Virus record (IMG/VR): IMGVR_UViG_3300043392_000054
Location: 32,001-96,000 of that record
Direction: 5' to 3' (one strand)
Source: a virus
Length of the DNA: 64,000 bases
Shown here: positions 1 through 64,000 of the stretch, piece after piece
Layout: every line of letters starts with the position of its first letter
How positions within the stretch are numbered: the stretch's first letter is position 1
Position numbers and translations under genes: made by a program
Notes under the pieces: model-generated
Told to the model about the DNA's origin: nothing
The model's input: the letters and a program-made list of their open reading frames with translations, nothing else
Databases searched by the model: none

Positions 1-2
1 AT

Positions 3-1130
3 GCTGCTTTACAGGGTAAATTAAACTTCGAAGAGGCACCAACTGAAAAAACAGATGGTCAAAATCTATTTGTTACGGTTAAAGGTGGAAAGGTTTTATT
101 TGCTAGAAATAAAGGACAAATGAAAAGTCCAATAGACATTACACAAATTACGCAAATGTTCTTAGACCATCCATCTCCTGCAGTTAGAGATACTTTTACA
201 TTTGCTGCAAATGATTTAGCTGGTGCATTATCTCACTTATCTGCTAAAGACCAAGCTGACTTTAATGATGGTAAATCATTTATGAATATGGAGTTAATTT
301 ATTCAGGTAATGCAAACGTTATTTCTTATGAAAAGGATGTAATTCAATTTCATGGTATGATTCATACTGATGGAGAAGGTAACCAAACTGGTTCTGATTC
401 TAAATTAGCTGGTAAAATTGCTGGAGCTTTAAAGGATGTTAATATGCATATTCAAAAAACTTTTGAAATTATACCTCCACAAGAACTTCAAATAGGTAAA
501 GCAATTAATTTTGATGAAAAGAAATCTTATTTCTTAAATAAGATACAAACTTTACAAAATAGGTATAAGTTACAGGATACTGACCCAGTTTCAAAATATC
601 ATGCAATGTGGTGGAAAGAACTGATTGACAAGGACTTTAAGAACCTAGACGAAATCGATAAAGCGGGTTTAGTTCAGAGATGGGCTTTTGATGATAAGAA
701 AACTCTTAATGTTAGAGACTTAGCAAAGAAGATGTCTGCTGATGAATATAAAGAATTTCAACGTTTTGATAAAGAAGACGCTAAAAAGAAATTTAAGGAG
801 AACATTGAACCATTTGAAAATTTATTCTTAGAATTAGGTTCTGTTGTTTTAAAAAATGTTTCGAATTTATTAGTTGCAAACCCTGATAAAGAAATGCAGC
901 GTTTACACAATCAAATTAAAACCGAAGCAGATAAAATTAAACAAAACGGTGATTTAAGCCAAATGGCTAAAGTTGAAAAAGAATTAAATAGATTAAATTC
1001 AATTGGAGGTATTGAATCAATTGTACCTTCAGAGGGTTTAGTATTTCAATATAAAGGAAAGCTGTTTAAGCTGACTGGAACATTTGCTGCGATAAATCAG
1101 TTAATGGGTATAATAAAATATGGCAGATAA
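3..1130 (+). CDS. RNA/DNA-ligase-like covalent nucleotidyltransferase (DUF6267-like), 5'-truncated by the window edge
   Basis: Frame is open from nt 3 (AALQGKLNFEEAPTEKTDGQNL...) into the listed 120..1130 ORF. Motif I KxDG (TEKTDG), motif III (MELIY), motif IV (EGLVF) and motif V lysine (FKLTG). Confidence 0.65.
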   Translation, partial: AALQGKLNFEEAPTEKTDGQNLFVTVKGGKVLFARNKGQMKSPIDITQITQMFLDHPSPAVRDTFTFAANDLAGALSHLSAKDQADFNDGKSFMNMELIYSGNANVISYEKDVIQFHGMIHTDGEGNQTGSDSKLAGKIAGALKDVNMHIQKTFEIIPPQELQIGKAINFDEKKSYFLNKIQTLQNRYKLQDTDPVSKYHAMWWKELIDKDFKNLDEIDKAGLVQRWAFDDKKTLNVRDLAKKMSADEYKEFQRFDKEDAKKKFKENIEPFENLFLELGSVVLKNVSNLLVANPDKEMQRLHNQIKTEADKIKQNGDLSQMAKVEKELNRLNSIGGIESIVPSEGLVFQYKGKLFKLTGTFAAINQLMGIIKYGR

Positions 1131-1180
1131 TTTTTTTATATCAAATAAATTTATTATATTTACAATATTAAATTAAAAAG

Positions 1181-3043
1181 ATGGCATTACAAAGACTAAG
1201 AGATTTTTATCAAGCAACAAATAGCAATACATTTAATGAAATGTTAAAGCAAAAAGTTATTGTAACTGAGAAAATTGCTTCAACATCATTTCATGTTAGA
1301 AGAGGTTTAGAAGGATTTGAATATTTTAAATCTGGAAATACTGAACCAATGACAATGGTTGATAGAACTTTAACTTCATTATATGAAGTAGGAATTAAGC
1401 ATTTTCAAAGTCTTGTAAAAGATGTTAAAGAGGATATGCCAACTGATTGGAAATTCGGCTTTGATTATTTACCAGAGACTAATATTTCTTCTAGAATACA
1501 ATATGACCAAACACCATTTAATTTTATGATACTGTCACATATTCAAGTGATGACAAGTACTGGTAAAGTTAAAAAGGTTTTAACAGACCCTGTTGTTCTT
1601 AAAGAATGGGCTAATAAATTACAAGTACAAGCACCTACAATTATTTTTGAAGGTAATTTAGACCAATTACAAAAACAAGCATTGGTTAATTTATTATCGA
1701 CTTCAAATGAATCTTATCAAAAAAGATTTGCCAATGAGTCATTTACAAAACACGTATATAAATTATTTAATCCATCTGCATATAAATCAGTTCTTAATGA
1801 AGACTTAGAAAAACCAATTGATGGCTTAGTAATTAGCTTTATTGATTCTACGCAAATTAAGTCATTTAAATTAGATGAAGCATTAGAGCAACCTGAAGAG
1901 GTAAGAGAAAGCAGCCACATGTACCAATTAACAATGGTAGATATGCTAGAATATTTTTCTAATTACAATTTAGATTCAATCGAACTAGTAGAAACAGCTG
2001 CAGATAAAAGATATATTGAATTAGTTTCAACTATGTTTAATTCATACGTTAAAGAAAATGCAACCAAATATATCGGGGTTAATTTTAATTCTGCAGATTT
2101 TTCAAAATCCGAAATGTTTCAGCTAAATACAAAGTGGATTCAAAATGAAACAACACTAAGATACATTGAAAATCCTATTTTAGGAGAATTGTATAAAATA
2201 GTTTTAGGTTCATTTAATAAAAAGAAGATTAAAGAATCAACAATAATGAATCAAACTATGATTGAACAATTAAATGAAATTATTGACCAAATTGATGCAA
2301 AAATATACGCAGAACAAACTGATGAAAATGCAATTTATCAATTTAATCATTTCTTGTTAAAGAATAAAATTGCTGGAGCAAAGACAGACTTAAACGAAGC
2401 GCTTAAGATTGACTACCCAGAACAAGGAAAAGAAAAAGTTAATATATTTGTTGGTAGATTTCAACCATTCACCACAGGTCACGTAAAGGTCTTAGAAACA
2501 CTATACAAACAAAATGGGTATCCTGTAATTGTATTTTTAGTTAAAGCTAAAACTGCAAAAAAAGAGGATGCTATTAAAAGACCATACGATGTTGATACTC
2601 AAATAGAAATGTTTAATGCGGTTCAAAGAGAATACAAATTCTTAAAAGAAGTTATAGTTGTTCCATCTGCTGCGATTGACGTAATGTTTAATGAGTTAAG
2701 ACCTAAATATGAACCAGTTTTATGGGGCACAGGTACAGACCGAATGAAGGCATACGGTTATATGGTTAATAATGACAAATATAGAGATGAATTAGGAGTT
2801 CTTCCAGAATTTGGTCTTTATGAAATTCAAAGAGGCGACGATGATGTATCTGCTACTAAAGTTAGAAAGGCTTTAGAAGATGGAGATGCTAAAGAGTTTA
2901 ATAAAATGACACCTAATTCTTTACACTTTATGTTTGATGAACTAAAATCTAAATTAGAAGCTTCATTAGCTACATTAGAATCAATTGAAACAAATTTAGA
3001 TAATGATATACTAACATTTGAACAATTCATAACTAAACAATAA
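1181..3043 (+). CDS. Fusion of a degenerate ligase-like domain and an HxGH cytidylyltransferase/NMNAT-like domain
   Basis: N-terminal TEKIAS, IDGLVI, SFKL echo ligase motifs I/IV/V. C-terminal GRFQPFTTGH (HxGH-type) and DVSATKVRKAL (SxT motif). Confidence 0.7.
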   Translation: MALQRLRDFYQATNSNTFNEMLKQKVIVTEKIASTSFHVRRGLEGFEYFKSGNTEPMTMVDRTLTSLYEVGIKHFQSLVKDVKEDMPTDWKFGFDYLPETNISSRIQYDQTPFNFMILSHIQVMTSTGKVKKVLTDPVVLKEWANKLQVQAPTIIFEGNLDQLQKQALVNLLSTSNESYQKRFANESFTKHVYKLFNPSAYKSVLNEDLEKPIDGLVISFIDSTQIKSFKLDEALEQPEEVRESSHMYQLTMVDMLEYFSNYNLDSIELVETAADKRYIELVSTMFNSYVKENATKYIGVNFNSADFSKSEMFQLNTKWIQNETTLRYIENPILGELYKIVLGSFNKKKIKESTIMNQTMIEQLNEIIDQIDAKIYAEQTDENAIYQFNHFLLKNKIAGAKTDLNEALKIDYPEQGKEKVNIFVGRFQPFTTGHVKVLETLYKQNGYPVIVFLVKAKTAKKEDAIKRPYDVDTQIEMFNAVQREYKFLKEVIVVPSAAIDVMFNELRPKYEPVLWGTGTDRMKAYGYMVNNDKYRDELGVLPEFGLYEIQRGDDDVSATKVRKALEDGDAKEFNKMTPNSLHFMFDELKSKLEASLATLESIETNLDNDILTFEQFITKQ

Positions 3044-3044
3044 A

Positions 3045-4490
3045 ATGTCAGGAACTTACGGAGATATTAGAGCTCGTTTTGCTACTGCTTTAAATAAAGC
3101 TGTCAACGAATCCAAATCGGGTGGAGAAAGTGAACTTTTAAATGCATTAAGACCCGCATTTGATAAAGCCGGATATGATGGTAAAATAGAATCAGGTAGA
3201 AGACCTAAGCATTTAAGATATATGTTAGGTAAAAATGTTAATGATACTTTAGCCAGTATTAATGCTGTTTTAAAAAGAGAATTAAGCAATTATACAATTG
3301 ATACAATTTCACCAGGAGATTATAAATCAGGTTCCTTTTCAGGTAAATATTATACCTTTAATATTATTTTACAAGATAGTACAGTAGTTAGGGGTGTTGA
3401 ATTTCCAGCAGGTATTGAATTTAAAATAGTAAATGATGATGTTCCAGCTGGTTCAATTTCAGCAAAAGCATTGACACCCGTAGGATTAGGTTTACCTTCT
3501 ACTTATATGAATCAGCAGCAAATAATCAATGTGACTAAAAATGCTGTATCTTCTAAATATAAAGATGATGATTTAATTATAGAACTATTACATTCATTAG
3601 TAAATGATGTTGCTGGCTTCTCTTCCAAACACAGATATGAATCTGCAGGAAACGTTGATACCTTTGAAGAAACTATTACATATTCGCCAAATACATCGCA
3701 CTTAATTTCACATTTTGACCCATCAGATTTAAATACAATAGGTAAAGATTTTGGTGAAATATTAGGAGCCATTTACATGTTAAATATATGCGGATATAAT
3801 AAAGGTATTGAATTTCCTAGTGGAAATAATCCATTAGTTGATTTTTATATTGATGGATTTGGCGTATCTTCTAAATATAAATCAGGAGCAGCACCAACTC
3901 TTTCGGGAATTATAAAGAATGTTAATCAAGACCAATTAACAACTGATGCAGAAAAAGATTTATTAGAAGTATTTAAAATCGTTGAAAGTAGTAAAGTATC
4001 CGAAGGTTATTTAAAAATAGCGAAGCACTTCAATATGCCAGGCTATCAAGCATTAGTTGAAATTACAAGACAAACAGATATAACAATACAATCTCTTAAT
4101 ACGTTTATTCAACAAATTTTATCTGAAAAACCAGAGGAGTTTATGAATATTTTTGATAAATTTTATACAACTATCGGTAGATTTCCACAAGGTAAAAAAA
4201 TAGAATGGAATAGAATTAAAGCAGAAAAAGTATATGGCGCAGTAATTGGACCTATCAGTTACCATGTAACTGATTTTTTAAATGCAAACGAACAAATTAA
4301 AGATGCACTTACAAATCTTTTATCTAAACTTGAAGTAAAACAATTGTATTTGGATTTTATTCCAAAAAGAAATGAGATACATCTTCATATGAAATCGTTC
4401 TCTACTGAAGGAGTTAAATTTACCTTCGAAGCGCCTAATCAATCAGTATATGTTCCAGATAATGGTAAGCTAGGATTTAAAATGAAATAA
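3045..4490 (+). CDS. Hypothetical protein, possible PD-(D/E)xK-like nuclease
   Basis: DFGEILG ... FPSGNNPLVDFYIDGFGVSSKYK resembles an E...D...xxK restriction-fold core. Confidence 0.4.
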   Translation: MSGTYGDIRARFATALNKAVNESKSGGESELLNALRPAFDKAGYDGKIESGRRPKHLRYMLGKNVNDTLASINAVLKRELSNYTIDTISPGDYKSGSFSGKYYTFNIILQDSTVVRGVEFPAGIEFKIVNDDVPAGSISAKALTPVGLGLPSTYMNQQQIINVTKNAVSSKYKDDDLIIELLHSLVNDVAGFSSKHRYESAGNVDTFEETITYSPNTSHLISHFDPSDLNTIGKDFGEILGAIYMLNICGYNKGIEFPSGNNPLVDFYIDGFGVSSKYKSGAAPTLSGIIKNVNQDQLTTDAEKDLLEVFKIVESSKVSEGYLKIAKHFNMPGYQALVEITRQTDITIQSLNTFIQQILSEKPEEFMNIFDKFYTTIGRFPQGKKIEWNRIKAEKVYGAVIGPISYHVTDFLNANEQIKDALTNLLSKLEVKQLYLDFIPKRNEIHLHMKSFSTEGVKFTFEAPNQSVYVPDNGKLGFKMK

Positions 4491-4491
4491 T

Positions 4492-4499
4492 GATATATA
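4492..4499 (+). promoter_or_regulatory. Putative late promoter GATATATA
   Basis: Same octamer lies upstream of most structural genes; analogous to the T4 late promoter TATAAATA. Confidence 0.6.
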
Positions 4500-4527
4500 A
4501 TAATATATTAAAAAATAAAATAAAATT

Positions 4528-6414
4528 ATGAACTTTGAACAGTTTTTAAATGAAGCTAAAAATTTTAAAGTAGGAGACACTTGGGAGTGGCATGGTAAAG
4601 ATTGGTCTGCTGACCAAAAGAAAGATGTTGATACTATCAAGAAAGTTAAAATTACTAAAGTTGAAGGCTCTAATATTACAGGTCAATTTGATGGCGAATC
4701 TAAAGAGTATATCATTAGAGATGCTAACAAATACTTAAAGAAAAAAGTAAATGAGTCTGAAGAAATTACAGAATCTAACATCAAAGTTGGAGATACGGTT
4801 TCTAGAAAATTTATGGGAGAAGACCCAACTCAAACTTTCAAAGTTATTAGCATTTCAGGTGGTAAAGCTAAATTAAAAGATACTAAAACTGGAGAAGAAA
4901 ACGGAATGTATCTTTCTGACCTAATTAAAGAGTCTGAAGAATTAGAAGAAGCTACAAAGGAAAATCCAAGCGTTTGGGTTCCTGGCGGATTTGATAAAGA
5001 AATGTCAAAATATCCAAATAATAAAATAACTAAAGAAATAGTTCTTAAAGCTGCTAAGAAATATAACGTTGATGCAGAAGATGCTATTCAATATGTTGAA
5101 TTTGGATGGGATATAGATTTAAATGAAAGCGTAAATGAAGCTGAAGCGTCATACGGTTTATCTAAAGCCGAAACTAAAAAGGTTGCAGAAACTTTAGCTA
5201 AAGCAATCTCTAAAAATGACGGTGTTAAATGCACTGTTAATTTAAAATCATTAGAAGAAGATTCATTTGATTTAGATATCGATGGCGAGGAATATGAAGG
5301 TGGTTCTTATTATATCAATGATAAAGGCGAAGTAGTTAATGCTGCAATAACACCACATGAAATATATGGTAAAGCTGAATCTTCAGTTGAAGATTTTATT
5401 AAAGGTTTAAAGAAGCCAGTTAAAGAATCAGCAGAAGTTAATGAATCAAAAATCACAATTAAAAGACAATATACTGAAAATTACCCAGCATCAACTGTAG
5501 GTAAGCACGCTGGAGTTAGAAATAAAATTATCGAAGCTCTAAAAGATGGTCAATTAACTAAAGAAGAATTTGAACAATTAGTTTCAGGTTTAACAGAAGA
5601 TTCTAAAAGATGGTTAAAAAGAAATGCAGCATTCTTTAATATTCAAGAAGACCAAGTTTCATTATCTGCAACAGGTAAAAAGATTTTAAAATCTATTGAC
5701 GAATCGGGTTATAGACCAATGACAGATGCAGAAAGACAAAAAGCCCAATATAAGAAAAATCAATTAGCAAGATTAAGAGCCGTTGATAAGAAAGAAGAAG
5801 AAGGCAAAAGATTAAGAGCTTTACAGCAAAAGTTACATCAGCAAAAAATGAGAAAGGCAAATGAAAGCTTTATTTATGAATCATTCTCTGAGTTTGTTGA
5901 AAATGAATTAAATGAAAAGGCCTATAGATTAACAGGTCATTATACTACTAAAGGAATTATTGGTAAAGTGATGCAGACCTTTAAGAAACATATAGAGCAT
6001 ATTAAATATGAAGAAGATGTTGAAAAAACTTTAAAAGAAGTCAATAAGGCATGGGAGCATTTTCACAATGAAGGTTCTAAAATAATCTTAGATGAAGTTC
6101 ATAAGGCAGTTAAAGATATGGAACAAGTCCTTTATGTTCAAGTTGATGGATTAAGCCAACGTTGGGAAGCAGATACTATTAATAAATTAAATAAAGAAGG
6201 CGGACCTTTGTATATTGTAATTCCTGGCGATTTTGTAATTAACATTGGATTCATGGATGATGTAGACGGTTCTAAATTTAAAAACAAATTAGGCGGTATG
6301 ATGAATAGTGCTATTTCTGGAGGTGAAGATTTATATGGAGAATTTGACCCTGAAATAGATGAAAATAACGTAGAGATTAGAGGAAACGAAGTTATACAAA
6401 TAGATTCAAAATAA
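4528..6414 (+). CDS. Probable head-internal multi-module protein processed by the prohead protease
   Basis: N-terminal MNFEQFLNEA, many [LIV]-x-E|[AS] sites and two KVGDT SH3/KOW-like repeats. Confidence 0.5.
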   Translation: MNFEQFLNEAKNFKVGDTWEWHGKDWSADQKKDVDTIKKVKITKVEGSNITGQFDGESKEYIIRDANKYLKKKVNESEEITESNIKVGDTVSRKFMGEDPTQTFKVISISGGKAKLKDTKTGEENGMYLSDLIKESEELEEATKENPSVWVPGGFDKEMSKYPNNKITKEIVLKAAKKYNVDAEDAIQYVEFGWDIDLNESVNEAEASYGLSKAETKKVAETLAKAISKNDGVKCTVNLKSLEEDSFDLDIDGEEYEGGSYYINDKGEVVNAAITPHEIYGKAESSVEDFIKGLKKPVKESAEVNESKITIKRQYTENYPASTVGKHAGVRNKIIEALKDGQLTKEEFEQLVSGLTEDSKRWLKRNAAFFNIQEDQVSLSATGKKILKSIDESGYRPMTDAERQKAQYKKNQLARLRAVDKKEEEGKRLRALQQKLHQQKMRKANESFIYESFSEFVENELNEKAYRLTGHYTTKGIIGKVMQTFKKHIEHIKYEEDVEKTLKEVNKAWEHFHNEGSKIILDEVHKAVKDMEQVLYVQVDGLSQRWEADTINKLNKEGGPLYIVIPGDFVINIGFMDDVDGSKFKNKLGGMMNSAISGGEDLYGEFDPEIDENNVEIRGNEVIQIDSK

Positions 6415-6421
6415 TAAAATT

Positions 6422-7132
6422 ATGCCAGCACAATCAAAAGCTCAACAAAGATTATTTGGAATTGCATACGCAGTTAAGAAGGGTAATATGTCTATTGAAG
6501 ATGTTACGCCTGAATATAAAAAGAAGATTAAGGACTTAATCGCAAATATGTCTATTGAGCAATTAAAGGATTATGCTGAAACTGATGCAAAAACTTTACC
6601 AGATACTGTTGAAGGAGATGATACATCAGAAGGTTTAGCTTTTGCTGCTAGTTATAATGCACCGCAAGGAGCTGCAATGCCCGGCTCAGGAATGGGTAAA
6701 ATACAGTTACCAGATATGTCAACTGGCGCAACTGGTTCTGGTGATAAAATTTCAGGACAGGGTAACGCTGAAGATGAATATAAAAAGGAGAAAAAGAAAA
6801 GAAAGAAGCTTTTACAAATGATTAAAACATATGAAAGCTTTTCACTAAATGAATCAGTTTCATTTAAAGCTAAATATAAATTAGAAGGTATTAAAGGCGA
6901 AGTTTCTTTTTTAGTCTCTTATTCAGATAGCATAGTTCAATTTATACCAGCTACTTCTAAAGATTTAGAATTGATTGATAAGATTGATGCTTCTTCTGGT
7001 TTACAAAAATGGTTAGACCATAAATTTGGTAAAGGCGGATTTATTAAAAATCAAGAAGGTAGAGCTGGGTATAGTTTTACAATTACAGATGATTTAATAG
7101 AGGATTCAATCCTTAAATTTTTAAAAGTTTAA
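6422..7132 (+). CDS. Hypothetical virion-associated protein with DUF3008-like N-terminus
   Basis: MPAQSKAQQRLFG resembles PAKSKAQQ-type phage proteins; internal MIKTYESFSLNES. Confidence 0.45.
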   Translation: MPAQSKAQQRLFGIAYAVKKGNMSIEDVTPEYKKKIKDLIANMSIEQLKDYAETDAKTLPDTVEGDDTSEGLAFAASYNAPQGAAMPGSGMGKIQLPDMSTGATGSGDKISGQGNAEDEYKKEKKKRKKLLQMIKTYESFSLNESVSFKAKYKLEGIKGEVSFLVSYSDSIVQFIPATSKDLELIDKIDASSGLQKWLDHKFGKGGFIKNQEGRAGYSFTITDDLIEDSILKFLKV

Positions 7133-7155
7133 CGCGTATCATTGCTTAAACAAAT

Positions 7156-7180
7156 AAAAGGGCCGTAAGGCCCTTTTTCT
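7156..7180. terminator. Bidirectional intrinsic terminator
   Basis: AAAAGGGCC-GTAA-GGCCCTTTTT between convergent genes. Confidence 0.85.
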
Positions 7181-7182
7181 TT

Positions 7183-7317
7183 TTAACGACCTTGACCTCT
7201 ATATTTCTTTTTATAATTTTTAGAAGTCTTGTTGTTTGATGTTTTTGTCTTGGCTTGTAAACCTTTTCCTGTAACTTTTTTTACTTTACCAATTGTGGAT
7301 GCAATAGCTTTTGCCAT
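7183..7317 (-). CDS. Small basic protein, 44 aa (not in the ORF track)
   Basis: Translated by hand: MAKAIASTIGKVKKVTGKGLQAKTKTSNNKTSKNYKKKYRGQGR. AATAAATA lies upstream on the - strand and it ends at the bidirectional terminator. Confidence 0.7.
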   Translation of the reverse strand: MAKAIASTIGKVKKVTGKGLQAKTKTSNNKTSKNYKKKYRGQGR

Positions 7318-7390
7318 TTCTTATTAGTTATTTTTTAATCGGTAATTCGACATGCTATTTATTAAAAAATACTTTAAAAAAAGCTTTTAT

Positions 7391-7415
7391 TTGTCGTAAA
7401 AATATATTATATTTA
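7391..7415 (+). promoter_or_regulatory. Early / host-sigma-type promoter
   Basis: TTGTC-N12-TATATTTA; the octamer resembles the Bacteroidota -7 element TAnnTTTG. Confidence 0.6.
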
Positions 7416-7435
7416 CATAGATAAAAAATAAAGCA

Positions 7436-7942
7436 ATGATAATACCTCAAGAATTTAAACCTATATCTAAAGCTATTTATGAATCTATCGTAATTTATAG
7501 AAATATGATAGCAGAATATGGTTTAAATCATAAAGCAACAAAGGCCTATTCAGGAGCATTAAATCATGTAATTAGACAATACGATGGTTTCATTGGGGCT
7601 AGATTAATCACAAAAGAAGCTGTTAAACAAATAAAGGTTGAAAATCCATTTGGTTTAGGTTGGACTTTTCGTGAAAAGGTAAACGCTTATTATGAACATT
7701 GCAATCCTATTAAAGAAATTAAAGAAGGTCTTTTAAAATGTAATTCTTTAGAAGAAGCTGAAGAATATCTTTTTAAAAATATAATAGTTTGTTGGATGAC
7801 AGAGGAAGAAAATAATCGACTAAATAAAGCAGGTTATAGGTCAAAAAGACCAAACGGATTTATAGAATGTTATAATAGCTTAAATATTGAAATCTTAAAT
7901 GAAACCGAATTTAAAAAATTAAAGCAATGCAACCTTATATAG
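7436..7942 (+). CDS. Hypothetical protein with a possible His-Me-finger (HNH-like) motif
   Basis: YEHCNP ... VCWMTEEENNRL resembles EHxxP...N HNH-type cores. Confidence 0.35.
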   Translation: MIIPQEFKPISKAIYESIVIYRNMIAEYGLNHKATKAYSGALNHVIRQYDGFIGARLITKEAVKQIKVENPFGLGWTFREKVNAYYEHCNPIKEIKEGLLKCNSLEEAEEYLFKNIIVCWMTEEENNRLNKAGYRSKRPNGFIECYNSLNIEILNETEFKKLKQCNLI

Positions 7943-8205
7943 TATACTACCTACATTATGAAGATTTTCGTTTTATGAAACCTACATGGAATCTTCGGTC
8001 TGATTATAGTTGTTGCGTTATGGCTGATTCACAAGAGCATGCCATGGAAAAAACAAAGAAACTTTTAGAAAAAATATATGGACAAGTCTATATTAGTTTT
8101 AAAGGTATAGCAACTGGTAAAGTTGAATGGGTCGATGAAGAGAATTCACTTGGTAAAAATGATATTATGCCATTGGGCGGTTGGCCTAAATCTGAAACAA
8201 ATTAA
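7927..8205 (+). CDS. Hypothetical protein
   Basis: 92-aa ORF overlapping the upstream stop, genome-typical codon use. Confidence 0.6.
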   Translation: MQPYIVYYLHYEDFRFMKPTWNLRSDYSCCVMADSQEHAMEKTKKLLEKIYGQVYISFKGIATGKVEWVDEENSLGKNDIMPLGGWPKSETN

Positions 8206-8222
8206 TAAAACTTATATATAAT
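8194..8222 (+). promoter_or_regulatory. Putative middle promoter for the modification cluster
   Basis: GAAAC-N18-TATAAT. Confidence 0.5.
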
Positions 8223-8239
8223 ATTTAAACTAACAATAT

Positions 8240-8539
8240 ATGAATATATTAGAACAAGCTAATAAAATTATTAATGAGCGTTCTGAAGAAAAAGAACGTC
8301 AATATGGTCCATTCGAAGAAGGTATGCGTAGAGCTGCCCAAATCGCCAGCGGTATGACTGGTAAAGATTTCACAGGAAGTGATATGTATGCTGCGCTAGT
8401 TGCATTAAAATTAAGCCGTCACTCTTACAACTACAAACAAGATAACTTATTAGATGCAGTAGCTTATTTAGGTGCTCTTGATAATTACGTTGAAAAATTT
8501 GGTTATAAAGAAACCGAAAAACCTGTTACTAATGAATAA
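8240..8539 (+). CDS. DUF6378-like small all-alpha protein (nucleotide-modification associated)
   Basis: ILEQANKIINERSEEKERQYG ... LKLSRHSYNYKQDNLLDAVAY pattern. Confidence 0.65.
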   Translation: MNILEQANKIINERSEEKERQYGPFEEGMRRAAQIASGMTGKDFTGSDMYAALVALKLSRHSYNYKQDNLLDAVAYLGALDNYVEKFGYKETEKPVTNE

Positions 8540-9611
8540 TCAAGAGTTTAAGTATTTTACAGACTATGTTACTGATAAAGATGCTAAAATCGGTATTTCA
8601 GCTCTTGTTGGTAAATTAAGCCCTAAAATCAGTTCACACAAATCAGCATGGTGTTTTATGCTTGCAAATCAATTAAGAAATGCAGGTTTTAAATACGTTG
8701 ATGTTATTACTACAACTGAAATCGAATGGAATAATTATGATGTTATTCTAATTGACCATGGTATGGAATTTAAAGGTAACTTCAATATTTTTGGAGGAGC
8801 TAACGATGATTTGTACCATCAACTAATTCGTATTAAAAGCAATGTTAAGATGTATAGTTTACATCATGATATGCCATGTATTGGTGCTTTAATCGAACAG
8901 CGTTTAAAAACAGGCACTGACTTATTTAAAACTTTAGAGCAAGATATTGATTTAATTAAAGATATTTGTGCAAATAATATTCCTAGAATAGACCACATTG
9001 AAAAGACAGATAAACTTTGTTTTGGTGATTCTCACTCATTTGGCATGTACCAAGCAGGTTATATGTGTCAGCGTCATGATGGTTTAACAATGCATGGAGC
9101 TCTTAAAAGAGGTTTAGATTCTTATGTATATCCATGGATTAAAACATTAACGTGTTATATGGGTAATATTGATGTTAGACATCATCTTATGAGACAACCT
9201 AATCCTAAAAATGCAGTTGAAATCATGATGAAAAATTATGAACAACAACTTAAAGCGTTACAAGAAAATGGTGTTACTAATATCGAACTAGTTCATGTTT
9301 TACCTATAGAAAATGAATCAAGAGTTTTACCAAAAACAGGGTACTATAAAGATACACCTTTTTATGGAACTTGGTTAGAGCGTACACAACTATCAAAGGA
9401 AATTAATAATGCAATTGACCTAATGTGTGAAAAAAATAAATGGAAAGTGTATAAGCACCCAGACGTTTATTTTAATGATAAAGGTGAATTGACATTTGAT
9501 GTAATGGAACAGCCTAAATCAGTACACATTTCAAGAGAATTTTACAGATGGGATATGGAAGCTAATTGTCCTAATAAGAAATTAGAAAAGAAAGTTACAT
9601 CTTTGTTTTAA
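8532..9611 (+). CDS. Two-domain protein with C-terminal SGNH/GDSL-like hydrolase or acyltransferase
   Basis: CFGDSHS (block I), YMGNID (block III-like), PKSVHI (block V-like). Start moved to ATG 8532, which overlaps the upstream stop. Confidence 0.6.
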   Translation: MNNQEFKYFTDYVTDKDAKIGISALVGKLSPKISSHKSAWCFMLANQLRNAGFKYVDVITTTEIEWNNYDVILIDHGMEFKGNFNIFGGANDDLYHQLIRIKSNVKMYSLHHDMPCIGALIEQRLKTGTDLFKTLEQDIDLIKDICANNIPRIDHIEKTDKLCFGDSHSFGMYQAGYMCQRHDGLTMHGALKRGLDSYVYPWIKTLTCYMGNIDVRHHLMRQPNPKNAVEIMMKNYEQQLKALQENGVTNIELVHVLPIENESRVLPKTGYYKDTPFYGTWLERTQLSKEINNAIDLMCEKNKWKVYKHPDVYFNDKGELTFDVMEQPKSVHISREFYRWDMEANCPNKKLEKKVTSLF

Positions 9612-9616
9612 GATAA

Positions 9617-10840
9617 ATGAAAATACAAACTACAAAGTATTACGAAGAATTTTTACATTATTTTGACCTTGCAACAAGACAACAAGCTCTTTGTAATTTA
9701 GGGACTGTTGGATATATGGAAAGCAATATGGGAGATGCTCTAATGGAGAACATTGAGTTATACGATGTTGTTGAACGTAAATTTGCAGGCTTTTCTCAAA
9801 TCGTAAATGACATTTTTTATGGTTGGACTCCAGAACATCCATATTGGGAAAAAATGAATGCAGGAATTCATACCTCTCAAAGAGAAGAAGTTGCAAAAAA
9901 TTGGACTGGAAAACAACAGATTTTTGGTTTAGAAGAATGGCTTTATCTTTTTATCTTACATAGAGTAACGGGTTCGGGTATTAATTATGCAACAAAACCT
10001 TCTGGTTACCATAACACTCTCTTGTTTCATTTGCATGAATGTGATACAATAGAACAAATGTGTGAAGTTGTTAAATCTCATCAATATCCTTTTTATACTT
10101 CAGTTGGTTATCAGTTTCCAGCTTTTCCTAAACCACCAGAAAATCAAACCAATACAGAAGATTTATTTGTTGGTATGACTGGTTTTTCTAATGAAGTAAC
10201 ATACACTTATAAAAGAGGTGGAGATTATTACTTATGTGAATTTGCACCAAGATTAGCTAGAGACTTAGCAACTTATTTAAGAACTGGTGAAAAGAAACAA
10301 CTTAGAGAATTAGGTGAATGGTTATTTCAATGGAACTATGATAACGGTTTAAGAGCTTATAGGTTTCAATATGCAGCAGTTATTGCAGATATTGCAGATT
10401 GGTACCCAGAATATGTTGTTAGAGAATCTATGTTTTATTATGGTACAAATGCAGTAGAATGTATTGGTTATCTAGCAGACCCAGAAGGTGGTAAAGGTAA
10501 TAAAAAAGGTGAAGAATTTTTAGATGCAGTAATGACTAAAATCTATAATGATACGGGTTCTTTGCCATATAATGCAGAAGATGTTGCATGCGACTATATT
10601 CGTTGGATTGAAAACTACTTAAGACCAGGAAAAGATTATGACCATGTAGATATGGATAATGTTTGGAATAGTAGCTCAATAAAAGACCACCCATTTGGTA
10701 GACAAAAGGCAATGTTAGACTTAGGTATAGTTAAAACATTTAACGGTTTGACTGCTCATCCATCAGATGATAAAATTTTAGTAGAAGCTGGGTTAACAGT
10801 TGAAAAATATAAAGAGATGGTTAAAACACTATACAAATAA
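9617..10840 (+). CDS. aGPT-pyrophosphorylase / amino-acid:DNA-transferase-like protein (HhH glycosylase fold)
   Basis: LFILHRVTGSG and FQYAAVIADIADWYP...FYYGTNA match the F...D...P...GxxA signature as I recall it; sits next to a PLP enzyme and dUTPase. Confidence 0.55.
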   Translation: MKIQTTKYYEEFLHYFDLATRQQALCNLGTVGYMESNMGDALMENIELYDVVERKFAGFSQIVNDIFYGWTPEHPYWEKMNAGIHTSQREEVAKNWTGKQQIFGLEEWLYLFILHRVTGSGINYATKPSGYHNTLLFHLHECDTIEQMCEVVKSHQYPFYTSVGYQFPAFPKPPENQTNTEDLFVGMTGFSNEVTYTYKRGGDYYLCEFAPRLARDLATYLRTGEKKQLRELGEWLFQWNYDNGLRAYRFQYAAVIADIADWYPEYVVRESMFYYGTNAVECIGYLADPEGGKGNKKGEEFLDAVMTKIYNDTGSLPYNAEDVACDYIRWIENYLRPGKDYDHVDMDNVWNSSSIKDHPFGRQKAMLDLGIVKTFNGLTAHPSDDKILVEAGLTVEKYKEMVKTLYK

Positions 10841-11892
10841 TGAATACATTGTTAGAAGATAATTTTATAAGACCAGATGCTTGCGAATTACCAAAGGCAA
10901 AAAAGAAGTATCAACAAGTCGAATCTTTATTTGAAGATGAAGGAGTTCATTATACCAATATTGAATATCCAAATACTTCTGAGGTTAAAATGAAAAATGG
11001 TAAACCCATTGAATCTTGGATGAAAGATTGGACTCAAGAAGAACGCTTTGATAAATTCTTTGAGTTTTGCGAAGCTTTTGATAAAAGACAAGACAAATTA
11101 TTAGCTGAAGATTATCAAATATTTTCACATAGATTACATTGGCATGAACATCCTTTTTGTGATTTAATGCAAAATGTGACAGACCCAATGAAACGACTTT
11201 GGTATACTCTAGTATTTTCATTTACTAATGAGCATTGGGGAACTTTAACAATGTTAATTAATGAAGGTGAAGAAGCTCTCAGAAAGCATTTTAAAGATAA
11301 CCGTCACGCTCGCAATGACTTGTTTCAGATATACTATCCTAAAGGCACAGATGTTAAGGAGTGGCTTTTATGGGGTCCCAAGAAAGCAGCTGAAAAAATG
11401 CATCATGTTTTAGAGAATTTAGACCGTCCATATACAATGATGGAATTTGCTAAAATCATGGAGAAGTATTTTAAAGAAGACCAAGATTTTAGAAGTCCTT
11501 TATACCCATGTAAAAATGCAGCTAGATATTTAGCTATGGCATACCCACATTTAATAAATCCAGAAACACCTTTATATGGTGGAACAGGACACTTTGACGG
11601 TATGCAACAAATTTTTAGTGGCTCTAATGTTAATGGTAAAGTTAAATACACTATTGGTAAAAATGGTGAATTTATCGCTGAGAATAAATATGCTGAGTTA
11701 TGGTTAGAACAAATGGAAACTTTAGTTAATCATCCTAAGAATCCAATGACTAGTCAAAAATGGTTAAATGTAGAAGATAAAACATGTTTCTTTTATAAGC
11801 ATATAGCTATTTCACATGGTGTTAAATCACCAACCAAAAGAATACCATATACCTGGATATTTCCAGAATCGTTTTCACTTAAAAAAGATTAA
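10840..11892 (+). CDS. Second aGPT-pyrophosphorylase / amino-acid:DNA-transferase-like paralog
   Basis: DKLLAEDYQIFSHR N-terminal block; ARYLAMAYPHLINPETPLYGGTG HhH-like block. Confidence 0.5.
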   Translation: MNTLLEDNFIRPDACELPKAKKKYQQVESLFEDEGVHYTNIEYPNTSEVKMKNGKPIESWMKDWTQEERFDKFFEFCEAFDKRQDKLLAEDYQIFSHRLHWHEHPFCDLMQNVTDPMKRLWYTLVFSFTNEHWGTLTMLINEGEEALRKHFKDNRHARNDLFQIYYPKGTDVKEWLLWGPKKAAEKMHHVLENLDRPYTMMEFAKIMEKYFKEDQDFRSPLYPCKNAARYLAMAYPHLINPETPLYGGTGHFDGMQQIFSGSNVNGKVKYTIGKNGEFIAENKYAELWLEQMETLVNHPKNPMTSQKWLNVEDKTCFFYKHIAISHGVKSPTKRIPYTWIFPESFSLKKD

Positions 11893-12777
11893 ATGTCACA
11901 TAATAATCACACAAAAAGCAGTTATAATCAAGACCTTAATTTAGCTTATCCTAATAGAGATTCTTGGTTAGAATTAGCTGGAGATTGGAAAGACCCATTT
12001 CCTGCACCTATTATTAAAGAACATGATGGATTTAATGTAGTTAGAGAAGATTTAATGGGCTTTGGTTCTAAATGTCGTTTTGGCGATATTTTAGTTTCAA
12101 CTTGTCAATCAGATACATTAGTCTATGTGCAACCTAGATATGGTTTTGCTGGAATTTCATTGGCTTATTTAGCTAAAAAATACAATAAGAAATTAGTTCT
12201 TTTTAGTCCAAGCCAAAAAGAAATTTCAGACCATCAAGCTATTTGTATTGAAAGAGGAGCAGATATGAGATTTCGTAGAATTGCTGCTATGCCAAATCTT
12301 AATAAGATTGCTGCAGATTGGGCAAGAGAAAATAATGCGTTCTTTATTCCATTAGGGTTAAGACACGAATTAGTTACAGCAGCTGCAGTAAAAGTTGCGT
12401 ATGACTTAGCACAAGAACATGGAGAACCTAAAGAAGTTTGGCATGCTATTTCAACAGGAGTTTTAGGTAGAGCTTTACAAATTGCATGGCCTAATGCAGA
12501 ATTTAATGGAGTAGCAGTCGCTAGAAACATTAAAGATGGTGAAAGAGGTAGAGCAACTATTTGGTCACATCCAAAAGAATTTAGTCAAAACGTATCAGAT
12601 GAGTTTATACCTCCATTTCCAAGTGCATTAAATTATGACGCTAAAGCTTGGGAATTTATGGTCAAGCATGGTAGAGAAGGAGCTTGGTTTTGGAATGTAG
12701 GAGGAAATCCTAAACCAGAAAGTGAAGAGACTAAACTACTTACAAATTCTCAAAGAGAATGGGGCGAAATAAGATAA
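11893..12777 (+). CDS. PLP-dependent fold-type II enzyme (hypermodification decarboxylase-like)
   Basis: VVREDLMGFGSKCRFG (PLP lysine), GFAGISLAYLA, AISTGVLG phosphate loop. Confidence 0.75.
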   Translation: MSHNNHTKSSYNQDLNLAYPNRDSWLELAGDWKDPFPAPIIKEHDGFNVVREDLMGFGSKCRFGDILVSTCQSDTLVYVQPRYGFAGISLAYLAKKYNKKLVLFSPSQKEISDHQAICIERGADMRFRRIAAMPNLNKIAADWARENNAFFIPLGLRHELVTAAAVKVAYDLAQEHGEPKEVWHAISTGVLGRALQIAWPNAEFNGVAVARNIKDGERGRATIWSHPKEFSQNVSDEFIPPFPSALNYDAKAWEFMVKHGREGAWFWNVGGNPKPESEETKLLTNSQREWGEIR

Positions 12778-12795
12778 TTCTTTTCTTAATATACA

Positions 12796-12823
12796 GAAAC
12801 AATCAATCAAATTAGCATATAAC
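12796..12823 (+). promoter_or_regulatory. Putative middle promoter (dUTPase/polymerase)
   Basis: GAAAC-N17-TATAAC. Confidence 0.6.
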
Positions 12824-12838
12824 TTTTAAAATAAAATT

Positions 12839-13306
12839 ATGGCAAATATAGACAATGAATGCAAAGACTTAGAAGTTAATGACTTCTATGACCAGTCGGC
12901 AACACACTTAGCAGATATTATGGAGCATCAAAAAGAGATGCAAGAGAAAACTTATGGTATTAAGTTTGAAGATATGACTATTCGCGAAGTAATGAATTTT
13001 TGGCATGTAAATACACATGCTGTAATTGATGAGATTCATGAAATGACAGATGCTTTAGGCGGTATTAAAGATGGTGATGGTAATGCTGTTTGGAAATATT
13101 GGAAAAAAGCTCATACTAAATATGAGACTATGAAAATTTCAGACCTTTCAGAAGGAGATAAGAAAGAACTCTATATGGAATGGGTTGACATCTTACATTT
13201 CTTTATTAATTATGCAGCTTCAATTGGCTTAGACGCCAAAACAGCTTATAATTATTATTTTACAAAAGCAGCAGAGAATAAAGCGCGTCAGGCCAGAGGT
13301 TATTAA
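12839..13306 (+). CDS. Dimeric all-alpha (MazG-like) dUTPase-family pyrophosphatase
   Basis: DEIHEMTDAL and MEWVDILHF acidic ExxE/ExxD motifs. Confidence 0.75.
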   Translation: MANIDNECKDLEVNDFYDQSATHLADIMEHQKEMQEKTYGIKFEDMTIREVMNFWHVNTHAVIDEIHEMTDALGGIKDGDGNAVWKYWKKAHTKYETMKISDLSEGDKKELYMEWVDILHFFINYAASIGLDAKTAYNYYFTKAAENKARQARGY

Positions 13307-13323
13307 TATTAAATAAATACAAA

Positions 13324-14745
13324 ATGCTATTAGACATTGAACAGAAAGAAAAAGAAGTTATCGTATCATATTATAATAAAGAGGGAGAAGTAGCATTTAA
13401 GCGTTATCCAATTGCGCAATTTAAAAATTGGCATGTATGCAATGCATCTGATAAAGATGCAAATCAAAAATTCAAAAACTGGGATGGTAGAGGAGTTAAG
13501 CTATTACCTGGCAAACAATTTAATAAGTTTTCATTAGTGTATTTCATGGATAATTTACCTGAAAAGGATAAAGAAGAAATCTATGAGTTTAATATGCCGA
13601 AAACTTATTTTATAGATATTGAAACCGAAATCGTAGACGGTTTCCCTAAAGCTGAAGATGCTAAGTCTAGAATTTTAGCATTTTCAATTATTACCCCTAA
13701 TAAAAAAGCAATCGTACTAGGATTAGAAGACTTAGCGTCTGATAAGATTAAAAAAATTGAAGACGATACCAATGAGTACTTTAAGCAATTTGGGGATGAA
13801 TGGACTTTTCAATATATGAAGTTTAAAACAGAATATGATATGTTATATACATTTCTGTTTAAATTAATGCCTAAGTTTCCAATGATGACAGGTTGGAACT
13901 TTATTAATTATGACTGGAAATATATCGTAAATCGTTGCAAGCGTTTACAGATTGATTTAACTGATGCAGCAGTTACAAAATCTCTAGATAAAGAGGATTC
14001 AAGACCACTTCACATGGGTATTCTTGACTACATGCAATTATATGATAAATATGACCGTTCGGTTAAAGTTAAAGAATCTAACACCTTAGATTTTGTTTCT
14101 AGTCAAATCTTAAATATGAACAAAATCAAATATACTGGTTCATTACAAGATTTATATCGAGATAATTTTACAAAATATATTTACTATAACGTTGTCGATT
14201 CAGTTTTGGTTTATTATATTGACCAAAAAATTAAATCAATGGAGGTATTAATTACCTTAGCTACTATAGCAAAAATGCCTTTATATAAAGCAGCATCTCC
14301 AGTAGCTTCAACAGAAGCCCTAATCGCTAGAAAATTAGTAGATGACGGTAAACGTATTGGTACTGAAGCTAGAGAAGATAATAAAAAAGATTCTAAATAT
14401 GCTGGAGCATTTGTTAAGGAACCTATTGTTGGTTTCTATGAAGGAGTTTCAGCGTTTGACTTTGCATCCCTATACCCATCGATTATGCGACAATTTAATA
14501 TTTCGCCAGATGCATTTATAGAAAAAGTTCAACCTTCTCAAATTGAAGAAAAAAGAAAAGATAAAAATATTATTGTTTGTGAAAATGGAGTAGTTTATAA
14601 TAAAGAAGACTCAATCTTAAAAAAAATATTATCAGATTTATATGGTCAAAGAAAGCATTATAAGAAGCTCTCGTATGAATTTTATACTAAAGCCGAAGAT
14701 TTAAAAAAGAAAATTTTATTAGCTGAAAAACAGATTAATAATTAA
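13324..14745 (+). CDS. Family B DNA polymerase, N-terminal subunit (gp43A-like: exonuclease plus motif A)
   Basis: FIDIET (ExoI), GWNFINYD (ExoII), YNVVD (ExoIII), SAFDFASLYPSIM (motif A); stops in the fingers helix. Confidence 0.9.
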   Translation: MLLDIEQKEKEVIVSYYNKEGEVAFKRYPIAQFKNWHVCNASDKDANQKFKNWDGRGVKLLPGKQFNKFSLVYFMDNLPEKDKEEIYEFNMPKTYFIDIETEIVDGFPKAEDAKSRILAFSIITPNKKAIVLGLEDLASDKIKKIEDDTNEYFKQFGDEWTFQYMKFKTEYDMLYTFLFKLMPKFPMMTGWNFINYDWKYIVNRCKRLQIDLTDAAVTKSLDKEDSRPLHMGILDYMQLYDKYDRSVKVKESNTLDFVSSQILNMNKIKYTGSLQDLYRDNFTKYIYYNVVDSVLVYYIDQKIKSMEVLITLATIAKMPLYKAASPVASTEALIARKLVDDGKRIGTEAREDNKKDSKYAGAFVKEPIVGFYEGVSAFDFASLYPSIMRQFNISPDAFIEKVQPSQIEEKRKDKNIIVCENGVVYNKEDSILKKILSDLYGQRKHYKKLSYEFYTKAEDLKKKILLAEKQINN

Positions 14746-14801
14746 GAGTAAAATATATAAAAAACAAATAGCAAAGACTTTCAAATCATAAAAATCAAAA
14801 C

Positions 14802-15782
14802 ATGAATAACAATATTTTTTTAAAACGAGTAAATATTTTACCTTATGAATATCCATCTCTTTTAGATTACAAGGACGCGATTAGACATTCTTACTGGATT
14901 CACACGGAGTTTAACTTTACAACTGATATTGATGATTTTAAGACAAAGGTATCTGATACAGAACGCGAAGTAATTAAGCGTGCAATGCTTGCAATTGCTC
15001 AAATTGAGGTTAACGTTAAGACTTTCTGGGCAGACCTTTACAAAAGAATGCCAATTACTGAAATTGGTGATGTAGGTATGACATTTGCTGAGTCTGAGGT
15101 AAGACATAAAGATGCTTATGCTCAACTATTAAGAATTTTAGGTTTAGAAGAAGAGTTTCAAGGTGTTGTAGAAATTCCAGCCATTAAAGATAGAATTGCA
15201 TATTTGTCAAAATACTTAGATGGTTCTCGCAGCAAAGATAATAAGATGTATACTAAATCAGTTCTCCTATTCTCTTTATTCATTGAGCACGTAAGTTTAT
15301 TCAGTCAATTTTTAATCATGATGAGCTTTAATAAAGAGAAGAATCTTTTTAAGGGTATTTCTAATGTTGTTGAAGCTACATCAAAAGAGGAAGAGATTCA
15401 TGGTAATTTTGGCTCAGAGCTTATTAATATTATTAAAAGAGAAAATCCAGAGTGGTTTGATGCAGAATTTGAGGCACTAATTGATTCAGCTTGTAAAAAA
15501 GCTTATGCTGCTGAAGTTAAAATTTTAGATTGGATTTTTGAAAAAGGAGAACTTTCATTCTTATCAAAAGATACAATCAAACAATTTATTCAAAACAGAT
15601 TTAATAATTCATTACAAAGAATCGGTATGAATCCTGTATTTGAAGTAGATTTCCAAGAACTTGAAAAAACATTATGGTTCGATGTTGAAATTCTTTCAAC
15701 AAAAGAAGGTGATTTCTTTTATAAAAAATCAGTAGATTATAATAAGAAGAGCAAAAGTATTACCGAAGACGATTTATTTTAA
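14802..15782 (+). CDS. nrdB: Class I ribonucleotide reductase beta subunit
   Basis: ESEVRHKDAY, EHVSLFSQF, EEEIHG metal-ligand motifs. Confidence 0.92.
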   Translation: MNNNIFLKRVNILPYEYPSLLDYKDAIRHSYWIHTEFNFTTDIDDFKTKVSDTEREVIKRAMLAIAQIEVNVKTFWADLYKRMPITEIGDVGMTFAESEVRHKDAYAQLLRILGLEEEFQGVVEIPAIKDRIAYLSKYLDGSRSKDNKMYTKSVLLFSLFIEHVSLFSQFLIMMSFNKEKNLFKGISNVVEATSKEEEIHGNFGSELINIIKRENPEWFDAEFEALIDSACKKAYAAEVKILDWIFEKGELSFLSKDTIKQFIQNRFNNSLQRIGMNPVFEVDFQELEKTLWFDVEILSTKEGDFFYKKSVDYNKKSKSITEDDLF

Positions 15783-15803
15783 TTTAAAAACAAAACACAC
15801 TAA

Positions 15804-17429
15804 ATGGAATACAAGAAGTATTATTGGTTGAATGAGGATAGCAGAACATTCCTATCTAGAGGGTATATTAGCGAAACGCCCGAACAAAGAATTAAAGATA
15901 TTGCTAATCGAGCAGAGAAATATCTAAAGGTCGAAGGTTTTGCAAAAAAGTTTGAAGATTATATGGCTAGAGGATTTTACAGTCTTTCAACGCCAGTTTG
16001 GATTAATTTTGGTAAAGATAAAGGTCTTCCAATTAGTTGTTATGGTTCTAATGTTGATGATACATTAGATAGTATCTTAAACGGTTCTAGAGAAATTGGA
16101 ATGATGTCAAAGTATGGCGGTGGAACTTCAATTTTCTTAGGAAACATTAGAGCAAGAGGTTCTAAAATTTCAACAGGTGGAACAGCGGATGGTCCTGTTC
16201 ACTACGCAAGAATGTATGACACAACGGTTGACGTTTGTAAACAATCAGAAGCAAGAAGAGGTGCATGTGCAGCATGGTTACCAGTAGAACACAGCGACAT
16301 CTTAGAATTTTTAGATATTGGTTCAGATGGAAACCCTATTCAAAACTTACAATATGGTGTTACAGTGACTGACCAATGGTTAGAAGAAATGAAAGCTGGC
16401 GATGCAGATAAGCGTAAGATTTGGGCTAAGATTATTCAAAGACGTAATGAGTTTGGTTTTCCATACATTATGTTTAAAGACAACTCAAATAATAATTCTC
16501 CTTATAAAGAATTAGGTCTTGAAATTACAGCATCTAACCTGTGCTCAGAGATTCAATTACCAACAGATTCATTCAATTCATTTGTTTGCTGCTTAGGTTC
16601 TATCAATCTTTTACACTGGGACGAATTAAAAGATACTGACGCTATTGAAATCTATACAATGTTCCTTAATGCAGTAATGGACGAGTTCGTTAAGAAATCA
16701 TACAATATGCCAGGCATGTCAAGAGCTCATAGATTTGCAGAGCAACATAGAGCATTAGGAGTTGGAGTTTTAGGATACCATTCATTATTCCAATCTAAAT
16801 TAATTGAATTCGATTCATTAGAGGCAAAACAATTAAATTATCAAATCTTTAAAATGCTTAAAGAAAAAACTGAAGCTGCTTCTAAATATTTACACGATGA
16901 GAAGGGTTATCGTTCTTTAAGAGAAGGATTTGCAAATACAACTTTAGTTGCTATTGCTCCAACAAAATCAAGTTCATTTATTCATGGTCAAGTTTCAATG
17001 GGAATTGAACCAATTAAGTCTAATTATTTCGTAAAAGACTTAGCAAAATCTAAGACTATTTATAAGAATCCTTTCTTAATTCAAGAGTTAGAGAAATACG
17101 GTTTAAATACGCCTGAAACATGGGAAAGTATTTTAAAAAGAGATGGTTCAGTTCAACACTTAGATTTTCCAACTAAAGGAGTATTTAAATCATTTATTGA
17201 AATCTCACCAAGTGAAATCGTTTTACAAGCTGGTCAAAGACAACAATTTATTGACCAATCACAATCTTTAAATTTAATGATTCACCCAAGTGTACCAGCT
17301 AAAGATATTAATCAACTATATCTAAAAGCACATGAATTAGGAGTTAAAACTTTATATTATCAATTTAGCCAAAGTTCAGCACAATCATTCGCAAGAGATA
17401 TTCTTGAATGTGCAAGCTGCGAGGCATAA
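15804..17429 (+). CDS. nrdA: Class I ribonucleotide reductase alpha subunit (short, no ATP cone)
   Basis: PISCY, SNLCSEI, CCLGSINL, AIAPTKSSS and C-terminal CASCEA. Confidence 0.93.
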   Translation: MEYKKYYWLNEDSRTFLSRGYISETPEQRIKDIANRAEKYLKVEGFAKKFEDYMARGFYSLSTPVWINFGKDKGLPISCYGSNVDDTLDSILNGSREIGMMSKYGGGTSIFLGNIRARGSKISTGGTADGPVHYARMYDTTVDVCKQSEARRGACAAWLPVEHSDILEFLDIGSDGNPIQNLQYGVTVTDQWLEEMKAGDADKRKIWAKIIQRRNEFGFPYIMFKDNSNNNSPYKELGLEITASNLCSEIQLPTDSFNSFVCCLGSINLLHWDELKDTDAIEIYTMFLNAVMDEFVKKSYNMPGMSRAHRFAEQHRALGVGVLGYHSLFQSKLIEFDSLEAKQLNYQIFKMLKEKTEAASKYLHDEKGYRSLREGFANTTLVAIAPTKSSSFIHGQVSMGIEPIKSNYFVKDLAKSKTIYKNPFLIQELEKYGLNTPETWESILKRDGSVQHLDFPTKGVFKSFIEISPSEIVLQAGQRQQFIDQSQSLNLMIHPSVPAKDINQLYLKAHELGVKTLYYQFSQSSAQSFARDILECASCEA

Positions 17430-17485
17430 AAGATCCGGTGGCTTGAAACATAGCCACATTTTAGGACCGTTTTAGTTAACGGGTT

Positions 17486-17524
17486 GGGCAGGAAACAAGT
17501 TCGCTACTATTCCTGCCCTTTTTA
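17486..17524 (+). terminator. Intrinsic terminator after nrdA
   Basis: GGGCAGGAA...TTCCTGCCC followed by a T run. Confidence 0.7.
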
Positions 17525-17617
17525 TGTTTTAAGGAGATATATAATAAAATAATCTTAAACATATTTTTTTATTTCACGTAAATTAATTATATTTGTATAT
17601 CAAAAAACAACAAAATT

Positions 17618-17950
17618 ATGAAACACATTAAATTATTCGAACAGTTCGTAAACGAAGCTGTTAAATTTATCGATTTTAAATTTAACTCGCATAAAGACCA
17701 TAATCCATCATGTGATATTTTACAAGGTCACTTAGATGCAGATACTTTTATTACATACGGAATTTATATTAAAGATTATGGCGCAAGAAAAACCGGAGAT
17801 GAATTTATGGAATACTACACAGGTGAAAACTATAATGTAGGTTCATCTAAAAAATCAAATTCTAGAGTGTATACTGTGGATAAAATTCCAGCAAAATATA
17901 AGGCTGCTTGGGAAGAGTTAAAGTCAAAATACGAAGCTGAATATAAATAA
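17618..17950 (+). CDS. Small protein with a capsid-targeting-like N-terminus
   Basis: MKHIKLFEQFVNEA; GATATATA at 17536 and TATATTTG at 17588 lie upstream. Confidence 0.55.
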   Translation: MKHIKLFEQFVNEAVKFIDFKFNSHKDHNPSCDILQGHLDADTFITYGIYIKDYGARKTGDEFMEYYTGENYNVGSSKKSNSRVYTVDKIPAKYKAAWEELKSKYEAEYK

Positions 17951-17993
17951 CCTCTCCTCAGGATAGAATCGGAGGACCACTCTTAATGAGTTC

Positions 17994-18020
17994 AGCCCGT
18001 CAGCAATGTCGGGCTTTTTT
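17994..18020 (+). terminator. Intrinsic terminator
   Basis: AGCCCG...CGGGCT followed by a T run. Confidence 0.75.
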
Positions 18021-18038
18021 AATATAAACATTTCATAT

Positions 18039-18710
18039 ATGATTATAGATGTAAATCAATTTAAAAACTCCGGTTACATTAGATTAGAAAACGTAATATC
18101 TATAAATGATGTAGATATTGTAAGACAAATTGCTTTAGATTTTAAAAATGAAATAATAGACAATAATTTATTAGGTACACCCAAAAAAATAGGCGTAGAA
18201 AGATATTGGAGAGGTCTAGATATGGCAAGTACAATGTCACCTAAATTATATGAATATTATACATCTAATATAATGTATCAAATTGCAACATCTTTATTAG
18301 AAACAAACGAGATATATCTTTTTAATGACCAGGTGGTAGTCAAACTACCAAATGAAGAATTTGAATTTGTTGAACATACTGATAATTCTTTTGGCCCAAA
18401 TAATCAAATGGCACTTAATAATGAATTTAAAACAATTACATGCTGTTGGGTCCTTGATGATTTTAATTTAGAGAATGGTCCTATTAGTATTTTAGATAAA
18501 ACTAGTAGGGAGTGGAAATTACCTTTACCTAAAAGAGGCGACATTATAATATGGGATGGAAACACAATTCATAAATCTAGTAAAAATATTACTAATCTAG
18601 AAAGATGCGTTTGGCTATGTGTTTATTCGACTACAAATCTAAAACAAATAAAGAATTTATCTACTGCAAGTTTCGACACTTTTTATGGAGATAGATTTTA
18701 TCCTTCTTGA
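18039..18710 (+). CDS. Phytanoyl-CoA-dioxygenase-like (PhyH) 2OG-Fe(II) oxygenase
   Basis: EHTDNS (HxD), TCCWVLDD, GDIIIWDGNTIHKS, RCVW. Start placed at MIIDV. Confidence 0.75.
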   Translation: MIIDVNQFKNSGYIRLENVISINDVDIVRQIALDFKNEIIDNNLLGTPKKIGVERYWRGLDMASTMSPKLYEYYTSNIMYQIATSLLETNEIYLFNDQVVVKLPNEEFEFVEHTDNSFGPNNQMALNNEFKTITCCWVLDDFNLENGPISILDKTSREWKLPLPKRGDIIIWDGNTIHKSSKNITNLERCVWLCVYSTTNLKQIKNLSTASFDTFYGDRFYPS

Positions 18711-18736
18711 AACAAAATTTAACTTTCATATAGAAT
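18709..18736 (+). promoter_or_regulatory. Putative middle promoter (clamp / polymerase C-subunit)
   Basis: GAAAC-N17-TAGAAT. Confidence 0.55.
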
Positions 18737-18761
18737 ATCTAAACATAATAAAAAAATAAAT

Positions 18762-19508
18762 ATGAAAGTAACAATCTCGAAAGTTGACCAGAACTCGTTT
18801 ATCACGTTCGTCAATCGCCTCAAAGTTATCGACTCATTCATTTACTTTAAGATTAAAGATGGAAGAGTTATCTCGTCTGCTTATTTGCCACAGCGCGATG
18901 CAGTAAAGCACCACATTGTTCCAGTTGATGAAATTTTTGTATTAGACTCAAAAATTGAAACGACTAAAGAGCTTAAGGTTGCCTTTTTTGATGCTGCTAA
19001 GTTAATCGAAGCATTTAAACAATTTGAATATGATGCTATTCAAGCTGAAATCGAATTCGTTGAAAATGAAGATGATTTCGTTGCATCGTCATTCAAGATT
19101 TTTAATGATGAATTAGAAATTACATTAGCTTGTTCAGAACCATCTTTAGGTTTCAAAGACTTAACAGAGTCTCAATTACAAACTATCTTTAATACAGATG
19201 GAGCTGATGTTACATTTGATATGTCGCATATCGAAATTTCTAAAATCAAGTCATTATTTGGTTTAGATAAAGATGAAACCTTTACAATTTCATCATCTAA
19301 AGAAGGTGTACGCATTAAAGGTAAATCTTATAATAAATTAATCAATACTACTAGCGCTGCTAAATCAAATGCAGTTATTTACAAGAAGTATTTAAACCTT
19401 TTTGACAAAGAAGATTATGCAGCAAATGTATTCTCAAATCGCGTAGTGTTACGCTCTAAAGATTCAAATACATTGTTAACAATCGCAACTTGTCAATCAG
19501 CTGATTAA
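18762..19508 (+). CDS. Probable DNA sliding clamp (gp45/PCNA-like)
   Basis: 248 aa, two-fold alpha/beta repeat pattern, translationally coupled to the polymerase C-subunit. Confidence 0.55.
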   Translation: MKVTISKVDQNSFITFVNRLKVIDSFIYFKIKDGRVISSAYLPQRDAVKHHIVPVDEIFVLDSKIETTKELKVAFFDAAKLIEAFKQFEYDAIQAEIEFVENEDDFVASSFKIFNDELEITLACSEPSLGFKDLTESQLQTIFNTDGADVTFDMSHIEISKIKSLFGLDKDETFTISSSKEGVRIKGKSYNKLINTTSAAKSNAVIYKKYLNLFDKEDYAANVFSNRVVLRSKDSNTLLTIATCQSAD

Positions 19509-20707
19509 TGATAGAAGAATTATTAAATAAACCAGAATCAGATTTAACACTTGATGAAATGAAAACCTTGGCAGAATTCTACTCGCGAGAATCTGCCAAG
19601 TTTACAGCTTATGAACAAGCAGTTAAATTAATGCTTAACTCTATTTATGGTGCATTTGGTAACCAGTGGTTTCACTTCTTTAATATCGATATTGCTGAAT
19701 CTATCACATTACAAGGTAAAAATGCTATCTTATATGCTGAAAAGATTTTAAACAAATATATTCAAGAATTCTTTTATAAGGATACTGAATTACATAAGAA
19801 ATTAAATATTAAGGTTAAAGGTCCAACACATAAACCTGCAGTTATCTACATCGATACTGATTCAAACTATGTTCAGTTTCAGGACATGTATGAATCAATT
19901 CAATGGTTAGATGAAACACAGAAGATGGACATCGTAACCTTTATTTTAACAGTTTATGATATTCGTTTAAAGGATTATATTGTTAAAGCATTAGACAAAT
20001 ATGCAGATGGCACAAATACAGATTCATTCTTAGTGTTTGAACTAGAATCAGTAGCATACTCTGGCATTTGGATGGCTAAGAAAAAGTATTTACAAAATTT
20101 AGCATGGGACGATAAGATTTCAACAGCTGAAAGACATAAAATGCTTAAGAAGGTTAAAACAGTTGGATTCGATACTATTCAATCTTCAACACCAACCTTT
20201 GCTAGAAAAAAATTAGCAGAAGCATTACAAATTCTTTTTGAAAAGAAGCCAACACCTGAAACATTAATGGTAATAATTTCATTCTTAAAAAAGGCTAAGA
20301 AAGAATTTAAGATGGCAAGCGTTGATGATATTACATTCAATAAGAGAACTAATAATATTGAAAAATATATTGTTGATGACCACGGTACATTTGAGTTTGG
20401 CTTAAAATGTCCGCCTAATGTTAAAGCTGCTGGATTTTATAATTACCTAATGAATAATAATTCAAAATACAAATCTAAGTATAGAATGATTAATAACGGT
20501 GAAAAGCTAAAAATATACCACACAACACACAATATTTGTGAAGTTTTTGGCTATCTTCCAGGAGACCATCCTTATGAATTTGCACCTGAAATAGATTATG
20601 AAACTCAATTTGAAAAATGTATTATTGACCCGTTAAATAGAGTTTTAGATTGCGTAGGTTTACAAACATTAAATAGAAATTTAATTTATTCATCAACATT
20701 ATTTTAA
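19508..20707 (+). CDS. Family B DNA polymerase, C-terminal subunit (gp43B-like)
   Basis: KLMLNSIYGAFG (motif B), YIDTDS (motif C), KKKY. Confidence 0.9.
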   Translation: MIEELLNKPESDLTLDEMKTLAEFYSRESAKFTAYEQAVKLMLNSIYGAFGNQWFHFFNIDIAESITLQGKNAILYAEKILNKYIQEFFYKDTELHKKLNIKVKGPTHKPAVIYIDTDSNYVQFQDMYESIQWLDETQKMDIVTFILTVYDIRLKDYIVKALDKYADGTNTDSFLVFELESVAYSGIWMAKKKYLQNLAWDDKISTAERHKMLKKVKTVGFDTIQSSTPTFARKKLAEALQILFEKKPTPETLMVIISFLKKAKKEFKMASVDDITFNKRTNNIEKYIVDDHGTFEFGLKCPPNVKAAGFYNYLMNNNSKYKSKYRMINNGEKLKIYHTTHNICEVFGYLPGDHPYEFAPEIDYETQFEKCIIDPLNRVLDCVGLQTLNRNLIYSSTLF

Positions 20708-20913
20708 TGCAAACAAATTCAGACCATTTATTAGATAATTTAGACGAAATTCAAATAGAATTCGTTGAGAAATATCAAGAGATTTTAAGTAGAGTTAAAG
20801 TTTTACAAACTAGAATGGCTCTTTTAGAATCTGAAATTAATCTTGCAACGAAAGAGTTACAGGATTTAAGAGAATTAGAACAAAAAACAATACAAGAAAA
20901 TGGCAAAAAGTAG
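20707..20913 (+). CDS. Small coiled-coil hypothetical protein
   Basis: 68-aa heptad-rich ORF coupled to both neighbours. Confidence 0.6.
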   Translation: MQTNSDHLLDNLDEIQIEFVEKYQEILSRVKVLQTRMALLESEINLATKELQDLRELEQKTIQENGKK

Positions 20914-22018
20914 TAAAACATTTACATTTGACGACCTAAATGCAGAATTAGCTGGAATTAATCCACTTGGTTCAGTGATGGAAATGTCAGATTTTAGTGA
21001 AATTACAGAGTACTTAGATACTGGTAACTATCACTTAAACGCATGTGTATCAGGTTCTCTTTTTAAAGGATGGCCTAATAATAGAGCTTGCTCAGTTGCA
21101 GGTCCATCTGGAACAGGTAAAACTTTCTTAATGCTAAACACAGTAAGAGAAGCTATTAATAAAGGTTATTCTGTTATTTACTATGATTCAGAAGCTGCAA
21201 TTGATAAAGAACTTATGAAAAAGTTTGGTATTGATGTATCAAAGGTTAATTATCAACCAGTGAATACTGTTCAAGAGTTTAGAACATCTGTGACTACAAT
21301 CACTAAAAAGATGCAAGAGGCTAAAAGAAATGGAGCAGAATTACCAAAGGTAATGATTCTTTTAGATTCAGCTGGTAACTTAGCAACTCAAAAGGAAATT
21401 GATGATGCAGTTTCAGGTTCAGAGAAAGCAGACATGACACGTTCTAAAGTTCTTAAATCAATCTTTAGAATTATTATGACTCCATTAGCAGACTTAAAGA
21501 TTCCATTCTTATTTACTAACCACACATATATGTCTCAAGACTTTATGCCAGTTAATGTGGCTGGTGGTGGAACTGGACCAGAGTATGCTGCTTCTATTGT
21601 TTTAATTTTGACAAAGGCACAATTAAAAGATAAATCTGGTAAAGAAAGAGTAGGAATTATTGTAACTGCTAAACCAGCTAAAAATAGATTTGCAAAACCA
21701 GTACCTGTTAAATTCCATTTAGATTTTAGTAAAGGTATGAATAAATTTGTTGGTCTAGAAAAATATGCAACTTGGGATATTTGCGGAATTGCTAGAGGAA
21801 CTATTGACCCAAAAACTAAGGAAAAAGTTCTTAAAGATACGGCTAGAACTTGGGTTTGCAAGCATTTAGATGTTGCAATTCCAGATTCAGAGTTTTTTAC
21901 AGAAACTGTCTTTACTCAAGATGTTTTAGAACAAATTGATGCTTATATCCAACCAATCTTCAATTATAATTCTGAAACAGCAGACTTTATTGATGATATA
22001 ATTAATGATGAAGACTAA
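20900..22018 (+). CDS. uvsX: RecA-like recombinase
   Basis: GPSGTGKT Walker A, YYDSEAA, ILLDSAGNL, AGGGTGPEYAAS. Confidence 0.9.
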   Translation: MAKSSKTFTFDDLNAELAGINPLGSVMEMSDFSEITEYLDTGNYHLNACVSGSLFKGWPNNRACSVAGPSGTGKTFLMLNTVREAINKGYSVIYYDSEAAIDKELMKKFGIDVSKVNYQPVNTVQEFRTSVTTITKKMQEAKRNGAELPKVMILLDSAGNLATQKEIDDAVSGSEKADMTRSKVLKSIFRIIMTPLADLKIPFLFTNHTYMSQDFMPVNVAGGGTGPEYAASIVLILTKAQLKDKSGKERVGIIVTAKPAKNRFAKPVPVKFHLDFSKGMNKFVGLEKYATWDICGIARGTIDPKTKEKVLKDTARTWVCKHLDVAIPDSEFFTETVFTQDVLEQIDAYIQPIFNYNSETADFIDDIINDED

Positions 22019-22331
22019 TATGACTAATTTAGGTAGCATAGCTGAAGATAAATTACCAATTAAATATATTTTGGGTATAGAAAGTGAATTCGAAACATAC
22101 CCAGATGCATTCGACATAGTGTATGCATATATTTTAAAGGTTAAAAAGAATCCAGAAAGATATAAAGGTACATTTACTAAACATGGTTTAATCACATGGG
22201 AATTTCCAGGTTGTTCCATTGATAATATTAATAATGGACTTCAGCGTGCTATCGAATTAGGTTTATTAGAATGCACCAATAAAACAGAAGATAAAGAAGC
22301 CTACAAGATAATTTTAAACCCATTTGCATGA
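22005..22331 (+). CDS. Hypothetical protein (possible winged helix)
   Basis: Coupled between uvsX and the helicase; helix-helix-beta-hairpin pattern at the C-terminus. Confidence 0.5.
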   Translation: MMKTNMTNLGSIAEDKLPIKYILGIESEFETYPDAFDIVYAYILKVKKNPERYKGTFTKHGLITWEFPGCSIDNINNGLQRAIELGLLECTNKTEDKEAYKIILNPFA

Positions 22332-23641
22332 AATTCGGTCAAGACTTTGAAAAAGTATTTTTCAAACTATCATTACAAAAACCAAAATATTTAGAGGCTA
22401 TTAAGAGAGGCTTTTACACCAGTGAAGACATTGATGTAATGCATTATTTAGCAACTAAATTTCATAATAAATTTCATGAAGCTCCTTCAATGGAACAAAT
22501 GAAACTATTAATTCAACGTTCTGCTGCTAAAGATAAAGTAGACGAAGATATGATTGAAATTGTGTATAGCGCAGATTTAAATCAATATGACGAAGAATGG
22601 TTAACATCAACAGCTGAATCTTGGATTAAATGGAGAAACTTCGATACAACTTTAATCGATACAATTGAGTATATTAAAACAACTCAAGTGGACCCAGATA
22701 ACGTTGATGGAATCATTTCTAAAGTTAAAAATCTAATCAATGATAGAAATTCATTGACATTTAATTCAGACTTAGGCTTAGACTTTTTTAATCCAAATGA
22801 CCACGTTCAAGAAGGCATTACAAAAATGTCAACCGGTTATAATTTCTTAGACCGAGCATTGGGTGGAGGGTATGATAAAGATGGAACCTTAGTTGTTTAT
22901 GTAGGTGAGCAAAATATTGGTAAATCAATTTATCTTGCAAATGAAGCTGCTAATTCAATTAAAATGGGAACAAATACTGCGGTAATTACAGCAGAGATGT
23001 CAGCTCATAAGTTTATGAAACGTATTGGCTCTAATGCTTTATCAATTCCGATGACAGAATACGATGAAAAGGCTAAGAACGTAGATTATCTTAAAAGAAA
23101 ATTAGAAACTATAGGTGATGGTTTAACTCCTCCGGGTCAATTATTTGTTAAGCAATTTCCAACTTCACAAGCAACTGTCCCAGATATTGAAGCTTATTTA
23201 AAACAGATTGAAGAAGAGCGTAAAATTAAATTAGGAGTAATTGTAATTGACTATATTAATATTCTTTCTAATTATAGAAACCCAAACTCTGAAAATACTT
23301 ATTTAAAAATCAAGCAAATTGCTGAAGATTTAAGAGCAATGGGAGTTAGAAACAAATGGTTAATCGTTACAGCAACCCAAATTACAAGAAGCGGTTATAA
23401 CTCAAGTGATATTTCAATGAGTGATGTTGCTGAATCAGCAGGTCTTTCACATACGGCTGACGTAATGTTAGGTATTATTCAAGACGATATTATGAGAGCT
23501 AGTTACGAGTACTGGTTAAAAATTCTAAAGATTAGAGATGGCGAAGGCCGAGGTGTTAAGTGTAAGCTAAACATTAATTATCAATATATGAGATTAACTG
23601 AAACAGATGAAATCAGTAACTCAAATATTCACGAATTATAA
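22328..23641 (+). CDS. DnaB-like replicative helicase (gp41)
   Basis: GEQNIGKS Walker A, IVIDYINIL Walker B, TATQITRSG. Confidence 0.92.
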   Translation: MKFGQDFEKVFFKLSLQKPKYLEAIKRGFYTSEDIDVMHYLATKFHNKFHEAPSMEQMKLLIQRSAAKDKVDEDMIEIVYSADLNQYDEEWLTSTAESWIKWRNFDTTLIDTIEYIKTTQVDPDNVDGIISKVKNLINDRNSLTFNSDLGLDFFNPNDHVQEGITKMSTGYNFLDRALGGGYDKDGTLVVYVGEQNIGKSIYLANEAANSIKMGTNTAVITAEMSAHKFMKRIGSNALSIPMTEYDEKAKNVDYLKRKLETIGDGLTPPGQLFVKQFPTSQATVPDIEAYLKQIEEERKIKLGVIVIDYINILSNYRNPNSENTYLKIKQIAEDLRAMGVRNKWLIVTATQITRSGYNSSDISMSDVAESAGLSHTADVMLGIIQDDIMRASYEYWLKILKIRDGEGRGVKCKLNINYQYMRLTETDEISNSNIHEL

Positions 23642-23652
23642 AATAAAAAAAT

Positions 23653-24096
23653 ATGTTTGATAAGAAAGATAAAATATTTGACAATACATTTCAAGACCAA
23701 GATTTTGATTTAGATTCTAGCATTTCATTCCAAGTGTCTCCACAATATATGGATAGTACTGATGAAGAAGATAAGATTAATCTTGAAATGATTAGAAGAG
23801 ATATTCACGCCTTAATCGTAGTATCACGATTTAAATCCTTTAATGATTTAGATGATTTAGCTGAAGCTAAAAAACTTAAGAAGGTTGATATTAATGAGGT
23901 TTATGAATTTGTGGCAGGAGAGTTAGTTGAAAAATATTCACTAATTGAAATTTTTGCAGAAACAGCAGATTATTTTAATGTTAATCCAACTAAATTTTAT
24001 GCCTCTTTAAGTAATAAATTTAAAGAAGATTTAATTCAAGCTTTAGATAATAGAACTGAAATTTTAAAGCGTAAAAAAATTAATAGTTTATTCTAA
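23653..24096 (+). CDS. Hypothetical protein
   Basis: 147-aa ORF coupled to gp47. Confidence 0.6.
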   Translation: MFDKKDKIFDNTFQDQDFDLDSSISFQVSPQYMDSTDEEDKINLEMIRRDIHALIVVSRFKSFNDLDDLAEAKKLKKVDINEVYEFVAGELVEKYSLIEIFAETADYFNVNPTKFYASLSNKFKEDLIQALDNRTEILKRKKINSLF

Positions 24097-25211
24097 TGAT
24101 TGAAGACAAAATTTTAAAACAACCAGTTAAAAGAATTTGGGTTTTAGGAGATGTTCACTTTGGAGTTAGAGCTAATTCAATAGAATGGCTTGAAATTCAA
24201 CAAGAATTCTTTGAAAAGGTATTTATACCTACATTAAAAGAACATGTAAAGCCTGGTGATGTTTTAGTTCAAGTTGGTGATGTATTTGATAATAGACAGA
24301 GTGTTAACTTAAGAGTATTACACTATTCTATTGACCTATTTGAAAGATTAGGTAAAATTTTACCAGTTCACATTATTTGTGGCAACCATGATATTTGGGC
24401 TAAAAAATCAAATGAAGTAACTTCTATTGATGCTTTAAAATGGATTCCTAATATAGCTATCTATAAAAAGCCTAAGCAATTTACATGGAGTAATAAAAAT
24501 ATTTTACTAATGCCATGGCGCAGAGATGCTGAACATGAAGTTGAAACTCTTTCAAAGTATTCTACATCTAATATTGTATTTTGTCACTCAGAAGTAAGCG
24601 GAGTAGCCTTAAATGCAAAGGTAAAGAATCATCACGGAACAGATACTGAAAATTATAAAGGATTTGATGCTGTTTATTCTGGCCATATTCATTATCGCCA
24701 ACGTAAAGGCAAGCTAAGATTAGTTGGTACTCCATACGAATTAACACGCTCTGATTCTGGAAATAAAAAGGGATTTGACCTAGTTGATTTAGAGACGATG
24801 GAGGAAACTTTCTTCGAGAATACAGTATCACCTAAGTTTTTAAAGTTTAATCTAAAGAGCCTATATATGGTGCAATTAGGTGAGTTTAAAAAACAAATCG
24901 AAAACAATTTTGTAGATATTTACGTACCTTCTAAAATTGCAACTAGTTCAGCTCTTTCTAAATTAATTAATAAGGTTCAAAAAATATCTAGAAAGATAGA
25001 GCCTAACATATATGAAGATGAGTCCATGGTCGACAAAGACTTATATGACATGGAACAAATTGAAGATATGTATAAGAATTATAACATTATGCATTTGTGT
25101 AACTTGTATATCGATGGAGCTAATTATGATTCAGAAATGAAACAAAAGCTAAAATCTAGATTAAAACAGATACACGACCAATGTGCGTACAATTACGACT
25201 TAGACCAATAA
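24096..25211 (+). CDS. Mre11/SbcD-like recombination nuclease (gp47)
   Basis: GDVHFG, GDVFD, GNHD, SGHIH metallophosphoesterase motifs. Confidence 0.92.
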   Translation: MIEDKILKQPVKRIWVLGDVHFGVRANSIEWLEIQQEFFEKVFIPTLKEHVKPGDVLVQVGDVFDNRQSVNLRVLHYSIDLFERLGKILPVHIICGNHDIWAKKSNEVTSIDALKWIPNIAIYKKPKQFTWSNKNILLMPWRRDAEHEVETLSKYSTSNIVFCHSEVSGVALNAKVKNHHGTDTENYKGFDAVYSGHIHYRQRKGKLRLVGTPYELTRSDSGNKKGFDLVDLETMEETFFENTVSPKFLKFNLKSLYMVQLGEFKKQIENNFVDIYVPSKIATSSALSKLINKVQKISRKIEPNIYEDESMVDKDLYDMEQIEDMYKNYNIMHLCNLYIDGANYDSEMKQKLKSRLKQIHDQCAYNYDLDQ

Positions 25212-25212
25212 T

Positions 25213-26886
25213 ATGCGTATTAAATCAATAGAATTTAAAAACTTTGCTTCCTATGGCAATAAAGTTCAGACTTTGTCTTTTGAAGAGGACAAAGCTGAAT
25301 TATTTTTAACATTAGGTAAAAATGGTGATGGTAAAACTACAATCGCAAACGCAATCGTATTTGCTTTATATGGAAAGCTAGATGGCGTTAAAATGCAAGA
25401 GCTGCCAAATAGAATCAATAAGAATCTAATGGTTAGAGTAAAGTTACAATGTAAAGATATTGATGTTGAAATAGAAAGAGGACTAGCTCCTAATCATTTT
25501 AAGGTTCTTCTCAATGGAGTTGAATTTGATAAAGCAGGTAAAAAGTCCGTTCAAGATTATTTAGAAGAAGAGGTATATGGTATTCCATATCATGTATTTA
25601 AAAATATTATTATCTTATCAGTAAATGACTTTAAGTCTTTCTTAACGATGTCAGGCAATGATAAAAAACAAATTATCGATAAGATGTTTGGTTTTTCAAT
25701 CTTAAATGATATGCAAAAGGCAGTTAAAGAAGAAAGACGTAGTATTAAAATGGATTTAGATTCATTTGAAAGAGACCTAAAGCAAATTAACGAAAGCATG
25801 GTATCCGTGCAAATGAAATTAAATCAATTGCTTTCAGAATCAGACCAAGTTAATAAAGATAAAATACAAGAACTTAAAGATAAGTTAATTCATTTTGATG
25901 AAAATAAAAAGAAATTAGAAGAAGCTAAAGAAAAGATAAAGCTATCTATAGGAAAAGAAACTAAATCTTATGAAATAGCAAATAATAAGCACAATATTCT
26001 TAAATATGAATTAGCTGAACTTAAAAAGAAATTAGCTTTATATGAACAAGGAACTTGTCCAACATGTGAAGCACCTTTAACTGGAGATTTTCATCAACAT
26101 CGTAAAGATGAACTAACACAGAGTGTAGAATCAATGCCAGATAAAATTAAAGAGGCTGAAGAACAAGTTAATACAATTAGACAATTAACTATTGATTTAA
26201 AGGCAAAAGAATCACAGATTTTAGATAAAGCTTCAATGTTAAATTCTAGCATTAGAACGCTTAAAGCAGAATTGTTAAAGATTAAAGAAGGATTAGAAAA
26301 TAACGGTCAATTTGACCATTTAAAACAAATTATAAATGATTTCGAGCAGAAAGAGAACCAGACCGGTCAACAAAAAGACAAATCGTCCGAGGAATACCTA
26401 TTCCTCGAAGCAGTAGAAGAGATTCTAGGAGAAGACGGAGTTAAGAATTTAGCAGTTAAAACTATTTTACCAGGATTAAATGCTAATATTGCAGCAATGA
26501 GTCAAACAATGCATATTCCATTTCAAATTAAATTTAATGATAAGTTTGATTGTATTATTACGCATTTAGGACAAGAGATTAATGCAATGACTCTTTCAAC
26601 AGGTGAACGTAAAAAAGCAGATTTTATTATTATTATTGCCATCATTAAGATTTTAAAATTAAGATTTCCACAATTAAACTTATTGTTCTTAGATGAATTA
26701 TTAAGTTCAGTCGACCAAGATGGTATCTATAATATCTTAAAGATTTTAAGTCAAGTTATTAAAGAGAGCAAAATTAATACATTTGTAATTAATCATACAC
26801 CTCTACCACATGAAATCTTTGATAAAAAGTTACAAATATATAGAGATAATGGTTTCTCTAAATTTGAAATAGAAGTCATTGAATAA
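25213..26886 (+). CDS. Rad50/SbcC-like ATPase (gp46)
   Basis: GKNGDGKT, coiled coil with CPTC zinc hook, LSTGE signature, LFLDE. Confidence 0.93.
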   Translation: MRIKSIEFKNFASYGNKVQTLSFEEDKAELFLTLGKNGDGKTTIANAIVFALYGKLDGVKMQELPNRINKNLMVRVKLQCKDIDVEIERGLAPNHFKVLLNGVEFDKAGKKSVQDYLEEEVYGIPYHVFKNIIILSVNDFKSFLTMSGNDKKQIIDKMFGFSILNDMQKAVKEERRSIKMDLDSFERDLKQINESMVSVQMKLNQLLSESDQVNKDKIQELKDKLIHFDENKKKLEEAKEKIKLSIGKETKSYEIANNKHNILKYELAELKKKLALYEQGTCPTCEAPLTGDFHQHRKDELTQSVESMPDKIKEAEEQVNTIRQLTIDLKAKESQILDKASMLNSSIRTLKAELLKIKEGLENNGQFDHLKQIINDFEQKENQTGQQKDKSSEEYLFLEAVEEILGEDGVKNLAVKTILPGLNANIAAMSQTMHIPFQIKFNDKFDCIITHLGQEINAMTLSTGERKKADFIIIIAIIKILKLRFPQLNLLFLDELLSSVDQDGIYNILKILSQVIKESKINTFVINHTPLPHEIFDKKLQIYRDNGFSKFEIEVIE

Positions 26887-26898
26887 TAATTAGATATA

Positions 26899-27702
26899 AT
26901 GGCATCATATAATGTAAAATATAACTTTGATGACAGTGTGGTTCGCCACATTGTGATAGGTCTTTTGGCTGATTTAAATAATAAAGTTTATTTTTATCGT
27001 CAATTAGATAATAATACAAGAGTTGCAATTGATGTTCCATTTTATTATGCAATTACAGGAGACGACCAATTTTTAAGAGATACCTTTTTATTCTCAACTC
27101 CAGATGGTGTAGATTGTTTACCAGACCCAAAATTTGCTGATGGAAATTATGATAAAATTCCAAGAGGTGTTGCAAATTTAAGCTCTATGTCAATTGATTC
27201 TGCAAAATTAGTTAATCGTAGAATTAGAGGTAATTATACTAAAATGAATGACCAAGGAGCTATGCTTGGGTATAATGCTGAATTTATGATGATTCCTATT
27301 GTATTATCATTTGATATAGAAATTTTAGTTTCTTCTCAATTAGATTCATTAAAGATATCGGAAATGATTATTAAAAAGCTTTATAAATCTAATTATTTTA
27401 ATGTTGAAGTTGGTCATTTAAATGAAGGAACCTATAGAATTGCATCTTATTATGCATTACCAGATGAATTTACAAATGAAAAACCAATAGAGTTTACATA
27501 CGATGATAAAGGTAAATATAAAATTACTTTTCCGATAGAAGTTAATTCATTTATGCCTGTTTTTGAATTTGAAACAGAAATGCATGCTGGAAAGAGAATG
27601 TTTGAAATTATTTCTACTGTCACTGAGCAAAATCCAGCACAATTTATTAGAGGAAAAGAGTCAACTGATGATGTAAATATAATAGATAAAAATACAATAT
27701 AA
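26899..27702 (+). CDS. Tail terminator / sheath stabilizer (gp15-like)
   Basis: IDVPFYY, IPRG, MIPIVLSFDIEI and QLDSLKISEMI resemble T4 gp15 family blocks. Confidence 0.65.
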   Translation: MASYNVKYNFDDSVVRHIVIGLLADLNNKVYFYRQLDNNTRVAIDVPFYYAITGDDQFLRDTFLFSTPDGVDCLPDPKFADGNYDKIPRGVANLSSMSIDSAKLVNRRIRGNYTKMNDQGAMLGYNAEFMMIPIVLSFDIEILVSSQLDSLKISEMIIKKLYKSNYFNVEVGHLNEGTYRIASYYALPDEFTNEKPIEFTYDDKGKYKITFPIEVNSFMPVFEFETEMHAGKRMFEIISTVTEQNPAQFIRGKESTDDVNIIDKNTI

Positions 27703-27743
27703 TATCAGGATATATAGTTAAAGCATAAAAAAATAAGCACATA

Positions 27744-28505
27744 ATGAAAACAAACATTCTTGCGCCAGTAAATGTATCTGAAAATTCAATCCAATTTTAT
27801 TTAAATGGTAGAGTTTTTGAATTAACGGGCAACCAAATCACTGAAGCTGAAACAATTGAATCAGCTCAATTTTCACAAGCAATTAAAGCATTCGAATCAT
27901 TTGAATTTACAACTGAAAATGTTAAATGGTATCACGGAGTTTCTAGATTTAACTATAATTTAGCAGAAAACAAATTTACTTGGGGTAATACTGAATTATT
28001 AGATGAAAACTTCGCTAATCAAATTATGGCAGGTGGAGCTATCAGATATGAAAATTTAGAAACTGCTCAATTATTCGCTAGCATTCCATCAATGTTAGAA
28101 AGCTATACAGTTTTAGATTTCGTAGCAACATTTGAAGGTAACGGTACAACAGTTGATTTAATGAAAGCTGAAGATAAATTATTCGTAGCTAGATTTAATT
28201 CAAATAATAAAATCTCTAAATTCTTTGAAGCTAAGAACGCAAATGAGGCATTAGAGTACGTTACAAGAGAAACAGGTGAATCTGCTCTTTCATTCTTATC
28301 AGATTTATTAGAGGGTGAAGCTGCTTCTTTAGCACAAACTGAAGCTCAAATTTCTGAAGCTAGAGATATTATCTCATTCTTAAAAGACCAAAGAGAAGTT
28401 ATTTCTAATTATGATAAAACAGTTGCTGAAATTAAAGCGGCAGATGATTTAATCACTTCTGAAATTAAAGTTTGGGAATCTAAAATTGCTGAATTAAAAG
28501 CATAA
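27744..28505 (+). CDS. Late-expressed hypothetical protein with C-terminal coiled coil
   Basis: GATATATA at 27709; own terminator downstream. Confidence 0.6.
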   Translation: MKTNILAPVNVSENSIQFYLNGRVFELTGNQITEAETIESAQFSQAIKAFESFEFTTENVKWYHGVSRFNYNLAENKFTWGNTELLDENFANQIMAGGAIRYENLETAQLFASIPSMLESYTVLDFVATFEGNGTTVDLMKAEDKLFVARFNSNNKISKFFEAKNANEALEYVTRETGESALSFLSDLLEGEAASLAQTEAQISEARDIISFLKDQREVISNYDKTVAEIKAADDLITSEIKVWESKIAELKA

Positions 28506-28527
28506 TTTTTTTACATTTCATATTTAT

Positions 28528-28551
28528 AAAAGGGACCTAGCGTCCCTTTTT
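28528..28551 (+). terminator. Intrinsic terminator
   Basis: AAAAGGGAC-CTAGC-GTCCCTTTTT. Confidence 0.85.
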
Positions 28552-28559
28552 GTCTTTAA

Positions 28560-28587
28560 TAAACAAAACAAAGATTCTGTGTATAAT
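28560..28587 (+). promoter_or_regulatory. Putative middle promoter upstream of the late sigma gene
   Basis: TAAAC-N17-TATAAT. Confidence 0.5.
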
Positions 28588-28609
28588 TAATTAAAAAATA
28601 AGATAAACC

Positions 28610-29017
28610 GTGAATCAAGAAAAGTCAGAAAAACCAAAAGCTCTCAGAAAGAAGAACTATTTAAACAATGCAGATTTTTACGCTGCAATAGTTGCTTCTA
28701 AAGAACAAGATAAGTTAACTAGAGATGCTGAGAAAATGTTAATTTTATTGGCTCAAAAAGCTATCAATAAAATGAAATACGTTGATGAAAAGGACAAAGA
28801 AGATTGCTTACAATTTGCAATTCTTGACCTTTTAAAATATTGGCGTAATTTTAATCCTCAGTATACAAATGCTTTTGCTTATTTTACAGAAATTGCAAAG
28901 AAAGGTTATGCTAAAGGTTGGAACGCAATTCATCCCTTAAAATATAAAGGAACCTTATCCATCGATAGAGCTGGTAGAAAGGATGGAGAAGATGGAAGTG
29001 GTATTTATACAATCTAA
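28610..29017 (+). CDS. Late-transcription sigma factor (gp55-like)
   Basis: KKNYLNNADF and NAFAYFTEI blocks typical of gp55; GTG start. Confidence 0.8.
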   Translation: MNQEKSEKPKALRKKNYLNNADFYAAIVASKEQDKLTRDAEKMLILLAQKAINKMKYVDEKDKEDCLQFAILDLLKYWRNFNPQYTNAFAYFTEIAKKGYAKGWNAIHPLKYKGTLSIDRAGRKDGEDGSGIYTI

Positions 29018-29502
29018 TGTCAATTAAAAACGTTAAACCTACTAAAAACTCTGGTTTTAATCAGGGTTATTTTAATCCACATAATCCACAAAAATATGTT
29101 GGTCCATCTCCTATTATTTATAGGTCATCATGGGAACGTAAATTTATGATATGGTGTGATTCTAATGAAAAGGTTTTAATGTGGTCTAGTGAACCTATTC
29201 AAATAGAATATCATTCTAGACAAGATAATAAGAAGCATAATTACTTTCCAGATTTTTATATGAAAGTATTACAAGCTGATGGTAAAATAAAAGAATTTTT
29301 AGTTGAAATTAAACCAAGTGCTCAAATACAAAAACCAGAACCTCCTAAAACAAAATCTAAAAAAGCAGTAGATTCATATAGATTTTTAGCAGAACAGTAT
29401 GTTAAAAATATGGATAAATATACAGCTGCTAAAGCATATTGTCTTAATAGAAATTGGAATTTCATAGTTCTAACTGAAAAATCAATCAATGGCTTACATT
29501 AA
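29017..29502 (+). CDS. Head completion nuclease (gp4-like, TnsA endonuclease fold)
   Basis: YRSSWERKFMIWCD, WSSEP, YFPDF, VEIKP. Confidence 0.88.
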   Translation: MSIKNVKPTKNSGFNQGYFNPHNPQKYVGPSPIIYRSSWERKFMIWCDSNEKVLMWSSEPIQIEYHSRQDNKKHNYFPDFYMKVLQADGKIKEFLVEIKPSAQIQKPEPPKTKSKKAVDSYRFLAEQYVKNMDKYTAAKAYCLNRNWNFIVLTEKSINGLH

Positions 29503-30103
29503 AAAAGAAATTAATAAAATTGTTAAAGATTCAGGCGGGAAAAAGAAAGCCCGCATGTTATCTGAACAATGGTTTAATGATAGTCTTAAATCTAAAAAGA
29601 TTAAAGACGTGGAATTAACGCCAAAACCATTTAAACCGGGTATGATTTACGTTTTTAATTATGTACATCCATTAGGTCAAGACCATCTAGATTGGTGGGA
29701 TAAACATCCAGTTGTATTAGCCTTAATGCCAATTGATAAGTACACGGATTGTGGTATTAATTTAAATTTATTACCATCAAAATTTAGAGAAGAACTATTA
29801 GATAAATTCTATGATGCATTTCATGCTCCAATTAATTCAAACACAAAGGGAGTTAAGAAAAATAATGCAATCTTACAAAAAGCCTTAATAGTTCGATATG
29901 ACAAAATTAAAAAGTATCTAGATAAATTTGGCTTTGGTTTTGCAATTAGAAGGTATAAACCAAACTTAAAAAGAGGTCAAGCTGTTGTTAGTTACGAGAG
30001 TTGGGCTAGAATGGCTCTTTGTGATTTCATTAAATTAAATGGTTCAACAGTTGCAGCAGTGAGACGTATGTTTGTGGAGTATAACGCTAATAGAAATTTT
30101 TAA
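29489..30103 (+). CDS. DNA end protector (gp2-like)
   Basis: PGMIYVFNY, WWDKHPVVL, GINLNLLP; adjacent to gp4. Confidence 0.75.
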   Translation: MAYIKKEINKIVKDSGGKKKARMLSEQWFNDSLKSKKIKDVELTPKPFKPGMIYVFNYVHPLGQDHLDWWDKHPVVLALMPIDKYTDCGINLNLLPSKFREELLDKFYDAFHAPINSNTKGVKKNNAILQKALIVRYDKIKKYLDKFGFGFAIRRYKPNLKRGQAVVSYESWARMALCDFIKLNGSTVAAVRRMFVEYNANRNF

Positions 30104-30145
30104 GAGAATATATAATAAAATAATATAAAACTTTAATCCATAATT

Positions 30146-31765
30146 ATGGCAGGATTCGTAGATAGAAACGGCCCATTTAGTACAGGTAAACGACAATTTA
30201 ATTTAAGTGATACACTTAAGAAATTATCGTCGTTTGGTATGTATTACGATGACATGGTATTGAGACAATCTCAAGCCATTGGACCAGCTGAGGACCAATT
30301 TGGTTACGGCCAAATGAACTTAATGGGCGTTGATTCAGATGACATTTATGGTGCATTCGCAGCACTTTCGATGGCAGATACAAACATGAGAAAGAACATT
30401 CCGTTCTTTGACATGAATTATAAATCTAAAAGAGAAGAATTAAGACAATTCTCTTTATATGATGAAATCGAGGACATTCTAGACATTTTATGTGATGAAT
30501 CAATTGTATTTGATGAAAAGAATTTCGTAGCAACACCTTCTTTAATTGGTTTAGAAGTTTCTTCAGATGTTACAGAATATTTAAATAAAGCATATAGAAA
30601 CATTTATCAATATTTTGGCTTCGCAGCTGACCAATCTATTTGGTTTTATTTTAGAAAATGGTTAATTGACGGTTATTTATCTTTTGAGATTATTTATAAC
30701 CCAGAAATGACAGAGATTATTGGTTTTAAAGAGATTGACCCAGTTACTTTGGTACCAGCTTATAATAAAGATGATGGTAAAAAAGTTTGGATTCAGTTTA
30801 AAGACGACCCGATTAAAGAGAGAAAGTTATATGATGCACAAATCATCTATATTTCTTATTCTTCTATTACAACAGCTTCTCGTATTTCTTACGTAGAAAG
30901 ATTAATTAGAGCATTCAACTTAATGAGAGTTATGGAACATACTAGAGTTATCTGGGCTGTTACTAATGCCTCATATAGAATGAAGTTTATTATTCCAGTT
31001 GGTGGTAAATCTAAGACTAGAGCAAAGCAATCGCTTGCGCAGTTAATGAATAACTATAAAGAAGTAGTTGACTTTGATTGGGATTCAGGCGTTCTTAAGA
31101 CTAATGGTAAACCAATGCTTCAATTCAATAAGGAATATTGGTTACCTTCTAAGGATGGTGAGCAACCTGAAATTGAAACTTTAGGTGGAGAAGGTCCAGA
31201 GATTAATGATGTTGATGCATTAAAGTATTTTGCCGATAAATTAAAGCACGTATCTAAGATTCCATATAGTAGATTTATGTATGAAGATGGCGGTGGAGAA
31301 AACAATCTAGCTGCAGATGGTATGATTAGAGATGAAATTAAATTCTCTAAGTTTGTAAATCGTTTACGTTCTTCATTCCAAGAAATTTTAGTGAAGCCAT
31401 TATGGTTACAAATGTGTATTAAATTCCCTGAATTTAAAGAAGACCCAGCATTCAAAACGCAAATCTCATTAAGATATAATGAAGAGAACATGTTCGCTGA
31501 AATGAAAATGATGGAGATTATGGAAAAACGTTTAGACTTTATCTCTAAAATGAAGAGCGATTTAATGATTCAAAATCCAATGACAATGGAAGAAGAATAT
31601 TACTTCGATATGGACTTCTTAGTTGATAAGTACCTTAAACTTTCACCAGACGATAAAGCTGCAAACGAAGCTGCTAAAGCTAGAAAGGATGCAGAAAAGG
31701 CTAAAGAACCACCAGCTGACCCAATGGGAATGGGCGGAATGGGAGGAGGCCTAGGAGGATTCTAA
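30146..31765 (+). CDS. Portal vertex protein (gp20)
   Basis: WLIDGYL, ERLIRAFN, EYWLPSKDG, EIETLGG, RDEIKFSKFVNRLR. Confidence 0.93.
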   Translation: MAGFVDRNGPFSTGKRQFNLSDTLKKLSSFGMYYDDMVLRQSQAIGPAEDQFGYGQMNLMGVDSDDIYGAFAALSMADTNMRKNIPFFDMNYKSKREELRQFSLYDEIEDILDILCDESIVFDEKNFVATPSLIGLEVSSDVTEYLNKAYRNIYQYFGFAADQSIWFYFRKWLIDGYLSFEIIYNPEMTEIIGFKEIDPVTLVPAYNKDDGKKVWIQFKDDPIKERKLYDAQIIYISYSSITTASRISYVERLIRAFNLMRVMEHTRVIWAVTNASYRMKFIIPVGGKSKTRAKQSLAQLMNNYKEVVDFDWDSGVLKTNGKPMLQFNKEYWLPSKDGEQPEIETLGGEGPEINDVDALKYFADKLKHVSKIPYSRFMYEDGGGENNLAADGMIRDEIKFSKFVNRLRSSFQEILVKPLWLQMCIKFPEFKEDPAFKTQISLRYNEENMFAEMKMMEIMEKRLDFISKMKSDLMIQNPMTMEEEYYFDMDFLVDKYLKLSPDDKAANEAAKARKDAEKAKEPPADPMGMGGMGGGLGGF

Positions 31766-31782
31766 TAAACAATAATAAAAAT

Positions 31783-32154
31783 ATGAAAACTTACATTAAA
31801 ACATTTGAGCAATTCATTTTTGAAAATGATAACTCTGTAAAGGCACCAGATTCTAAAGTATTTATAGATGATGTAACTATTGAATCAGGAGAAACAATTA
31901 AAGCTGCTGAAATTTTAGGTGCTATCACTTCATCTGAAACTGAAGAAGAATTTAAATCTTATTTCTTCGAAACATACGGGCAAAACGCATTTACAGTAGA
32001 AGATATGGGTAAATTATTAACCTATTTTAATAAGTACCAAGAAGAAAAAAATCAAGAAGAGACTGATAAAGAAGAAGCTGAAAAATCAAAAGAAGGAGGC
32101 GAAACAGCTGATATCGGTGGTGGAGATGCAGAAGCTGATTTAGGTAAATTATAA
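31783..32154 (+). CDS. Small acidic prohead-core / internal protein
   Basis: MKTYIKTFEQFIFE N-terminus, acidic tail, located between portal and protease. Confidence 0.6.
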   Translation: MKTYIKTFEQFIFENDNSVKAPDSKVFIDDVTIESGETIKAAEILGAITSSETEEEFKSYFFETYGQNAFTVEDMGKLLTYFNKYQEEKNQEETDKEEAEKSKEGGETADIGGGDAEADLGKL

Positions 32155-32181
32155 TTTTTAAAAAAGTTATAATATTAAGAG

Positions 32182-32189
32182 GATATATA
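32182..32189 (+). promoter_or_regulatory. Putative late promoter GATATATA
   Basis: About 25 nt upstream of the protease gene. Confidence 0.6.
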
Positions 32190-32212
32190 ATCAAAATATA
32201 GTATTAAAATAT

Positions 32213-34063
32213 ATGAATATGAACGCAAAGCTTTTAATTCTAGAAAGAAGCGGCAATACTTTATCATTTAAACAAGACAACGCTGGTGCTTATGTATTAG
32301 AAGGAGTTTTTGGTGAAATCGATAAATTAAATCGTAATAATAGAATTTACACTGAAGATGAATACCTTCCACAGGTTGAAGCTCTTCAATCTAAAATCAA
32401 TTCATCTAAATTATTAGGCGAATTAGACCACCCACAAAATTTTGACATTTCACTTAAAAACGTTTCTCATATTATTGAGGAATTAAGATATGATAAAGCT
32501 AATAAGCAAATCTTAGGTAAGATTAGATTATTAGATACAGATGCAGGAAGACAGGCAAAAGCTTTAGTAGATGCAGGTGTTCCATTACATATTTCATCAA
32601 GAGCAGCAGGTACAGTAGAATCAAATGGTAAAGTTAAAATCAAACAATTATTTACTTATGATTTAGTAGCTGACCCAGGTTTTGCTAACGCTGAATTAAA
32701 AAGAGTTAATGAAGCTTTTGGTTTTGAAGAAGATTCAGACCTTTTAATTTATGAAATCAATCCAACAATTGAAAATACACAAACACAAATAAAAGAATCA
32801 GAAAAAATGGAACAATCAAAATTCGTTAGCTCTGAAGACTTCAATAATTACTCAAAGTATTTAGCTGAAGAAATCAAAGCTCTTAAAGAGGCTCAAGCGA
32901 AGGCAAATGACTCTGAGTCATTAAATACTCAAGTTGAGAACTTAAAGGAATATGCATCTTATTTAGCTGAAAAGGTAAATCAATCAATTGCTTATTCTGA
33001 ACACGTTGCTGAAAAAGCAGACCAAGGTATTCAATTTGCAGATACTTTAGCTGAAAAGTTAGAACAAGCTATTCAATACTCTGAGCATATTGCTGAAGGT
33101 ACTGAACAAATCAAAAACTACACAAACTATTTAGCTGAAGCATATAATGCAGGTGCAGCTACACATGAGAATGTAGTTAAGTACATGGAATACTTAAAAG
33201 AGAACTTACAAAAAGTTACTGAGTATGCTGAATACGTTGCTGAAACAGTTAACTCTAATCTATTAATGGAAGCTGATGATGTTATCGGTACACAAGCTGA
33301 TGATTTAGATGGTAAAACTAAAGATGTTTCAGGTGATATTGAATTTGATGATAAAGCAGTAGACCAATCAGCTCACGATGATTCTAAAGAATTAGAAAAG
33401 GATTTAAAAGGTGAAGATGATGCTGCAAAAGAAGTTGCTATCGATGGCGAAGCAGCTGATAAAGTTAAAACTCAAGCAGGTGAAAAAGCTGAAGAAGGCG
33501 AAGCTGGTAAAGAAGTAGTTGAATCAGTTGATAGAATGGAAGCATATAAGAATGAAATTTCTTCTAAGTTATCCGCTTTATTAGAATCAGCATCTGCAAA
33601 GCAGGTTGAAGAGCCACATTTCTTTAAATTTATTTCAGAAGCTAAGAAAGAAGAATTTAATGCTTTAACGACTGAAGAAAAAACAGCAGTAGCTGCAGCA
33701 GTAACTGGTAAAGGTTTCTTAACAGAATCTCAAATCTATGCATTATGGAACTCATCTTTAGCAGGCGCAGTAAATACAGAGAGCAACGAGCCTTACGTAT
33801 TATCAGCAATGCCTAAAGAATACAGAGAAACATACAATGCGTTATCTGAGTCAAAGAAGAATCAATTATTAGCTCAATCTAAGTATTTTAGATTAGAGAC
33901 AGAATATCAAGTAAGAAATTTCTGGCAAACAAGAGACCTGAGAGAATTTGCTCCAGTAATTGAAAGAGTAGAAATGATTAAAGAATCTACAGAAGAAGTT
34001 AAGCAATTACCATACAATATGGAAGGTGTAGCTGAAGCTTTAAATAAAAAGTTTAAAAAATAA
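32213..34063 (+). CDS. Prohead protease (gp21) fused to a scaffold-like (gp22-like) domain
   Basis: NRNNRIY, GELDHP, ISSRAAG, TYDLVADPGF; long coiled-coil/acidic C-terminal half. Confidence 0.88.
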   Translation: MNMNAKLLILERSGNTLSFKQDNAGAYVLEGVFGEIDKLNRNNRIYTEDEYLPQVEALQSKINSSKLLGELDHPQNFDISLKNVSHIIEELRYDKANKQILGKIRLLDTDAGRQAKALVDAGVPLHISSRAAGTVESNGKVKIKQLFTYDLVADPGFANAELKRVNEAFGFEEDSDLLIYEINPTIENTQTQIKESEKMEQSKFVSSEDFNNYSKYLAEEIKALKEAQAKANDSESLNTQVENLKEYASYLAEKVNQSIAYSEHVAEKADQGIQFADTLAEKLEQAIQYSEHIAEGTEQIKNYTNYLAEAYNAGAATHENVVKYMEYLKENLQKVTEYAEYVAETVNSNLLMEADDVIGTQADDLDGKTKDVSGDIEFDDKAVDQSAHDDSKELEKDLKGEDDAAKEVAIDGEAADKVKTQAGEKAEEGEAGKEVVESVDRMEAYKNEISSKLSALLESASAKQVEEPHFFKFISEAKKEEFNALTTEEKTAVAAAVTGKGFLTESQIYALWNSSLAGAVNTESNEPYVLSAMPKEYRETYNALSESKKNQLLAQSKYFRLETEYQVRNFWQTRDLREFAPVIERVEMIKESTEEVKQLPYNMEGVAEALNKKFKK

Positions 34064-34212
34064 GTTTTTTAAAAAAACACGTTTTTTAAGATAATATATA
34101 GTAAAAGATTAAAGTAATAATCGACTCTTGGATAAGAAGCAAAAATCCTACAATGTCGAGTAGCTACAACATAGTAGCAAAACAATAAACATAAAAAAAC
34201 ATTTTTAAAAAA

Positions 34213-35676
34213 ATGGCACAATTAATTAACGAAGCAGAAATCAGAGAAACATGGTCTCCGATTATCGAATCTGCAACTGGTATCACAGATGCTGGTAAAT
34301 TAGCATGGATGTCTGAGTATTGCCATAACCACAAGTTATACGAAGACGCAAACATTATGAGATTAGACCCAACTATGAACTTAAGAGGTATGGGTGCAGT
34401 TTCATTCCCTTCAGGATTTGGTTCTAACCCAACTGCAGTAGGTTCAGGTGACAAAGCTCCAACTTTATTACCATTAGCAATGCAAGTTGCTGCGCAAACT
34501 ATCGCATTAGACTTAGTTCCAGTTATTCCAATGGCTGGTCCAATGGGCTTATTATCTTACTTAGACTTCGTTTACGAAGGTGGTAGATTAGACAACGGTG
34601 TAGCTCCAACTTACGTTAAGGCTGCTGGTGTTGTTGGTGATATCGCTGCAGTTCCAGGTACTAACGGTGCTTACGAATATGCTGGTAAATCAAGAATTGA
34701 TGGTAAATCAATCTACAAAGTTGGTGCTATTGATGGTGCTAACGCAACTGTTGCTGAAGACTTAGAAGCTGCTGGTGCTACTGCTGGTTCAGTTGTTTTA
34801 GTTAAAGCATTAGAAGACCACTTACCAGGTTTCTCTGGAAAAGATTCTGAGAACGCTTACTCAAGAGAAGAAGGTGAAAGAACTCCAGATAAGTTAATGG
34901 GTCTTTCTTTATTCTCTAAGGCTGTTGAAGCTAAGACTATTCAAGTTGCTGCTGCAGTAACTAGAGAGCAAGTTCAAGACTTAAAGCAATTTGGTGTTGA
35001 CGCAGTTGCTCAAGTTGAAGCTGTTTTAGTTAACGAATTAACTCAAACTATCAACGACTTAATCATCAAGAACATCGATTCATTAGGTGCTTCTAACATC
35101 ACTAAGGCTGTTGCAGCTGGTGAAATCGCTTCAGGCGCATTAGATATTAAATTATACGGTGCTGCTGATTTCCAAGGTGGTAAGACTGAAGGTTCTGAGC
35201 ACAGAAAAATCTTAACAGGTATTTTAGCTGCTGCGAACTTAATCGCTAACAGAGGTAGAAGAGGTGCTGGTAACTTTGCGGTTGTAGGACCACAAACAGC
35301 TACAGCTTTACAATCAGTTGCTGGTTACGTACCAAACCCATTTGCTAACACAGTTTCTCAAGCTGCAGGTGCAATCTACCCAGTAGGTTCAATCGCAGGT
35401 GTTCAAGTTTACACTAACCCTAAGTGGAAGTGGAATAACTTAGACGTATTAGTTGGTAGAAAAGGTGACGGTAACGGTCCTGGTTTAGTGTTCATGCCAT
35501 ACTTAATGGCTGAATCAGTTCAAACTATCGCAGAAGGTACAATGGCTCCAAAGGTTGCTGTTAAGTCTAGATTTGCTTTAGTTGAAGCAGGTTTCCACCC
35601 AGAAACACAATACGTTAAGACTACTATCTCTGCAGTTGCAGGTTCATCATGGTCTAACTTAATTTCTTTATCTTAA
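34213..35676 (+). CDS. Major capsid protein (gp23)
   Basis: IPMAGPMG, TREQVQDLK, RRGAGNF, FMPYL, KSRFAL; strongly biased high-expression codons. Confidence 0.93.
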   Translation: MAQLINEAEIRETWSPIIESATGITDAGKLAWMSEYCHNHKLYEDANIMRLDPTMNLRGMGAVSFPSGFGSNPTAVGSGDKAPTLLPLAMQVAAQTIALDLVPVIPMAGPMGLLSYLDFVYEGGRLDNGVAPTYVKAAGVVGDIAAVPGTNGAYEYAGKSRIDGKSIYKVGAIDGANATVAEDLEAAGATAGSVVLVKALEDHLPGFSGKDSENAYSREEGERTPDKLMGLSLFSKAVEAKTIQVAAAVTREQVQDLKQFGVDAVAQVEAVLVNELTQTINDLIIKNIDSLGASNITKAVAAGEIASGALDIKLYGAADFQGGKTEGSEHRKILTGILAAANLIANRGRRGAGNFAVVGPQTATALQSVAGYVPNPFANTVSQAAGAIYPVGSIAGVQVYTNPKWKWNNLDVLVGRKGDGNGPGLVFMPYLMAESVQTIAEGTMAPKVAVKSRFALVEAGFHPETQYVKTTISAVAGSSWSNLISLS

Positions 35677-35712
35677 TTCTAAATCAAGAATTAGAAATAG
35701 TTTAATATTGCG

Positions 35713-35746
35713 AAAGGGCTCTCATTTTGGGAGCCCTTTCCTTTTT
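35713..35746 (+). terminator. Terminator after the major capsid gene
   Basis: AAAGGGCTCT-CATTTTG-GGAGCCCTTT plus a T run. Confidence 0.85.
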
Positions 35747-35798
35747 TATAAAAGAGAAAGATATATAAAGAAACAGTTATTAATATAATACTCTAAAA

Positions 35799-36872
35799 AT
35801 GGAAAAAATTAACAATTTCGAAAACTGGTATAGTAAAATTGTAGAATCAATTTCAGTATCTAAAAAAGCTGCAGAAGCAAACGAAGATAATGCAGTACAA
35901 ACTGCAGATGTTACAAATGCTACAACTTCAGCAGAAACTTCAAAAGCTAATATAATTAGCGATGTCGATTCTATTATGAATACTCTTTCTCAATTATCTG
36001 TTCAAATTAAAGAATCTATTGATTCTATTGATTTATTTGAAAGCGAAGAGGTAGAAATTTTAGAAGAAGATGTAATTAATGAATTAACGGCTGGAGAAGC
36101 TGGTAGTAAATTAGCAGATTGGATTTTTTATGCCCCTAAATATAGAAATATGCAAAAGAAAATCAATAAGATGAAGCTTAATGCTTTAGATATTCAAATT
36201 GCAGTTGATAATTTAGGAGGTTCTGAACAAGAAAGAGCTAAAGCAGATGCATTAAGAGCTAAAAAATCAACATTATCTCAACAAATATCTGATTTACAAT
36301 CTGCTGTAAATGATAAAGCAAAAGAAAGAGGAGAATATATTCAAAAGGTATTAAGCTCTGAAAAGATTAAAGGTCAAATGGAATTAGTTAAACGTTCTTC
36401 TGGTCAAGAAGATGACCCATCTAAGAAAAAGAGTTTAGCAGATTCTATGAAAGAATTACAAGCTAGATTTCAAGAAGAGGAAGCTGCTATTGCTAAATTA
36501 AAAGATAAAGCTAAACAAGACGGCGCTAAAAAGGCAAACAAAGAAAATGTCGCAGATAAAAGAGCAAAGGAACAAGCTGAAGCCGATAAAGAGGCTGCAG
36601 ATAAAGCTAAAGAAAAGCCCGAAGCTAAAGAACCTAAGAAAAAAGAGAAACCATCAGCAAAAGAATCTTTATTTATTGCTGCAACTGAATTAGGTTTAAA
36701 TGAAATGGCAGCTGAAATTTCATCTAAGCAAGATTGGCAATTTGAAGACAACTCGGCATTATATGTTAAATATAATACAGAAATAGTTAAACAACGTTCT
36801 ATTAATAAATTAAATGAATCACGTCATCAAAATTTATCAATTGCAGATAAATTTAGAATGTTATTAGACTAA
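35799..36872 (+). CDS. Late coiled-coil protein, probably head-internal
   Basis: GATATATA at 35760; IVES, IKES, LFES, INEL, LNES sites; K/E-rich segment. Confidence 0.55.
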   Translation: MEKINNFENWYSKIVESISVSKKAAEANEDNAVQTADVTNATTSAETSKANIISDVDSIMNTLSQLSVQIKESIDSIDLFESEEVEILEEDVINELTAGEAGSKLADWIFYAPKYRNMQKKINKMKLNALDIQIAVDNLGGSEQERAKADALRAKKSTLSQQISDLQSAVNDKAKERGEYIQKVLSSEKIKGQMELVKRSSGQEDDPSKKKSLADSMKELQARFQEEEAAIAKLKDKAKQDGAKKANKENVADKRAKEQAEADKEAADKAKEKPEAKEPKKKEKPSAKESLFIAATELGLNEMAAEISSKQDWQFEDNSALYVKYNTEIVKQRSINKLNESRHQNLSIADKFRMLLD

Positions 36873-37379
36873 TTATTTTTTAGAATTCTTTTTAGCTAAT
36901 TTAAGGAACTCCTTTTGCTGTTGTAGAAGGAGTTCTTTGCATTTCTTGCGAAACTCAACCGATGATTTTAAAATACGGCTATCTACCATTGGAGCTTTTA
37001 ATACATCATGATATTCTGGATGAACAAAGTTTTCTAAACTAAAATCATCCATTCTAGCTCTAATAGGTTTTCCAGATATAGCACAAACCCAATCAATAGT
37101 TTGATAATTATCCAATAGCTCTTCTTTGTGGATTATTTCCCCAGTAGACCAATCATAGAATAATTTATTGAATACATTGTGAGACTTAAATGTATAGCTG
37201 TGTTGTTCAAATAAAATTTGAACGAATTGGTCATTTTTACATCTATCTCTAAGTAACGGAAAATCATTTAACAATCTTCTTTGTGCACGAGATAAAGTTG
37301 AAAGCCTAATACCAAAACGATTCATCGGGTATGGACCACCCGTTCTAATAATCTCTGGATATTTCTTTTTAATTGCCAT
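36873..37379 (-). CDS. Hypothetical protein
   Basis: Minus-strand ORF; start moved to MAIKKK, with GATAAATA just upstream on the - strand. Confidence 0.6.
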   Translation of the reverse strand: MAIKKKYPEIIRTGGPYPMNRFGIRLSTLSRAQRRLLNDFPLLRDRCKNDQFVQILFEQHSYTFKSHNVFNKLFYDWSTGEIIHKEELLDNYQTIDWVCAISGKPIRARMDDFSLENFVHPEYHDVLKAPMVDSRILKSSVEFRKKCKELLLQQQKEFLKLAKKNSKK

Positions 37380-37393
37380 ATTATTATTTATCT

Positions 37394-37421
37394 GAAACAT
37401 TTTAAAGGTATCTTGTATAAT
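37394..37421 (+). promoter_or_regulatory. Putative middle promoter (clamp loader)
   Basis: GAAAC-N17-TATAAT. Confidence 0.65.
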
Positions 37422-37443
37422 TTAAATAACACAAATAATAAAC

Positions 37444-38394
37444 ATGGTTAACGCACTATTTACAGAAAAGTATCGTCCTAAAAATTTAGATGAATTAATT
37501 TTACCAGAAAGGGTAATGAATAAGTTTAAAAATGGTTTAACGCAAAATGTATTGTTTGCAGGTTCACCTGGAACAGGCAAAACATCAACTGCTAAAGCTA
37601 TTATTAATCAATTTGAATTACCATATTTGTATATCAATGCATCGCGAGACACTTCAGTGGATGTTATTAGAACTCAAATCACAGATTTTTGCTCTACCAT
37701 GTCAATCCTAGATGACCGTGATAAATTTAAAGTAGTTATACTAGATGAGGTCGATGGTGTGTCAGACCAGTTCTTTAAAGCTCTGAGAGCAACGATGGAA
37801 CAATTTGCTTCAAACTCTAGATTTATTGCTACCTGTAATTACATTAATAAGTTACCAGATGCTATTCTTTCTCGTTTTGAAGTCATTAATTTTGATTTTG
37901 ATAAGTCAGAAGAAACAGAATTGACCAAAAAATATATTAAGCGCGTATATGATATTTGTGGTAAAGAAGGCATGACTATCGAAAAGCCAGCTTTAGTTGA
38001 ATTTGTAAAAAGAAACTTTCCAGACTTACGTTCTACTTTAAGCAAATTACAGGGTTATAAATCGCAAGGCACCGTTAATATTGGAATTGATGATGTAAAA
38101 CGTTTCAATTCGGTCTATAAAGATGTCTTTGACCTAATTTTTAATGAAACAGACCCTGTTAAAAACTATAAACTTTTAGTTAGTGAATATTCAAATAGAG
38201 TCGATGATGTATTAGAAATGTTAGGGAGCGATTTCATTGAATATATTCAAGCTGAGAAACCAAATAATATTAAAAATATACCCCAAATTATAATTACAGT
38301 AGCAGAGCACCAAGCACAGAGAATTCACGTAATTGACCCAATCATTACAATGTTATCTTGCGTTTATCGTATACAAGAAATAGTTAGGTCTTAA
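37444..38394 (+). CDS. Clamp loader AAA+ subunit (gp44 / RFC-like)
   Basis: EKYRP, GSPGTGKT, ILDEVD, SRF. Confidence 0.92.
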   Translation: MVNALFTEKYRPKNLDELILPERVMNKFKNGLTQNVLFAGSPGTGKTSTAKAIINQFELPYLYINASRDTSVDVIRTQITDFCSTMSILDDRDKFKVVILDEVDGVSDQFFKALRATMEQFASNSRFIATCNYINKLPDAILSRFEVINFDFDKSEETELTKKYIKRVYDICGKEGMTIEKPALVEFVKRNFPDLRSTLSKLQGYKSQGTVNIGIDDVKRFNSVYKDVFDLIFNETDPVKNYKLLVSEYSNRVDDVLEMLGSDFIEYIQAEKPNNIKNIPQIIITVAEHQAQRIHVIDPIITMLSCVYRIQEIVRS

Positions 38395-38421
38395 AAAAAA
38401 TAATAGTAAATATATTTTTAC

Positions 38422-38446
38422 TTGTCATAAAAATTAGTTATATTTG
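38422..38446 (+). promoter_or_regulatory. Early / host-sigma-type promoter
   Basis: TTGTC-N12-TATATTTG. Confidence 0.65.
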
Positions 38447-38459
38447 TATAACAGATAAC

Positions 38460-39680
38460 ATGGAAGAAGATATGAAATTAGGAAAACATACATTACTTAT
38501 AGATGGAAATTATTTTATCTATAGCAGATTATTCGTAATGCCAAAACCCAATAAGGGTAAATTATTAGGAGATGAAAAAAGCAAAGGACAATTTCTTCGT
38601 AAATTGTGCATTGACTTTGCATCTGAAATTAGAAAAATGCAACCATTTTTAGATAAGATTGTTTTAACGATTGACTCTAAATCTTGGCGCAAAGACCTTT
38701 TTCCAGAAGCTGAATATAAAGGTACAAGAACTCAAGATGATACAGTTGAATGGGAATCAGTTTATCAGATTTATGAAGAATTTAAAACGGTATTAGCTAA
38801 AAGAGGTGTTATTGTACAACAGGTAAATGGCGCAGAAGCAGACGACTTGTTATTTGCTTGGTCTACTTATTTAAATGCTGCAGGCCAAAACTGCATTGTA
38901 TGGACTGGAGACCGTGACTTGATTCAATTAGTAGATTATTCAAAGGCAACTGATGGCTATACTTTATGGTATTATAACACTAAGAAAAGACTAATTGTAT
39001 TTGAAGGTTTTAATAAAATGATGGGTATGCCTATTGACGAATCTTCTGACAATGATGACTTATTATTTAATCTTGCAAGTAAAACAGCTCTTTTAGAAAA
39101 AGTAAGAGCTGATGTAAATGATTGGATTAAAAAGAATGGCATTGAAATTGAAGAAATCAATTGCGATAACTTTATTTTTCAAAAGATTTTAACAGGCGAT
39201 AAATCAGATAATATTAAATCAGTAGTTACTTGGTCAAAGGGTGGTAGAACCTACAATATTAGTCTTAAACAAGCTGATAAAATCTTAGAACAGTATTTAA
39301 AAGAAGAATCTGTCTTTACAATCGACCACATGTTTAATGAGTCTCAAGTTGACAAAATAGCAGATATAATTTATAGAGTTGTCGGTAATTCTACTAAATC
39401 TCAAATTAAAGCCAGATTTAATCAAAACCTAGATATAATGTTATTACACTATAACACTATTCCAGAAGCGATTCAATCTCAAATGCAAAAAGCTATTGAT
39501 ATTAGCATTGAAATTGAACCAGAATTAAATAGATTAACGCAATTAGAAAAGATTCTTGAGGGAAATCCATGGTTACAAGTTAAATCTGATGTACCTAGTC
39601 AATTTGACCCATTTGAAGGTCTAGAAGATAGTAATAGTTCAACACCATTAACAAAAAAATTAGATGGAGGCTTATTCTAA
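38460..39680 (+). CDS. rnh: 5'-3' exonuclease / RNase H (T4 rnh, FEN family)
   Basis: LIDGNY, YKGTR, EADD, GDRDLIQL, GDKSDNI. Confidence 0.88.
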   Translation: MEEDMKLGKHTLLIDGNYFIYSRLFVMPKPNKGKLLGDEKSKGQFLRKLCIDFASEIRKMQPFLDKIVLTIDSKSWRKDLFPEAEYKGTRTQDDTVEWESVYQIYEEFKTVLAKRGVIVQQVNGAEADDLLFAWSTYLNAAGQNCIVWTGDRDLIQLVDYSKATDGYTLWYYNTKKRLIVFEGFNKMMGMPIDESSDNDDLLFNLASKTALLEKVRADVNDWIKKNGIEIEEINCDNFIFQKILTGDKSDNIKSVVTWSKGGRTYNISLKQADKILEQYLKEESVFTIDHMFNESQVDKIADIIYRVVGNSTKSQIKARFNQNLDIMLLHYNTIPEAIQSQMQKAIDISIEIEPELNRLTQLEKILEGNPWLQVKSDVPSQFDPFEGLEDSNSSTPLTKKLDGGLF

Positions 39681-39837
39681 ATCACTCGAAGATATCGAAA
39701 CAATCGATATGATACTAAATGAAGCTAATGCGTATAATCTAAGAGCAGAAGTTGAAGAATCTGCCCATAAATTAATAGCTGAAGGCATGACAGATGTAAA
39801 TGCGTATGAATGTGCATTTATGGATTGGATTAAATAA
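39664..39837 (+). CDS. Small hypothetical protein, 57 aa (not in the ORF track)
   Basis: MEAYSKSLEDIETIDMILNEA...FMDWIK fills the gap between rnh and the next ORF. Confidence 0.55.
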   Translation: MEAYSKSLEDIETIDMILNEANAYNLRAEVEESAHKLIAEGMTDVNAYECAFMDWIK

Positions 39838-39843
39838 TAAGAT

Positions 39844-40269
39844 ATGTTAGACGAAACAAAATTATTTGACTTTATAAAGATTTTATTTACAAAGCCAAAG
39901 GATTATAAACAAATCAAAAATCATACAAAGAATCGTCATCAGTTTATGGTGAATAGATTTTTTGCTATTAAATTTCCAGCAAATGCGCAATTATTTAATC
40001 TTAACGGTATTAACGGTGCATCAGTCGTTGATTCATGGAGTTTAGTTGCACAAAGATTTACATCAGTTCCAACGTGGATTTATACTAAAACAAAAAAATC
40101 AGCAGCAGCTGAAAATAAAAGCGATTATATACCTAGTGAAGAGGTAATTGACCTTTTTATGCGTAAAAATGAAATAGGCAAAAGAGAATTTAAAGAGCTT
40201 AAGCAATTTGCTCCAGATAAACTTGAAGCTGAACTTAAAAAATTAGAAAAAGCAATTAAAGTTTACTAA
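39844..40269 (+). CDS. Possible clamp loader small subunit (gp62-like)
   Basis: FMVNRFF...WIYTKTKK resembles gp62 (F-x-x-N-R); size and position near gp44 fit. Confidence 0.5.
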   Translation: MLDETKLFDFIKILFTKPKDYKQIKNHTKNRHQFMVNRFFAIKFPANAQLFNLNGINGASVVDSWSLVAQRFTSVPTWIYTKTKKSAAAENKSDYIPSEEVIDLFMRKNEIGKREFKELKQFAPDKLEAELKKLEKAIKVY

Positions 40270-40913
40270 TGGAATTTTCGACATTTAATTCAATCGATAT
40301 TATAGACATTGTTCTATATAAATATAATTATTACGATAATAGATTATGGACAGGTGCCAAGAATCAATTACGTTATATTGAAATTAATCCACAATCTATT
40401 TTAGTTTCTCCAGATGATGTAAAAAAACATTTAGAGGTTACATATCCAAATGAATTAAATAAATTTAAGGCTATTGGTTCTGAGTTTTTACATAAAGAGG
40501 CTAATTCAATCTATTTTATGAATAGATTTTTATATCAAATGCCTAAAATGAAATGGATTAAATTGACTTTAGATAAAAGTAAAAACTATTCTAGAGTTAT
40601 AGGAAATGAATCACAAACGTCTAAATCAATTAATTTTAGCTATAAAGTTTTACATGCAACTGTTAGGCTGTATGATATTTTTTCAGAAGAAGAATTATTA
40701 GCTTTAAATAAAATTTTATTAGAATTAGGTTTATTAGAACCTCATATTCCATATATGAGACACAGTCTAAATGAAATAGTAGACAAATTAGACAATTGGT
40801 TAAATTCAGCGGATGCTGATAATGAAATTGATGTTGTTGCTATTTTATTAGATATGATAGACCCTAAAATGCAAGGTGATAATCCAGAAATATTATTAGT
40901 AACAGACTATTAA
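40269..40913 (+). CDS. Hypothetical protein
   Basis: 214-aa coupled ORF. Confidence 0.6.
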   Translation: MEFSTFNSIDIIDIVLYKYNYYDNRLWTGAKNQLRYIEINPQSILVSPDDVKKHLEVTYPNELNKFKAIGSEFLHKEANSIYFMNRFLYQMPKMKWIKLTLDKSKNYSRVIGNESQTSKSINFSYKVLHATVRLYDIFSEEELLALNKILLELGLLEPHIPYMRHSLNEIVDKLDNWLNSADADNEIDVVAILLDMIDPKMQGDNPEILLVTDY

Positions 40914-40951
40914 TTCTTTTAGATATATAAAAGAAAAGAGTTCTGTTCTCG

Positions 40952-41377
40952 GTGAATATTAAACAAATCATATCGGATTTTGGTAAAAGAGAATCTTTAG
41001 TATACATTACAGTATTATTATGGATAGCCTTTGGTATTTTTGGAGCTTATAAGCAGGCTAATTTTTCACATTTAGCCGCATATTTTGGTTCTTTAACTAC
41101 TTATGTTGCTACTTATATTTGGGCTGAATCAAAACGCCCAAGCGATAAAACTAGTGTATTTAAACCAGGTCCAAGTTCAAGAAGAGAAATAATGATATAT
41201 GTTATAGTTGTATTATGGGCTATAGCTGGTGTTATTGGTATAGAATTTGGTGCAAACATTAATGATTTAGCAATTTATTTCATGGCATTAACTGGATTTA
41301 TAGCGTCATGGATTGCAGGAGAAGTTTATACACCTCAGGATTCTTTAAAAGAATATCTAAATCCTAAAAAAGATTAA
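40952..41377 (+). CDS. Four-TM membrane protein, holin candidate
   Basis: Two similar hydrophobic hairpins; GATATATA at 40922; GTG start. Confidence 0.5.
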   Translation: MNIKQIISDFGKRESLVYITVLLWIAFGIFGAYKQANFSHLAAYFGSLTTYVATYIWAESKRPSDKTSVFKPGPSSRREIMIYVIVVLWAIAGVIGIEFGANINDLAIYFMALTGFIASWIAGEVYTPQDSLKEYLNPKKD

Positions 41378-41381
41378 AATT

Positions 41382-43322
41382 ATGGTTAGAGGTAGCACAG
41401 CTAATGAGTATGGAGATTATTTAATTGCATCTATTCAAGACCCGTATACTGACGTTGTACGAGTTTTAGATTGGCAAATATTAGCTGGACTTTCAGATTC
41501 TACAACAGTAGGAACTATTAGTTTAGTAAGAGGCAGTAAAATAGTTAATGGATTAGCAACTAACTTTTCTAATTTAAATAATGGTGATTTTATTATTGTA
41601 GGTAACTTAAAACTAGAGGTTGACCAAATAGTCGATACACATAAGTTATTGTTAGTTAATAATGCACCTACAACTGTAACTAATGTTCAATTTTTTAGAG
41701 AACAAAATGACTATAATAACTTTACATACGAGTTTAGATTTTCTAAAGATGGTAAAGTTTATAATGAATTTCATGAATTAAATAAGCAAAATGACTTTGG
41801 TGATATAATGTCAATGGAGTTTAATCCTAGAGAAAAATTATATCTAGACGTAAAAGCTGAGGTTAATATTATTCAACCTGGTAATTCAATAACTTTAATT
41901 GCAGTAACATATACATTAGAAAAAGATAATGGTATTGTTGATTCATGTCCTCAACTATGTTTAGATTGTACAGACCCATTCTTATACACAGGTTGTGCTA
42001 ATATTAGAGTTGATTGCGAATACGATAATCTTTTTAATCCTTATAATTTAAATAAGGCTCAACAGGTTTATTTACAAATGTCTAATTTAGTTAATGATAT
42101 ATTTGGACATAAGGTGACCTATTTTAAAACTGAGCCAGACCAAAGAACAAAAGATGTTATTTTAATGGAATACTCTCTATTTGATGTAGTAGACCAAAAA
42201 GACATTAAGATATTAGTGCCAGATAATGAATTCCCACAAGAGTCAACTATTTCCTATGATATGTTTGGTATGGATTTTGAAGAATTTGAGATTCATATCG
42301 TAAGAAAGGAATTTGAAACAGCATTTGGATATAAAGCGTATCCAAGAGCAAAGGACTATATGTATATTCCAATTATCAATAAAATGTATTCGGTTAGTTC
42401 AGTTGCCTTAGGTGACCGTTTTAATGCTGCTAAATCTTATTGGAAAGTTAAACTAACTAAATATAGTGATAATAATGCGATTGACCCAGATGGATTTGAT
42501 TTAGCTACTGACGAATTAATTACAGGTATTGATGAAATATTTGGTGCAGAAATTCAAGATGCGTATGACAAAGATACACATCCACAGCAATTTCAAACAG
42601 TTTCAACTGCATATAGAGATGGAATTAGAACATTTATGGAAAAGAACTTATCAATTGTAGATTATGACCTTAAAAATAGATGGACTGTTGTCTCTAAAAA
42701 TTATTATGATTTAACTAAAGTTGAAAGAGGTGAAGTAGCAATTGAATATGCTAAAATGAGTAAATTAAGCAATACTGAAAATTTTGCTATTACAGTATGG
42801 CTTCAACCTCAATTTCCAAATGGGTATGCTGCCGATGAATTTGTATTTGGTGACTATGATGGAATGCTAGGATTTAGAACTACTCTTTCTCCTCAAGAAT
42901 TTAAGGTTACTATTAATAATATTCAATATTCATTTACACATGGCCTTACATTCTCGACTTCAAAATGGTATGCATTTATCTTAAATGGTAGTAATGACTT
43001 TAAACAATTATCACTATACATATATTCATTAGACCCTGCTATTAATTTTAATAGACCTCAATTAGGAGATAATGACCTAGTATATGAGTTTAATGAAACT
43101 AAATCAGTTACGCAAGCATTTGTATGGGATTCTAATACACATTATAATATTAGAGGCGGTAAATTATTATTAACCAACTTAAGATTATTTAAGACTCCGA
43201 TTGAATTTGAACAGCATCACAATGTCTTAAATCAATATATGGTTAGAGATTCACAGCAAGCTCTTATTATTGATAATGCAATTCCTTCTATCGGATACCA
43301 GAAGTTCAAAAATGCTCGTTAA
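41382..43322 (+). CDS. Neck protein (gp14-like) with extra N- and C-terminal domains
   Basis: IFGHKVTYF, DVILMEY, FGMDFE, YPRAKDYMYIPIINKMY resemble gp14; beta-sandwich-like C-terminus. Confidence 0.6.
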   Translation: MVRGSTANEYGDYLIASIQDPYTDVVRVLDWQILAGLSDSTTVGTISLVRGSKIVNGLATNFSNLNNGDFIIVGNLKLEVDQIVDTHKLLLVNNAPTTVTNVQFFREQNDYNNFTYEFRFSKDGKVYNEFHELNKQNDFGDIMSMEFNPREKLYLDVKAEVNIIQPGNSITLIAVTYTLEKDNGIVDSCPQLCLDCTDPFLYTGCANIRVDCEYDNLFNPYNLNKAQQVYLQMSNLVNDIFGHKVTYFKTEPDQRTKDVILMEYSLFDVVDQKDIKILVPDNEFPQESTISYDMFGMDFEEFEIHIVRKEFETAFGYKAYPRAKDYMYIPIINKMYSVSSVALGDRFNAAKSYWKVKLTKYSDNNAIDPDGFDLATDELITGIDEIFGAEIQDAYDKDTHPQQFQTVSTAYRDGIRTFMEKNLSIVDYDLKNRWTVVSKNYYDLTKVERGEVAIEYAKMSKLSNTENFAITVWLQPQFPNGYAADEFVFGDYDGMLGFRTTLSPQEFKVTINNIQYSFTHGLTFSTSKWYAFILNGSNDFKQLSLYIYSLDPAINFNRPQLGDNDLVYEFNETKSVTQAFVWDSNTHYNIRGGKLLLTNLRLFKTPIEFEQHHNVLNQYMVRDSQQALIIDNAIPSIGYQKFKNAR

Positions 43323-43360
43323 TTTTTGTTGATATATAATCTGAAATAATATTATATTAT

Positions 43361-44035
43361 ATGTCAGAAGAAAAGAAACGAACGATTAGCGAACAAGCTG
43401 ATGATATTCGAAAAGAATTAGATGAATTAATCGGTTTAGATGAAACCCCAATTTCAGATATTGCAATAAAAGACCCAGCTCTACCTTCAGTTAGAGATAG
43501 AGCACCTATTTCATTTACTAATATGAAAAGCGGTGCTACTGCAAAAGCTAAGAAGACAATTAATGCTTTAATGAAATTCTATCTAGATGCAGACATCATA
43601 GAAAAAGATGAATACATTGTAGCAAAAAGAGAAATTGATGAAATGACAATGTCTTCATTAGTATATCAATTACAAGCTGGAGAAGTTGCATTAACAAGAT
43701 TACTAGAAACTATCGATGACGGTGAATTAGCCCCAAGAATGTTTGAAGTACTTGCTACATTACAAAAATCAATGCTTGATATTATCAAATCTCAGACCAT
43801 GTATCTAATGGCAACTGAAGAATCTACTAAAAGAATAGCAAGAGACATTGAACTATACAGAAAAAATGTTGATAAGCAAGAGATTATTGAAGCGGGTGGT
43901 TCAACTGATAATGGAAATGTTCAACGTGGAACAAAAGATTTAATGAGATTAATTCAACAAGCTAAAAGCGTAAATACTGGAGAAGAATTTGAGGAAACAA
44001 CAGCTGAAGATGTTGAAATAAACGAAGAAGATTAA
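43361..44035 (+). CDS. Probable small terminase subunit (gp16 position)
   Basis: Helical protein directly upstream of the large terminase; GATATATA at 43331. Confidence 0.55.
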   Translation: MSEEKKRTISEQADDIRKELDELIGLDETPISDIAIKDPALPSVRDRAPISFTNMKSGATAKAKKTINALMKFYLDADIIEKDEYIVAKREIDEMTMSSLVYQLQAGEVALTRLLETIDDGELAPRMFEVLATLQKSMLDIIKSQTMYLMATEESTKRIARDIELYRKNVDKQEIIEAGGSTDNGNVQRGTKDLMRLIQQAKSVNTGEEFEETTAEDVEINEED

Positions 44036-44037
44036 TT

Positions 44038-45867
44038 ATGGCAGAGAACGCAAGTGATAACGTTTGGATTCCCAAGGGTTCAGGTGAAGAATCTTCAACT
44101 ACTAAACTAGTTTGGTCTTCAAAAAACGTTAAGGATTATATAATAGCAATTGACAAGGGTTATAAACCTAATGTTAGTTCACCTTTTTATGAAGGTAAAC
44201 AACATTTACGTAAAGGTAATATTGTCTTTGAATATACAGATGCTGAAATTCAAGAAATAACAAGATGCGCAAATGATATTGTTTATTTTGCAGAAAAGTA
44301 TGCTGTAGTAATGACCGATGATGGTATAAAAAAGGTAAAACTTAGAGAATACCAAAAAACAATGTTAAAAAATCTACAGGATAATAGATTTAACATTGTT
44401 TTAGCATCAAGACAGATGGGTAAAACTGTAACATCTTCTATTTTCAATGCTTGGTTTATTACATTTAATTTTGATAAAAATACTCTGCTTTTAGCCAATA
44501 AAGCTGATTCAACAAAGGAAATTATTGATAAGGCTAAGGTTGTTATAGAACATTTACCTTTCTATATGAAACCTGGAATTATTAAGTATGACGTAATGAA
44601 CGTTAGGGCTGATAATGGTTGTCGTTTAGTGGGTCAATCAACCACTGCCAAAGCCGGTATCGGTTTTACTATTCATAATCTGTATCTTGATGAGTTTGCC
44701 CATATTCCACCAAATATCGTAGATGTATTCTATGAGAACGTTTATCCTACTCTTTCTTCTTCGAAGATTTCTCGTATCAATATTACATCAACTCCAAACG
44801 GATTTAATAAGTTCTATGAAATTTGGTCAGCTGCAGAAAAGGGTGATAACGCATATACACCATTAAGAATTGACTGGTGGCAACATCCAGACCGAGATGA
44901 TGCATGGTATCAAAGAGAACTTAGAAACTTAGGTTCTGAAGAGGCATTTAATAGACAGTACGGTAATGAATTCGTAAGTTCATCTACTCTATTATTATCA
45001 CCGGGCTCAATGGCTCAAATGAGAAAGAAAGCAAAGAAGTTTATTTACCATGAACTAGAAGAATTCGATAATATTCACATAGATGTAAAGGGCTTTTTAG
45101 GATTTCACCCTGGCTTTGATATAGAGAATGCTAGAAGTGAAGACCATAGATTTTTATTTTCAGTCGATATTGCTGAAGGAAATGGAGGAGATTATTCTGT
45201 AATTAATGTGTTTGAAATTGAACCAATGACTAAAAAGCACATTGATAATATTCAAAACCCAGGTGCGATGTATGATTTCTTTAGAATGAATCAAATTGCA
45301 GTGTTTAGGTCAAATGAGCACGTAATTGAAGACTTTGCAAAGATACTTTATACATTAGCATGTGAGGTCTTTAACCCTGAATCAGTTAAAATGATTATAG
45401 AATTTAACACGTATGGTTCTATCTTAATGAAATATTTACAAACCGTATTTCCTCAAAGAAATGAATTTGAAGATGATATGGTTTTAAGATTTAAGCATAG
45501 ACACGATAGCAAAGGTTTAAATTTTGGAATTAGACTTAAAGCTGATAATAAATCAGTATTTTGTCAAAACTTTAAAAAATTAATAGAACAAAATAGACTA
45601 TTTATTAATGAAGTAGAAACAGTTAATGAAGCATCTCTTTTTGGTACTCTTAAAAATGGAAGTTATGGAGCTCAAATGGGTCACGACGATACAGTTATGA
45701 CAGCTATTTGTGCAACTGAATTTTATAGTACAACTGATTATGCAGATTACGTTGAAGAATTACTAGATATTATAGATGAAGACTTACATGATTATATGGA
45801 ATCTGTTTTATACAGAGATAATGATAGCCAAGGAGACTTACAATATGATATTTATGACCTAGTATAA
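44038..45867 (+). CDS. Large terminase (gp17)
   Basis: SRQMGKT Walker A, YLDEFAH Walker B, STPNG, SVDIAEG, GHDDTV nuclease motifs. Confidence 0.95.
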   Translation: MAENASDNVWIPKGSGEESSTTKLVWSSKNVKDYIIAIDKGYKPNVSSPFYEGKQHLRKGNIVFEYTDAEIQEITRCANDIVYFAEKYAVVMTDDGIKKVKLREYQKTMLKNLQDNRFNIVLASRQMGKTVTSSIFNAWFITFNFDKNTLLLANKADSTKEIIDKAKVVIEHLPFYMKPGIIKYDVMNVRADNGCRLVGQSTTAKAGIGFTIHNLYLDEFAHIPPNIVDVFYENVYPTLSSSKISRINITSTPNGFNKFYEIWSAAEKGDNAYTPLRIDWWQHPDRDDAWYQRELRNLGSEEAFNRQYGNEFVSSSTLLLSPGSMAQMRKKAKKFIYHELEEFDNIHIDVKGFLGFHPGFDIENARSEDHRFLFSVDIAEGNGGDYSVINVFEIEPMTKKHIDNIQNPGAMYDFFRMNQIAVFRSNEHVIEDFAKILYTLACEVFNPESVKMIIEFNTYGSILMKYLQTVFPQRNEFEDDMVLRFKHRHDSKGLNFGIRLKADNKSVFCQNFKKLIEQNRLFINEVETVNEASLFGTLKNGSYGAQMGHDDTVMTAICATEFYSTTDYADYVEELLDIIDEDLHDYMESVLYRDNDSQGDLQYDIYDLV

Positions 45868-45925
45868 TATAATTTCATAATAAGCATAGATATATAGAAT
45901 ATAAAAAAAATAATACTCAAAAATT

Positions 45926-48526
45926 ATGGCACTTAGTCCTCAATTAGCGAACTTTAAAAGCTCAGGTGTGTACAGATTAGAATTTGATAAATCTATCACA
46001 ACTAGCTTTAATACGCAAACACTTAGACTGGTAGTTGGTCACTCTAAAAAGGGTCCTTACAATACTCCAGTACTTTGCCAAACTGCAGAAGAATTTAATG
46101 CAGTGTTTGGTTCAATTGATTTAAATTTAGAGAAAAAAGGTATGTTCTTTCACAGATCGGCATTAGCTGCTTTAGGAAGAGGTGCTATTTTAGCTCTAAA
46201 CTTAGCAAATATCGACGAAGATGATACAGTTTCATACCAATCATTAGTAACTAATGGTTCAAAAGATTCTATTTCTGCTAACTCTGGTTCAAAAGAATAT
46301 TCAAGCATTTTTAATGTTGATAAATTTTGGTTCCCAGAAGATAAAGAAGTTATCAATTCAATCGGAGCTGATTCTGATAGAATTTTAAATTTAGTTAATA
46401 TTAAGCAAGAACCTATTACGGTTATCGTAAGAAAGGCACAAGATGTTGCTCAATTTGATATTTCTGCAAGAGAATGGTATGGTCAAGGTAATGTACCAGC
46501 ATTCTTAAATGATTTTGATTACTTATCAGATTTCATGGTAGATGTATTTGTATTTAAAGGAGAATTTGATGCAGCTACATTAGATACAGACCCAGTTTAC
46601 GGTGCATATTTCACTGCTGATGGTTTAATCAAGGCTAAATTAAATGAATTTGCAAACTTAAGACAAGTTTCTTTAATTGCAAAATATACAGGTTCAGTAA
46701 TTCCAGGTTTTAAAGACTTAGAAGGTAGAAACTTATACATTGAAACTGCAATTAATCAAGAAGCAAGAAGAACAGGTTTATTCTGCGCAATTAACGAAGA
46801 TGCTGTAACTGATATTACAGGTACTAAAGTTGATTTCATTGGTCACAACTATGATGATAACCAAGATTACAACTTATTATCTTACAAAGCAACTCAAACA
46901 GTTAACGACCTTTCTATTGTTTTACCAGCAGCGGCTAATAACGGTGGAGATGCAGTAATTACAAGTTTACACACTACTTCTGTTGCAAATGATACATTAC
47001 ATATTGAAAACTTAGATTTAACTGGTACTATTACAACTGGTCAATTATTCTTAAGTGCATCTACTCCAGGTGAATATGTTCAAATTACACACGTTGAATA
47101 TACAGCTGGTGTATTTATTGTAACTGCAAACGGAGCAATTGCTTCATCATACGCAGGTATTGATACTACTTCTGCAGCATCAAGCTTACCATATTTTACT
47201 TTATCAGCTTCTAAATTTGTTCATTACTTCATGACAGCTGGAGCGGTTCAAGGTACTTATGCTAATATCGGTGGTGGTCAATTTACAATGACATTTGATA
47301 TGACTGGTCATACTTCAACTGCAATCAACTTCCCAATTAAAAAGGGTAACTTTGTTAATGCGGCTGCAGCTGGAAGAGTTGCAAGAGTTAAAAGAGTTCA
47401 AGAAACAATTAACGGAAATGTTCATACATTTACAGTAACATGTGACCAACCAGTTGCAGATACTTGGGCATACCACTTTGTTCTTTCTTTTGAAGAAGCA
47501 TCTTCAGTTTATAAGACTTTTGTTTTAGGAAAAGCATCAGTTGGTGAAAAATCTATCTCAGGTGTTCTTTCTCAATTATCAGGTACTAATTTATTTAATG
47601 CTTTAATTGATAAAGATTTAATCGATTACAGATATATCGTAGATACGTTTGGTTCATTAGAAAATGGTGGAATTTTAAATAAGAGAGAATTATCATTCTT
47701 AGCACACGAAAGACAAAATGCTTCTGCAATCTTAAATGCTCCAATGATTAAAGATTTCAAAGCATCTACTAATCCATCTTTCAAAGATGCAAGCGGTGCA
47801 TTCCAAACTGAATACGTTGCTTCAGGTGGTAATTTAGATATGAATCCAAATGCTCTTTATTCTTTACCTTCTATTAATGACGGTGCAAACTTCGCATTCT
47901 ATTATGGTCCAGGTTTAGTAGTAAGAGAAAATGGTAAGGACGTTATTGTTCCTCCAGCTGCTTACGTATCTAATAACTATGTTGATAAATTCTTTAACGC
48001 TTTACCATGGTCAATCGTTGCAGGTCCAAGAAGAGGAGTTGTTTCAGGTGCTAATGTAGTTGGTGTTGAATATCCATTTGCAAAAGCGGATAGAGATATT
48101 TTAGAACCATTTGGTATTAACCCAATCGTATTCCAAAGAGGTGCAGGTTTAACTATCACTGGTAATAAAACAGCTCAACAATCTATTCAATCAGCTTTAT
48201 CTTCAGCTCACGTAAGAGAAGTATTAATCTACATTGAAGAAGGTTTAGCTAAAATCTTAAAGAACTACGTATTTGAATTTAATACAGCTCAAACAAGATT
48301 AGAGATTAAAACTTTAGCAGATTCATTTATGAATTCATTAAAGGCAGATGGCGGTGTTTACGACTTTAAAAACGTAATGGACCAAACTAATAATACAAAT
48401 GATGTAATTGATAATAACATCGGTATTTTAGATACATTTGTTGAACCAGTTAAAGGTTTAGAAATTGTAGTACAGAGAACAACAGTATTAAATACTGGAG
48501 AAATTCAAACTGGAAACTTTTCTTAA
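45926..48526 (+). CDS. Contractile tail sheath (gp18)
   Basis: SSGVYRLEFD, GHSKKGP, VPPAAYV, AGPRRG, INPIV; GATATATA at 45889. Confidence 0.92.
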   Translation: MALSPQLANFKSSGVYRLEFDKSITTSFNTQTLRLVVGHSKKGPYNTPVLCQTAEEFNAVFGSIDLNLEKKGMFFHRSALAALGRGAILALNLANIDEDDTVSYQSLVTNGSKDSISANSGSKEYSSIFNVDKFWFPEDKEVINSIGADSDRILNLVNIKQEPITVIVRKAQDVAQFDISAREWYGQGNVPAFLNDFDYLSDFMVDVFVFKGEFDAATLDTDPVYGAYFTADGLIKAKLNEFANLRQVSLIAKYTGSVIPGFKDLEGRNLYIETAINQEARRTGLFCAINEDAVTDITGTKVDFIGHNYDDNQDYNLLSYKATQTVNDLSIVLPAAANNGGDAVITSLHTTSVANDTLHIENLDLTGTITTGQLFLSASTPGEYVQITHVEYTAGVFIVTANGAIASSYAGIDTTSAASSLPYFTLSASKFVHYFMTAGAVQGTYANIGGGQFTMTFDMTGHTSTAINFPIKKGNFVNAAAAGRVARVKRVQETINGNVHTFTVTCDQPVADTWAYHFVLSFEEASSVYKTFVLGKASVGEKSISGVLSQLSGTNLFNALIDKDLIDYRYIVDTFGSLENGGILNKRELSFLAHERQNASAILNAPMIKDFKASTNPSFKDASGAFQTEYVASGGNLDMNPNALYSLPSINDGANFAFYYGPGLVVRENGKDVIVPPAAYVSNNYVDKFFNALPWSIVAGPRRGVVSGANVVGVEYPFAKADRDILEPFGINPIVFQRGAGLTITGNKTAQQSIQSALSSAHVREVLIYIEEGLAKILKNYVFEFNTAQTRLEIKTLADSFMNSLKADGGVYDFKNVMDQTNNTNDVIDNNIGILDTFVEPVKGLEIVVQRTTVLNTGEIQTGNFS

Positions 48527-48556
48527 TAAATAGATAAAAAATAAAACACATACAAA

Positions 48557-49111
48557 ATGGCTTTACCACATTATTCACAAGACCAGACTTCTAAGAAGGG
48601 TATGCAGTACGAACCGGTACAGGCAAACCTATTTGAAGTGACAATCTTACCTCCTGCTGGTGTTGCTGGTTCTTCTTTATTATTACAACACGTTAACAAG
48701 ATTAGCGGTTTAAATCTTTACAAAGAAATTTCAGCAGTTGAACAAAAATATAAATTCTCTAAAAGAACTTTCGCTGGCATGCCAGATGAAACAACTTTAG
48801 ATGTTGCTATTGAGTTCTCATTAAACTTAAATGATTCTAATCAAGCTTATCTTTATAAGACTCTTAGAGCATGGTATAACAAGCAATATGACCCACAAAC
48901 AGGTGTTATGGGTCTTAAAAAGGATTACACTGGAACTATCGTAGTTGTTCAATATAACAGAGCAGGTGATATTTACAGAACAATCACTTTAGAAGATTGC
49001 TTTATCACTTCAGGTTTACCTTTCACAGAAGAGTTAAACTATGAGACAACTGATGCTCAATTATTAGAAGTTACTTGGAAAGTAAATACTTTCAAAGAAG
49101 TTTTAGCTTAA
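48557..49111 (+). CDS. Tail tube protein (gp19)
   Basis: NLFEV, YKFSKRTFAG, LRAW, LEDCF; follows the sheath gene. Confidence 0.85.
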   Translation: MALPHYSQDQTSKKGMQYEPVQANLFEVTILPPAGVAGSSLLLQHVNKISGLNLYKEISAVEQKYKFSKRTFAGMPDETTLDVAIEFSLNLNDSNQAYLYKTLRAWYNKQYDPQTGVMGLKKDYTGTIVVVQYNRAGDIYRTITLEDCFITSGLPFTEELNYETTDAQLLEVTWKVNTFKEVLA

Positions 49112-49125
49112 TTTTAAATTTATAA

Positions 49126-49159
49126 AAAAAGAGGGTGAATATTTTCATCCTCTCTTTTT
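49126..49159 (+). terminator. Terminator after the tail tube gene
   Basis: GAGGGTGAA-TATT-TTCATCCTC plus a T run. Confidence 0.8.
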
Positions 49160-49201
49160 GTCACAAATATATATAATATATTATTAATATAATCATAACA
49201 A

Positions 49202-49429
49202 ATGTCGAACGTAGATAAATTAACCAAAAAACTCCAAGTACTTTTAAGTGAAGAAGAAGTTTTTATATTGAATAGAATTATCTTAAATGATGCTCTAGAA
49301 AATCAAGAAAGACCAATCTCAATTTCAGCCTTTATAAGAGAATTAATTAGAAAGGAAATCGAAAGTCGTCCAGAAGGAGATAAAACCTGGAGTAGTGATA
49401 GAATTAATCAACTTAAATCAAAGAAATAA
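49202..49429 (+). CDS. Small ribbon-helix-helix-like protein
   Basis: KLQVLLSEEE ... SISAFIRELIRKEI, an Arc/MetJ/CopG-type pattern. Confidence 0.55.
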   Translation: MSNVDKLTKKLQVLLSEEEVFILNRIILNDALENQERPISISAFIRELIRKEIESRPEGDKTWSSDRINQLKSKK

Positions 49430-50373
49430 TGAATCAAGAAGAAAATCAAAATTTAGAGGAACAATACAAAAACATTGTAAATATGACAGAAGCTCAAAAT
49501 GAAGCACCTTTAAATTTAGGTAAGGTTGACATGTCAAAACATTCAACACAAAAGGCAGCAGACCCAGATACAGTTCTGGGATATTACACAATTGATATGG
49601 AAAATTTACCATCAGGTGGTAGATTTTATTCAGCCGATTCTGTAATATCGATTCGTTCAGCAAAAGTTGCTGAAATTAGACATTTTTCAACAGTTGACGA
49701 TAGCAACTTAATTGATATAGAAGAAAAATTAAACTATATCGTTAAATCATGTATTCGTTTTACTAGTAAATCTAAAGTTCTTTCTTATAAAGACATTTTA
49801 GAAGAAGACAGAGTTTTCTTATTACTTTCAATCAGAGACTTAACTTTTCCAGAGCCAGAAAACAAATTAACAGTTACTGCTAAAACAAAAGATGGCGAAG
49901 AGTTTGAGGCTGAAATTGCATCGAAGTATTTTCAATTATCAAGAATTCCTGATGATATTCAAAAATATTATGATGACAATACAAGAAGATTTGAAATTCA
50001 AACTAAATCCTTTGGTACAATTACAATGTGTCCACCAACTATTGGTGTTATGGAGGTTATTACTGACTATATTAGAGTTAGACAAACTGAAAGAAAACCA
50101 TGGGACCAATCATTCTTACAGATTTTACCCTATATTCAAAAAGATTGGAGAGGTTTTAATGAAGCTGCAATTTTTAAAGGTGAAGTTGAATTCCAAGCTT
50201 GGAATGAAAGAAAGTATATGTTAGTTTATAAGTTAGCTGAACAGATGAAAATTGGTGTACAACCTGAAATGTTAGTACAACACGAGGATGAGGAGGTACT
50301 CGTTCCTATCAGCTTTCGTGACGGAATCAAATCTCTTTTCATTATTCAAGATTTCTCTTCAGAACTTCTTTAA
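49429..50373 (+). CDS. Baseplate hub / tail assembly chaperone (gp26-like)
   Basis: LPSGGRFY, DILEEDRVFLLLSIR, ends ...DGIKSLF; upstream of the tape measure gene. Confidence 0.65.
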   Translation: MNQEENQNLEEQYKNIVNMTEAQNEAPLNLGKVDMSKHSTQKAADPDTVLGYYTIDMENLPSGGRFYSADSVISIRSAKVAEIRHFSTVDDSNLIDIEEKLNYIVKSCIRFTSKSKVLSYKDILEEDRVFLLLSIRDLTFPEPENKLTVTAKTKDGEEFEAEIASKYFQLSRIPDDIQKYYDDNTRRFEIQTKSFGTITMCPPTIGVMEVITDYIRVRQTERKPWDQSFLQILPYIQKDWRGFNEAAIFKGEVEFQAWNERKYMLVYKLAEQMKIGVQPEMLVQHEDEEVLVPISFRDGIKSLFIIQDFSSELL

Positions 50374-50587
50374 GACTAAGTTTTATATGATGTATCACTT
50401 GAAGTTACAACCTTCAGAAATTGATGCATTTGATTATTACGAATACCATTATTATATTAAAGATATGACAGAGGTATTAAAGAAACAAAAGGAGAATCAA
50501 GATAGTGAACAGCAACAACAGCCGAGCACTAAAATGCCAACCTTTAAGCAACCAAGCTTTAAAATGCCATCGATGCCTAAAAGATAG
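50288..50587 (+). CDS. gp51-like short chaperone ORF (true start uncertain; possibly reached by frameshift)
   Basis: SLQNFFKTKFYMMYHLKLQPSEID...YEY resembles gp51-like (L-x-NYYKTNF...HHK...EI...WE) peptides; overlaps the upstream ORF in the +1 frame. Confidence 0.6.
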   Translation: MRRYSFLSAFVTESNLFSLFKISLQNFFKTKFYMMYHLKLQPSEIDAFDYYEYHYYIKDMTEVLKKQKENQDSEQQQQPSTKMPTFKQPSFKMPSMPKR

Positions 50588-50618
50588 ATGGATATATACA
50601 AAAAAGAAATAGATTATT

Positions 50619-53396
50619 TTGAGTATTTTTAGAAGCCCTTTCGAAAAGCTTAGTTTAGAAAATCAACAAGAAATAGCAGATGCTGTCTGGATTACCGCAG
50701 AGTCGGTAATGCCAGGCGGTGCGCTATTTAATAAGGTTGATGAATTAATTAGGGCTGTAAAAAAACAATCTTCTGCAAGTAGTAAAGAAAGTTCATCAGG
50801 TTCTATGGGTTCTGCCATTATGATGAAACTTTTTGGTGGAAAGGCTATGTCAGCAATAGGAAAGGGTTTACAATTAATTGTAAAAGCTCTTAATTCTTTA
50901 AAAGGAACTGCTGAAGAAACTAAAGCTAAAATGGAGGCTATTGTAATTGGAGTAGATGCAATTGCAAAAATAGGTCCATCAATTCTTAAATTTGCGGGTT
51001 ATATGGCATTAGCAGCACCTTTATTAATCATAGGTGCTATTACTTCCCCTTTATTTGCACTTAGTGTATATTTAATTACAAAAGCTATTCAATTTGGAAC
51101 TAAGCCTTTAGCTGATGAAAAAACAAAGTTAGCTCTTGAAGGATTAAAAGATGTTGCAATAGCAATTTTAGCTTTAGGTGTTGCAATGGTTTTAGCTGTA
51201 CCATTATATGGATATGGTATTAAATCTCTTCCATATATAGCATTAACGTTAGTAGTTTTAGGAGGAGCATTTTTTGTATTAGATAAATTAGGAATTGCAG
51301 ATTCAATTAAGAAGGTTTCAATTGGTCTTATGTTTGCATCGGCCGCAATTGTAACTCTTTCGTTAGGTCTATTCTTTGCCTCTATGATTTTAGATGCTAT
51401 TCCAGATAAATGGACTACTTTATTTCAAGTTGCTGGAATAGTTTTAGCAGTTGGATTAATATTTTTTATTGTTGGTAAAGGAGCGGCTTCAATTATACAA
51501 GGCGCAATAGCAATGACTCTTGCCGTAATTCCAATTGCATTATTAGGATTATCTATTGGTTTATTCTCGGCAATGGTACCTCCAACTGAAGAAGGTTGGA
51601 TTATGTTAGCTCAAGTGGGCGCTGCATTATTAGGCATTGGAGCTTTAATGGCACTTGCAGGTACAGTAGCACCATTTATTTTAGCTGGTGCTGTTGCAAT
51701 GGGAGTAGCAGGATTAGCTCTTTTATTTATTGCAGGTGGAGTTGCAGCATTTGCTCAATTATTTAAAACAGGTGGATTAGAAAATTTATTAGCTGATTCA
51801 GGTCACGTAACTGATTCCTTTTTAGGCTTTGGCGGTGGTAGAATGATGTCCAAAATGGAATACTTTATGTATTCATTAGCTAATTCATTCTTATTAAATC
51901 CATTAGCTATTGCATCTATGTATGCTTCTGCTCCAGCTATGATTTTAGTAGGTCTTTCTTTATTAAGTGTTGCAAAGGGTATTGAAGCTTTTCAAAGACT
52001 TAAAATAAATTATGACGTTTTACCAAATCAAATAGAAAAAGTTACGACTGTTTTAGCTAATACATTTGGTAAAATTGGTTCTAAATTCCCAGGCGGTAGA
52101 AATTTCTTATCGTTTGTTGGCCTTGGCTCTCAATCTGCTGTAGCAGACGGTATAGATGCCGTATTAGGAATGGGTAATGCTTTAGGTTCTATTGCTGAAG
52201 GTTTAGTAGCAATGGCATCTTTAAAATTCCCGATTTATCAAGGCACTAAAATTGTTGGTTATAAAACTATGACTAGTGATACCTTTACTAAAGTATCAGT
52301 AAATGCAAGCATGATAACCAATGTATTAGCTGATGTATTTGGAGAAATTGGAAGAAAGTATCCAGGTGGTAGAAACTTATTTGGTCTGGGTTCAGGTCAA
52401 TCTGACGTTGTTGATGGAGTTAATGCTGTTACAGGTATGGGAGATGCTGTAGCTGAAATAGCGAAAGGTGCTCAATTAATGGCAGACCTAAAATTCCCAG
52501 TTTATGATAGTAACGGGAAAATTGTAAGCTATCATTCTTTAGATGCAAATGCTTTACAAAGAATCAAAACTAATACTCAAAGTTTAGCATTGGGCTTTAC
52601 AGCAGTGTTCGGTTCTATTGGTAAAAGCCCAGATGCTGAAGATAGTTGGGGTTGGTTTGGTAAATCTAATATTGAAAGAGGTATTTCATTAGTAGAAGAT
52701 TTTTCAAACCCTATTCATAAATTAGTTCAAACTGCAACTTTAATTGTTTCTAATAAATTAGACCCTGCAGCTTTAAAATCTAAAATTACAGGTATAATAG
52801 ATGCATTTACAACAGCTTATGCTAAAGTTGGAACTGCCAAAGAAGTAGATGCAGGTTTAGTATCGTTAACAGGTTTATTAGCTGATAATTTAAAGAGAGT
52901 AAGTGATAATGCAAATGGCTTTAGTAGATTTGTTGACAGTTATGGTAGATATGTAAATCACTTTGTTAAATTTAAAGATACTGTAAATCAATTCGATAAA
53001 GAGAATTTAAAATTAACAAATGAATTATTCCAAGGTTTAACATATTTAACTAAGACCGATGACGCTATCGAAAAAATGGGAGAACAATTAGTTTCTGCTA
53101 TTGATAAATTAGCAACAATGATTGAAGAAGCCAAAACAACAATTACAGCTTCTGGTGAAAAGCAAGCCGGCGTTATGGAAACAGTTGGAAATGCTGTTAC
53201 AACTGGTATGAATACTGTTAAAGGAGCATTAGGCGTAACACCTGATACTCCAGCCACAAAAGACCCTAAAGCAAAAGACCCTAAGGGAGCAACACCTGCC
53301 GCAAGTACAAATGTTGATGGATTAATTGCTTCAATGAATGAATTAATTGCAAGATTAGATAGTTCTGCAAATCCTATTAGAGTTAGACAAGTTTAA
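50619..53396 (+). CDS. Tape measure protein
   Basis: 925 aa, long Ala/Gly-rich hydrophobic helical stretch, follows the chaperone genes; TTG start; GATATATA at 50591. Confidence 0.75.
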   Translation: MSIFRSPFEKLSLENQQEIADAVWITAESVMPGGALFNKVDELIRAVKKQSSASSKESSSGSMGSAIMMKLFGGKAMSAIGKGLQLIVKALNSLKGTAEETKAKMEAIVIGVDAIAKIGPSILKFAGYMALAAPLLIIGAITSPLFALSVYLITKAIQFGTKPLADEKTKLALEGLKDVAIAILALGVAMVLAVPLYGYGIKSLPYIALTLVVLGGAFFVLDKLGIADSIKKVSIGLMFASAAIVTLSLGLFFASMILDAIPDKWTTLFQVAGIVLAVGLIFFIVGKGAASIIQGAIAMTLAVIPIALLGLSIGLFSAMVPPTEEGWIMLAQVGAALLGIGALMALAGTVAPFILAGAVAMGVAGLALLFIAGGVAAFAQLFKTGGLENLLADSGHVTDSFLGFGGGRMMSKMEYFMYSLANSFLLNPLAIASMYASAPAMILVGLSLLSVAKGIEAFQRLKINYDVLPNQIEKVTTVLANTFGKIGSKFPGGRNFLSFVGLGSQSAVADGIDAVLGMGNALGSIAEGLVAMASLKFPIYQGTKIVGYKTMTSDTFTKVSVNASMITNVLADVFGEIGRKYPGGRNLFGLGSGQSDVVDGVNAVTGMGDAVAEIAKGAQLMADLKFPVYDSNGKIVSYHSLDANALQRIKTNTQSLALGFTAVFGSIGKSPDAEDSWGWFGKSNIERGISLVEDFSNPIHKLVQTATLIVSNKLDPAALKSKITGIIDAFTTAYAKVGTAKEVDAGLVSLTGLLADNLKRVSDNANGFSRFVDSYGRYVNHFVKFKDTVNQFDKENLKLTNELFQGLTYLTKTDDAIEKMGEQLVSAIDKLATMIEEAKTTITASGEKQAGVMETVGNAVTTGMNTVKGALGVTPDTPATKDPKAKDPKGATPAASTNVDGLIASMNELIARLDSSANPIRVRQV
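52060..52640 (+). repeat. About 90-aa internal tandem repeat in the tape measure protein
   Basis: FGKIGSKFPGGRN...DGIDAVLGMG...LKFPIY versus FGEIGRKYPGGRN...DGVNAVTGMG...LKFPVY, plus a partial third copy (FGSIGK). Confidence 0.75.
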
Positions 53397-53407
53397 ATCA
53401 GCTATAT

Positions 53408-54349
53408 ATGAAAGGCGTTCATGTTAATTGGACTCGGCCATTTTTTGAAAGACATCGTTTAAGAGGTCATGGTTTCAAAATACAAAGAGAGTTACAGGAT
53501 TCATATACTCAACCAACTTATCAAATTCTTTATACTATTTTATCAATATTAAGATGGAAACAATTTAACGGGCCCATTAAATTATACACTGACACAATAG
53601 GTTTACAATTCTATAAATCTATTGGAATTGATAAACTATATGATGAAATCAATACCGAGATTTTAGATAATTACACTGAAATTGATGCTGCTCATTTTTG
53701 GACTTCAGGCAAAATTCATTGTCTACAATTTGAAACTGAACCGTTTACATTTTTAGACCAAGATTTTATAGTTAGAGGTAAAATACCAAGTCATTCAACT
53801 GATATTGCTATAGGCCATTGGGAAATACCTAGAGGTTATTATTATTTTACAAGAGAACAATTTGATAGAGAAGTAAGTCATTATAAACTACCGGATGATT
53901 ATAATCCTAACGCATGGATTCCTAATACTTCGTTTATGCAAATTAATAATATAGAAGTTATTAAGAATTATGTTGAAGAACATAAAAAGATGGTAAGTAC
54001 TAATGAAGATGTACCCGAATGGTTTTGGTTGCTAACTGACCAGGGTGTATTAGGTCATACTATAAGACATTTTAATTATTCCGTAGATTCTTTAACAGAT
54101 AAAATATTTTTAAGCGACTCAGACTATGGGAATGAATCCACGAGAGCACAAGGCCTTTCAGAGGCTTGGTATTATCCAATGAATGCTAATTTAGACAAAG
54201 ATTCTTTAGAATGGGAGCATGTTTGGTTAGCAAAAGTAGTCTATGGTTTAAATCCTGATTTTTTAGCACAAGATATAAAAAGATTTAGAGATGAAATTTG
54301 GCATGTGTTTCCAGAACATCGAGAATTGTTGCTGATAAATAACTTATGA
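53408..54349 (+). CDS. GT-A-like nucleotide-sugar transferase (DUF6734-like)
   Basis: LYTD, FWTSGKI, FLDQDF (DxD). Confidence 0.55.
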   Translation: MKGVHVNWTRPFFERHRLRGHGFKIQRELQDSYTQPTYQILYTILSILRWKQFNGPIKLYTDTIGLQFYKSIGIDKLYDEINTEILDNYTEIDAAHFWTSGKIHCLQFETEPFTFLDQDFIVRGKIPSHSTDIAIGHWEIPRGYYYFTREQFDREVSHYKLPDDYNPNAWIPNTSFMQINNIEVIKNYVEEHKKMVSTNEDVPEWFWLLTDQGVLGHTIRHFNYSVDSLTDKIFLSDSDYGNESTRAQGLSEAWYYPMNANLDKDSLEWEHVWLAKVVYGLNPDFLAQDIKRFRDEIWHVFPEHRELLLINNL

Positions 54350-55122
54350 TACCTATAATTAGAGTGTTTTGGGGTTCTCAAGAATCTATATGGAATGAAG
54401 TACCATTAAATCCTTTATTTGACGAAGAACTAGTTATAGTTTGGGGCATTGAAAATGAGGATAGATTCAAATCAATGGGCTATAAAACATATTTAATGGC
54501 TAGAACTGAAAGTGAACCTGAATTTAGTACTATTTGGGACCATTTTGCTCATAAGTTAATGGCTCTTAAAGTCGCTGAAGACCTATATGAAGAGTATTTG
54601 TTTTTAGATTGGGATGTACAAATAGTTAAACCATTAGATTTTCATTTTTGGAATTTAATTAAAAATGGAAAAGCAGTTCAATGTCCTTTATATGCTTATC
54701 CACTAAATTATGAAAAATCAGTTATTAATTTAATAGATTCTACACCTGAAAAAAATTGGGACCCTAATTTAAAACCCTGGTTACGTAAACAGATTCAAAC
54801 CTTAAATTTATATCATTGGAGTTTAGATAATTTATTAGTAGTGCCTAATTTTTGTTTCTTTTATTCAAGAAGGTCTGAGATTATGAATAATTTACTCCAC
54901 ATATATAAAAAATTAGAAATTAAAACTTGTATTGAAGAGTTTTCATTTTTAGTTTGGGCTAATTGTAATATGGATGAATATATTTTAAAATATGAACCAT
55001 CAGTTATAGATGGTCGACCAGATGAATATAGTCATTTTGATATACAATCTAACGTGTCTAAGCAGATTAATCAATACACTAGAAAATTTATTAATAAAGA
55101 TATTTACTTAAAGCATATATAA
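54346..55122 (+). CDS. Second GT-A-like protein
   Basis: HKLMALK...LFLDWDV (DxD), PNFCFFY; similar layout to the upstream ORF. Confidence 0.5.
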   Translation: MIPIIRVFWGSQESIWNEVPLNPLFDEELVIVWGIENEDRFKSMGYKTYLMARTESEPEFSTIWDHFAHKLMALKVAEDLYEEYLFLDWDVQIVKPLDFHFWNLIKNGKAVQCPLYAYPLNYEKSVINLIDSTPEKNWDPNLKPWLRKQIQTLNLYHWSLDNLLVVPNFCFFYSRRSEIMNNLLHIYKKLEIKTCIEEFSFLVWANCNMDEYILKYEPSVIDGRPDEYSHFDIQSNVSKQINQYTRKFINKDIYLKHI

Positions 55123-55833
55123 ATGTATTTTAAAAAACCATTAATAGATACGGATACTCCAGATATTAAATATTTGGCTCCAATTCCAGTTTATCAACAT
55201 CAGTTTGAAGATGATGAGTTCCATAAGAGGGTTTATGATTTTGGATTTAATTATCTAGATGAAAAACAACGTTTAATGGGACAAGAATTACCAGGTCAAT
55301 TTGATACTGAAAGACAAGAAAACTTTCAGGTTTGGTATGACCGACAAGATGAATGGGTTGAAGAAAATGAATTACAACCAATTGGTAGTAGATTTTGGAC
55401 ACCGCCTAATGATTTTCTAGAGGTTGATAACCCAGATGTTAAAATAATTAGGGATAGAATTGAACAAGGTTATTTATACCTAATAGAATCTTTAGGCTAT
55501 ACACACAATTCAAAACCAATAATCACTGAAAGCTGGATGCAATACTATGACCCATATAGTGGTCGTGGTCACAATGCACATAATCATTGCAGATGGAGCC
55601 CTGATGAGGCAAAACCAATGATGTTTTCTGGTGGCTATTATTTATCAGATGGTCAACCTATTAAAGACCATCCGTATTCTGGAGTTTTTGCATTTCATAT
55701 TAGAGGTATGAAACACTTTATAAGACCTAAAAGAGGTATGCTAATTATTTGGCCTTATGATATTGTGCATTCGGTAGAACCATTTTATGGAGCCGAGCAT
55801 AGATGTGTAATAAATTTTAATATTCAAATATAA
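55123..55833 (+). CDS. 2OG-Fe(II) oxygenase (TIGR02466-like)
   Basis: SWMQYY, HNAHNH, FSGGYY, GMLIIWPYDIVHSV, RCVINFN. Confidence 0.8.
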   Translation: MYFKKPLIDTDTPDIKYLAPIPVYQHQFEDDEFHKRVYDFGFNYLDEKQRLMGQELPGQFDTERQENFQVWYDRQDEWVEENELQPIGSRFWTPPNDFLEVDNPDVKIIRDRIEQGYLYLIESLGYTHNSKPIITESWMQYYDPYSGRGHNAHNHCRWSPDEAKPMMFSGGYYLSDGQPIKDHPYSGVFAFHIRGMKHFIRPKRGMLIIWPYDIVHSVEPFYGAEHRCVINFNIQI

Positions 55834-55837
55834 TTTT

Positions 55838-55865
55838 GAAACAAAATAGTTTATCCTGGTATAAT
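55838..55865 (+). promoter_or_regulatory. Putative middle promoter for the tRNA
   Basis: GAAAC-N17-TATAAT; GATATATA also at 55881. Confidence 0.6.
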
Positions 55866-55906
55866 TAAAGTAATTAATCAGATATATAGATTAGTTACTT
55901 AAACTA

Positions 55907-55991
55907 GGAGAGTTGGCAGAGCGGTCGAACGCGTCGGTCTTGAAAACCGAAGACTGTAACAGGTCCGGGGGTTCGAATCCCTCACTCTCCT
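55907..55991 (+). tRNA. tRNA-Ser(TGA), CCA not encoded
   Basis: Acceptor GGAGAGT/ACTCTCC, anticodon arm TCGGT-CTTGAAA-ACCGA, long variable arm, GGGGG-TTCGAAT-CCCTC T arm; followed by TCAGG. Confidence 0.93.
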
Positions 55992-55992
55992 C

Positions 55993-56021
55993 AGGACTTA
56001 ATGAAAATTAAGTCCTTTTTT
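55993..56021 (+). terminator. Terminator right after the tRNA
   Basis: AGGACTTAA-TGAAAA-TTAAGTCCT plus a T run. Confidence 0.8.
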
Positions 56022-56120
56022 ATTTAAAGTGGTGCCACACTTAAAAGAGGTCCTGAGTCAATAATGGCTTTAGAATTGTTGCAAAGCAATAAAAGGATTT
56101 TAATAAAACAAATAAGCACT

Positions 56121-56924
56121 ATGAGTACAAATAAACCAAGCGCACATATTGCGCTTAACAACAATCGTCTTAAGGCGTATGCCGATGTCATCTATCTTAA
56201 AGATGGCGATGAGTTTCAAATCGAACTCTTTAATCCTTGTCAAGTCTCAGTACTTGCAAAAATTTACATCAACGATAATCTAATTTCTACATCTGGTATG
56301 TTAATCAGACCAGGCCAAAGATATTTTTTAGAGCGTTATATTGATGATAATAAAAAATTTAAGTTCAATACTTATACCGTAGATTCGGGTACTACACCTG
56401 AAGTTTTAGAATCAATTAAGAAAAATGGTTCAATTCGCGTTGATTTTTATAGAGAATATGTTCCTACTCCAATTTTTGACTATAAAAATATTTGGCAAAC
56501 TGGTACAGCAGCTCCAATTAATATCTTTAAATCAAACGATATAAATTATAGTTATTATAATTCTATAAATTATGATTCTGTAAAGAGTTCCGGCACCTTA
56601 ACTTCATCTACATACAATTCAGTTAATACCTCTAATACAAGTGGTATTAATACTAAAATTATTGGTAATGGATTTCATGTTGATAATGTTGAAAAATCAG
56701 TAGAAACTGGTAGAATTGAAGGTGGGTCAAAATCATCTCAAACATTTAGTACAATTAAATCTGATTTTGAACAAATTGCATGTGCAACTTCAGAATGGAA
56801 AATTTTACCAGATTCTCATCGTCCAATTGAGGTTAAGGAGATTAGAAATTATTGTTCTAATTGTGGAACCAGAATGAAGAAACAAAGTTGGAAGTTTTGC
56901 CCTAATTGTGGTGAAAAATTATAA
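56121..56924 (+). CDS. Hypothetical protein with C-terminal double-CxxC zinc ribbon
   Basis: CSNCG...FCPNCG; start placed at MSTNK. Confidence 0.65.
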   Translation: MSTNKPSAHIALNNNRLKAYADVIYLKDGDEFQIELFNPCQVSVLAKIYINDNLISTSGMLIRPGQRYFLERYIDDNKKFKFNTYTVDSGTTPEVLESIKKNGSIRVDFYREYVPTPIFDYKNIWQTGTAAPINIFKSNDINYSYYNSINYDSVKSSGTLTSSTYNSVNTSNTSGINTKIIGNGFHVDNVEKSVETGRIEGGSKSSQTFSTIKSDFEQIACATSEWKILPDSHRPIEVKEIRNYCSNCGTRMKKQSWKFCPNCGEKL

Positions 56925-56936
56925 TAAATAATAGTG

Positions 56937-57521
56937 ATGGCACCACTTAAATTTATTCTACTCTCTTCTTTTTTATTTTTAGGACTCAATTTCCCAGATA
57001 CTGTATTAGTTAAAAATGATGTTTATTCAATTGAATATTCTGAAAAGCTAGAACAACCTGTTAATATTGAATATACCGTAGATTGTTCTCATGCATCGGG
57101 TATAATTTATTCTAGATTTGGTATGAACTTTTATACTGAAAAAGGAATTAAAACATCTGATGATAATGATTACAAAAGTAATATTTGGGATAGAGGTCAC
57201 ATGGCACCAGCTGCAGATTTTAGCTGTGATTTAGATAAATTAAAGAAAACGTTTTCATATGTTAATTGTGCATTACAACATAAAGACCTAAATAGAGGAG
57301 CATGGAAAGACTTAGAAGAATATGAAAGAGAACTTGCATTTAAGTCTATAGTAAGTATTAAGATACAAGTAGAATTTAATCAAAGTAAAACATTAAGCAC
57401 AGGAGCAACTATTCCATCAGGATTTACAAAAACTATTTTCATAAACGGTAAATTTTACCAATCTTATTATTTTCCAAATAGCAAACCCATTCAATCTTTT
57501 GAAAAATATTTAGTAAAATAA
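56937..57521 (+). CDS. Sugar-nonspecific DNA/RNA endonuclease (NucA/EndA family) with signal peptide
   Basis: DRGHMAPAADF, ALQHKDLNRGAW, IPSGF; hydrophobic N-terminus. Confidence 0.88.
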   Translation: MAPLKFILLSSFLFLGLNFPDTVLVKNDVYSIEYSEKLEQPVNIEYTVDCSHASGIIYSRFGMNFYTEKGIKTSDDNDYKSNIWDRGHMAPAADFSCDLDKLKKTFSYVNCALQHKDLNRGAWKDLEEYERELAFKSIVSIKIQVEFNQSKTLSTGATIPSGFTKTIFINGKFYQSYYFPNSKPIQSFEKYLVK

Positions 57522-57539
57522 TTGCTCAAATATTTTTTA

Positions 57540-57564
57540 TTGTCTAGGTTTTTTAGTAGATTTA
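57540..57564 (+). promoter_or_regulatory. Early / host-sigma-type promoter
   Basis: TTGTC-N12-TAGATTTA. Confidence 0.65.
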
Positions 57565-57594
57565 CAGTATACTAATAATTAAACCAACAATATT

Positions 57595-57936
57595 ATGTCA
57601 ATTAAAGCACGTTTACTTGGATTAAAAGAGGTTACTTCGCAAACTCAAGCTAATAATGGTACAGTTTGTTATTATGACCCTATCACAAAATGTGATTACA
57701 TAAGCTATGAAAGCGGTTATGTTCGTCGTAAATATTCTGCTAAACATTGGAGAACTGGTAGAACTATCTTTACAATGTATCAATTAAATAAAACTCGTAC
57801 AGTACAACGTGAATTAAGTTGGATTCCAGGTAAACTAGTTGATTGCACTGAGCGTATTTTGGAAATGGATGCAGATAAACGCATGGATATTATTTGTCGA
57901 GCAGCTGTAAATTATCGTAAACACCTTAGTAAATAA
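57595..57936 (+). CDS. Early hypothetical protein
   Basis: ORF directly after an early-type promoter. Confidence 0.65.
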   Translation: MSIKARLLGLKEVTSQTQANNGTVCYYDPITKCDYISYESGYVRRKYSAKHWRTGRTIFTMYQLNKTRTVQRELSWIPGKLVDCTERILEMDADKRMDIICRAAVNYRKHLSK

Positions 57937-57940
57937 TAAG

Positions 57941-58279
57941 ATGGATATTTTTGAAATACCACAAGAGAATCCACATGGCTTTTTTGCAATGCTAACCTTA
58001 AACAATACAACATATGTTTGTCCAGGTTGGCACAAAGTTCCATTAGGCACAAAGCGCGAACAGATTAAGTTAATTAATTTAAATCCAACTCCAATTCAAA
58101 CAGTAAAACCAACATCTTTACAAAAAGTTTTTAAGGTAGAAGGTTCTAAACAAGGTGTAATATATGATGTTAAAGTTTTTAATGGTAATTGGACTTGTAA
58201 TTGTCCAGCTTCTAAATGGAGTAGAAGTGAATGCAAGCACATTAGAAAATTAAAAGAATCTGAAAAAATAAACGCTTAA
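57941..58279 (+). CDS. SWIM zinc-finger protein
   Basis: WTCNCPA...ECKH (CxC...CxH). Confidence 0.75.
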   Translation: MDIFEIPQENPHGFFAMLTLNNTTYVCPGWHKVPLGTKREQIKLINLNPTPIQTVKPTSLQKVFKVEGSKQGVIYDVKVFNGNWTCNCPASKWSRSECKHIRKLKESEKINA

Positions 58280-58289
58280 ATATTTTTTA

Positions 58290-58314
58290 TTGTCAGAAAA
58301 ATTGATTAGATTTA
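58290..58314 (+). promoter_or_regulatory. Early / host-sigma-type promoter
   Basis: TTGTC-N12-TAGATTTA. Confidence 0.65.
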
Positions 58315-58332
58315 CAGTATAACAAAAAAGAT

Positions 58333-58551
58333 ATGAAAAACACAATCGTAACCTTATTAGACAAAAAAGAAGAACTTGAACATTCTTTAGCAGAAACACG
58401 CAAATTCTTAGAAGAAGGCGGTTTTAAATTATTTGCAGTATTTAATGGCACTCTAGTTAAAACTATTGATATGATGTCTCAAGACTTAGAGAAAATCAAT
58501 GAAGAATTAAGAGAAGCTATACAAGATGTAGACACTTACGAATGTATCTAA
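58333..58551 (+). CDS. Early hypothetical protein
   Basis: 72-aa ORF after an early promoter. Confidence 0.6.
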   Translation: MKNTIVTLLDKKEELEHSLAETRKFLEEGGFKLFAVFNGTLVKTIDMMSQDLEKINEELREAIQDVDTYECI

Positions 58552-58556
58552 AAAAT

Positions 58557-59384
58557 ATGAAATTTTTAATTATACCAATTTCATTTATCCTATTTAATTG
58601 CACTGTTCCAGAAGCGATTGAAACTAATCCAGTTGTAGAAACAAAACCTGCAACTGGCATTAATTATTCAACAGCTACGCTTAATGGTGCTTTAATAGAT
58701 GAGGGCTGTATGTGCTCTGCGATTAATAGAGGTTTTGTTTATTCTGAGAGTAAAAAAGACCTATTAAATGGAACTTTAGTTAATGCTGGTAACGGTAATA
58801 AAGGTCCTATTTCCTTTAAGTTAGAAAATCTTAAAAAGGATACCAAGTATTATTTCAATACTTATGCTATTAATTCAACTGGAAAAATTTACGGTATAAT
58901 CGATAGTTTTATTACAAAACCTAAAATAATTGATAGCTTAATTATTAAACCGGGAGCATCTTGGGAATATAAGCTAGTTACGCCAGAAACTGGTTGGACT
59001 ATGGCTTATGGTACTTGGCCTAAAGGTAATGCACCATTTGGAAATCTTAAATCAACAAACCCAAGCGATTCATCATTTTTATTTAGTTATAATACTCTAT
59101 GGCCAGCTAAAAAAGTCTTATATGTTAGAAATAAAGTAGATTTAACTGAATATGACTTAAAGAGCATTAGATTTAGCATAGCTGTTGATAATGGTTACGA
59201 GTTAATTGTAAATGGCAAACTTGTCTCTAAAAAATACGCAAATTTCTATACTTATAGATGGGAGTATAGTGAAATCATACCTTCTTCATTCTTAAAAGAC
59301 GGAGAAAATATAATAGCCATAATCTTAACAGACGATGGAGGATACACTGCATTTGATATGCAATTAACTGGAAAAGCCCGATGA
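58557..59384 (+). CDS. Putative lipoprotein with FN3-like and carbohydrate-binding jelly-roll domains
   Basis: MKFLIIPISFILFNC lipobox-like; LKKDTKYYFNTYAIN (FN3-like); IAVDNGYELIVNG...GENIIAI (sugar-binding-domain-like). Confidence 0.6.
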   Translation: MKFLIIPISFILFNCTVPEAIETNPVVETKPATGINYSTATLNGALIDEGCMCSAINRGFVYSESKKDLLNGTLVNAGNGNKGPISFKLENLKKDTKYYFNTYAINSTGKIYGIIDSFITKPKIIDSLIIKPGASWEYKLVTPETGWTMAYGTWPKGNAPFGNLKSTNPSDSSFLFSYNTLWPAKKVLYVRNKVDLTEYDLKSIRFSIAVDNGYELIVNGKLVSKKYANFYTYRWEYSEIIPSSFLKDGENIIAIILTDDGGYTAFDMQLTGKAR

Positions 59385-60118
59385 GATACTTACTAATCTT
59401 ACTATTAATTTCGCAGGTTTCATATAGTAAACCGAAACATTATTCTAGAATAGTAACAACGCCTAGATTTGCAATATTTAGAGCTGACCCTTATTTTAGA
59501 AGATTCACGCCAATTAAATCCTTTTCAATACAAACTGGAGGTTCTGGTTATTTTGGAGACATTGCACCATTTAAAGTATATGGCACCACTGCTCTTAAAT
59601 CAGTTAGACCAAATTTAGGTGTAGAATATGCCCATAAGTTTAAAAAGAACTTAAGCTATAGAATCAATTTAAATTGGATTCAAATCTCATCAAGTGATAA
59701 GTATTATGATTCTTGTTCATCGTATACTGCTAACTTTATAAGAGGTGCTAGTTTTACAACAAATATGTTAGAATATACAACAGCATTTCAGTATGATATG
59801 CCAATTGGTAAATTTACACCTTATGTTTTTGCTGGCTTTGGTGGTTTTATTTATAATAGACCTGAAGATAAACAATTAGATGCATCTCTTTCTGTACCAG
59901 TCGGAGCTGGCATTAAAACTAAGTTAAGCGACCATTTTGATATTGGTGCAGAATTAAATTATAGATATACATCAACTGATAAATTAGATGGCATAACTGA
60001 TGATGCAAAATATACAGGACCAAAGATTCCAAGCATTATGATTGGTCCAGATTTATTCTATACCCTTCAAATCAAATTAACTTATCATTTTTTAGTTGAT
60101 ACTAATTGTCCACGTTAA
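59381..60118 (+). CDS. Outer-membrane beta-barrel protein (DUF6089/PorT-like) with signal peptide
   Basis: GGSGYFGDI, FTPYVFAGFG, SVPVGAGIK, ELNYRYTSTDKLDG, D-x-F-Y...LTYHF are typical of Bacteroidota barrels. Confidence 0.7.
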   Translation: MRYLLILLLISQVSYSKPKHYSRIVTTPRFAIFRADPYFRRFTPIKSFSIQTGGSGYFGDIAPFKVYGTTALKSVRPNLGVEYAHKFKKNLSYRINLNWIQISSSDKYYDSCSSYTANFIRGASFTTNMLEYTTAFQYDMPIGKFTPYVFAGFGGFIYNRPEDKQLDASLSVPVGAGIKTKLSDHFDIGAELNYRYTSTDKLDGITDDAKYTGPKIPSIMIGPDLFYTLQIKLTYHFLVDTNCPR

Positions 60119-60135
60119 ATTAAACAAATATAAAT

Positions 60136-60369
60136 ATGAACAAAAATCTTTTTAAAGGACTTCTTTTTATATTAGGAAGCTTACTATTAATTTCAGTTTA
60201 TTATGTTGCTTCATCGAAAAAACAGTATCCAATTCATGTTGATGGTCAAACTGAATATCGTCGTTATGAATACGATTGCGATAGCATTGTAGGAAATTAT
60301 GCATATCGCGATGGTGTAAAATTAAAATTGGCTGGCAAAACTGAACATTTTTTCAATGAAGAAAAATAA
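60136..60369 (+). CDS. Small membrane-anchored hypothetical protein
   Basis: Single N-terminal hydrophobic helix. Confidence 0.55.
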   Translation: MNKNLFKGLLFILGSLLLISVYYVASSKKQYPIHVDGQTEYRRYEYDCDSIVGNYAYRDGVKLKLAGKTEHFFNEEK

Positions 60370-60398
60370 TTGAAAAATAAAGGCTTAAAAATTTTGGG

Positions 60399-60423
60399 TT
60401 GTCATCTTTTTTTAGTAGATTTA
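60399..60423 (+). promoter_or_regulatory. Early / host-sigma-type promoter
   Basis: TTGTC-N12-TAGATTTA. Confidence 0.65.
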
Positions 60424-60449
60424 CAGTATATCAATAACGAATACTAATT

Positions 60450-60689
60450 ATGATGACATTGAATCCACAAGCTGAAATGGTTTACTTACGTTCTGGTAAT
60501 GCCTATGTTGATTATACTAATCGCGTTCTTCATTTAATTACAGTTGATTCTGAGTTTAATGAAGTTATTAACTCAGTACCCTTTGACCAAGTAAATAGCA
60601 GCATATTTTTTGATTTGTCGGAAGAAGATTATAACATTCTTTATGCTGCATGTTGGGACCTTCCTCTTGAAGAAAAATCAAGTTTATAA
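60450..60689 (+). CDS. Early hypothetical protein
   Basis: 79-aa acidic ORF after an early promoter. Confidence 0.55.
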   Translation: MMTLNPQAEMVYLRSGNAYVDYTNRVLHLITVDSEFNEVINSVPFDQVNSSIFFDLSEEDYNILYAACWDLPLEEKSSL

Positions 60690-60706
60690 AATTAAATTCA
60701 AATATA

Positions 60707-61441
60707 ATGCCACAAATATTTAAAGTAGGAGGTTGCGTAAGAGATAAGTTACTTGGAATAGAATCTAAGGACATTGATTTTACATTTGTCTTAGATGATG
60801 AAAGAACTGTTGAAGAGGGTTTTGAAATCATGAAAGATTGGTTAGATGACCATGATTTTACTATCTTTTTAAGCACTCCAGAATGTTTTACAATCAGAGC
60901 TAAGTTTCCATCAGGCCACAAAAATGAAGGCATGGTAGCTGACTTTGTGTTAGCCAGAAAGGAAGTTGGCTACGAAGAAGGAACTCGCAGACCTATTTTA
61001 GAAATTGGAACCTTAGAAGATGATTTAATTCGTCGAGATTTTACGGTTAATGCAATCGCAGAAAACGAAGACGGCATGCTAATCGACCCATTTGGTGGAG
61101 GTCAAGATATTATTGATGGAGTTTTAAGAACACCAATGGACCCAATGGTCACTTTAATGGATGACCCATTACGAATCTTACGAGCTTTTAGATTCTCATT
61201 AACTAAGAACTTCTTAATGGATGAGAAATTACAAGCTGCTATTTCACAGCGAGAAGCATGGGACAAAATGAAATTGGTAGTTAGTCAAGAGCGCATTAGA
61301 GAAGAACTCACTAAATGTTTTAAGCATGATACAATTTCTACCCTAGGCATGTTATTTGTAATTGAAGAACAGATTCCTGGAGTTGTTGCTGATATTTTAC
61401 TTGCAAATGGATTGTGGTTGAAACCAACTACAGAATTATAG
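60707..61441 (+). CDS. cca: Class II tRNA nucleotidyltransferase (CCA-adding / poly(A) polymerase family), compact
   Basis: VGGCVRD, KDIDF, RRDFTVNA, DDPLRILRAFRF, ERIREELTK. Confidence 0.85.
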   Translation: MPQIFKVGGCVRDKLLGIESKDIDFTFVLDDERTVEEGFEIMKDWLDDHDFTIFLSTPECFTIRAKFPSGHKNEGMVADFVLARKEVGYEEGTRRPILEIGTLEDDLIRRDFTVNAIAENEDGMLIDPFGGGQDIIDGVLRTPMDPMVTLMDDPLRILRAFRFSLTKNFLMDEKLQAAISQREAWDKMKLVVSQERIREELTKCFKHDTISTLGMLFVIEEQIPGVVADILLANGLWLKPTTEL

Positions 61442-61454
61442 ATATAAATATAAT

Positions 61455-61574
61455 ATGGAAACAATCATTTTTTTATTTTTAACAGCAACCGTTATTTCTC
61501 TTATTGCAATTGCATGGGACAATAAAATTAATCACAACCCAAACGAAGAAGAAACAGAAGATAACACATATTAA
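61455..61574 (+). CDS. 39-aa single-TM peptide (not in the ORF track)
   Basis: METIIFYFLTATVISLIAIAWDNKINHNPNEEETEDNTY. Confidence 0.45.
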   Translation: METIIFLFLTATVISLIAIAWDNKINHNPNEEETEDNTY

Positions 61575-61584
61575 ATTTTAACAA

Positions 61585-61932
61585 ATGCAAGACGAATCAA
61601 TCCGACCATGGGGTCATTATGAAATTTTATCAGAATCATCTCATAGTAAAGTAAAACAAATTACAGTTAAACCAGGTAAAAGACTTTCATATCAATATCA
61701 TCATCATAGGTCTGAGATTTGGATTATTGTTTCAGGTAGTGGAATTTTTACCCTAGATGGACAAACTTCAATGGTTATTGTAGGAGATACATTACGTATA
61801 CCAGTAGAAGCAAGGCATCGAATAGAAAACAATAGTCAAGACCAGGATTTAATATTCATAGAAGTTCAACGAGGAACCTATTTTGGAGAAGATGACATCA
61901 TTAGAATTGAAGATGATTTTGATAGAAAATAA
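61585..61932 (+). CDS. Cupin, mannose-6-phosphate isomerase type II C-terminal-like
   Basis: RPWGHY, VKPGKRLSYQYHHHRSEIW, HRIEN, EDDIIRIEDD. Confidence 0.85.
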   Translation: MQDESIRPWGHYEILSESSHSKVKQITVKPGKRLSYQYHHHRSEIWIIVSGSGIFTLDGQTSMVIVGDTLRIPVEARHRIENNSQDQDLIFIEVQRGTYFGEDDIIRIEDDFDRK

Positions 61933-61988
61933 TTTTAAAATTTATTGAAAAAAAAGCCCAAATATTTTTTTATTTGGGCTTTTTTTTG

Positions 61989-61996
61989 TAGATTTG
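61989..61996 (+). promoter_or_regulatory. Bacteroidota-type -7 element overlapping an A/T-flanked hairpin
   Basis: TAGATTTG just after AAAAAAAGCCCAAAT...ATTTGGGCTTTTTTT. Confidence 0.55.
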
Positions 61997-62032
61997 TATT
62001 GTAATTAAATAACAACTTAAAAAAATACAATT

Positions 62033-62410
62033 ATGGGATGTTTTAGCTTTATTTGCAAAGAGAGTGGTTTACCAGTTGCTTCAGATTCTTTTTCTGGCGA
62101 CGCTGTTCGTATGTACTTATTGGTAAATGGTAAAGTAGTTGAAGAGATGCGAGGTCATTATGATTCATATGGTAGAGTGTTTAAATCCGATTTTGATACA
62201 TCATTTGAATGGAAAATGGATTGGGACAAAGCAGTTGACTTAATGTTTGATGAAGATAAAAGTAATGGTATGGCTGTTGTTTTAGAAAAATACTTTAACG
62301 GTAATATACCAACTACTCGTAGTGAAAGCGACCGAAACCAAGGTTGGGGGAATCCAAATGGTGGACAAGCTAAAATTAGCGAACCTGTTCATATTGTTTA
62401 TGAATATTGA
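62033..62410 (+). CDS. Early hypothetical protein
   Basis: MGCFSFICK...GHYDSYGRV. Confidence 0.65.
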   Translation: MGCFSFICKESGLPVASDSFSGDAVRMYLLVNGKVVEEMRGHYDSYGRVFKSDFDTSFEWKMDWDKAVDLMFDEDKSNGMAVVLEKYFNGNIPTTRSESDRNQGWGNPNGGQAKISEPVHIVYEY

Positions 62411-62437
62411 AACCTTTTCTTAAAGGGTAAATATAAC
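62409..62437 (+). promoter_or_regulatory. Putative middle promoter (glycosylase)
   Basis: GAAAC-N18-TATAAC. Confidence 0.5.
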
Positions 62438-62499
62438 TAAGGTCTTTTCCCGGTTGAAAGGTTATCTTTAAAGGGGACTTATAATTAAAAAAATCATAT

Positions 62500-63303
62500 A
62501 TGCCAGAATTAGCAGAATTAATACTAACGGCCGATTATATTAATGAGATTGCAAAAGACAAAGTCTTTTATGCTATAGTAAAAAATCCAGTGCACAAAGG
62601 CTTAGACATTTCACAAGATATACAAGCTCCTTTTACTATTAAAGCTAAAAGCAGAGGAAAAGAATTAAAGCTTGAACTTAATTCACTTCCAGATTCTAAT
62701 TTATATATTTCTGCTAATTTAATGATGACAATGGGTATGGCTGGTCATTTTAAATGGGTTAAAAATGGATTTGTAGAGAAGCACGCTCATCTTATATTTA
62801 AATCGGATGAAGGTTCTTTAGCCTTTGTGGATGTTAGACGGTTTGGTAAATGGAAATGGGGATATTGGGGAGAAGACCGAGGGCCAGACCCAATTAATGA
62901 CTTTCAAAACTTTGTCAGAAATATTAAAAACAATCTTCATAAAAGGGATTTTGATAAGCCTATTTGTGAAGTCTTAATGAATCAAAAATACTTTAATGGT
63001 ATTGGTAACTATTTAAGAGCTGAAATCTTATACAGGACTGATATTAATCCATTTATGTCAGCTAGACAAGCATTACAATTAGCTCCTGAAATTTATAAGC
63101 TATGTAAATGGGCACCGATGCAAGCCTATAATTTAGGAGGAGGTCAATTAAAAGATTGGCAAAATCCATTCGGTCCATATAAAGAAATGATGAAAAGCTG
63201 GGATGAATTTATGATTTGCTATGGAAATAAAAATATGGCAAAGGTCGAAGACCGAAACGGTAGAACTTTCTGGTATGACCCTAAATGGAAGACTGATATA
63301 TAA
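62500..63303 (+). CDS. Fpg/Nei-family DNA glycosylase, NEIL1-like (zincless finger)
   Basis: N-terminal PE, RGKEL, GMAG, DVRRFG, H2TH FNGIGNYLRAEILY, C-terminal DRNGRTFWY with no CxxC. Confidence 0.9.
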   Translation: MPELAELILTADYINEIAKDKVFYAIVKNPVHKGLDISQDIQAPFTIKAKSRGKELKLELNSLPDSNLYISANLMMTMGMAGHFKWVKNGFVEKHAHLIFKSDEGSLAFVDVRRFGKWKWGYWGEDRGPDPINDFQNFVRNIKNNLHKRDFDKPICEVLMNQKYFNGIGNYLRAEILYRTDINPFMSARQALQLAPEIYKLCKWAPMQAYNLGGGQLKDWQNPFGPYKEMMKSWDEFMICYGNKNMAKVEDRNGRTFWYDPKWKTDI

Positions 63304-63319
63304 AATATAAATTTGTAAA

Positions 63320-63766
63320 ATGGTTATTAAACTAAATTCTGGAGAAGAGTGCAACCTATCTTTCTCTAATAACTGTGTCAAACTCACAAATTGGTCTAGC
63401 AGAAATTTATTTGCAGAGTGGTATAAAAATGGTGAATTTTATGGTAGCATGCCAGTCAATGGTCATACTTGGGCTGCAATGCCATTTGACTCAATTGATG
63501 AGTGGAAAATTGATATAGTTGGCGAATATTCATTTACAAATTCTTTACAAGGTAAAAATGTTTTAATTAATGCTACGTTAGAATCAAATGATGCAATAGA
63601 AAAACTAAATCAATTCTGTAAAGATGCATATATAAAACATAAGTGTCATATTTACGTATACACTAAAATGAGTCATCTATTAAATTTAAAATCTGAATAT
63701 TTTCAAACTCTTAGACTAAATAATCAAATTGAAATAATGAGTTTAGGTTTAAATAAAACTTTTTAA
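63320..63766 (+). CDS. Hypothetical protein
   Basis: GATATATA at 63295; 148-aa ORF. Confidence 0.55.
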   Translation: MVIKLNSGEECNLSFSNNCVKLTNWSSRNLFAEWYKNGEFYGSMPVNGHTWAAMPFDSIDEWKIDIVGEYSFTNSLQGKNVLINATLESNDAIEKLNQFCKDAYIKHKCHIYVYTKMSHLLNLKSEYFQTLRLNNQIEIMSLGLNKTF

Positions 63767-63767
63767 T

Positions 63768-64000
63768 ATGGACAATTTAGTACAGATTTATGATAATTTT
63801 ATACCTGTAGATTATTGTAATAGAATTATTGCAGAGTTTGAATTAGACCCTAATATAATGGAAGGTGTATCAGGTGTTGGAGTTAATCATAATATCAAAA
63901 AGTCAACTGATTTAATGATAGCTTCTAGATTGCATTCTCCTGTATGGAATGAAATTTATCAATATATTAATGAAGCTCTTTTACACGCATGCGTTGATTA
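63768..64000 (+). CDS. Probable 2OG-Fe(II) oxygenase, 3'-truncated by the window edge
   Basis: MDNLVQIYDNFIPVDYCNRII...IKKSTDL resembles prolyl-hydroxylase-like N-termini; catalytic motifs would lie outside the window. Confidence 0.5.
   Translation, partial: MDNLVQIYDNFIPVDYCNRIIAEFELDPNIMEGVSGVGVNHNIKKSTDLMIASRLHSPVWNEIYQYINEALLHACVD

Follow-up and report, generated by a model that had tools for sequence, protein, structure and literature searches.

The closest described systems are the thymidine hypermodification clusters of phages M6, PaMx11, ViI, PhiW-14, SP10, and SH-Ab 15599, whose set comprises a dUMP hydroxymethylase, a 5-HMUDK kinase, an aGPT-Pplase2/AADT/DADT enzyme, a PLP decarboxylase, and other tailoring enzymes. 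The characterized AADT (amino-acid:DNA transferase)/Pplase2 enzymes all act on 5-PmdU and none acts on cytosine (PMC8989533, PMC13458397). PaMx11 gp46 and M6 gp51 carry the motif E243-T244-x-x-C247, in which Glu and Thr are metal ligands and Cys is catalytic (PMC11472151, PMC13458397), and M6 gp52 is a PLP-dependent decarboxylase of amino-acid:nucleobase conjugates (PMC8989533). The T-even pathway for 5-hydroxymethylcytosine (hmC) consists of the gp42 dCMP hydroxymethylase, gp56 dCTPase, gp1 kinase, and alpha/beta-glucosyltransferases. The MetaGPA study described, in uncultured phages, an hmC carbamoyltransferase pathway that decorates hmC after replication and has a TS-family hydroxymethylase, PRA-PH/MazG, and dCMP deaminase as companions (PMC8670742).

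Analysis of a 64,000-nt stretch of an uncultured marine T4-like phage genome (the window; the source record is 182.8 kb, with a CheckV completeness estimate of 64%) confirmed a tightly packed and conserved run of six genes just 5' of the DNA polymerase gene (Table 1), with spacings, counted through to the polymerase, of 7, 5, -1, 0, 61, and 17 nt. We consider it probable, though far from certain, that this run is a kinase-less operon for post-replicative hypermodification of hmC, of the amino-acid:DNA-transferase type. The host group, put down as Bacteroidota in the original prediction, is ambiguous, since the thymidylate synthase (TS) of this record has its best match in a Flavobacterium phage, whereas the nearest relatives of other genes are Pelagibacter and Methylophilales myophages.

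Table 1. Features of the gene run and the adjoining polymerase genes
Feature	Coordinates	Strand	Evidence
Six-gene run, followed by PolB N-half	8240..13306	+	
DUF6378 small protein (ORF3)	8240..8539	+	Pfam PF19905, E 3.5e-11
ORF4, predicted two-domain SGNH-fold protein	8547..9611	+	AF2 model, Foldseek, invariant residues
ORF5, 407 aa, putative remote amino-acid:DNA transferase (aGPT-Pplase/AADT)-like HhH-fold enzyme	9617..10840	+	AF2 model, PDB match, motif
ORF6, 350 aa, putative second AADT-like paralog, optional	10840..11892	+	hhalign to ORF5 family, motif
ORF7, 294 aa, predicted fold-type II PLP enzyme, M6 gp52 family	11893..12777	+	PALP, phrog_7093, family HMM
ORF8, 155 aa, predicted all-alpha NTP pyrophosphatase, T4 gp56 homolog	12839..13306	+	tblastn, phrog_173
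Split family-B DNA polymerase, N-terminal half	13324..14745	+	Pfam DNA_pol_B_exo1 + DNA_pol_B
Split PolB, C-terminal half	19508..20707		

At least 80 IMG/VR phage contigs from two lineages carry the gene set, in two gene orders, and the polymerase split is also kept in relatives. The co-occurrence of these genes in 80 related contigs places the run far beyond chance. ORF5 is the best-conserved member, with 952 homologs and 63 to 93% identity across both lineages; among the 80 related loci, the SGNH gene is present in 75, the PLP gene in 64, and ORF6 in 47. ORF3, with which the conserved block opens, lies immediately 5' of the SGNH gene in 56/80, and its recognition as DUF6378-like agrees with the Pfam match; the sister lineage (L071 and L083) has DUF1599 ("nucleotide modification associated domain 1") in its place.

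The central assignment is that of ORF5. Its AlphaFold2 (AF2) model (pLDDT 92) found the PaMx11 gp46 5-PmdU glycinyltransferase (8z2n/8z2m) as the top PDB match with and without the Foldseek prefilter: Z was 10.4 for 8z2n (rmsd 3.7 over 212 residues) and 9.4 for 8z2m, which ranked first among 48,161 PDB representatives. The next 13 matches were all HhH-GPD proteins, and unrelated chains reached Z values of at most 5. The model thus has the two-lobed, HhH-containing helical AADT fold of PaMx11 gp46/PUGT, with a Z of about 10 being modest for a helical protein; the HhH-glycosylase fold on which the original prediction depended is present in it. ORF6 is a remote paralog of ORF5 (family-to-family hhalign, 89%, E 2.4e-6, 129 columns), as had been proposed, and it is through this profile comparison with ORF5 that it can be tied to the AADT-type fold. 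Both proteins carry, at corresponding sites close to the C terminus, the E-[T/D]-x-x-C motif of M6 gp51, as E321-D322-V-A-C325 in ORF5 and E312-D313-K-T-C316 in ORF6 (E312, D313, and C316 being invariant), with the Thr of gp46/gp51 replaced by Asp in both. Conservation of the motif residues in the two families is complete or at least 90%, and the motif suggests that Cys325 corresponds to the catalytic Cys of gp46.

The HhH proteins could instead be glycosylase-like enzymes of repair or antidefense, or enzymes acting on nucleotides, within a loose nucleotide-metabolism module, which we consider highly improbable. The Pfam ADDT profile (PF18724) matched neither ORF5 nor ORF6 even at E 10, nor anything in a six-frame search of the genome, nor any of 49 diverse ORF5 relatives, and the positive control, M6 gp51, scored E 1.4e-46; glycosylases (Z 8.0 to 6.3) and the queuine-salvage DUF2419 fold (Z 8.4) follow close below the gp46 score, and a ribonucleotide reductase (RNR) gene and the polymerase are neighbors. 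Such a module would not, however, account for the transferase-specific E-x-x-x-C metal/Cys motif kept in both paralogs, nor for the constant co-occurrence with a gp52-family PLP enzyme and the hydroxymethylase that adjoins the operon in the sister lineage. In BFVD, moreover, the top ORF5 match is annotated as an AADT domain and the nearest neighbors as AADT or 5-hmdU-kinase helical domains.

A transferase role for these proteins also fits with their partners. ORF7 clearly belongs, by sequence, to the M6 gp52 family: it matches phrog_7093 (E 1.7e-39), its family HMM matches M6 gp52 (E 1.8e-9), its PLP-lysine motif G-S-K-x-R (G-S-K-C-R) aligns to F-S-K-I-R of M6 gp52, and the two proteins have a C-terminal PFPxxxYDxKAW...FWNxG in common. 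Its PALP score of 25.9 bits is under the cutoff of 35, M6 gp52 itself scoring 39.5; the profile check by which the original prediction was to be verified thus gave no ADDT match and a subthreshold PALP match, and the support for a base-hypermodification operon with AADT/aGPT-Pplase-like HhH enzymes and a PLP enzyme comes from folds, motifs, and gp52 homology. ORF8, taken earlier for a dimeric dUTPase, does lie directly before the polymerase but is more precisely described as a homolog of the T4 gp56 dCTPase/dUTPase, given its tblastn matches (34 to 35% identity over 97% of its length, E 1e-20) to CC31 gp56 and to the gp56 proteins of over 300 T4-like phages, along with phrog_173 and a weak dUTPase_2 match.

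Which base is modified is indicated mainly by relatives. In the sister lineage (lineage B) the operon lies directly 3' of DUF1599, a gp42-type hydroxymethylase, and a dCMP deaminase; the hydroxymethylase of L071 and L083 is 57 to 65% identical to T-even gp42. In lineage A, to which the window itself belongs, two relatives (L084 and G004) encode a TS-like protein whose Asn177 equivalent is Asp, the cytosine-specifying residue, so that even the more divergent hydroxymethylases differ from the SP10 and M6 dUMP hydroxymethylases, which have Asn. These enzymes, together with the gp56 homolog in the operon, make hmC the more likely precursor, rather than the 5-hydroxymethyluracil (5hmU) originally proposed as the substrate. 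In this record itself, no dCMP hydroxymethylase or dCMP deaminase was found in the 182.8 kb (approximately 64% complete), and the sole TS homolog is a canonical Asn-type ThyA (PPCH, FNIAS); because the record is without a gp42-type enzyme, the cytosine assignment for this genome rests on relatives and gp56 homology.

A thymidine route, in which the AADT-like enzymes would carry out a substitution on 5hmU in DNA and the PLP enzyme the later tailoring, seems to us improbable, even though 5-PmdU is the substrate of every characterized enzyme of this kind and the record holds no cytosine-type hydroxymethylase. Enzymes of the gp56 family hydrolyze dUTP as well, in line with their annotation, and the lineage B deaminase encoded beside the hydroxymethylase would make dUMP. 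T4 has a dCMP deaminase alongside gp42, however, and the deaminase therefore does not separate the two routes. The closeness of the linked hydroxymethylase to gp42 and the Asp of its more divergent counterparts argue against the thymidine route, and neither a Tet/JBP T-dioxygenase nor a 5-hmdU kinase was found.

The kinase result extends beyond this record. The window contains neither a kinase nor a hydroxymethylase, as the original prediction had stated, and the kinase profiles PF18748 (HMUDK_HMUD1) and PF18723 (HMUDK_hel) gave no match at E 1 to 10 in the whole record (64% complete) or in five related genomes (G001 to G005), including G001 (99% complete), G003 (91%), and G002 (88%), with M6 gp54 as the positive control for PF18748 (E 7.7e-18). 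The wider genome search that had been suggested thus found no 5hmU kinase, deaminase, or hydroxymethylase in the record, the latter two occurring, the hydroxymethylase as a gp42-type enzyme, in lineage B.

What stands in the position of the kinase is ORF4. Its orthologs indicate that translation begins at the 8547 ATG and not at the listed GTG at 8472, which overlaps ORF3; residue numbers here refer to the 379-aa frame (8472-9611). An N-terminal alpha/beta domain without family assignment (residues ~34 to 170) precedes a C-terminal SGNH/GDSL-fold domain (residues ~175 to 368), for which the AF2 model (pLDDT 88) predicts a flavodoxin-like SGNH fold: Foldseek against the PDB gave E 4e-5 (probability 1.0), and the top 50 structural matches, with Z from 13.7 (2hsj, 4rsh) down to 9.4, were all SGNH proteins. 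There was no Pfam match, including to Lipase_GDSL. G185-D186-S187 (GDSHS), G231-N232-I-D234 (GNID), and H352 do not vary among 23 sequences, fusions included, so the Ser of block I (GDS), the Asn of block III, and the His of block V are all present; no clear Asp of block V (DxxH) is seen, E346 being the nearby invariant acid. The SGNH enzyme of the original prediction is thus borne out by fold and residues. In P0274, P0283, and others, ORF4 is fused to an ORF5-like domain, with the SGNH domain N-terminal of the HhH domain, an order that mirrors the kinase-HMUDK_hel architecture. ORF4 is a candidate stand-in for the DNA kinase step or, alternatively, a tailoring esterase or acyltransferase.

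The second of these options belongs to a pathway on the same base without activation, in which the Cys-dependent transferase would displace the hmC hydroxyl directly and the SGNH protein would work downstream on the appended group, as an esterase, amidase, or acyltransferase. C5-methyltransferases can displace the hmC hydroxyl with thiols in vitro. Near-complete relatives have no kinase, the structural relatives of the SGNH domain comprise esterases and O-acetyltransferases (e.g., PatB and OatA), the late tailoring step of PaMx11 is an acetyltransferase, and fusions of consecutive pathway enzymes are common in such clusters. We nonetheless regard this version as possible but rather unlikely: the SGNH gene accompanies ORF5 more constantly than the PLP gene does, and is there even at L067, L068, and L078, loci that show no PLP gene, a constancy more in keeping with a core step than with tailoring, and the fusion order points the same way.

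The route with activation, whose chemistry we infer throughout from gene content, folds, motifs, and synteny, would begin with a dCMP hydroxymethylase encoded outside this incomplete record, which would make hm-dCMP while the gp56-like ORF8 destroys dCTP/dUTP, so that hmC enters DNA. ORF4 would fill the kinase step of the thymidine pathway, most likely by acylating the hydroxymethyl to create a leaving group, or might instead tailor the product. ORF5 would flip the base out and hold it on a divalent metal via E321/D322; Cys325 would attack C6, as in Pplase2 enzymes, the group on 5-CH2-O would be expelled, and ORF5 would add an amino acid or amine. The PLP enzyme ORF7 may then decarboxylate or otherwise trim the appended amino acid, and ORF6 could be an optional second transferase for another donor or sequence context. 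Virion DNA would thus probably carry a decorated cytosine without prior chemical description; with two paralogs, an SGNH protein, and no kinase, the anticipated "new modified pyrimidine or different activation route" holds.

Part of this architecture occurs elsewhere. ORF233c of Aeromonas phage 44RR2.8t, a 795-aa hypothetical protein (phrog_17781) with homologs in phages 31 and 25, shares the combination of SGNH and HhH-like domains with the fusions described above: its first 330 residues show homology to ORF4 (30 to 34% identity, E 1e-50), and a weak match to HMUDK_hel (E 0.0036) lies in its C-terminal part. That C-terminal domain does not match the ORF5 family HMM and is without the E-x-x-x-C motif, and no annotated PLP gene adjoins it. 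The MetaGPA system resembles our locus in the proposed post-replicative decoration of hmC and in its companion genes but differs in chemistry and enzyme family. A NodU/CmcH-type carbamoyltransferase is encoded in this genome 2.3 kb from the TS gene; it lies outside the conserved set, since it is absent from five related operon-carrying records.

With the T-even pathway, the locus shares the gp56 homolog, the T4-like genome backbone, and, in the sister lineage, the adjoining gp42 homolog and dCMP deaminase; it differs in that decoration would be performed by AADT-like, SGNH, and PLP enzymes instead of a glucosyltransferase, and in that gp42 was not found in the incomplete record. Unlike the thymidine clusters, it lacks both a P-loop 5-hmdU DNA kinase and an HMUDK_hel domain, a two-domain SGNH protein taking that position; its transferases are two paralogs too remote for the Pfam ADDT model, the hydroxymethylase linked in relatives is of the cytosine type, and the NTPase is of the gp56 type. 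Like those clusters, it combines an HhH-fold transferase, with a predicted Glu/Thr(Asp) metal site and catalytic Cys, with a gp52-type fold-II PLP enzyme directly 3' and a pyrophosphatase that would clear the canonical dNTP, and it shares with them pathway-enzyme fusions and a setting among replication genes.

The run of six consecutive genes at 8240-13306 partly supports the original prediction of a DNA hypermodification operon based on 5-hydroxymethyluracil (hmU): the pair of genes resembling amino-acid:DNA transferases (AADT), the SGNH protein, the PLP enzyme and the absence of a kinase stand, whereas hmU as the base is probably wrong. The six genes are tightly spaced (7, 5, -1, 0 and 61 nt), as had been noted, and the polymerase gene starts 17 nt past the last of them. 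The source record is linear, with 182,829 bp and a completeness estimated by CheckV at 64%; the window (bases 32001-96000) has a GC content of about 30%, carries nearly all of its genes on the + strand and has a T4-like backbone (UvsX/RecA, a DnaB-type helicase, Mre11/Rad50-like proteins, a gp15-like tail sheath stabiliser, class I RNR and a family-B polymerase). Downstream of a DUF3008 gene, a strong hairpin (9 bp, 5 GC pairs) that resembles a bidirectional terminator is probably the upstream boundary of the transcription unit that contains the operon.

Features of the window, of the full source record (prefix G000:C1) and of other loci (prefix L)
Feature	Coordinates	Strand	Remarks
Protein with cytidylyltransferase-like domain	1181-3043		620 aa
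Terminator-like hairpin	7156-7177
ORF3, DUF6378	8240-8539	+	Pfam E 3.5e-11
ORF4, two-domain SGNH protein	~8547-9611
ORF5, AADT-like (putative)	9617-10840		407 aa
ORF6, AADT-like (putative)	10840-11892		350 aa
ORF7, fold-II PLP enzyme	11893-12777
ORF8, gp56-like NTPase	12839-13306
Family-B polymerase, N-half	13324-14745
PhyH-like Fe/2OG dioxygenase	18006-18710		Pfam E 2.6e-8, C-terminal motif only
Family-B polymerase, second gene	19508-20707
TnsA-like endonuclease N-terminal domain protein	29017-29502		Pfam E 1e-20
RNA-repair and NAD-salvage island (L085)	G000:C1:109990-124098		NAMPT-like phosphoribosyltransferase, two HAD_SAK_2 proteins, two RNA ligases, N6/N4 DNA methylase, Methyltransf_24 protein, 127-aa AAA_33 P-loop protein
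Second candidate modification cluster (L001, L086)	G000:C1:127846-133105		canonical-type thymidylate synthase (TS; 435 aa, large insertions, 57% identical to Flavobacterium phage immuto TS); unknown proteins of 196 and 247 aa; GDSL-like protein (268 aa, unrelated to ORF4); NodU/CmcH-type carbamoyltransferase (555 aa, closest homologs in HTVC008M and cyanophages, ~30% identity)
ORF7 homolog, Microcystis phage Mae-JY30	L003:6995-7705		236 aa
Small cytidylyltransferase-like gene, lineage B contig	L083:8899-9315
ORF233c, Aeromonas phage 44RR2.8t	L092:6004-8391		795 aa, hypothetical protein

Across 80 related viral contigs compared gene by gene, lineage A, to which the window belongs, has the order DUF6378, SGNH, ORF5, ORF6 where present, PLP, gp56-like and polymerase N-half; in lineage B (L059-L083), ORF5, ORF6 where present, PLP and SGNH occur in a different order, followed by UvsX. 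The most conserved gene is ORF5 (63-93% identity); of the 80 loci, 75 have SGNH, 64 PLP and only 47 ORF6. The two polymerase genes lie about 4.8 kb apart, with the small and large RNR subunits and three small genes in between, an arrangement kept in lineage A relatives; the halves are adjacent in lineage B. The PhyH-like dioxygenase encoded between the halves has a counterpart in none of the 80 loci and is therefore placed outside the conserved system. Amid structural and replication genes, the TnsA-like protein may be a homing endonuclease.

ORF5 and ORF6 had no match in Pfam, PHROGs or PDB sequences, or by tblastn against 50,697 phage records. Close homologs occur in marine metagenomes (952 clusters for ORF5, 471 for ORF6), and ORF4, ORF5 and ORF6 each form several hundred clusters at 90% identity. 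Searching 1.8 billion representatives with a profile recovered 160 relatives of ORF5, with identities down to ~24%, and the AF2 model built from their alignment (pLDDT 92) has the PaMx11 gp46 5-PmdU glycinyltransferase as its best solved-structure match, both among Foldseek candidates (Z 10.4) and in a Foldseek-independent search, where it ranked first of 48,161 PDB representatives (Z 9.4). The next 13 hits all belong to the HhH-GPD superfamily (DUF2419, AGOG, Mag1, AlkA, Endo III, OGG), placing the HhH-glycosylase fold in the ORF5 model; unrelated chains gave Z <=5, and the nearest neighbours in a viral model library are annotated as amino-acid:DNA-transferase domain, Pplase1 or 5-hmdU-kinase helical domain. 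In published structures of such enzymes, catalysis is attributed to a conserved Cys and to a metal bound by a Glu-Thr pair located four residues before it (PMC11472151, PMC13458397). Near their C termini, M6 gp51 has E243-T244-V-L-C247, ORF5 has E321-D322-V-A-C325 and ORF6 has E312-D313-K-T-C316; the E-D-x-x-C residues are (near-)invariant in the ORF5 and ORF6 families, and the alignment of these two families spans exactly the motif region (hhalign 89%, E 2.4e-6). Given the ORF5 fold match, the common motif and the family alignment, we accept ORF5 and ORF6 as two divergent, putative AADT-like paralogs by fold and motif, in agreement with the original prediction.

Profile searches, proposed earlier as a check, did not recover this relationship: both proteins failed against the Pfam AADT family model (ADDT), which the control, M6 gp51, matched at 1.4e-46. 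Likewise, 49 diverse relatives of ORF5 had no ADDT or HMUDK_hel match when scanned with Pfam, so a hint from ESM-Atlas (ADDT/HMUDK_hel in 11-36% of neighbouring clusters) was not reproduced by HMMER. The ORF5 and ORF6 families gave no hhalign signal against the single sequence of M6 gp51, and the ORF5-family HMM found nothing in M6 gp51 or 44RR ORF233c.

ORF4 was called from a GTG at 8472, and the starts of its orthologs match the ATG at 8547. It had no match in Pfam; its AF2 model (pLDDT 88) has two domains, alpha/beta at the N terminus and SGNH/GDSL at the C terminus; Foldseek matched the latter to GDSL lipases and sialate esterases with probability 1.0, and all of the top 50 hits of an unfiltered structural search are SGNH proteins (Z 13.7 to 9.4). 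All 23 sequences compared, with identities down to 30%, retain GDSHS (Ser187), GNID (Asn232) and His352 unchanged. The fold of the model and these residues uphold the SGNH domain that had presumably been guessed from the GDS motif. Homologs of ORF4 were also seen in three Tenacibaculum and two Stenotrophomonas phage records, and as the N-terminal 330 residues of ORF233c of Aeromonas phage 44RR2.8t, whose C terminus has a weak HMUDK_hel match (E 0.0036); a protein of this type and length also occurs in the cultured T4-like Aeromonas phages 31, 25, Riv-10 and others. The fused homolog in cultured phages 44RR2.8t, 31 and 25 offers an experimental entry point.

The absence of a 5hmU kinase extended beyond the window: the kinase models PF18748 and PF18723 matched nothing in the full record, nor in relatives with a completeness of 99%, 91% and 88%, and M6 gp54, the positive control, matched PF18748 at 7.7e-18. 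The AAA_33-type matches in relatives were only clamp-loader-sized proteins below threshold. Two P-loop proteins of the source genome, the 127-aa AAA_33 protein and a 238-aa Zeta_toxin/AAA_33 protein that is shared with Pelagibacter phage HTVC008M, were rejected as candidates for this kinase, since neither lies near the operon or matches the 5hmU kinase family. Several distant relatives encode SGNH and an ORF5-like domain as a single polypeptide, which indicates that SGNH and ORF5 act together; in these fusions SGNH is N-terminal to the HhH domain, the position of the kinase in 5-HMUDK. The SGNH enzyme is an obligate partner of ORF5 and, together with its position in the fusions, this suggests that its most likely role is to generate the leaving group, as an ester; that SGNH acts late, as a tailoring enzyme, or that the hydroxyl is displaced directly has about the same likelihood. 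The hydroxyl might also be activated by nucleotidyl transfer. Cytidylyltransferase-like domains were observed at the C terminus of the 620-aa protein encoded ~7 kb upstream of the operon and kept in lineage A (29 loci), and in a small gene between hydroxymethylase and ORF5 in one lineage B contig.

For ORF7, the PALP match was below threshold and the phrog_7093 match strong; an HMM of its orthologs found the characterised PLP decarboxylase M6 gp52 (E 1.8e-9), with which it has in common the lysine motif and a characteristic motif at the C terminus. Homologs with 34-35% identity, both annotated 'DNA modification methylase', lie in the middle of an 810-aa ParB-like/DNA-methyltransferase fusion (gp1 of Erythrobacter phage vB_EliS_R6L, L002) and directly after two ParB/sulfiredoxin genes (Microcystis phage Mae-JY30), contexts that place this PLP-like family in other DNA-modification settings as well. 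ORF8, predicted to be a dimeric dUTPase, is not a generic enzyme of that kind but a homolog of the gp56 dCTPase/dUTPase of T4-like phages (34-35% identity over its whole length).

Directly upstream of the operon, lineage B encodes a MazG/PRA-PH NTPase, a DUF1599 protein, a TS-family protein and a dCMP deaminase, the TS-family protein being 57-65% identical to the gp42 dCMP hydroxymethylase of Salmonella phage S16, Citrobacter phage Moon and others. The TS-like protein of the lineage A relatives L084 and G004 is more divergent, and its gene in L084 lies 3 kb from the operon; a 668-aa neighbour of the L084 gene, considered as a kinase, is ClpA/B-like. With the sequences aligned on the RSxD motif, the residue equivalent to Asn177 of E. 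coli TS is Asp in gp42, L071/L083 and L084/G004, and Asn in the SP10 and M6 dUMP hydroxymethylases and in the TS of the source genome. This Asn/Asp switch is reportedly an established determinant of uracil-versus-cytosine specificity, from the Graves, Hardy and Santi laboratories. It is also cited in PMC8670742. The gp42-like, Asp-type hydroxymethylases of relatives and the gp56 homolog inside the operon thus argue against hmU and, at the sequence level, point to 5-hydroxymethylcytosine (hmC) as the precursor; no Tet/JBP T-dioxygenase, an alternative source of 5hmU, was found. The proposed full-genome search for a hydroxymethylase and deaminase was negative in the source record itself (64% complete), which has neither a cytosine-type hydroxymethylase nor a dCMP deaminase, but positive in relatives for the former and in lineage B for the latter. 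In G004 and L084 the hydroxymethylase gene belongs to a block (RNase H-like, ClpA/B-like, TS-like, ClpP) that is entirely lacking from the record and presumably falls in the absent third of the genome.

Two further islands, a second candidate modification cluster and an RNA-repair and NAD-salvage island, were observed outside the window. A phage enzyme of the NodU/CmcH-type carbamoyltransferase family makes 5-carbamoyloxymethylcytosine (PMC8670742); the carbamoyltransferase of the second cluster was rejected as a conserved operon partner, being missing from five related records.

In the pathway we propose, hmC would be built into DNA in the T-even manner, the SGNH enzyme would make the leaving group with an ester in place of the phosphate, an AADT-like enzyme would swap the 5-methylene substituent for an amino acid via Cys-C6 chemistry, and the gp52-type PLP enzyme would trim the appended amino acid. 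It is possible, if rather doubtful, that the complete scheme holds, with a two-domain SGNH enzyme replacing the kinase to esterify hmC, a Cys transferase exchanging the ester for an amino acid, and PLP-dependent decarboxylation giving a new aminoalkyl-cytosine class widespread in marine T4-like phages. A cytosine-directed pathway without the kinase would, if real, explain the resistance of an abundant uncultured marine myophage group to restriction and CRISPR nucleases and would make enzymes available to derivatise hmC site-selectively in vitro. The literature found covers thymidine pathways, T-dioxygenases, the diaminopropane-thymine pathway and the hmC carbamoyltransferase, none of them with an AADT-like or SGNH system on cytosine. 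To our knowledge, the amino-acid and polyamine hypermodifications of phage DNA described biochemically are all on thymine and all begin with a DNA kinase; a kinase-less version on cytosine would, if true, bring to DNA modification a base and an activation chemistry that are both new.

What the first reader, a model, noticed from the sequence alone, without database searches (positions are those of the whole stretch)
62500..63303. Phage glycosylase that looks like eukaryotic NEIL1 rather than bacterial Fpg/Nei
Seen: RGKELKL, GMAGHF, HAHLIF, FVDVRRFGKW, RGP, FDKPICEVLMNQKYFNGIGNYLRAEILYR and DRNGRTFWY with no zinc-finger cysteines. From memory, human NEIL1 has RGKELRL, GMSGSF, HAHLRF, FVDIRRFGRW, FDRPICEALLDQRFFNGIGNYLRAEILYR and DRHGRTIWF, and the zincless finger is a NEIL1 / mimivirus Nei1 trait. 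Inference: relevant to the origin of NEIL1. It carries a replication-class promoter, so it may repair oxidised or incompletely modified pyrimidines in hypermodified DNA, or attack host DNA.
Basis: partly seen in the sequence, partly recalled or inferred. Interest (0 to 1): 0.75.

Follow-up and report, generated by a model that had tools for sequence, protein, structure and literature searches.

The report
NEIL1-type DNA repair glycosylase in phage
A large uncultured phage, probably of Bacteroidota, carries an intact DNA-repair enzyme far closer to animal NEIL1 than to bacterial Fpg/Nei; it belongs to a big, mostly phage-borne family that is the nearest known kin of eukaryotic NEIL1, but who gave the gene to whom cannot be resolved.

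Summary
Window 62500-63303 (+) is an intact 267-aa ORF.

- **Similarity:** human NEIL1 scores E 1e-47, against 3e-9 for mimivirus Nei1, 1e-7 for Fpg and 0.1 for E. coli Nei. An AlphaFold model (pLDDT 91.8) superposes on NEIL1 at TM 0.86.
- **Active site:** catalytic and DNA-wedge residues and the zincless finger are kept.
- **Family:** about 2,500 metagenomic clusters and at least 360 IMG/VR contigs, spread over at least five phage genome layouts. The gene usually sits among replication and repair genes, and UvdE, FEN and a 3'-5' exonuclease flank it in 32 of 83 loci.
- **Not a host gene:** only 11 loci turned up in 185,579 prokaryotic species genomes. Chromosomal copies occur in Poribacteria and one Marinimicrobia MAG.
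- **Phylogeny:** the prokaryote/phage forms and eukaryotic NEIL1 (animals, Amoebozoa, a euglenid) are deep sister lineages. Nesting in either direction is not rejected.
I found no support for hypermodified DNA (the phage has a canonical ThyA) or for a promoter class.

Most likely function: a bifunctional glycosylase/AP lyase repairing oxidised bases in phage DNA. This scan reached the same conclusion earlier on other phage genomes.

The parts
62500..63303 (+). NEIL1-type DNA glycosylase/AP lyase gene, 267 aa, intact
   Evidence: ORF; NEIL1 E 1.2e-47; three Pfam domains; AF2 pLDDT 91.8; Foldseek top hit human NEIL1 5itx, TM 0.86, 37% identity
62500..62853 (+). N-terminal beta-sandwich catalytic domain (aa 1-118). 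It holds Pro2, Glu3, Glu6, Lys54, Met80, Arg113 and Phe115.
   Evidence: PF01149 E 7.6e-13 over residues 1-118. These residues are 95-100% conserved in 94 prokaryote/phage and 46 eukaryotic sequences. They align with human P2, E3, E6, K54, M81, R118 and F120.
62881..63069 (+). Helix-two-turn-helix DNA-binding motif (aa 128-190), including FNGIGNYLRAE
   Evidence: PF06831 E 4.8e-8, 33.3 bits, just under the 34.7 cut-off. The motif is near-invariant in the family.
63133..63198 (+). Flexible loop (aa 212-233) aligned with NEIL1's lesion-recognition loop. It carries the clade's own motif, GGGQLKDWxNP.
   Evidence: This is the lowest-confidence part of the model (pLDDT 56-70). W220 (77% W in the short clade) aligns with the eukaryotic Tyr (78%), and the eukaryotic forms have gaps here.
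63205..63279 (+). Zincless finger (aa 236-260) with Tyr241, Asp251, Arg255 and Trp258
   Evidence: PF09292 Neil1-DNA_bind E 4e-6, 26.9 bits, over the cut-off of 25. There is a beta-hairpin at 247-259 in the model. R255 is 98% conserved and aligns with the Arg of human DRHGRTIWF.
62467..62485 (+). Promoter-like string TTTAAAGGGGACTTATAAT, 15 nt before the ATG; function unproven
   Evidence: A similar TTTAAAGG...TATAAT lies before the ORF at 37444. Statistical support is weak.

Best explanation
The gene encodes an active, compact, NEIL1-type bifunctional DNA glycosylase/AP lyase. By analogy with NEIL1, it flips an oxidised base out of the helix (thymine glycol, 5-hydroxyuracil, dihydropyrimidines, hydantoins, Fapy lesions). 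Met80, Arg113 and Phe115 fill the gap left in the duplex. The N-terminal Pro2 amine attacks C1' to form a Schiff base, helped by Glu3 and Lys54. Beta,delta-elimination then cuts the strand and leaves a one-nucleotide gap with phosphate ends. The H2TH motif and the zincless finger (Arg255) hold the DNA backbone. The phage uses the enzyme to keep its own replicating DNA free of oxidative or photo-oxidative base damage in an illuminated, oxic aquatic host. Shown here: homology, fold, conserved residues, distribution and gene neighbourhoods. Inferred: enzymatic activity, substrates and benefit to the phage. In evolutionary terms the gene belongs to a large clade, carried by phages and a few bacteria, that is the sister lineage of eukaryotic NEIL1.
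For: - **Sequence:** NEIL1 scores E 1e-47, against 3e-9 or weaker for every other Fpg/Nei subfamily in the PDB.
- **Domains:** all three NEIL1 Pfam domains match.
- **Structure:** the AF2 model has pLDDT 91.8, and its top 50 structural matches are all human NEIL1, at TM 0.86.
- **Conservation:** P2, E3, E6, K54, M80, R113, F115, N166, R173, Y241, D251, R255 and W258 are 85-100% conserved across 94 prokaryote/phage sequences. This indicates purifying selection on the catalytic machinery.
- **Context in relatives:** the gene sits in repair and replication modules. The layouts are FEN-x-x-x-UvdE-NEIL1L-3'5' exonuclease in 32 of 83 loci, next to DNA polymerase plus RNR in about 14 loci, and next to an ATP-dependent ligase in 3.
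- **Carriers:** the nearest ESM Atlas clusters are 89-95% viral, mostly Uroviricota, and 360 IMG/VR stretches encode a relative.
- **Phage identity of this record:** portal, terminase and sheath genes are present.
Against: - No biochemistry exists for any member of this clade.
- In this phage the immediate neighbours are uncharacterised ORFs, not repair genes.
- No UvdE, Endo IV, Xth or PNK 3'-phosphatase turned up in the held 64% of the genome to process the 3'-phosphate. Downstream steps must therefore come from the host, from the missing part of the genome, or from unrecognised genes.
- The lesion loop differs from NEIL1's (no clear Lys/Arg242 equivalent), so the substrate range may differ.
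Confidence: 0.8

Rival explanations
1. The enzyme is specialised for non-canonical bases rather than for damage. It might remove incompletely or wrongly modified pyrimidines from a hypermodified phage genome, or excise bases from host or competitor-phage DNA as a weapon.
For: From my own knowledge, NEIL1 has a broad pocket and reported activity on 5caC-type bases; the title of PMC5566547 says so. DNA glycosylases can act in phage-host conflict (bioRxiv 10.1101/2025.10.29.685425). The clade has its own conserved loop motif, GGGQLKDWxNP.
Against: - The phage has a canonical ThyA (equivalog score 301 against a cut-off of 108), and no ThyX or TGT/DpdA in the held part.
- The protein matches no PADLOC defence model.
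- The same gene occurs in at least five unrelated phage layouts, next to UvdE, FEN, polymerase or ligase, and as a chromosomal gene that is the only Fpg/Nei-domain match found in each Poribacteria or Marinimicrobia MAG searched. That pattern fits a general repair enzyme.
- The preprint lists no H2TH-family defence glycosylase in the passages I read.
Confidence: 0.1
2. The protein serves mainly as an AP/dRP lyase or a replication-coupled lesion sensor, for example acting on single-stranded or fork DNA or unhooking cross-links as NEIL1 and NEIL3 do, rather than as a duplex base-excision enzyme.
For: The gene is placed among replication genes in several lineages: clamp-loader-like AAA, polymerase and exonucleases. 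By title, PMC5541308 assigns NEIL1 a pre-replicative role and PMC2078531 reports base excision repair of psoralen adducts.
Against: The complete glycosylase active site and the base-flipping wedge are conserved. Nothing in the sequence separates this role from ordinary glycosylase action. The metazoan C-terminal tail, which from my own knowledge mediates NEIL1's replisome contacts, is absent.
Confidence: 0.08
3. The gene is eukaryotic contamination, a chimeric assembly, or a very recent capture from an animal or protist.
For: High similarity to animal NEIL1.
Against: - The gene lies inside a 182.8-kb phage contig between phage ORFs on the same strand.
- Its region has the same ~31% GC as the rest of the window.
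- It has no introns and no eukaryotic tail.
- Hundreds of diverged phage homologues exist, at 35-96% identity.
- It falls in the prokaryote/phage clade, not among eukaryotes.
Confidence: 0.01

Closest known systems
Eukaryotic NEIL1 (endonuclease VIII-like 1; human structures 1TDH, 4NRV, 5ITQ-5ITY, 6LWA-6LWR, 8FTJ)
   Same: Same three-domain fold (TM 0.86) and 36-46% identity over the catalytic core. It shares Pro2/Glu3/Lys54, the Met/Arg/Phe wedge, the H2TH motif FNGIGNYLRAEILYR, and a zincless finger with the conserved Arg.
   Different: 267 aa, with no disordered C-terminal interaction tail. It lacks the metazoan insert after the H2TH. The lesion loop reads GGGQLKDWxNP rather than the GGKGYGSE type. 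The protein ends in a clade-specific PKW. It sits in the sister clade, not inside the eukaryotic clade, in the careful tree.
Mimivirus Nei1 (MvNei1, L315; PDB 3A42/3A45/3A46)
   Same: A virus-encoded Fpg/Nei enzyme with a zincless finger.
   Different: Only E 3e-9 to this protein, no closer than bacterial Fpg.
Bacterial Fpg/MutM and Nei (E. coli, Bacteroidota, Listeria)
   Same: Same superfamily, N-terminal Pro-Glu chemistry and H2TH.
   Different: They have a Cys4 zinc finger. This protein scores 73 bits against the Fpg equivalog cut-off of 203, and 34 bits against 252 for Nei. The two groups are separated by a long branch with 99/100 support. Host-phylum Fpg/Nei are all of the ordinary type.
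Fpg-like genes of cultured phages (Bacillus phages G gp292, SP-10, Nachito; phrog_21295)
   Same: Phage-borne Fpg/Nei superfamily genes.
   Different: Only 25-29% identity, and they group with Fpg-type outgroups.

Membership tests
NEIL1 subfamily of Fpg/Nei glycosylases | Three-part fold: N-terminal beta-sandwich, H2TH, C-terminal beta-hairpin finger | tested here: met
   Pfam PF01149, PF06831 and PF09292; AF2 pLDDT 91.8; Foldseek TM 0.86 to human NEIL1
NEIL1 subfamily of Fpg/Nei glycosylases | Catalytic N-terminal Pro2, Glu3 and Lys54 | tested here: met
   MPE start and K54 in RGKEL, aligned with the human residues; 98-100% conserved in the clade
NEIL1 subfamily of Fpg/Nei glycosylases | Zincless finger: no Cys4, with the conserved Arg (human R277) in D-x-x-G-R-T-x-W | tested here: met
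   DRNGRTFWY at 251-259 and no CxxC pairs; PF09292 at 26.9 bits against a cut-off of 25; R255 98% conserved
NEIL1 subfamily of Fpg/Nei glycosylases | Void-filling residues Met81, Arg118 and Phe120 | tested here: met
   M80, R113 and F115 align with them; 95-97% conserved
NEIL1 subfamily of Fpg/Nei glycosylases | Closer in sequence to NEIL1 than to any other Fpg/Nei subfamily | tested here: met
   E 1e-47 against 3e-9 (MvNei1), 1e-7 (Fpg), 0.007-0.015 (NEIL2/NEIL3) and 0.1 (Nei)
NEIL1 subfamily of Fpg/Nei glycosylases | Branches inside the clade of eukaryotic NEIL1 orthologues | tested here: inconclusive
   The careful tree gives a sister clade: short forms 93/42, eukaryotes 92/85. Holding eukaryotes with the window subclade is not rejected (p-AU 0.355). 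Holding the short clade with two eukaryotic rows scores 19 lnL better (p-AU 0.745).
NEIL1 subfamily of Fpg/Nei glycosylases | Disordered C-terminal protein-interaction tail of about 100 aa (metazoan NEIL1) | tested here: not met
   The protein ends 8 residues after the finger. Planoprotostelium NEIL1 (289 aa) is also compact.
NEIL1 subfamily of Fpg/Nei glycosylases | Lesion-recognition loop with Lys/Arg242 and Tyr244 | tested here: inconclusive
   W220 aligns with the eukaryotic Tyr. No clear equivalent of residue 242 exists, and the loop is longer with its own motif. Model confidence there is low.
NEIL1 subfamily of Fpg/Nei glycosylases | Glycosylase plus beta,delta-lyase activity on oxidised pyrimidines, hydantoins and Fapy lesions | not testable with these tools
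   Needs enzyme assays
Bacterial Fpg (MutM) | Cys4 zinc finger and a score over the NCBIfam equivalog cut-off | tested here: not met
   No Cys4; TIGR00577 at 73 bits against 203
Bacterial endonuclease VIII (Nei) | Zinc finger and a score over the NCBIfam equivalog cut-off | tested here: not met
   NF007763 at 34 bits against 252; PDB Nei E 0.1

The most novel reading that the evidence does not exclude
One ancient gene transfer links phages or bacteria with an early eukaryote. In one version, eukaryotic NEIL1, a core animal repair enzyme, descends from this phage/bacterial lineage rather than from a mitochondrial Fpg/Nei. In the other, a single ancient escape of a protist NEIL1 seeded a family that has since spread through hundreds of phage lineages and into Poribacteria and Marinimicrobia chromosomes. 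The stated probability is for the phage/bacterium-to-eukaryote version. The reverse direction seems about as likely to me.
Probability: 0.35. Interest if true: 0.75.

Novelty: new member of a known kind. Interest (0 to 1): 0.55.

Why it matters
The one phylogeny of the family that I read treats NEIL1 as a metazoan clade ('MeNeil1', PMC3188539). A 2021 review proposes that H2TH glycosylases entered eukaryotes with mitochondria (PMC8307549). I found no paper describing NEIL1-type genes in bacteriophages or bacteria, although JGI's automatic annotation already labels them 'endonuclease VIII-like 1'.

A large, diverse, compact prokaryote/phage sister clade has three uses. It gives an outgroup for polarising NEIL1 features such as the tail, the insert and the lesion loop. 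It makes the origin of NEIL1 testable. It also offers small, tail-less natural variants for structural and substrate studies. For phage biology, it shows that many aquatic phages carry their own oxidative base-excision enzyme, often coupled to UvdE and FEN.

Tried and rejected
- **GenBank phages:** a megablast of the region found nothing, and tblastn found only ordinary Fpg-like genes at 29% identity or less.
- **FastTree:** it placed eukaryotes inside the phage radiation, next to the window's subclade. Site-heterogeneous IQ-TREE runs did not reproduce this, so I treat it as model-sensitive.
- **Free 'careful' search:** it missed a tree that scores 19 lnL better, and its bootstrap had not settled. 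Support values near the root are therefore rough.
- **Promoter class:** neither the consensus scan nor the motif search gave a significant class.
- **Own-genome searches:** UvdE, Endo IV, Xth, PNK3P, ThyX and TGT were negative, and the ATP-ligase match was weak (E 0.0016). The record is only 64% complete, so absence is not shown.
- **PADLOC:** no match.
- **The look-up of encoding contigs:** I could not inspect the 523-kb and ~240-kb contigs that carry family members, or the contigs of the unnamed long forms P0282 and P0285. I call those two eukaryotic only because of their long, low-complexity, Lys/Glu/Arg/Ala-rich tails.
- **MvNei1 and plant/fungal Fpg:** I could not add them to the tree because no referable sequence was available.

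Full report
**The observation**

Window 62500-63303 (+) is an intact ATG-started ORF of 267 aa. The protein has three cysteines and no CxxC pairs.

- **Pfam** finds the Fpg/Nei N-terminal domain (E 7.6e-13) and the H2TH (E 4.8e-8, 1.4 bits under its cut-off). It also finds the NEIL1-specific zincless-finger domain PF09292, over its cut-off.
- **PDB sequence search** gives NEIL1 E 1.2e-47, mimivirus Nei1 3e-9, Fpg 1e-7 to 1e-6, NEIL2/NEIL3 about 0.01 and E. coli Nei 0.1.
- **NCBIfam** bacterial Fpg and Nei equivalogs are missed by a wide margin: 73 bits against 203, and 34 against 252.
- **Structure.** An AlphaFold2 model built on a 35-sequence alignment has mean pLDDT 91.8. Its best structural matches are all human NEIL1, at TM 0.86 and 35-37% identity.

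**The host replicon**

The window is bases 32001-96000 of a 182,829-bp IMG/VR virus record that CheckV rates 64% complete. It is about 31% GC, with nearly all genes on one strand. It encodes portal, prohead protease, large terminase, tail sheath, RNR and SbcC-like proteins.

A DUF6089/OMP barrel and TAnnTTTG-like boxes before several genes point to a Bacteroidota host. So do the nearest relatives, which sit on phage-like contigs binned with Saprospirales and Flavobacteriaceae MAGs.

**The family**

- The word-indexed search found 2,479 clusters (90% identity) at E 1e-5 or better. The best 120 are all 251-295 aa and metagenomic, several on contigs of 100-520 kb.
- The exhaustive search of 50%-identity representatives found 173 clusters at E 1e-30 or better.
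- The long forms (330-690 aa) are eukaryotic NEIL1:
  - molluscs, oyster, crab, tardigrade and tuatara;
  - the sponge Sycon and the ctenophore Mnemiopsis;
  - the amoebozoans Planoprotostelium and Mastigella;
  - the euglenid Ploeotia, known only from a transcriptome.
- The short forms are viral. IMG/VR holds 360 stretches that encode a relative. The nearest ESM Atlas clusters are 89-95% viral, mostly Uroviricota.
- Among 50,697 GenBank phage records, only ordinary Fpg-like genes appear, at 29% identity or less.

**Not a host gene**

A pattern scan of one genome for each of 185,579 prokaryotic species gave only 11 loci, all in MAGs. The scan used the strict pattern NG[IV]GNY[LI]R[AS], so diverged members may have been missed.

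- Two of the loci look phage-like. L002 has UvdE and FEN flanks. L003 is mostly unknown ORFs on one strand.
- Seven lie in Candidatus Poribacteria, and an eighth (L004, labelled only 'uncultured bacterium') shares their synteny and clade. One more lies in a Neomarinimicrobiota MAG.
- The bacterial copies are chromosomal. The Poribacteria gene is flanked by sulfatases, RlmL and an L,D-transpeptidase. The Marinimicrobia gene sits between ubiE, glutaredoxin, an OMP and a rhodopsin gene.
- The Poribacteria loci fall into two syntenic groups. Gene GC equals flank GC, and one MAG carries both copies.
- In the five MAGs searched, the NEIL1-type gene is the only Fpg/Nei-domain match.
- In 61 sampled Bacteroidota genomes, 17 have an Fpg/Nei domain. 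The 13 loci I extracted are all ordinary Fpg or Nei types.

**Function**

Across 94 prokaryote/phage and 46 eukaryotic sequences, P2, E3, E6, K54, M80, R113, F115, N166, R173, Y241, D251, R255 and W258 are 85-100% conserved. These align with human P2, E3, E6, K54, M81, R118, F120 and the finger arginine. Their roles are from my own knowledge of the NEIL1 literature.

The short clade differs from metazoan NEIL1 in four ways:
- it lacks the C-terminal tail;
- it lacks the insert after the H2TH;
- it has a longer loop, GGGQLKDWxNP, whose Trp aligns with the eukaryotic Tyr and which is the least confident part of the model;
- it ends in PKW.

Gene order in 83 loci shows at least five genome layouts:
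- FEN-x-x-x-UvdE-NEIL1L-3'5' exonuclease, in 32 loci;
- NEIL1L followed at once, or within a few genes, by a guanylate-kinase-like gene, with a phosphoesterase further on, in about 20 loci;
- a sigma-like gene, then NEIL1L, then DNA polymerase and RNR, in about 14 loci;
- NEIL1L next to an ATP-dependent ligase, in 3 loci;
- one further layout.

In the window itself the neighbours are uncharacterised ORFs. A cupin, a CCA-adding-like enzyme and a non-specific nuclease lie further upstream. The recurrent repair and replication context, together with the chromosomal bacterial copies, favours a general oxidative-damage glycosylase/AP lyase.

I found no support for hypermodified DNA. The phage has one thymidylate-synthase-family gene, and it is a canonical ThyA by equivalog score. 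There is no ThyX or TGT/DpdA in the part held. No PADLOC model matches. The promoter-class claim could not be verified.

**Evolution**

NEIL1-type sequences form one group with 99/100 support, on a long stem away from Fpg and Nei of Salmonella, Listeria, E. coli and Bacteroidota. Inside that group the root moves with the method.

| Analysis | Result |
|---|---|
| FastTree, 145 rows | Eukaryotes (98) nested in phage diversity, beside the window's subclade (84) |
| Quick C20 IQ-TREE | Short clade (98) nested among eukaryotes |
| Careful LG+C20 PMSF, 84 rows x 267 columns | Reciprocal monophyly: short 93/42 (96% of bootstrap trees), eukaryotes 92/85 (90%) |
| AU test, eukaryotes held with the window subclade | 12.6 lnL worse, p-AU 0.355, not rejected |
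| AU test, short clade held with two unnamed long-tailed rows (P0282, P0285) | 19.4 lnL better than the free tree, p-AU 0.745 |

The branches that decide between these trees are only 0.03-0.14 substitutions per site. The two lineages are therefore deep sisters, and the donor cannot be named. The Poribacteria and Marinimicrobia copies group together (77/99) inside the phage-dominated clade.

**Prior knowledge**

The 2011 Fpg/Nei phylogeny lists 'MeNeil1' as a metazoan clade (PMC3188539). A 2021 review suggests a mitochondrial source for H2TH glycosylases (PMC8307549). Six literature searches found nothing on phage or bacterial NEIL1-type genes.

This scan has already reported the same family on other phage genomes, with the same conclusion. 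New here:
- the chromosomal bacterial carriers;
- the neighbourhood census;
- the two AU tests;
- the negative checks on base modification.

**Verdict**

It is a new member of a known enzyme kind. Its interest lies in its phyletic position.

Noticed in passing
L005-L011 and L004 (Candidatus Poribacteria MAGs; L004 is labelled 'uncultured bacterium'); L012 (Neomarinimicrobiota MAG): These loci carry chromosomal NEIL1-type genes with cellular flanks: sulfatases, RlmL and YkuD in Poribacteria; ubiE, glutaredoxin and rhodopsin in L012. The Poribacteria loci form two syntenic groups, and one MAG carries both copies. In the five MAGs searched, the gene is the only Fpg/Nei-domain match found. These bacteria may use a NEIL1-type enzyme in place of Fpg/Nei.
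   Followed up: partly
L025-L048 and other IMG/VR loci (32 of 83), e.g. L043:4949-5962 and L029:2427-3575: A conserved phage cassette reads FEN (5'-3' exonuclease), three small ORFs, a UvdE-like endonuclease, the NEIL1-type glycosylase, a PolB-type 3'-5' exonuclease, and then a ~900-aa protein with no family match. It may be a self-contained phage excision-repair module.
   Followed up: partly
Own genome outside the window: G000:C1:127861-128847 (L116:1486-2793): The thymidylate synthase ORF is 435 aa and matches the ThyA models in two or three stretches. It therefore carries an insertion of roughly 120-170 aa, possibly an intein or homing-endonuclease-type insert. I did not examine it.
   Followed up: no
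window about 17527-17545, 32170-32200, 35760-35780, 45885-45905, 50580-50600: A recurring box, (A/G)GATATATA(A/T), lies before the prohead protease, the ORF at 35799, the tail sheath and the 925-aa ORF at 50619. It looks like a late-promoter motif. A separate TTATATTT(A/G)(C/T)A box, close to the Bacteroidota TAnnTTTG -7 element, lies before the ORFs at 1181, 7436, 17618 and 38460.
   Followed up: partly
window about 61956-61996: A GC-stem hairpin (GCCCAAAT...ATTTGGGC) followed by a T-run ends the cupin gene. A TAGATTTG box follows. The unknown 125-aa ORF at 62033 and the glycosylase gene may therefore form one transcription unit.
   Followed up: no
window 56934-57521, 60707-61441, 61585-61932, 55907-55992: Upstream accessory genes include a DNA/RNA non-specific endonuclease (PF01223), a CCA-adding/poly(A) polymerase head-domain protein, and a mannose-6-phosphate-isomerase-type cupin. 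A tRNA-Ser(TGA) is also present.
   Followed up: no
L094:388-1233 (Bacillus phage G gp292): This gene is annotated as a formamidopyrimidine DNA glycosylase, but the annotated protein starts MLSLQPKV and lacks the N-terminal Pro-Glu catalytic dyad. The start may be mis-set, or the protein may not be an active glycosylase.
   Followed up: no
P0282 (587 aa) and P0285 (381 aa), metagenomic: Two NEIL1-type proteins of unknown organism have long tails rich in Lys, Glu, Arg and Ala. They branch at the junction of the eukaryotic and phage clades, so identifying their source would help to polarise the tree.
   Followed up: partly
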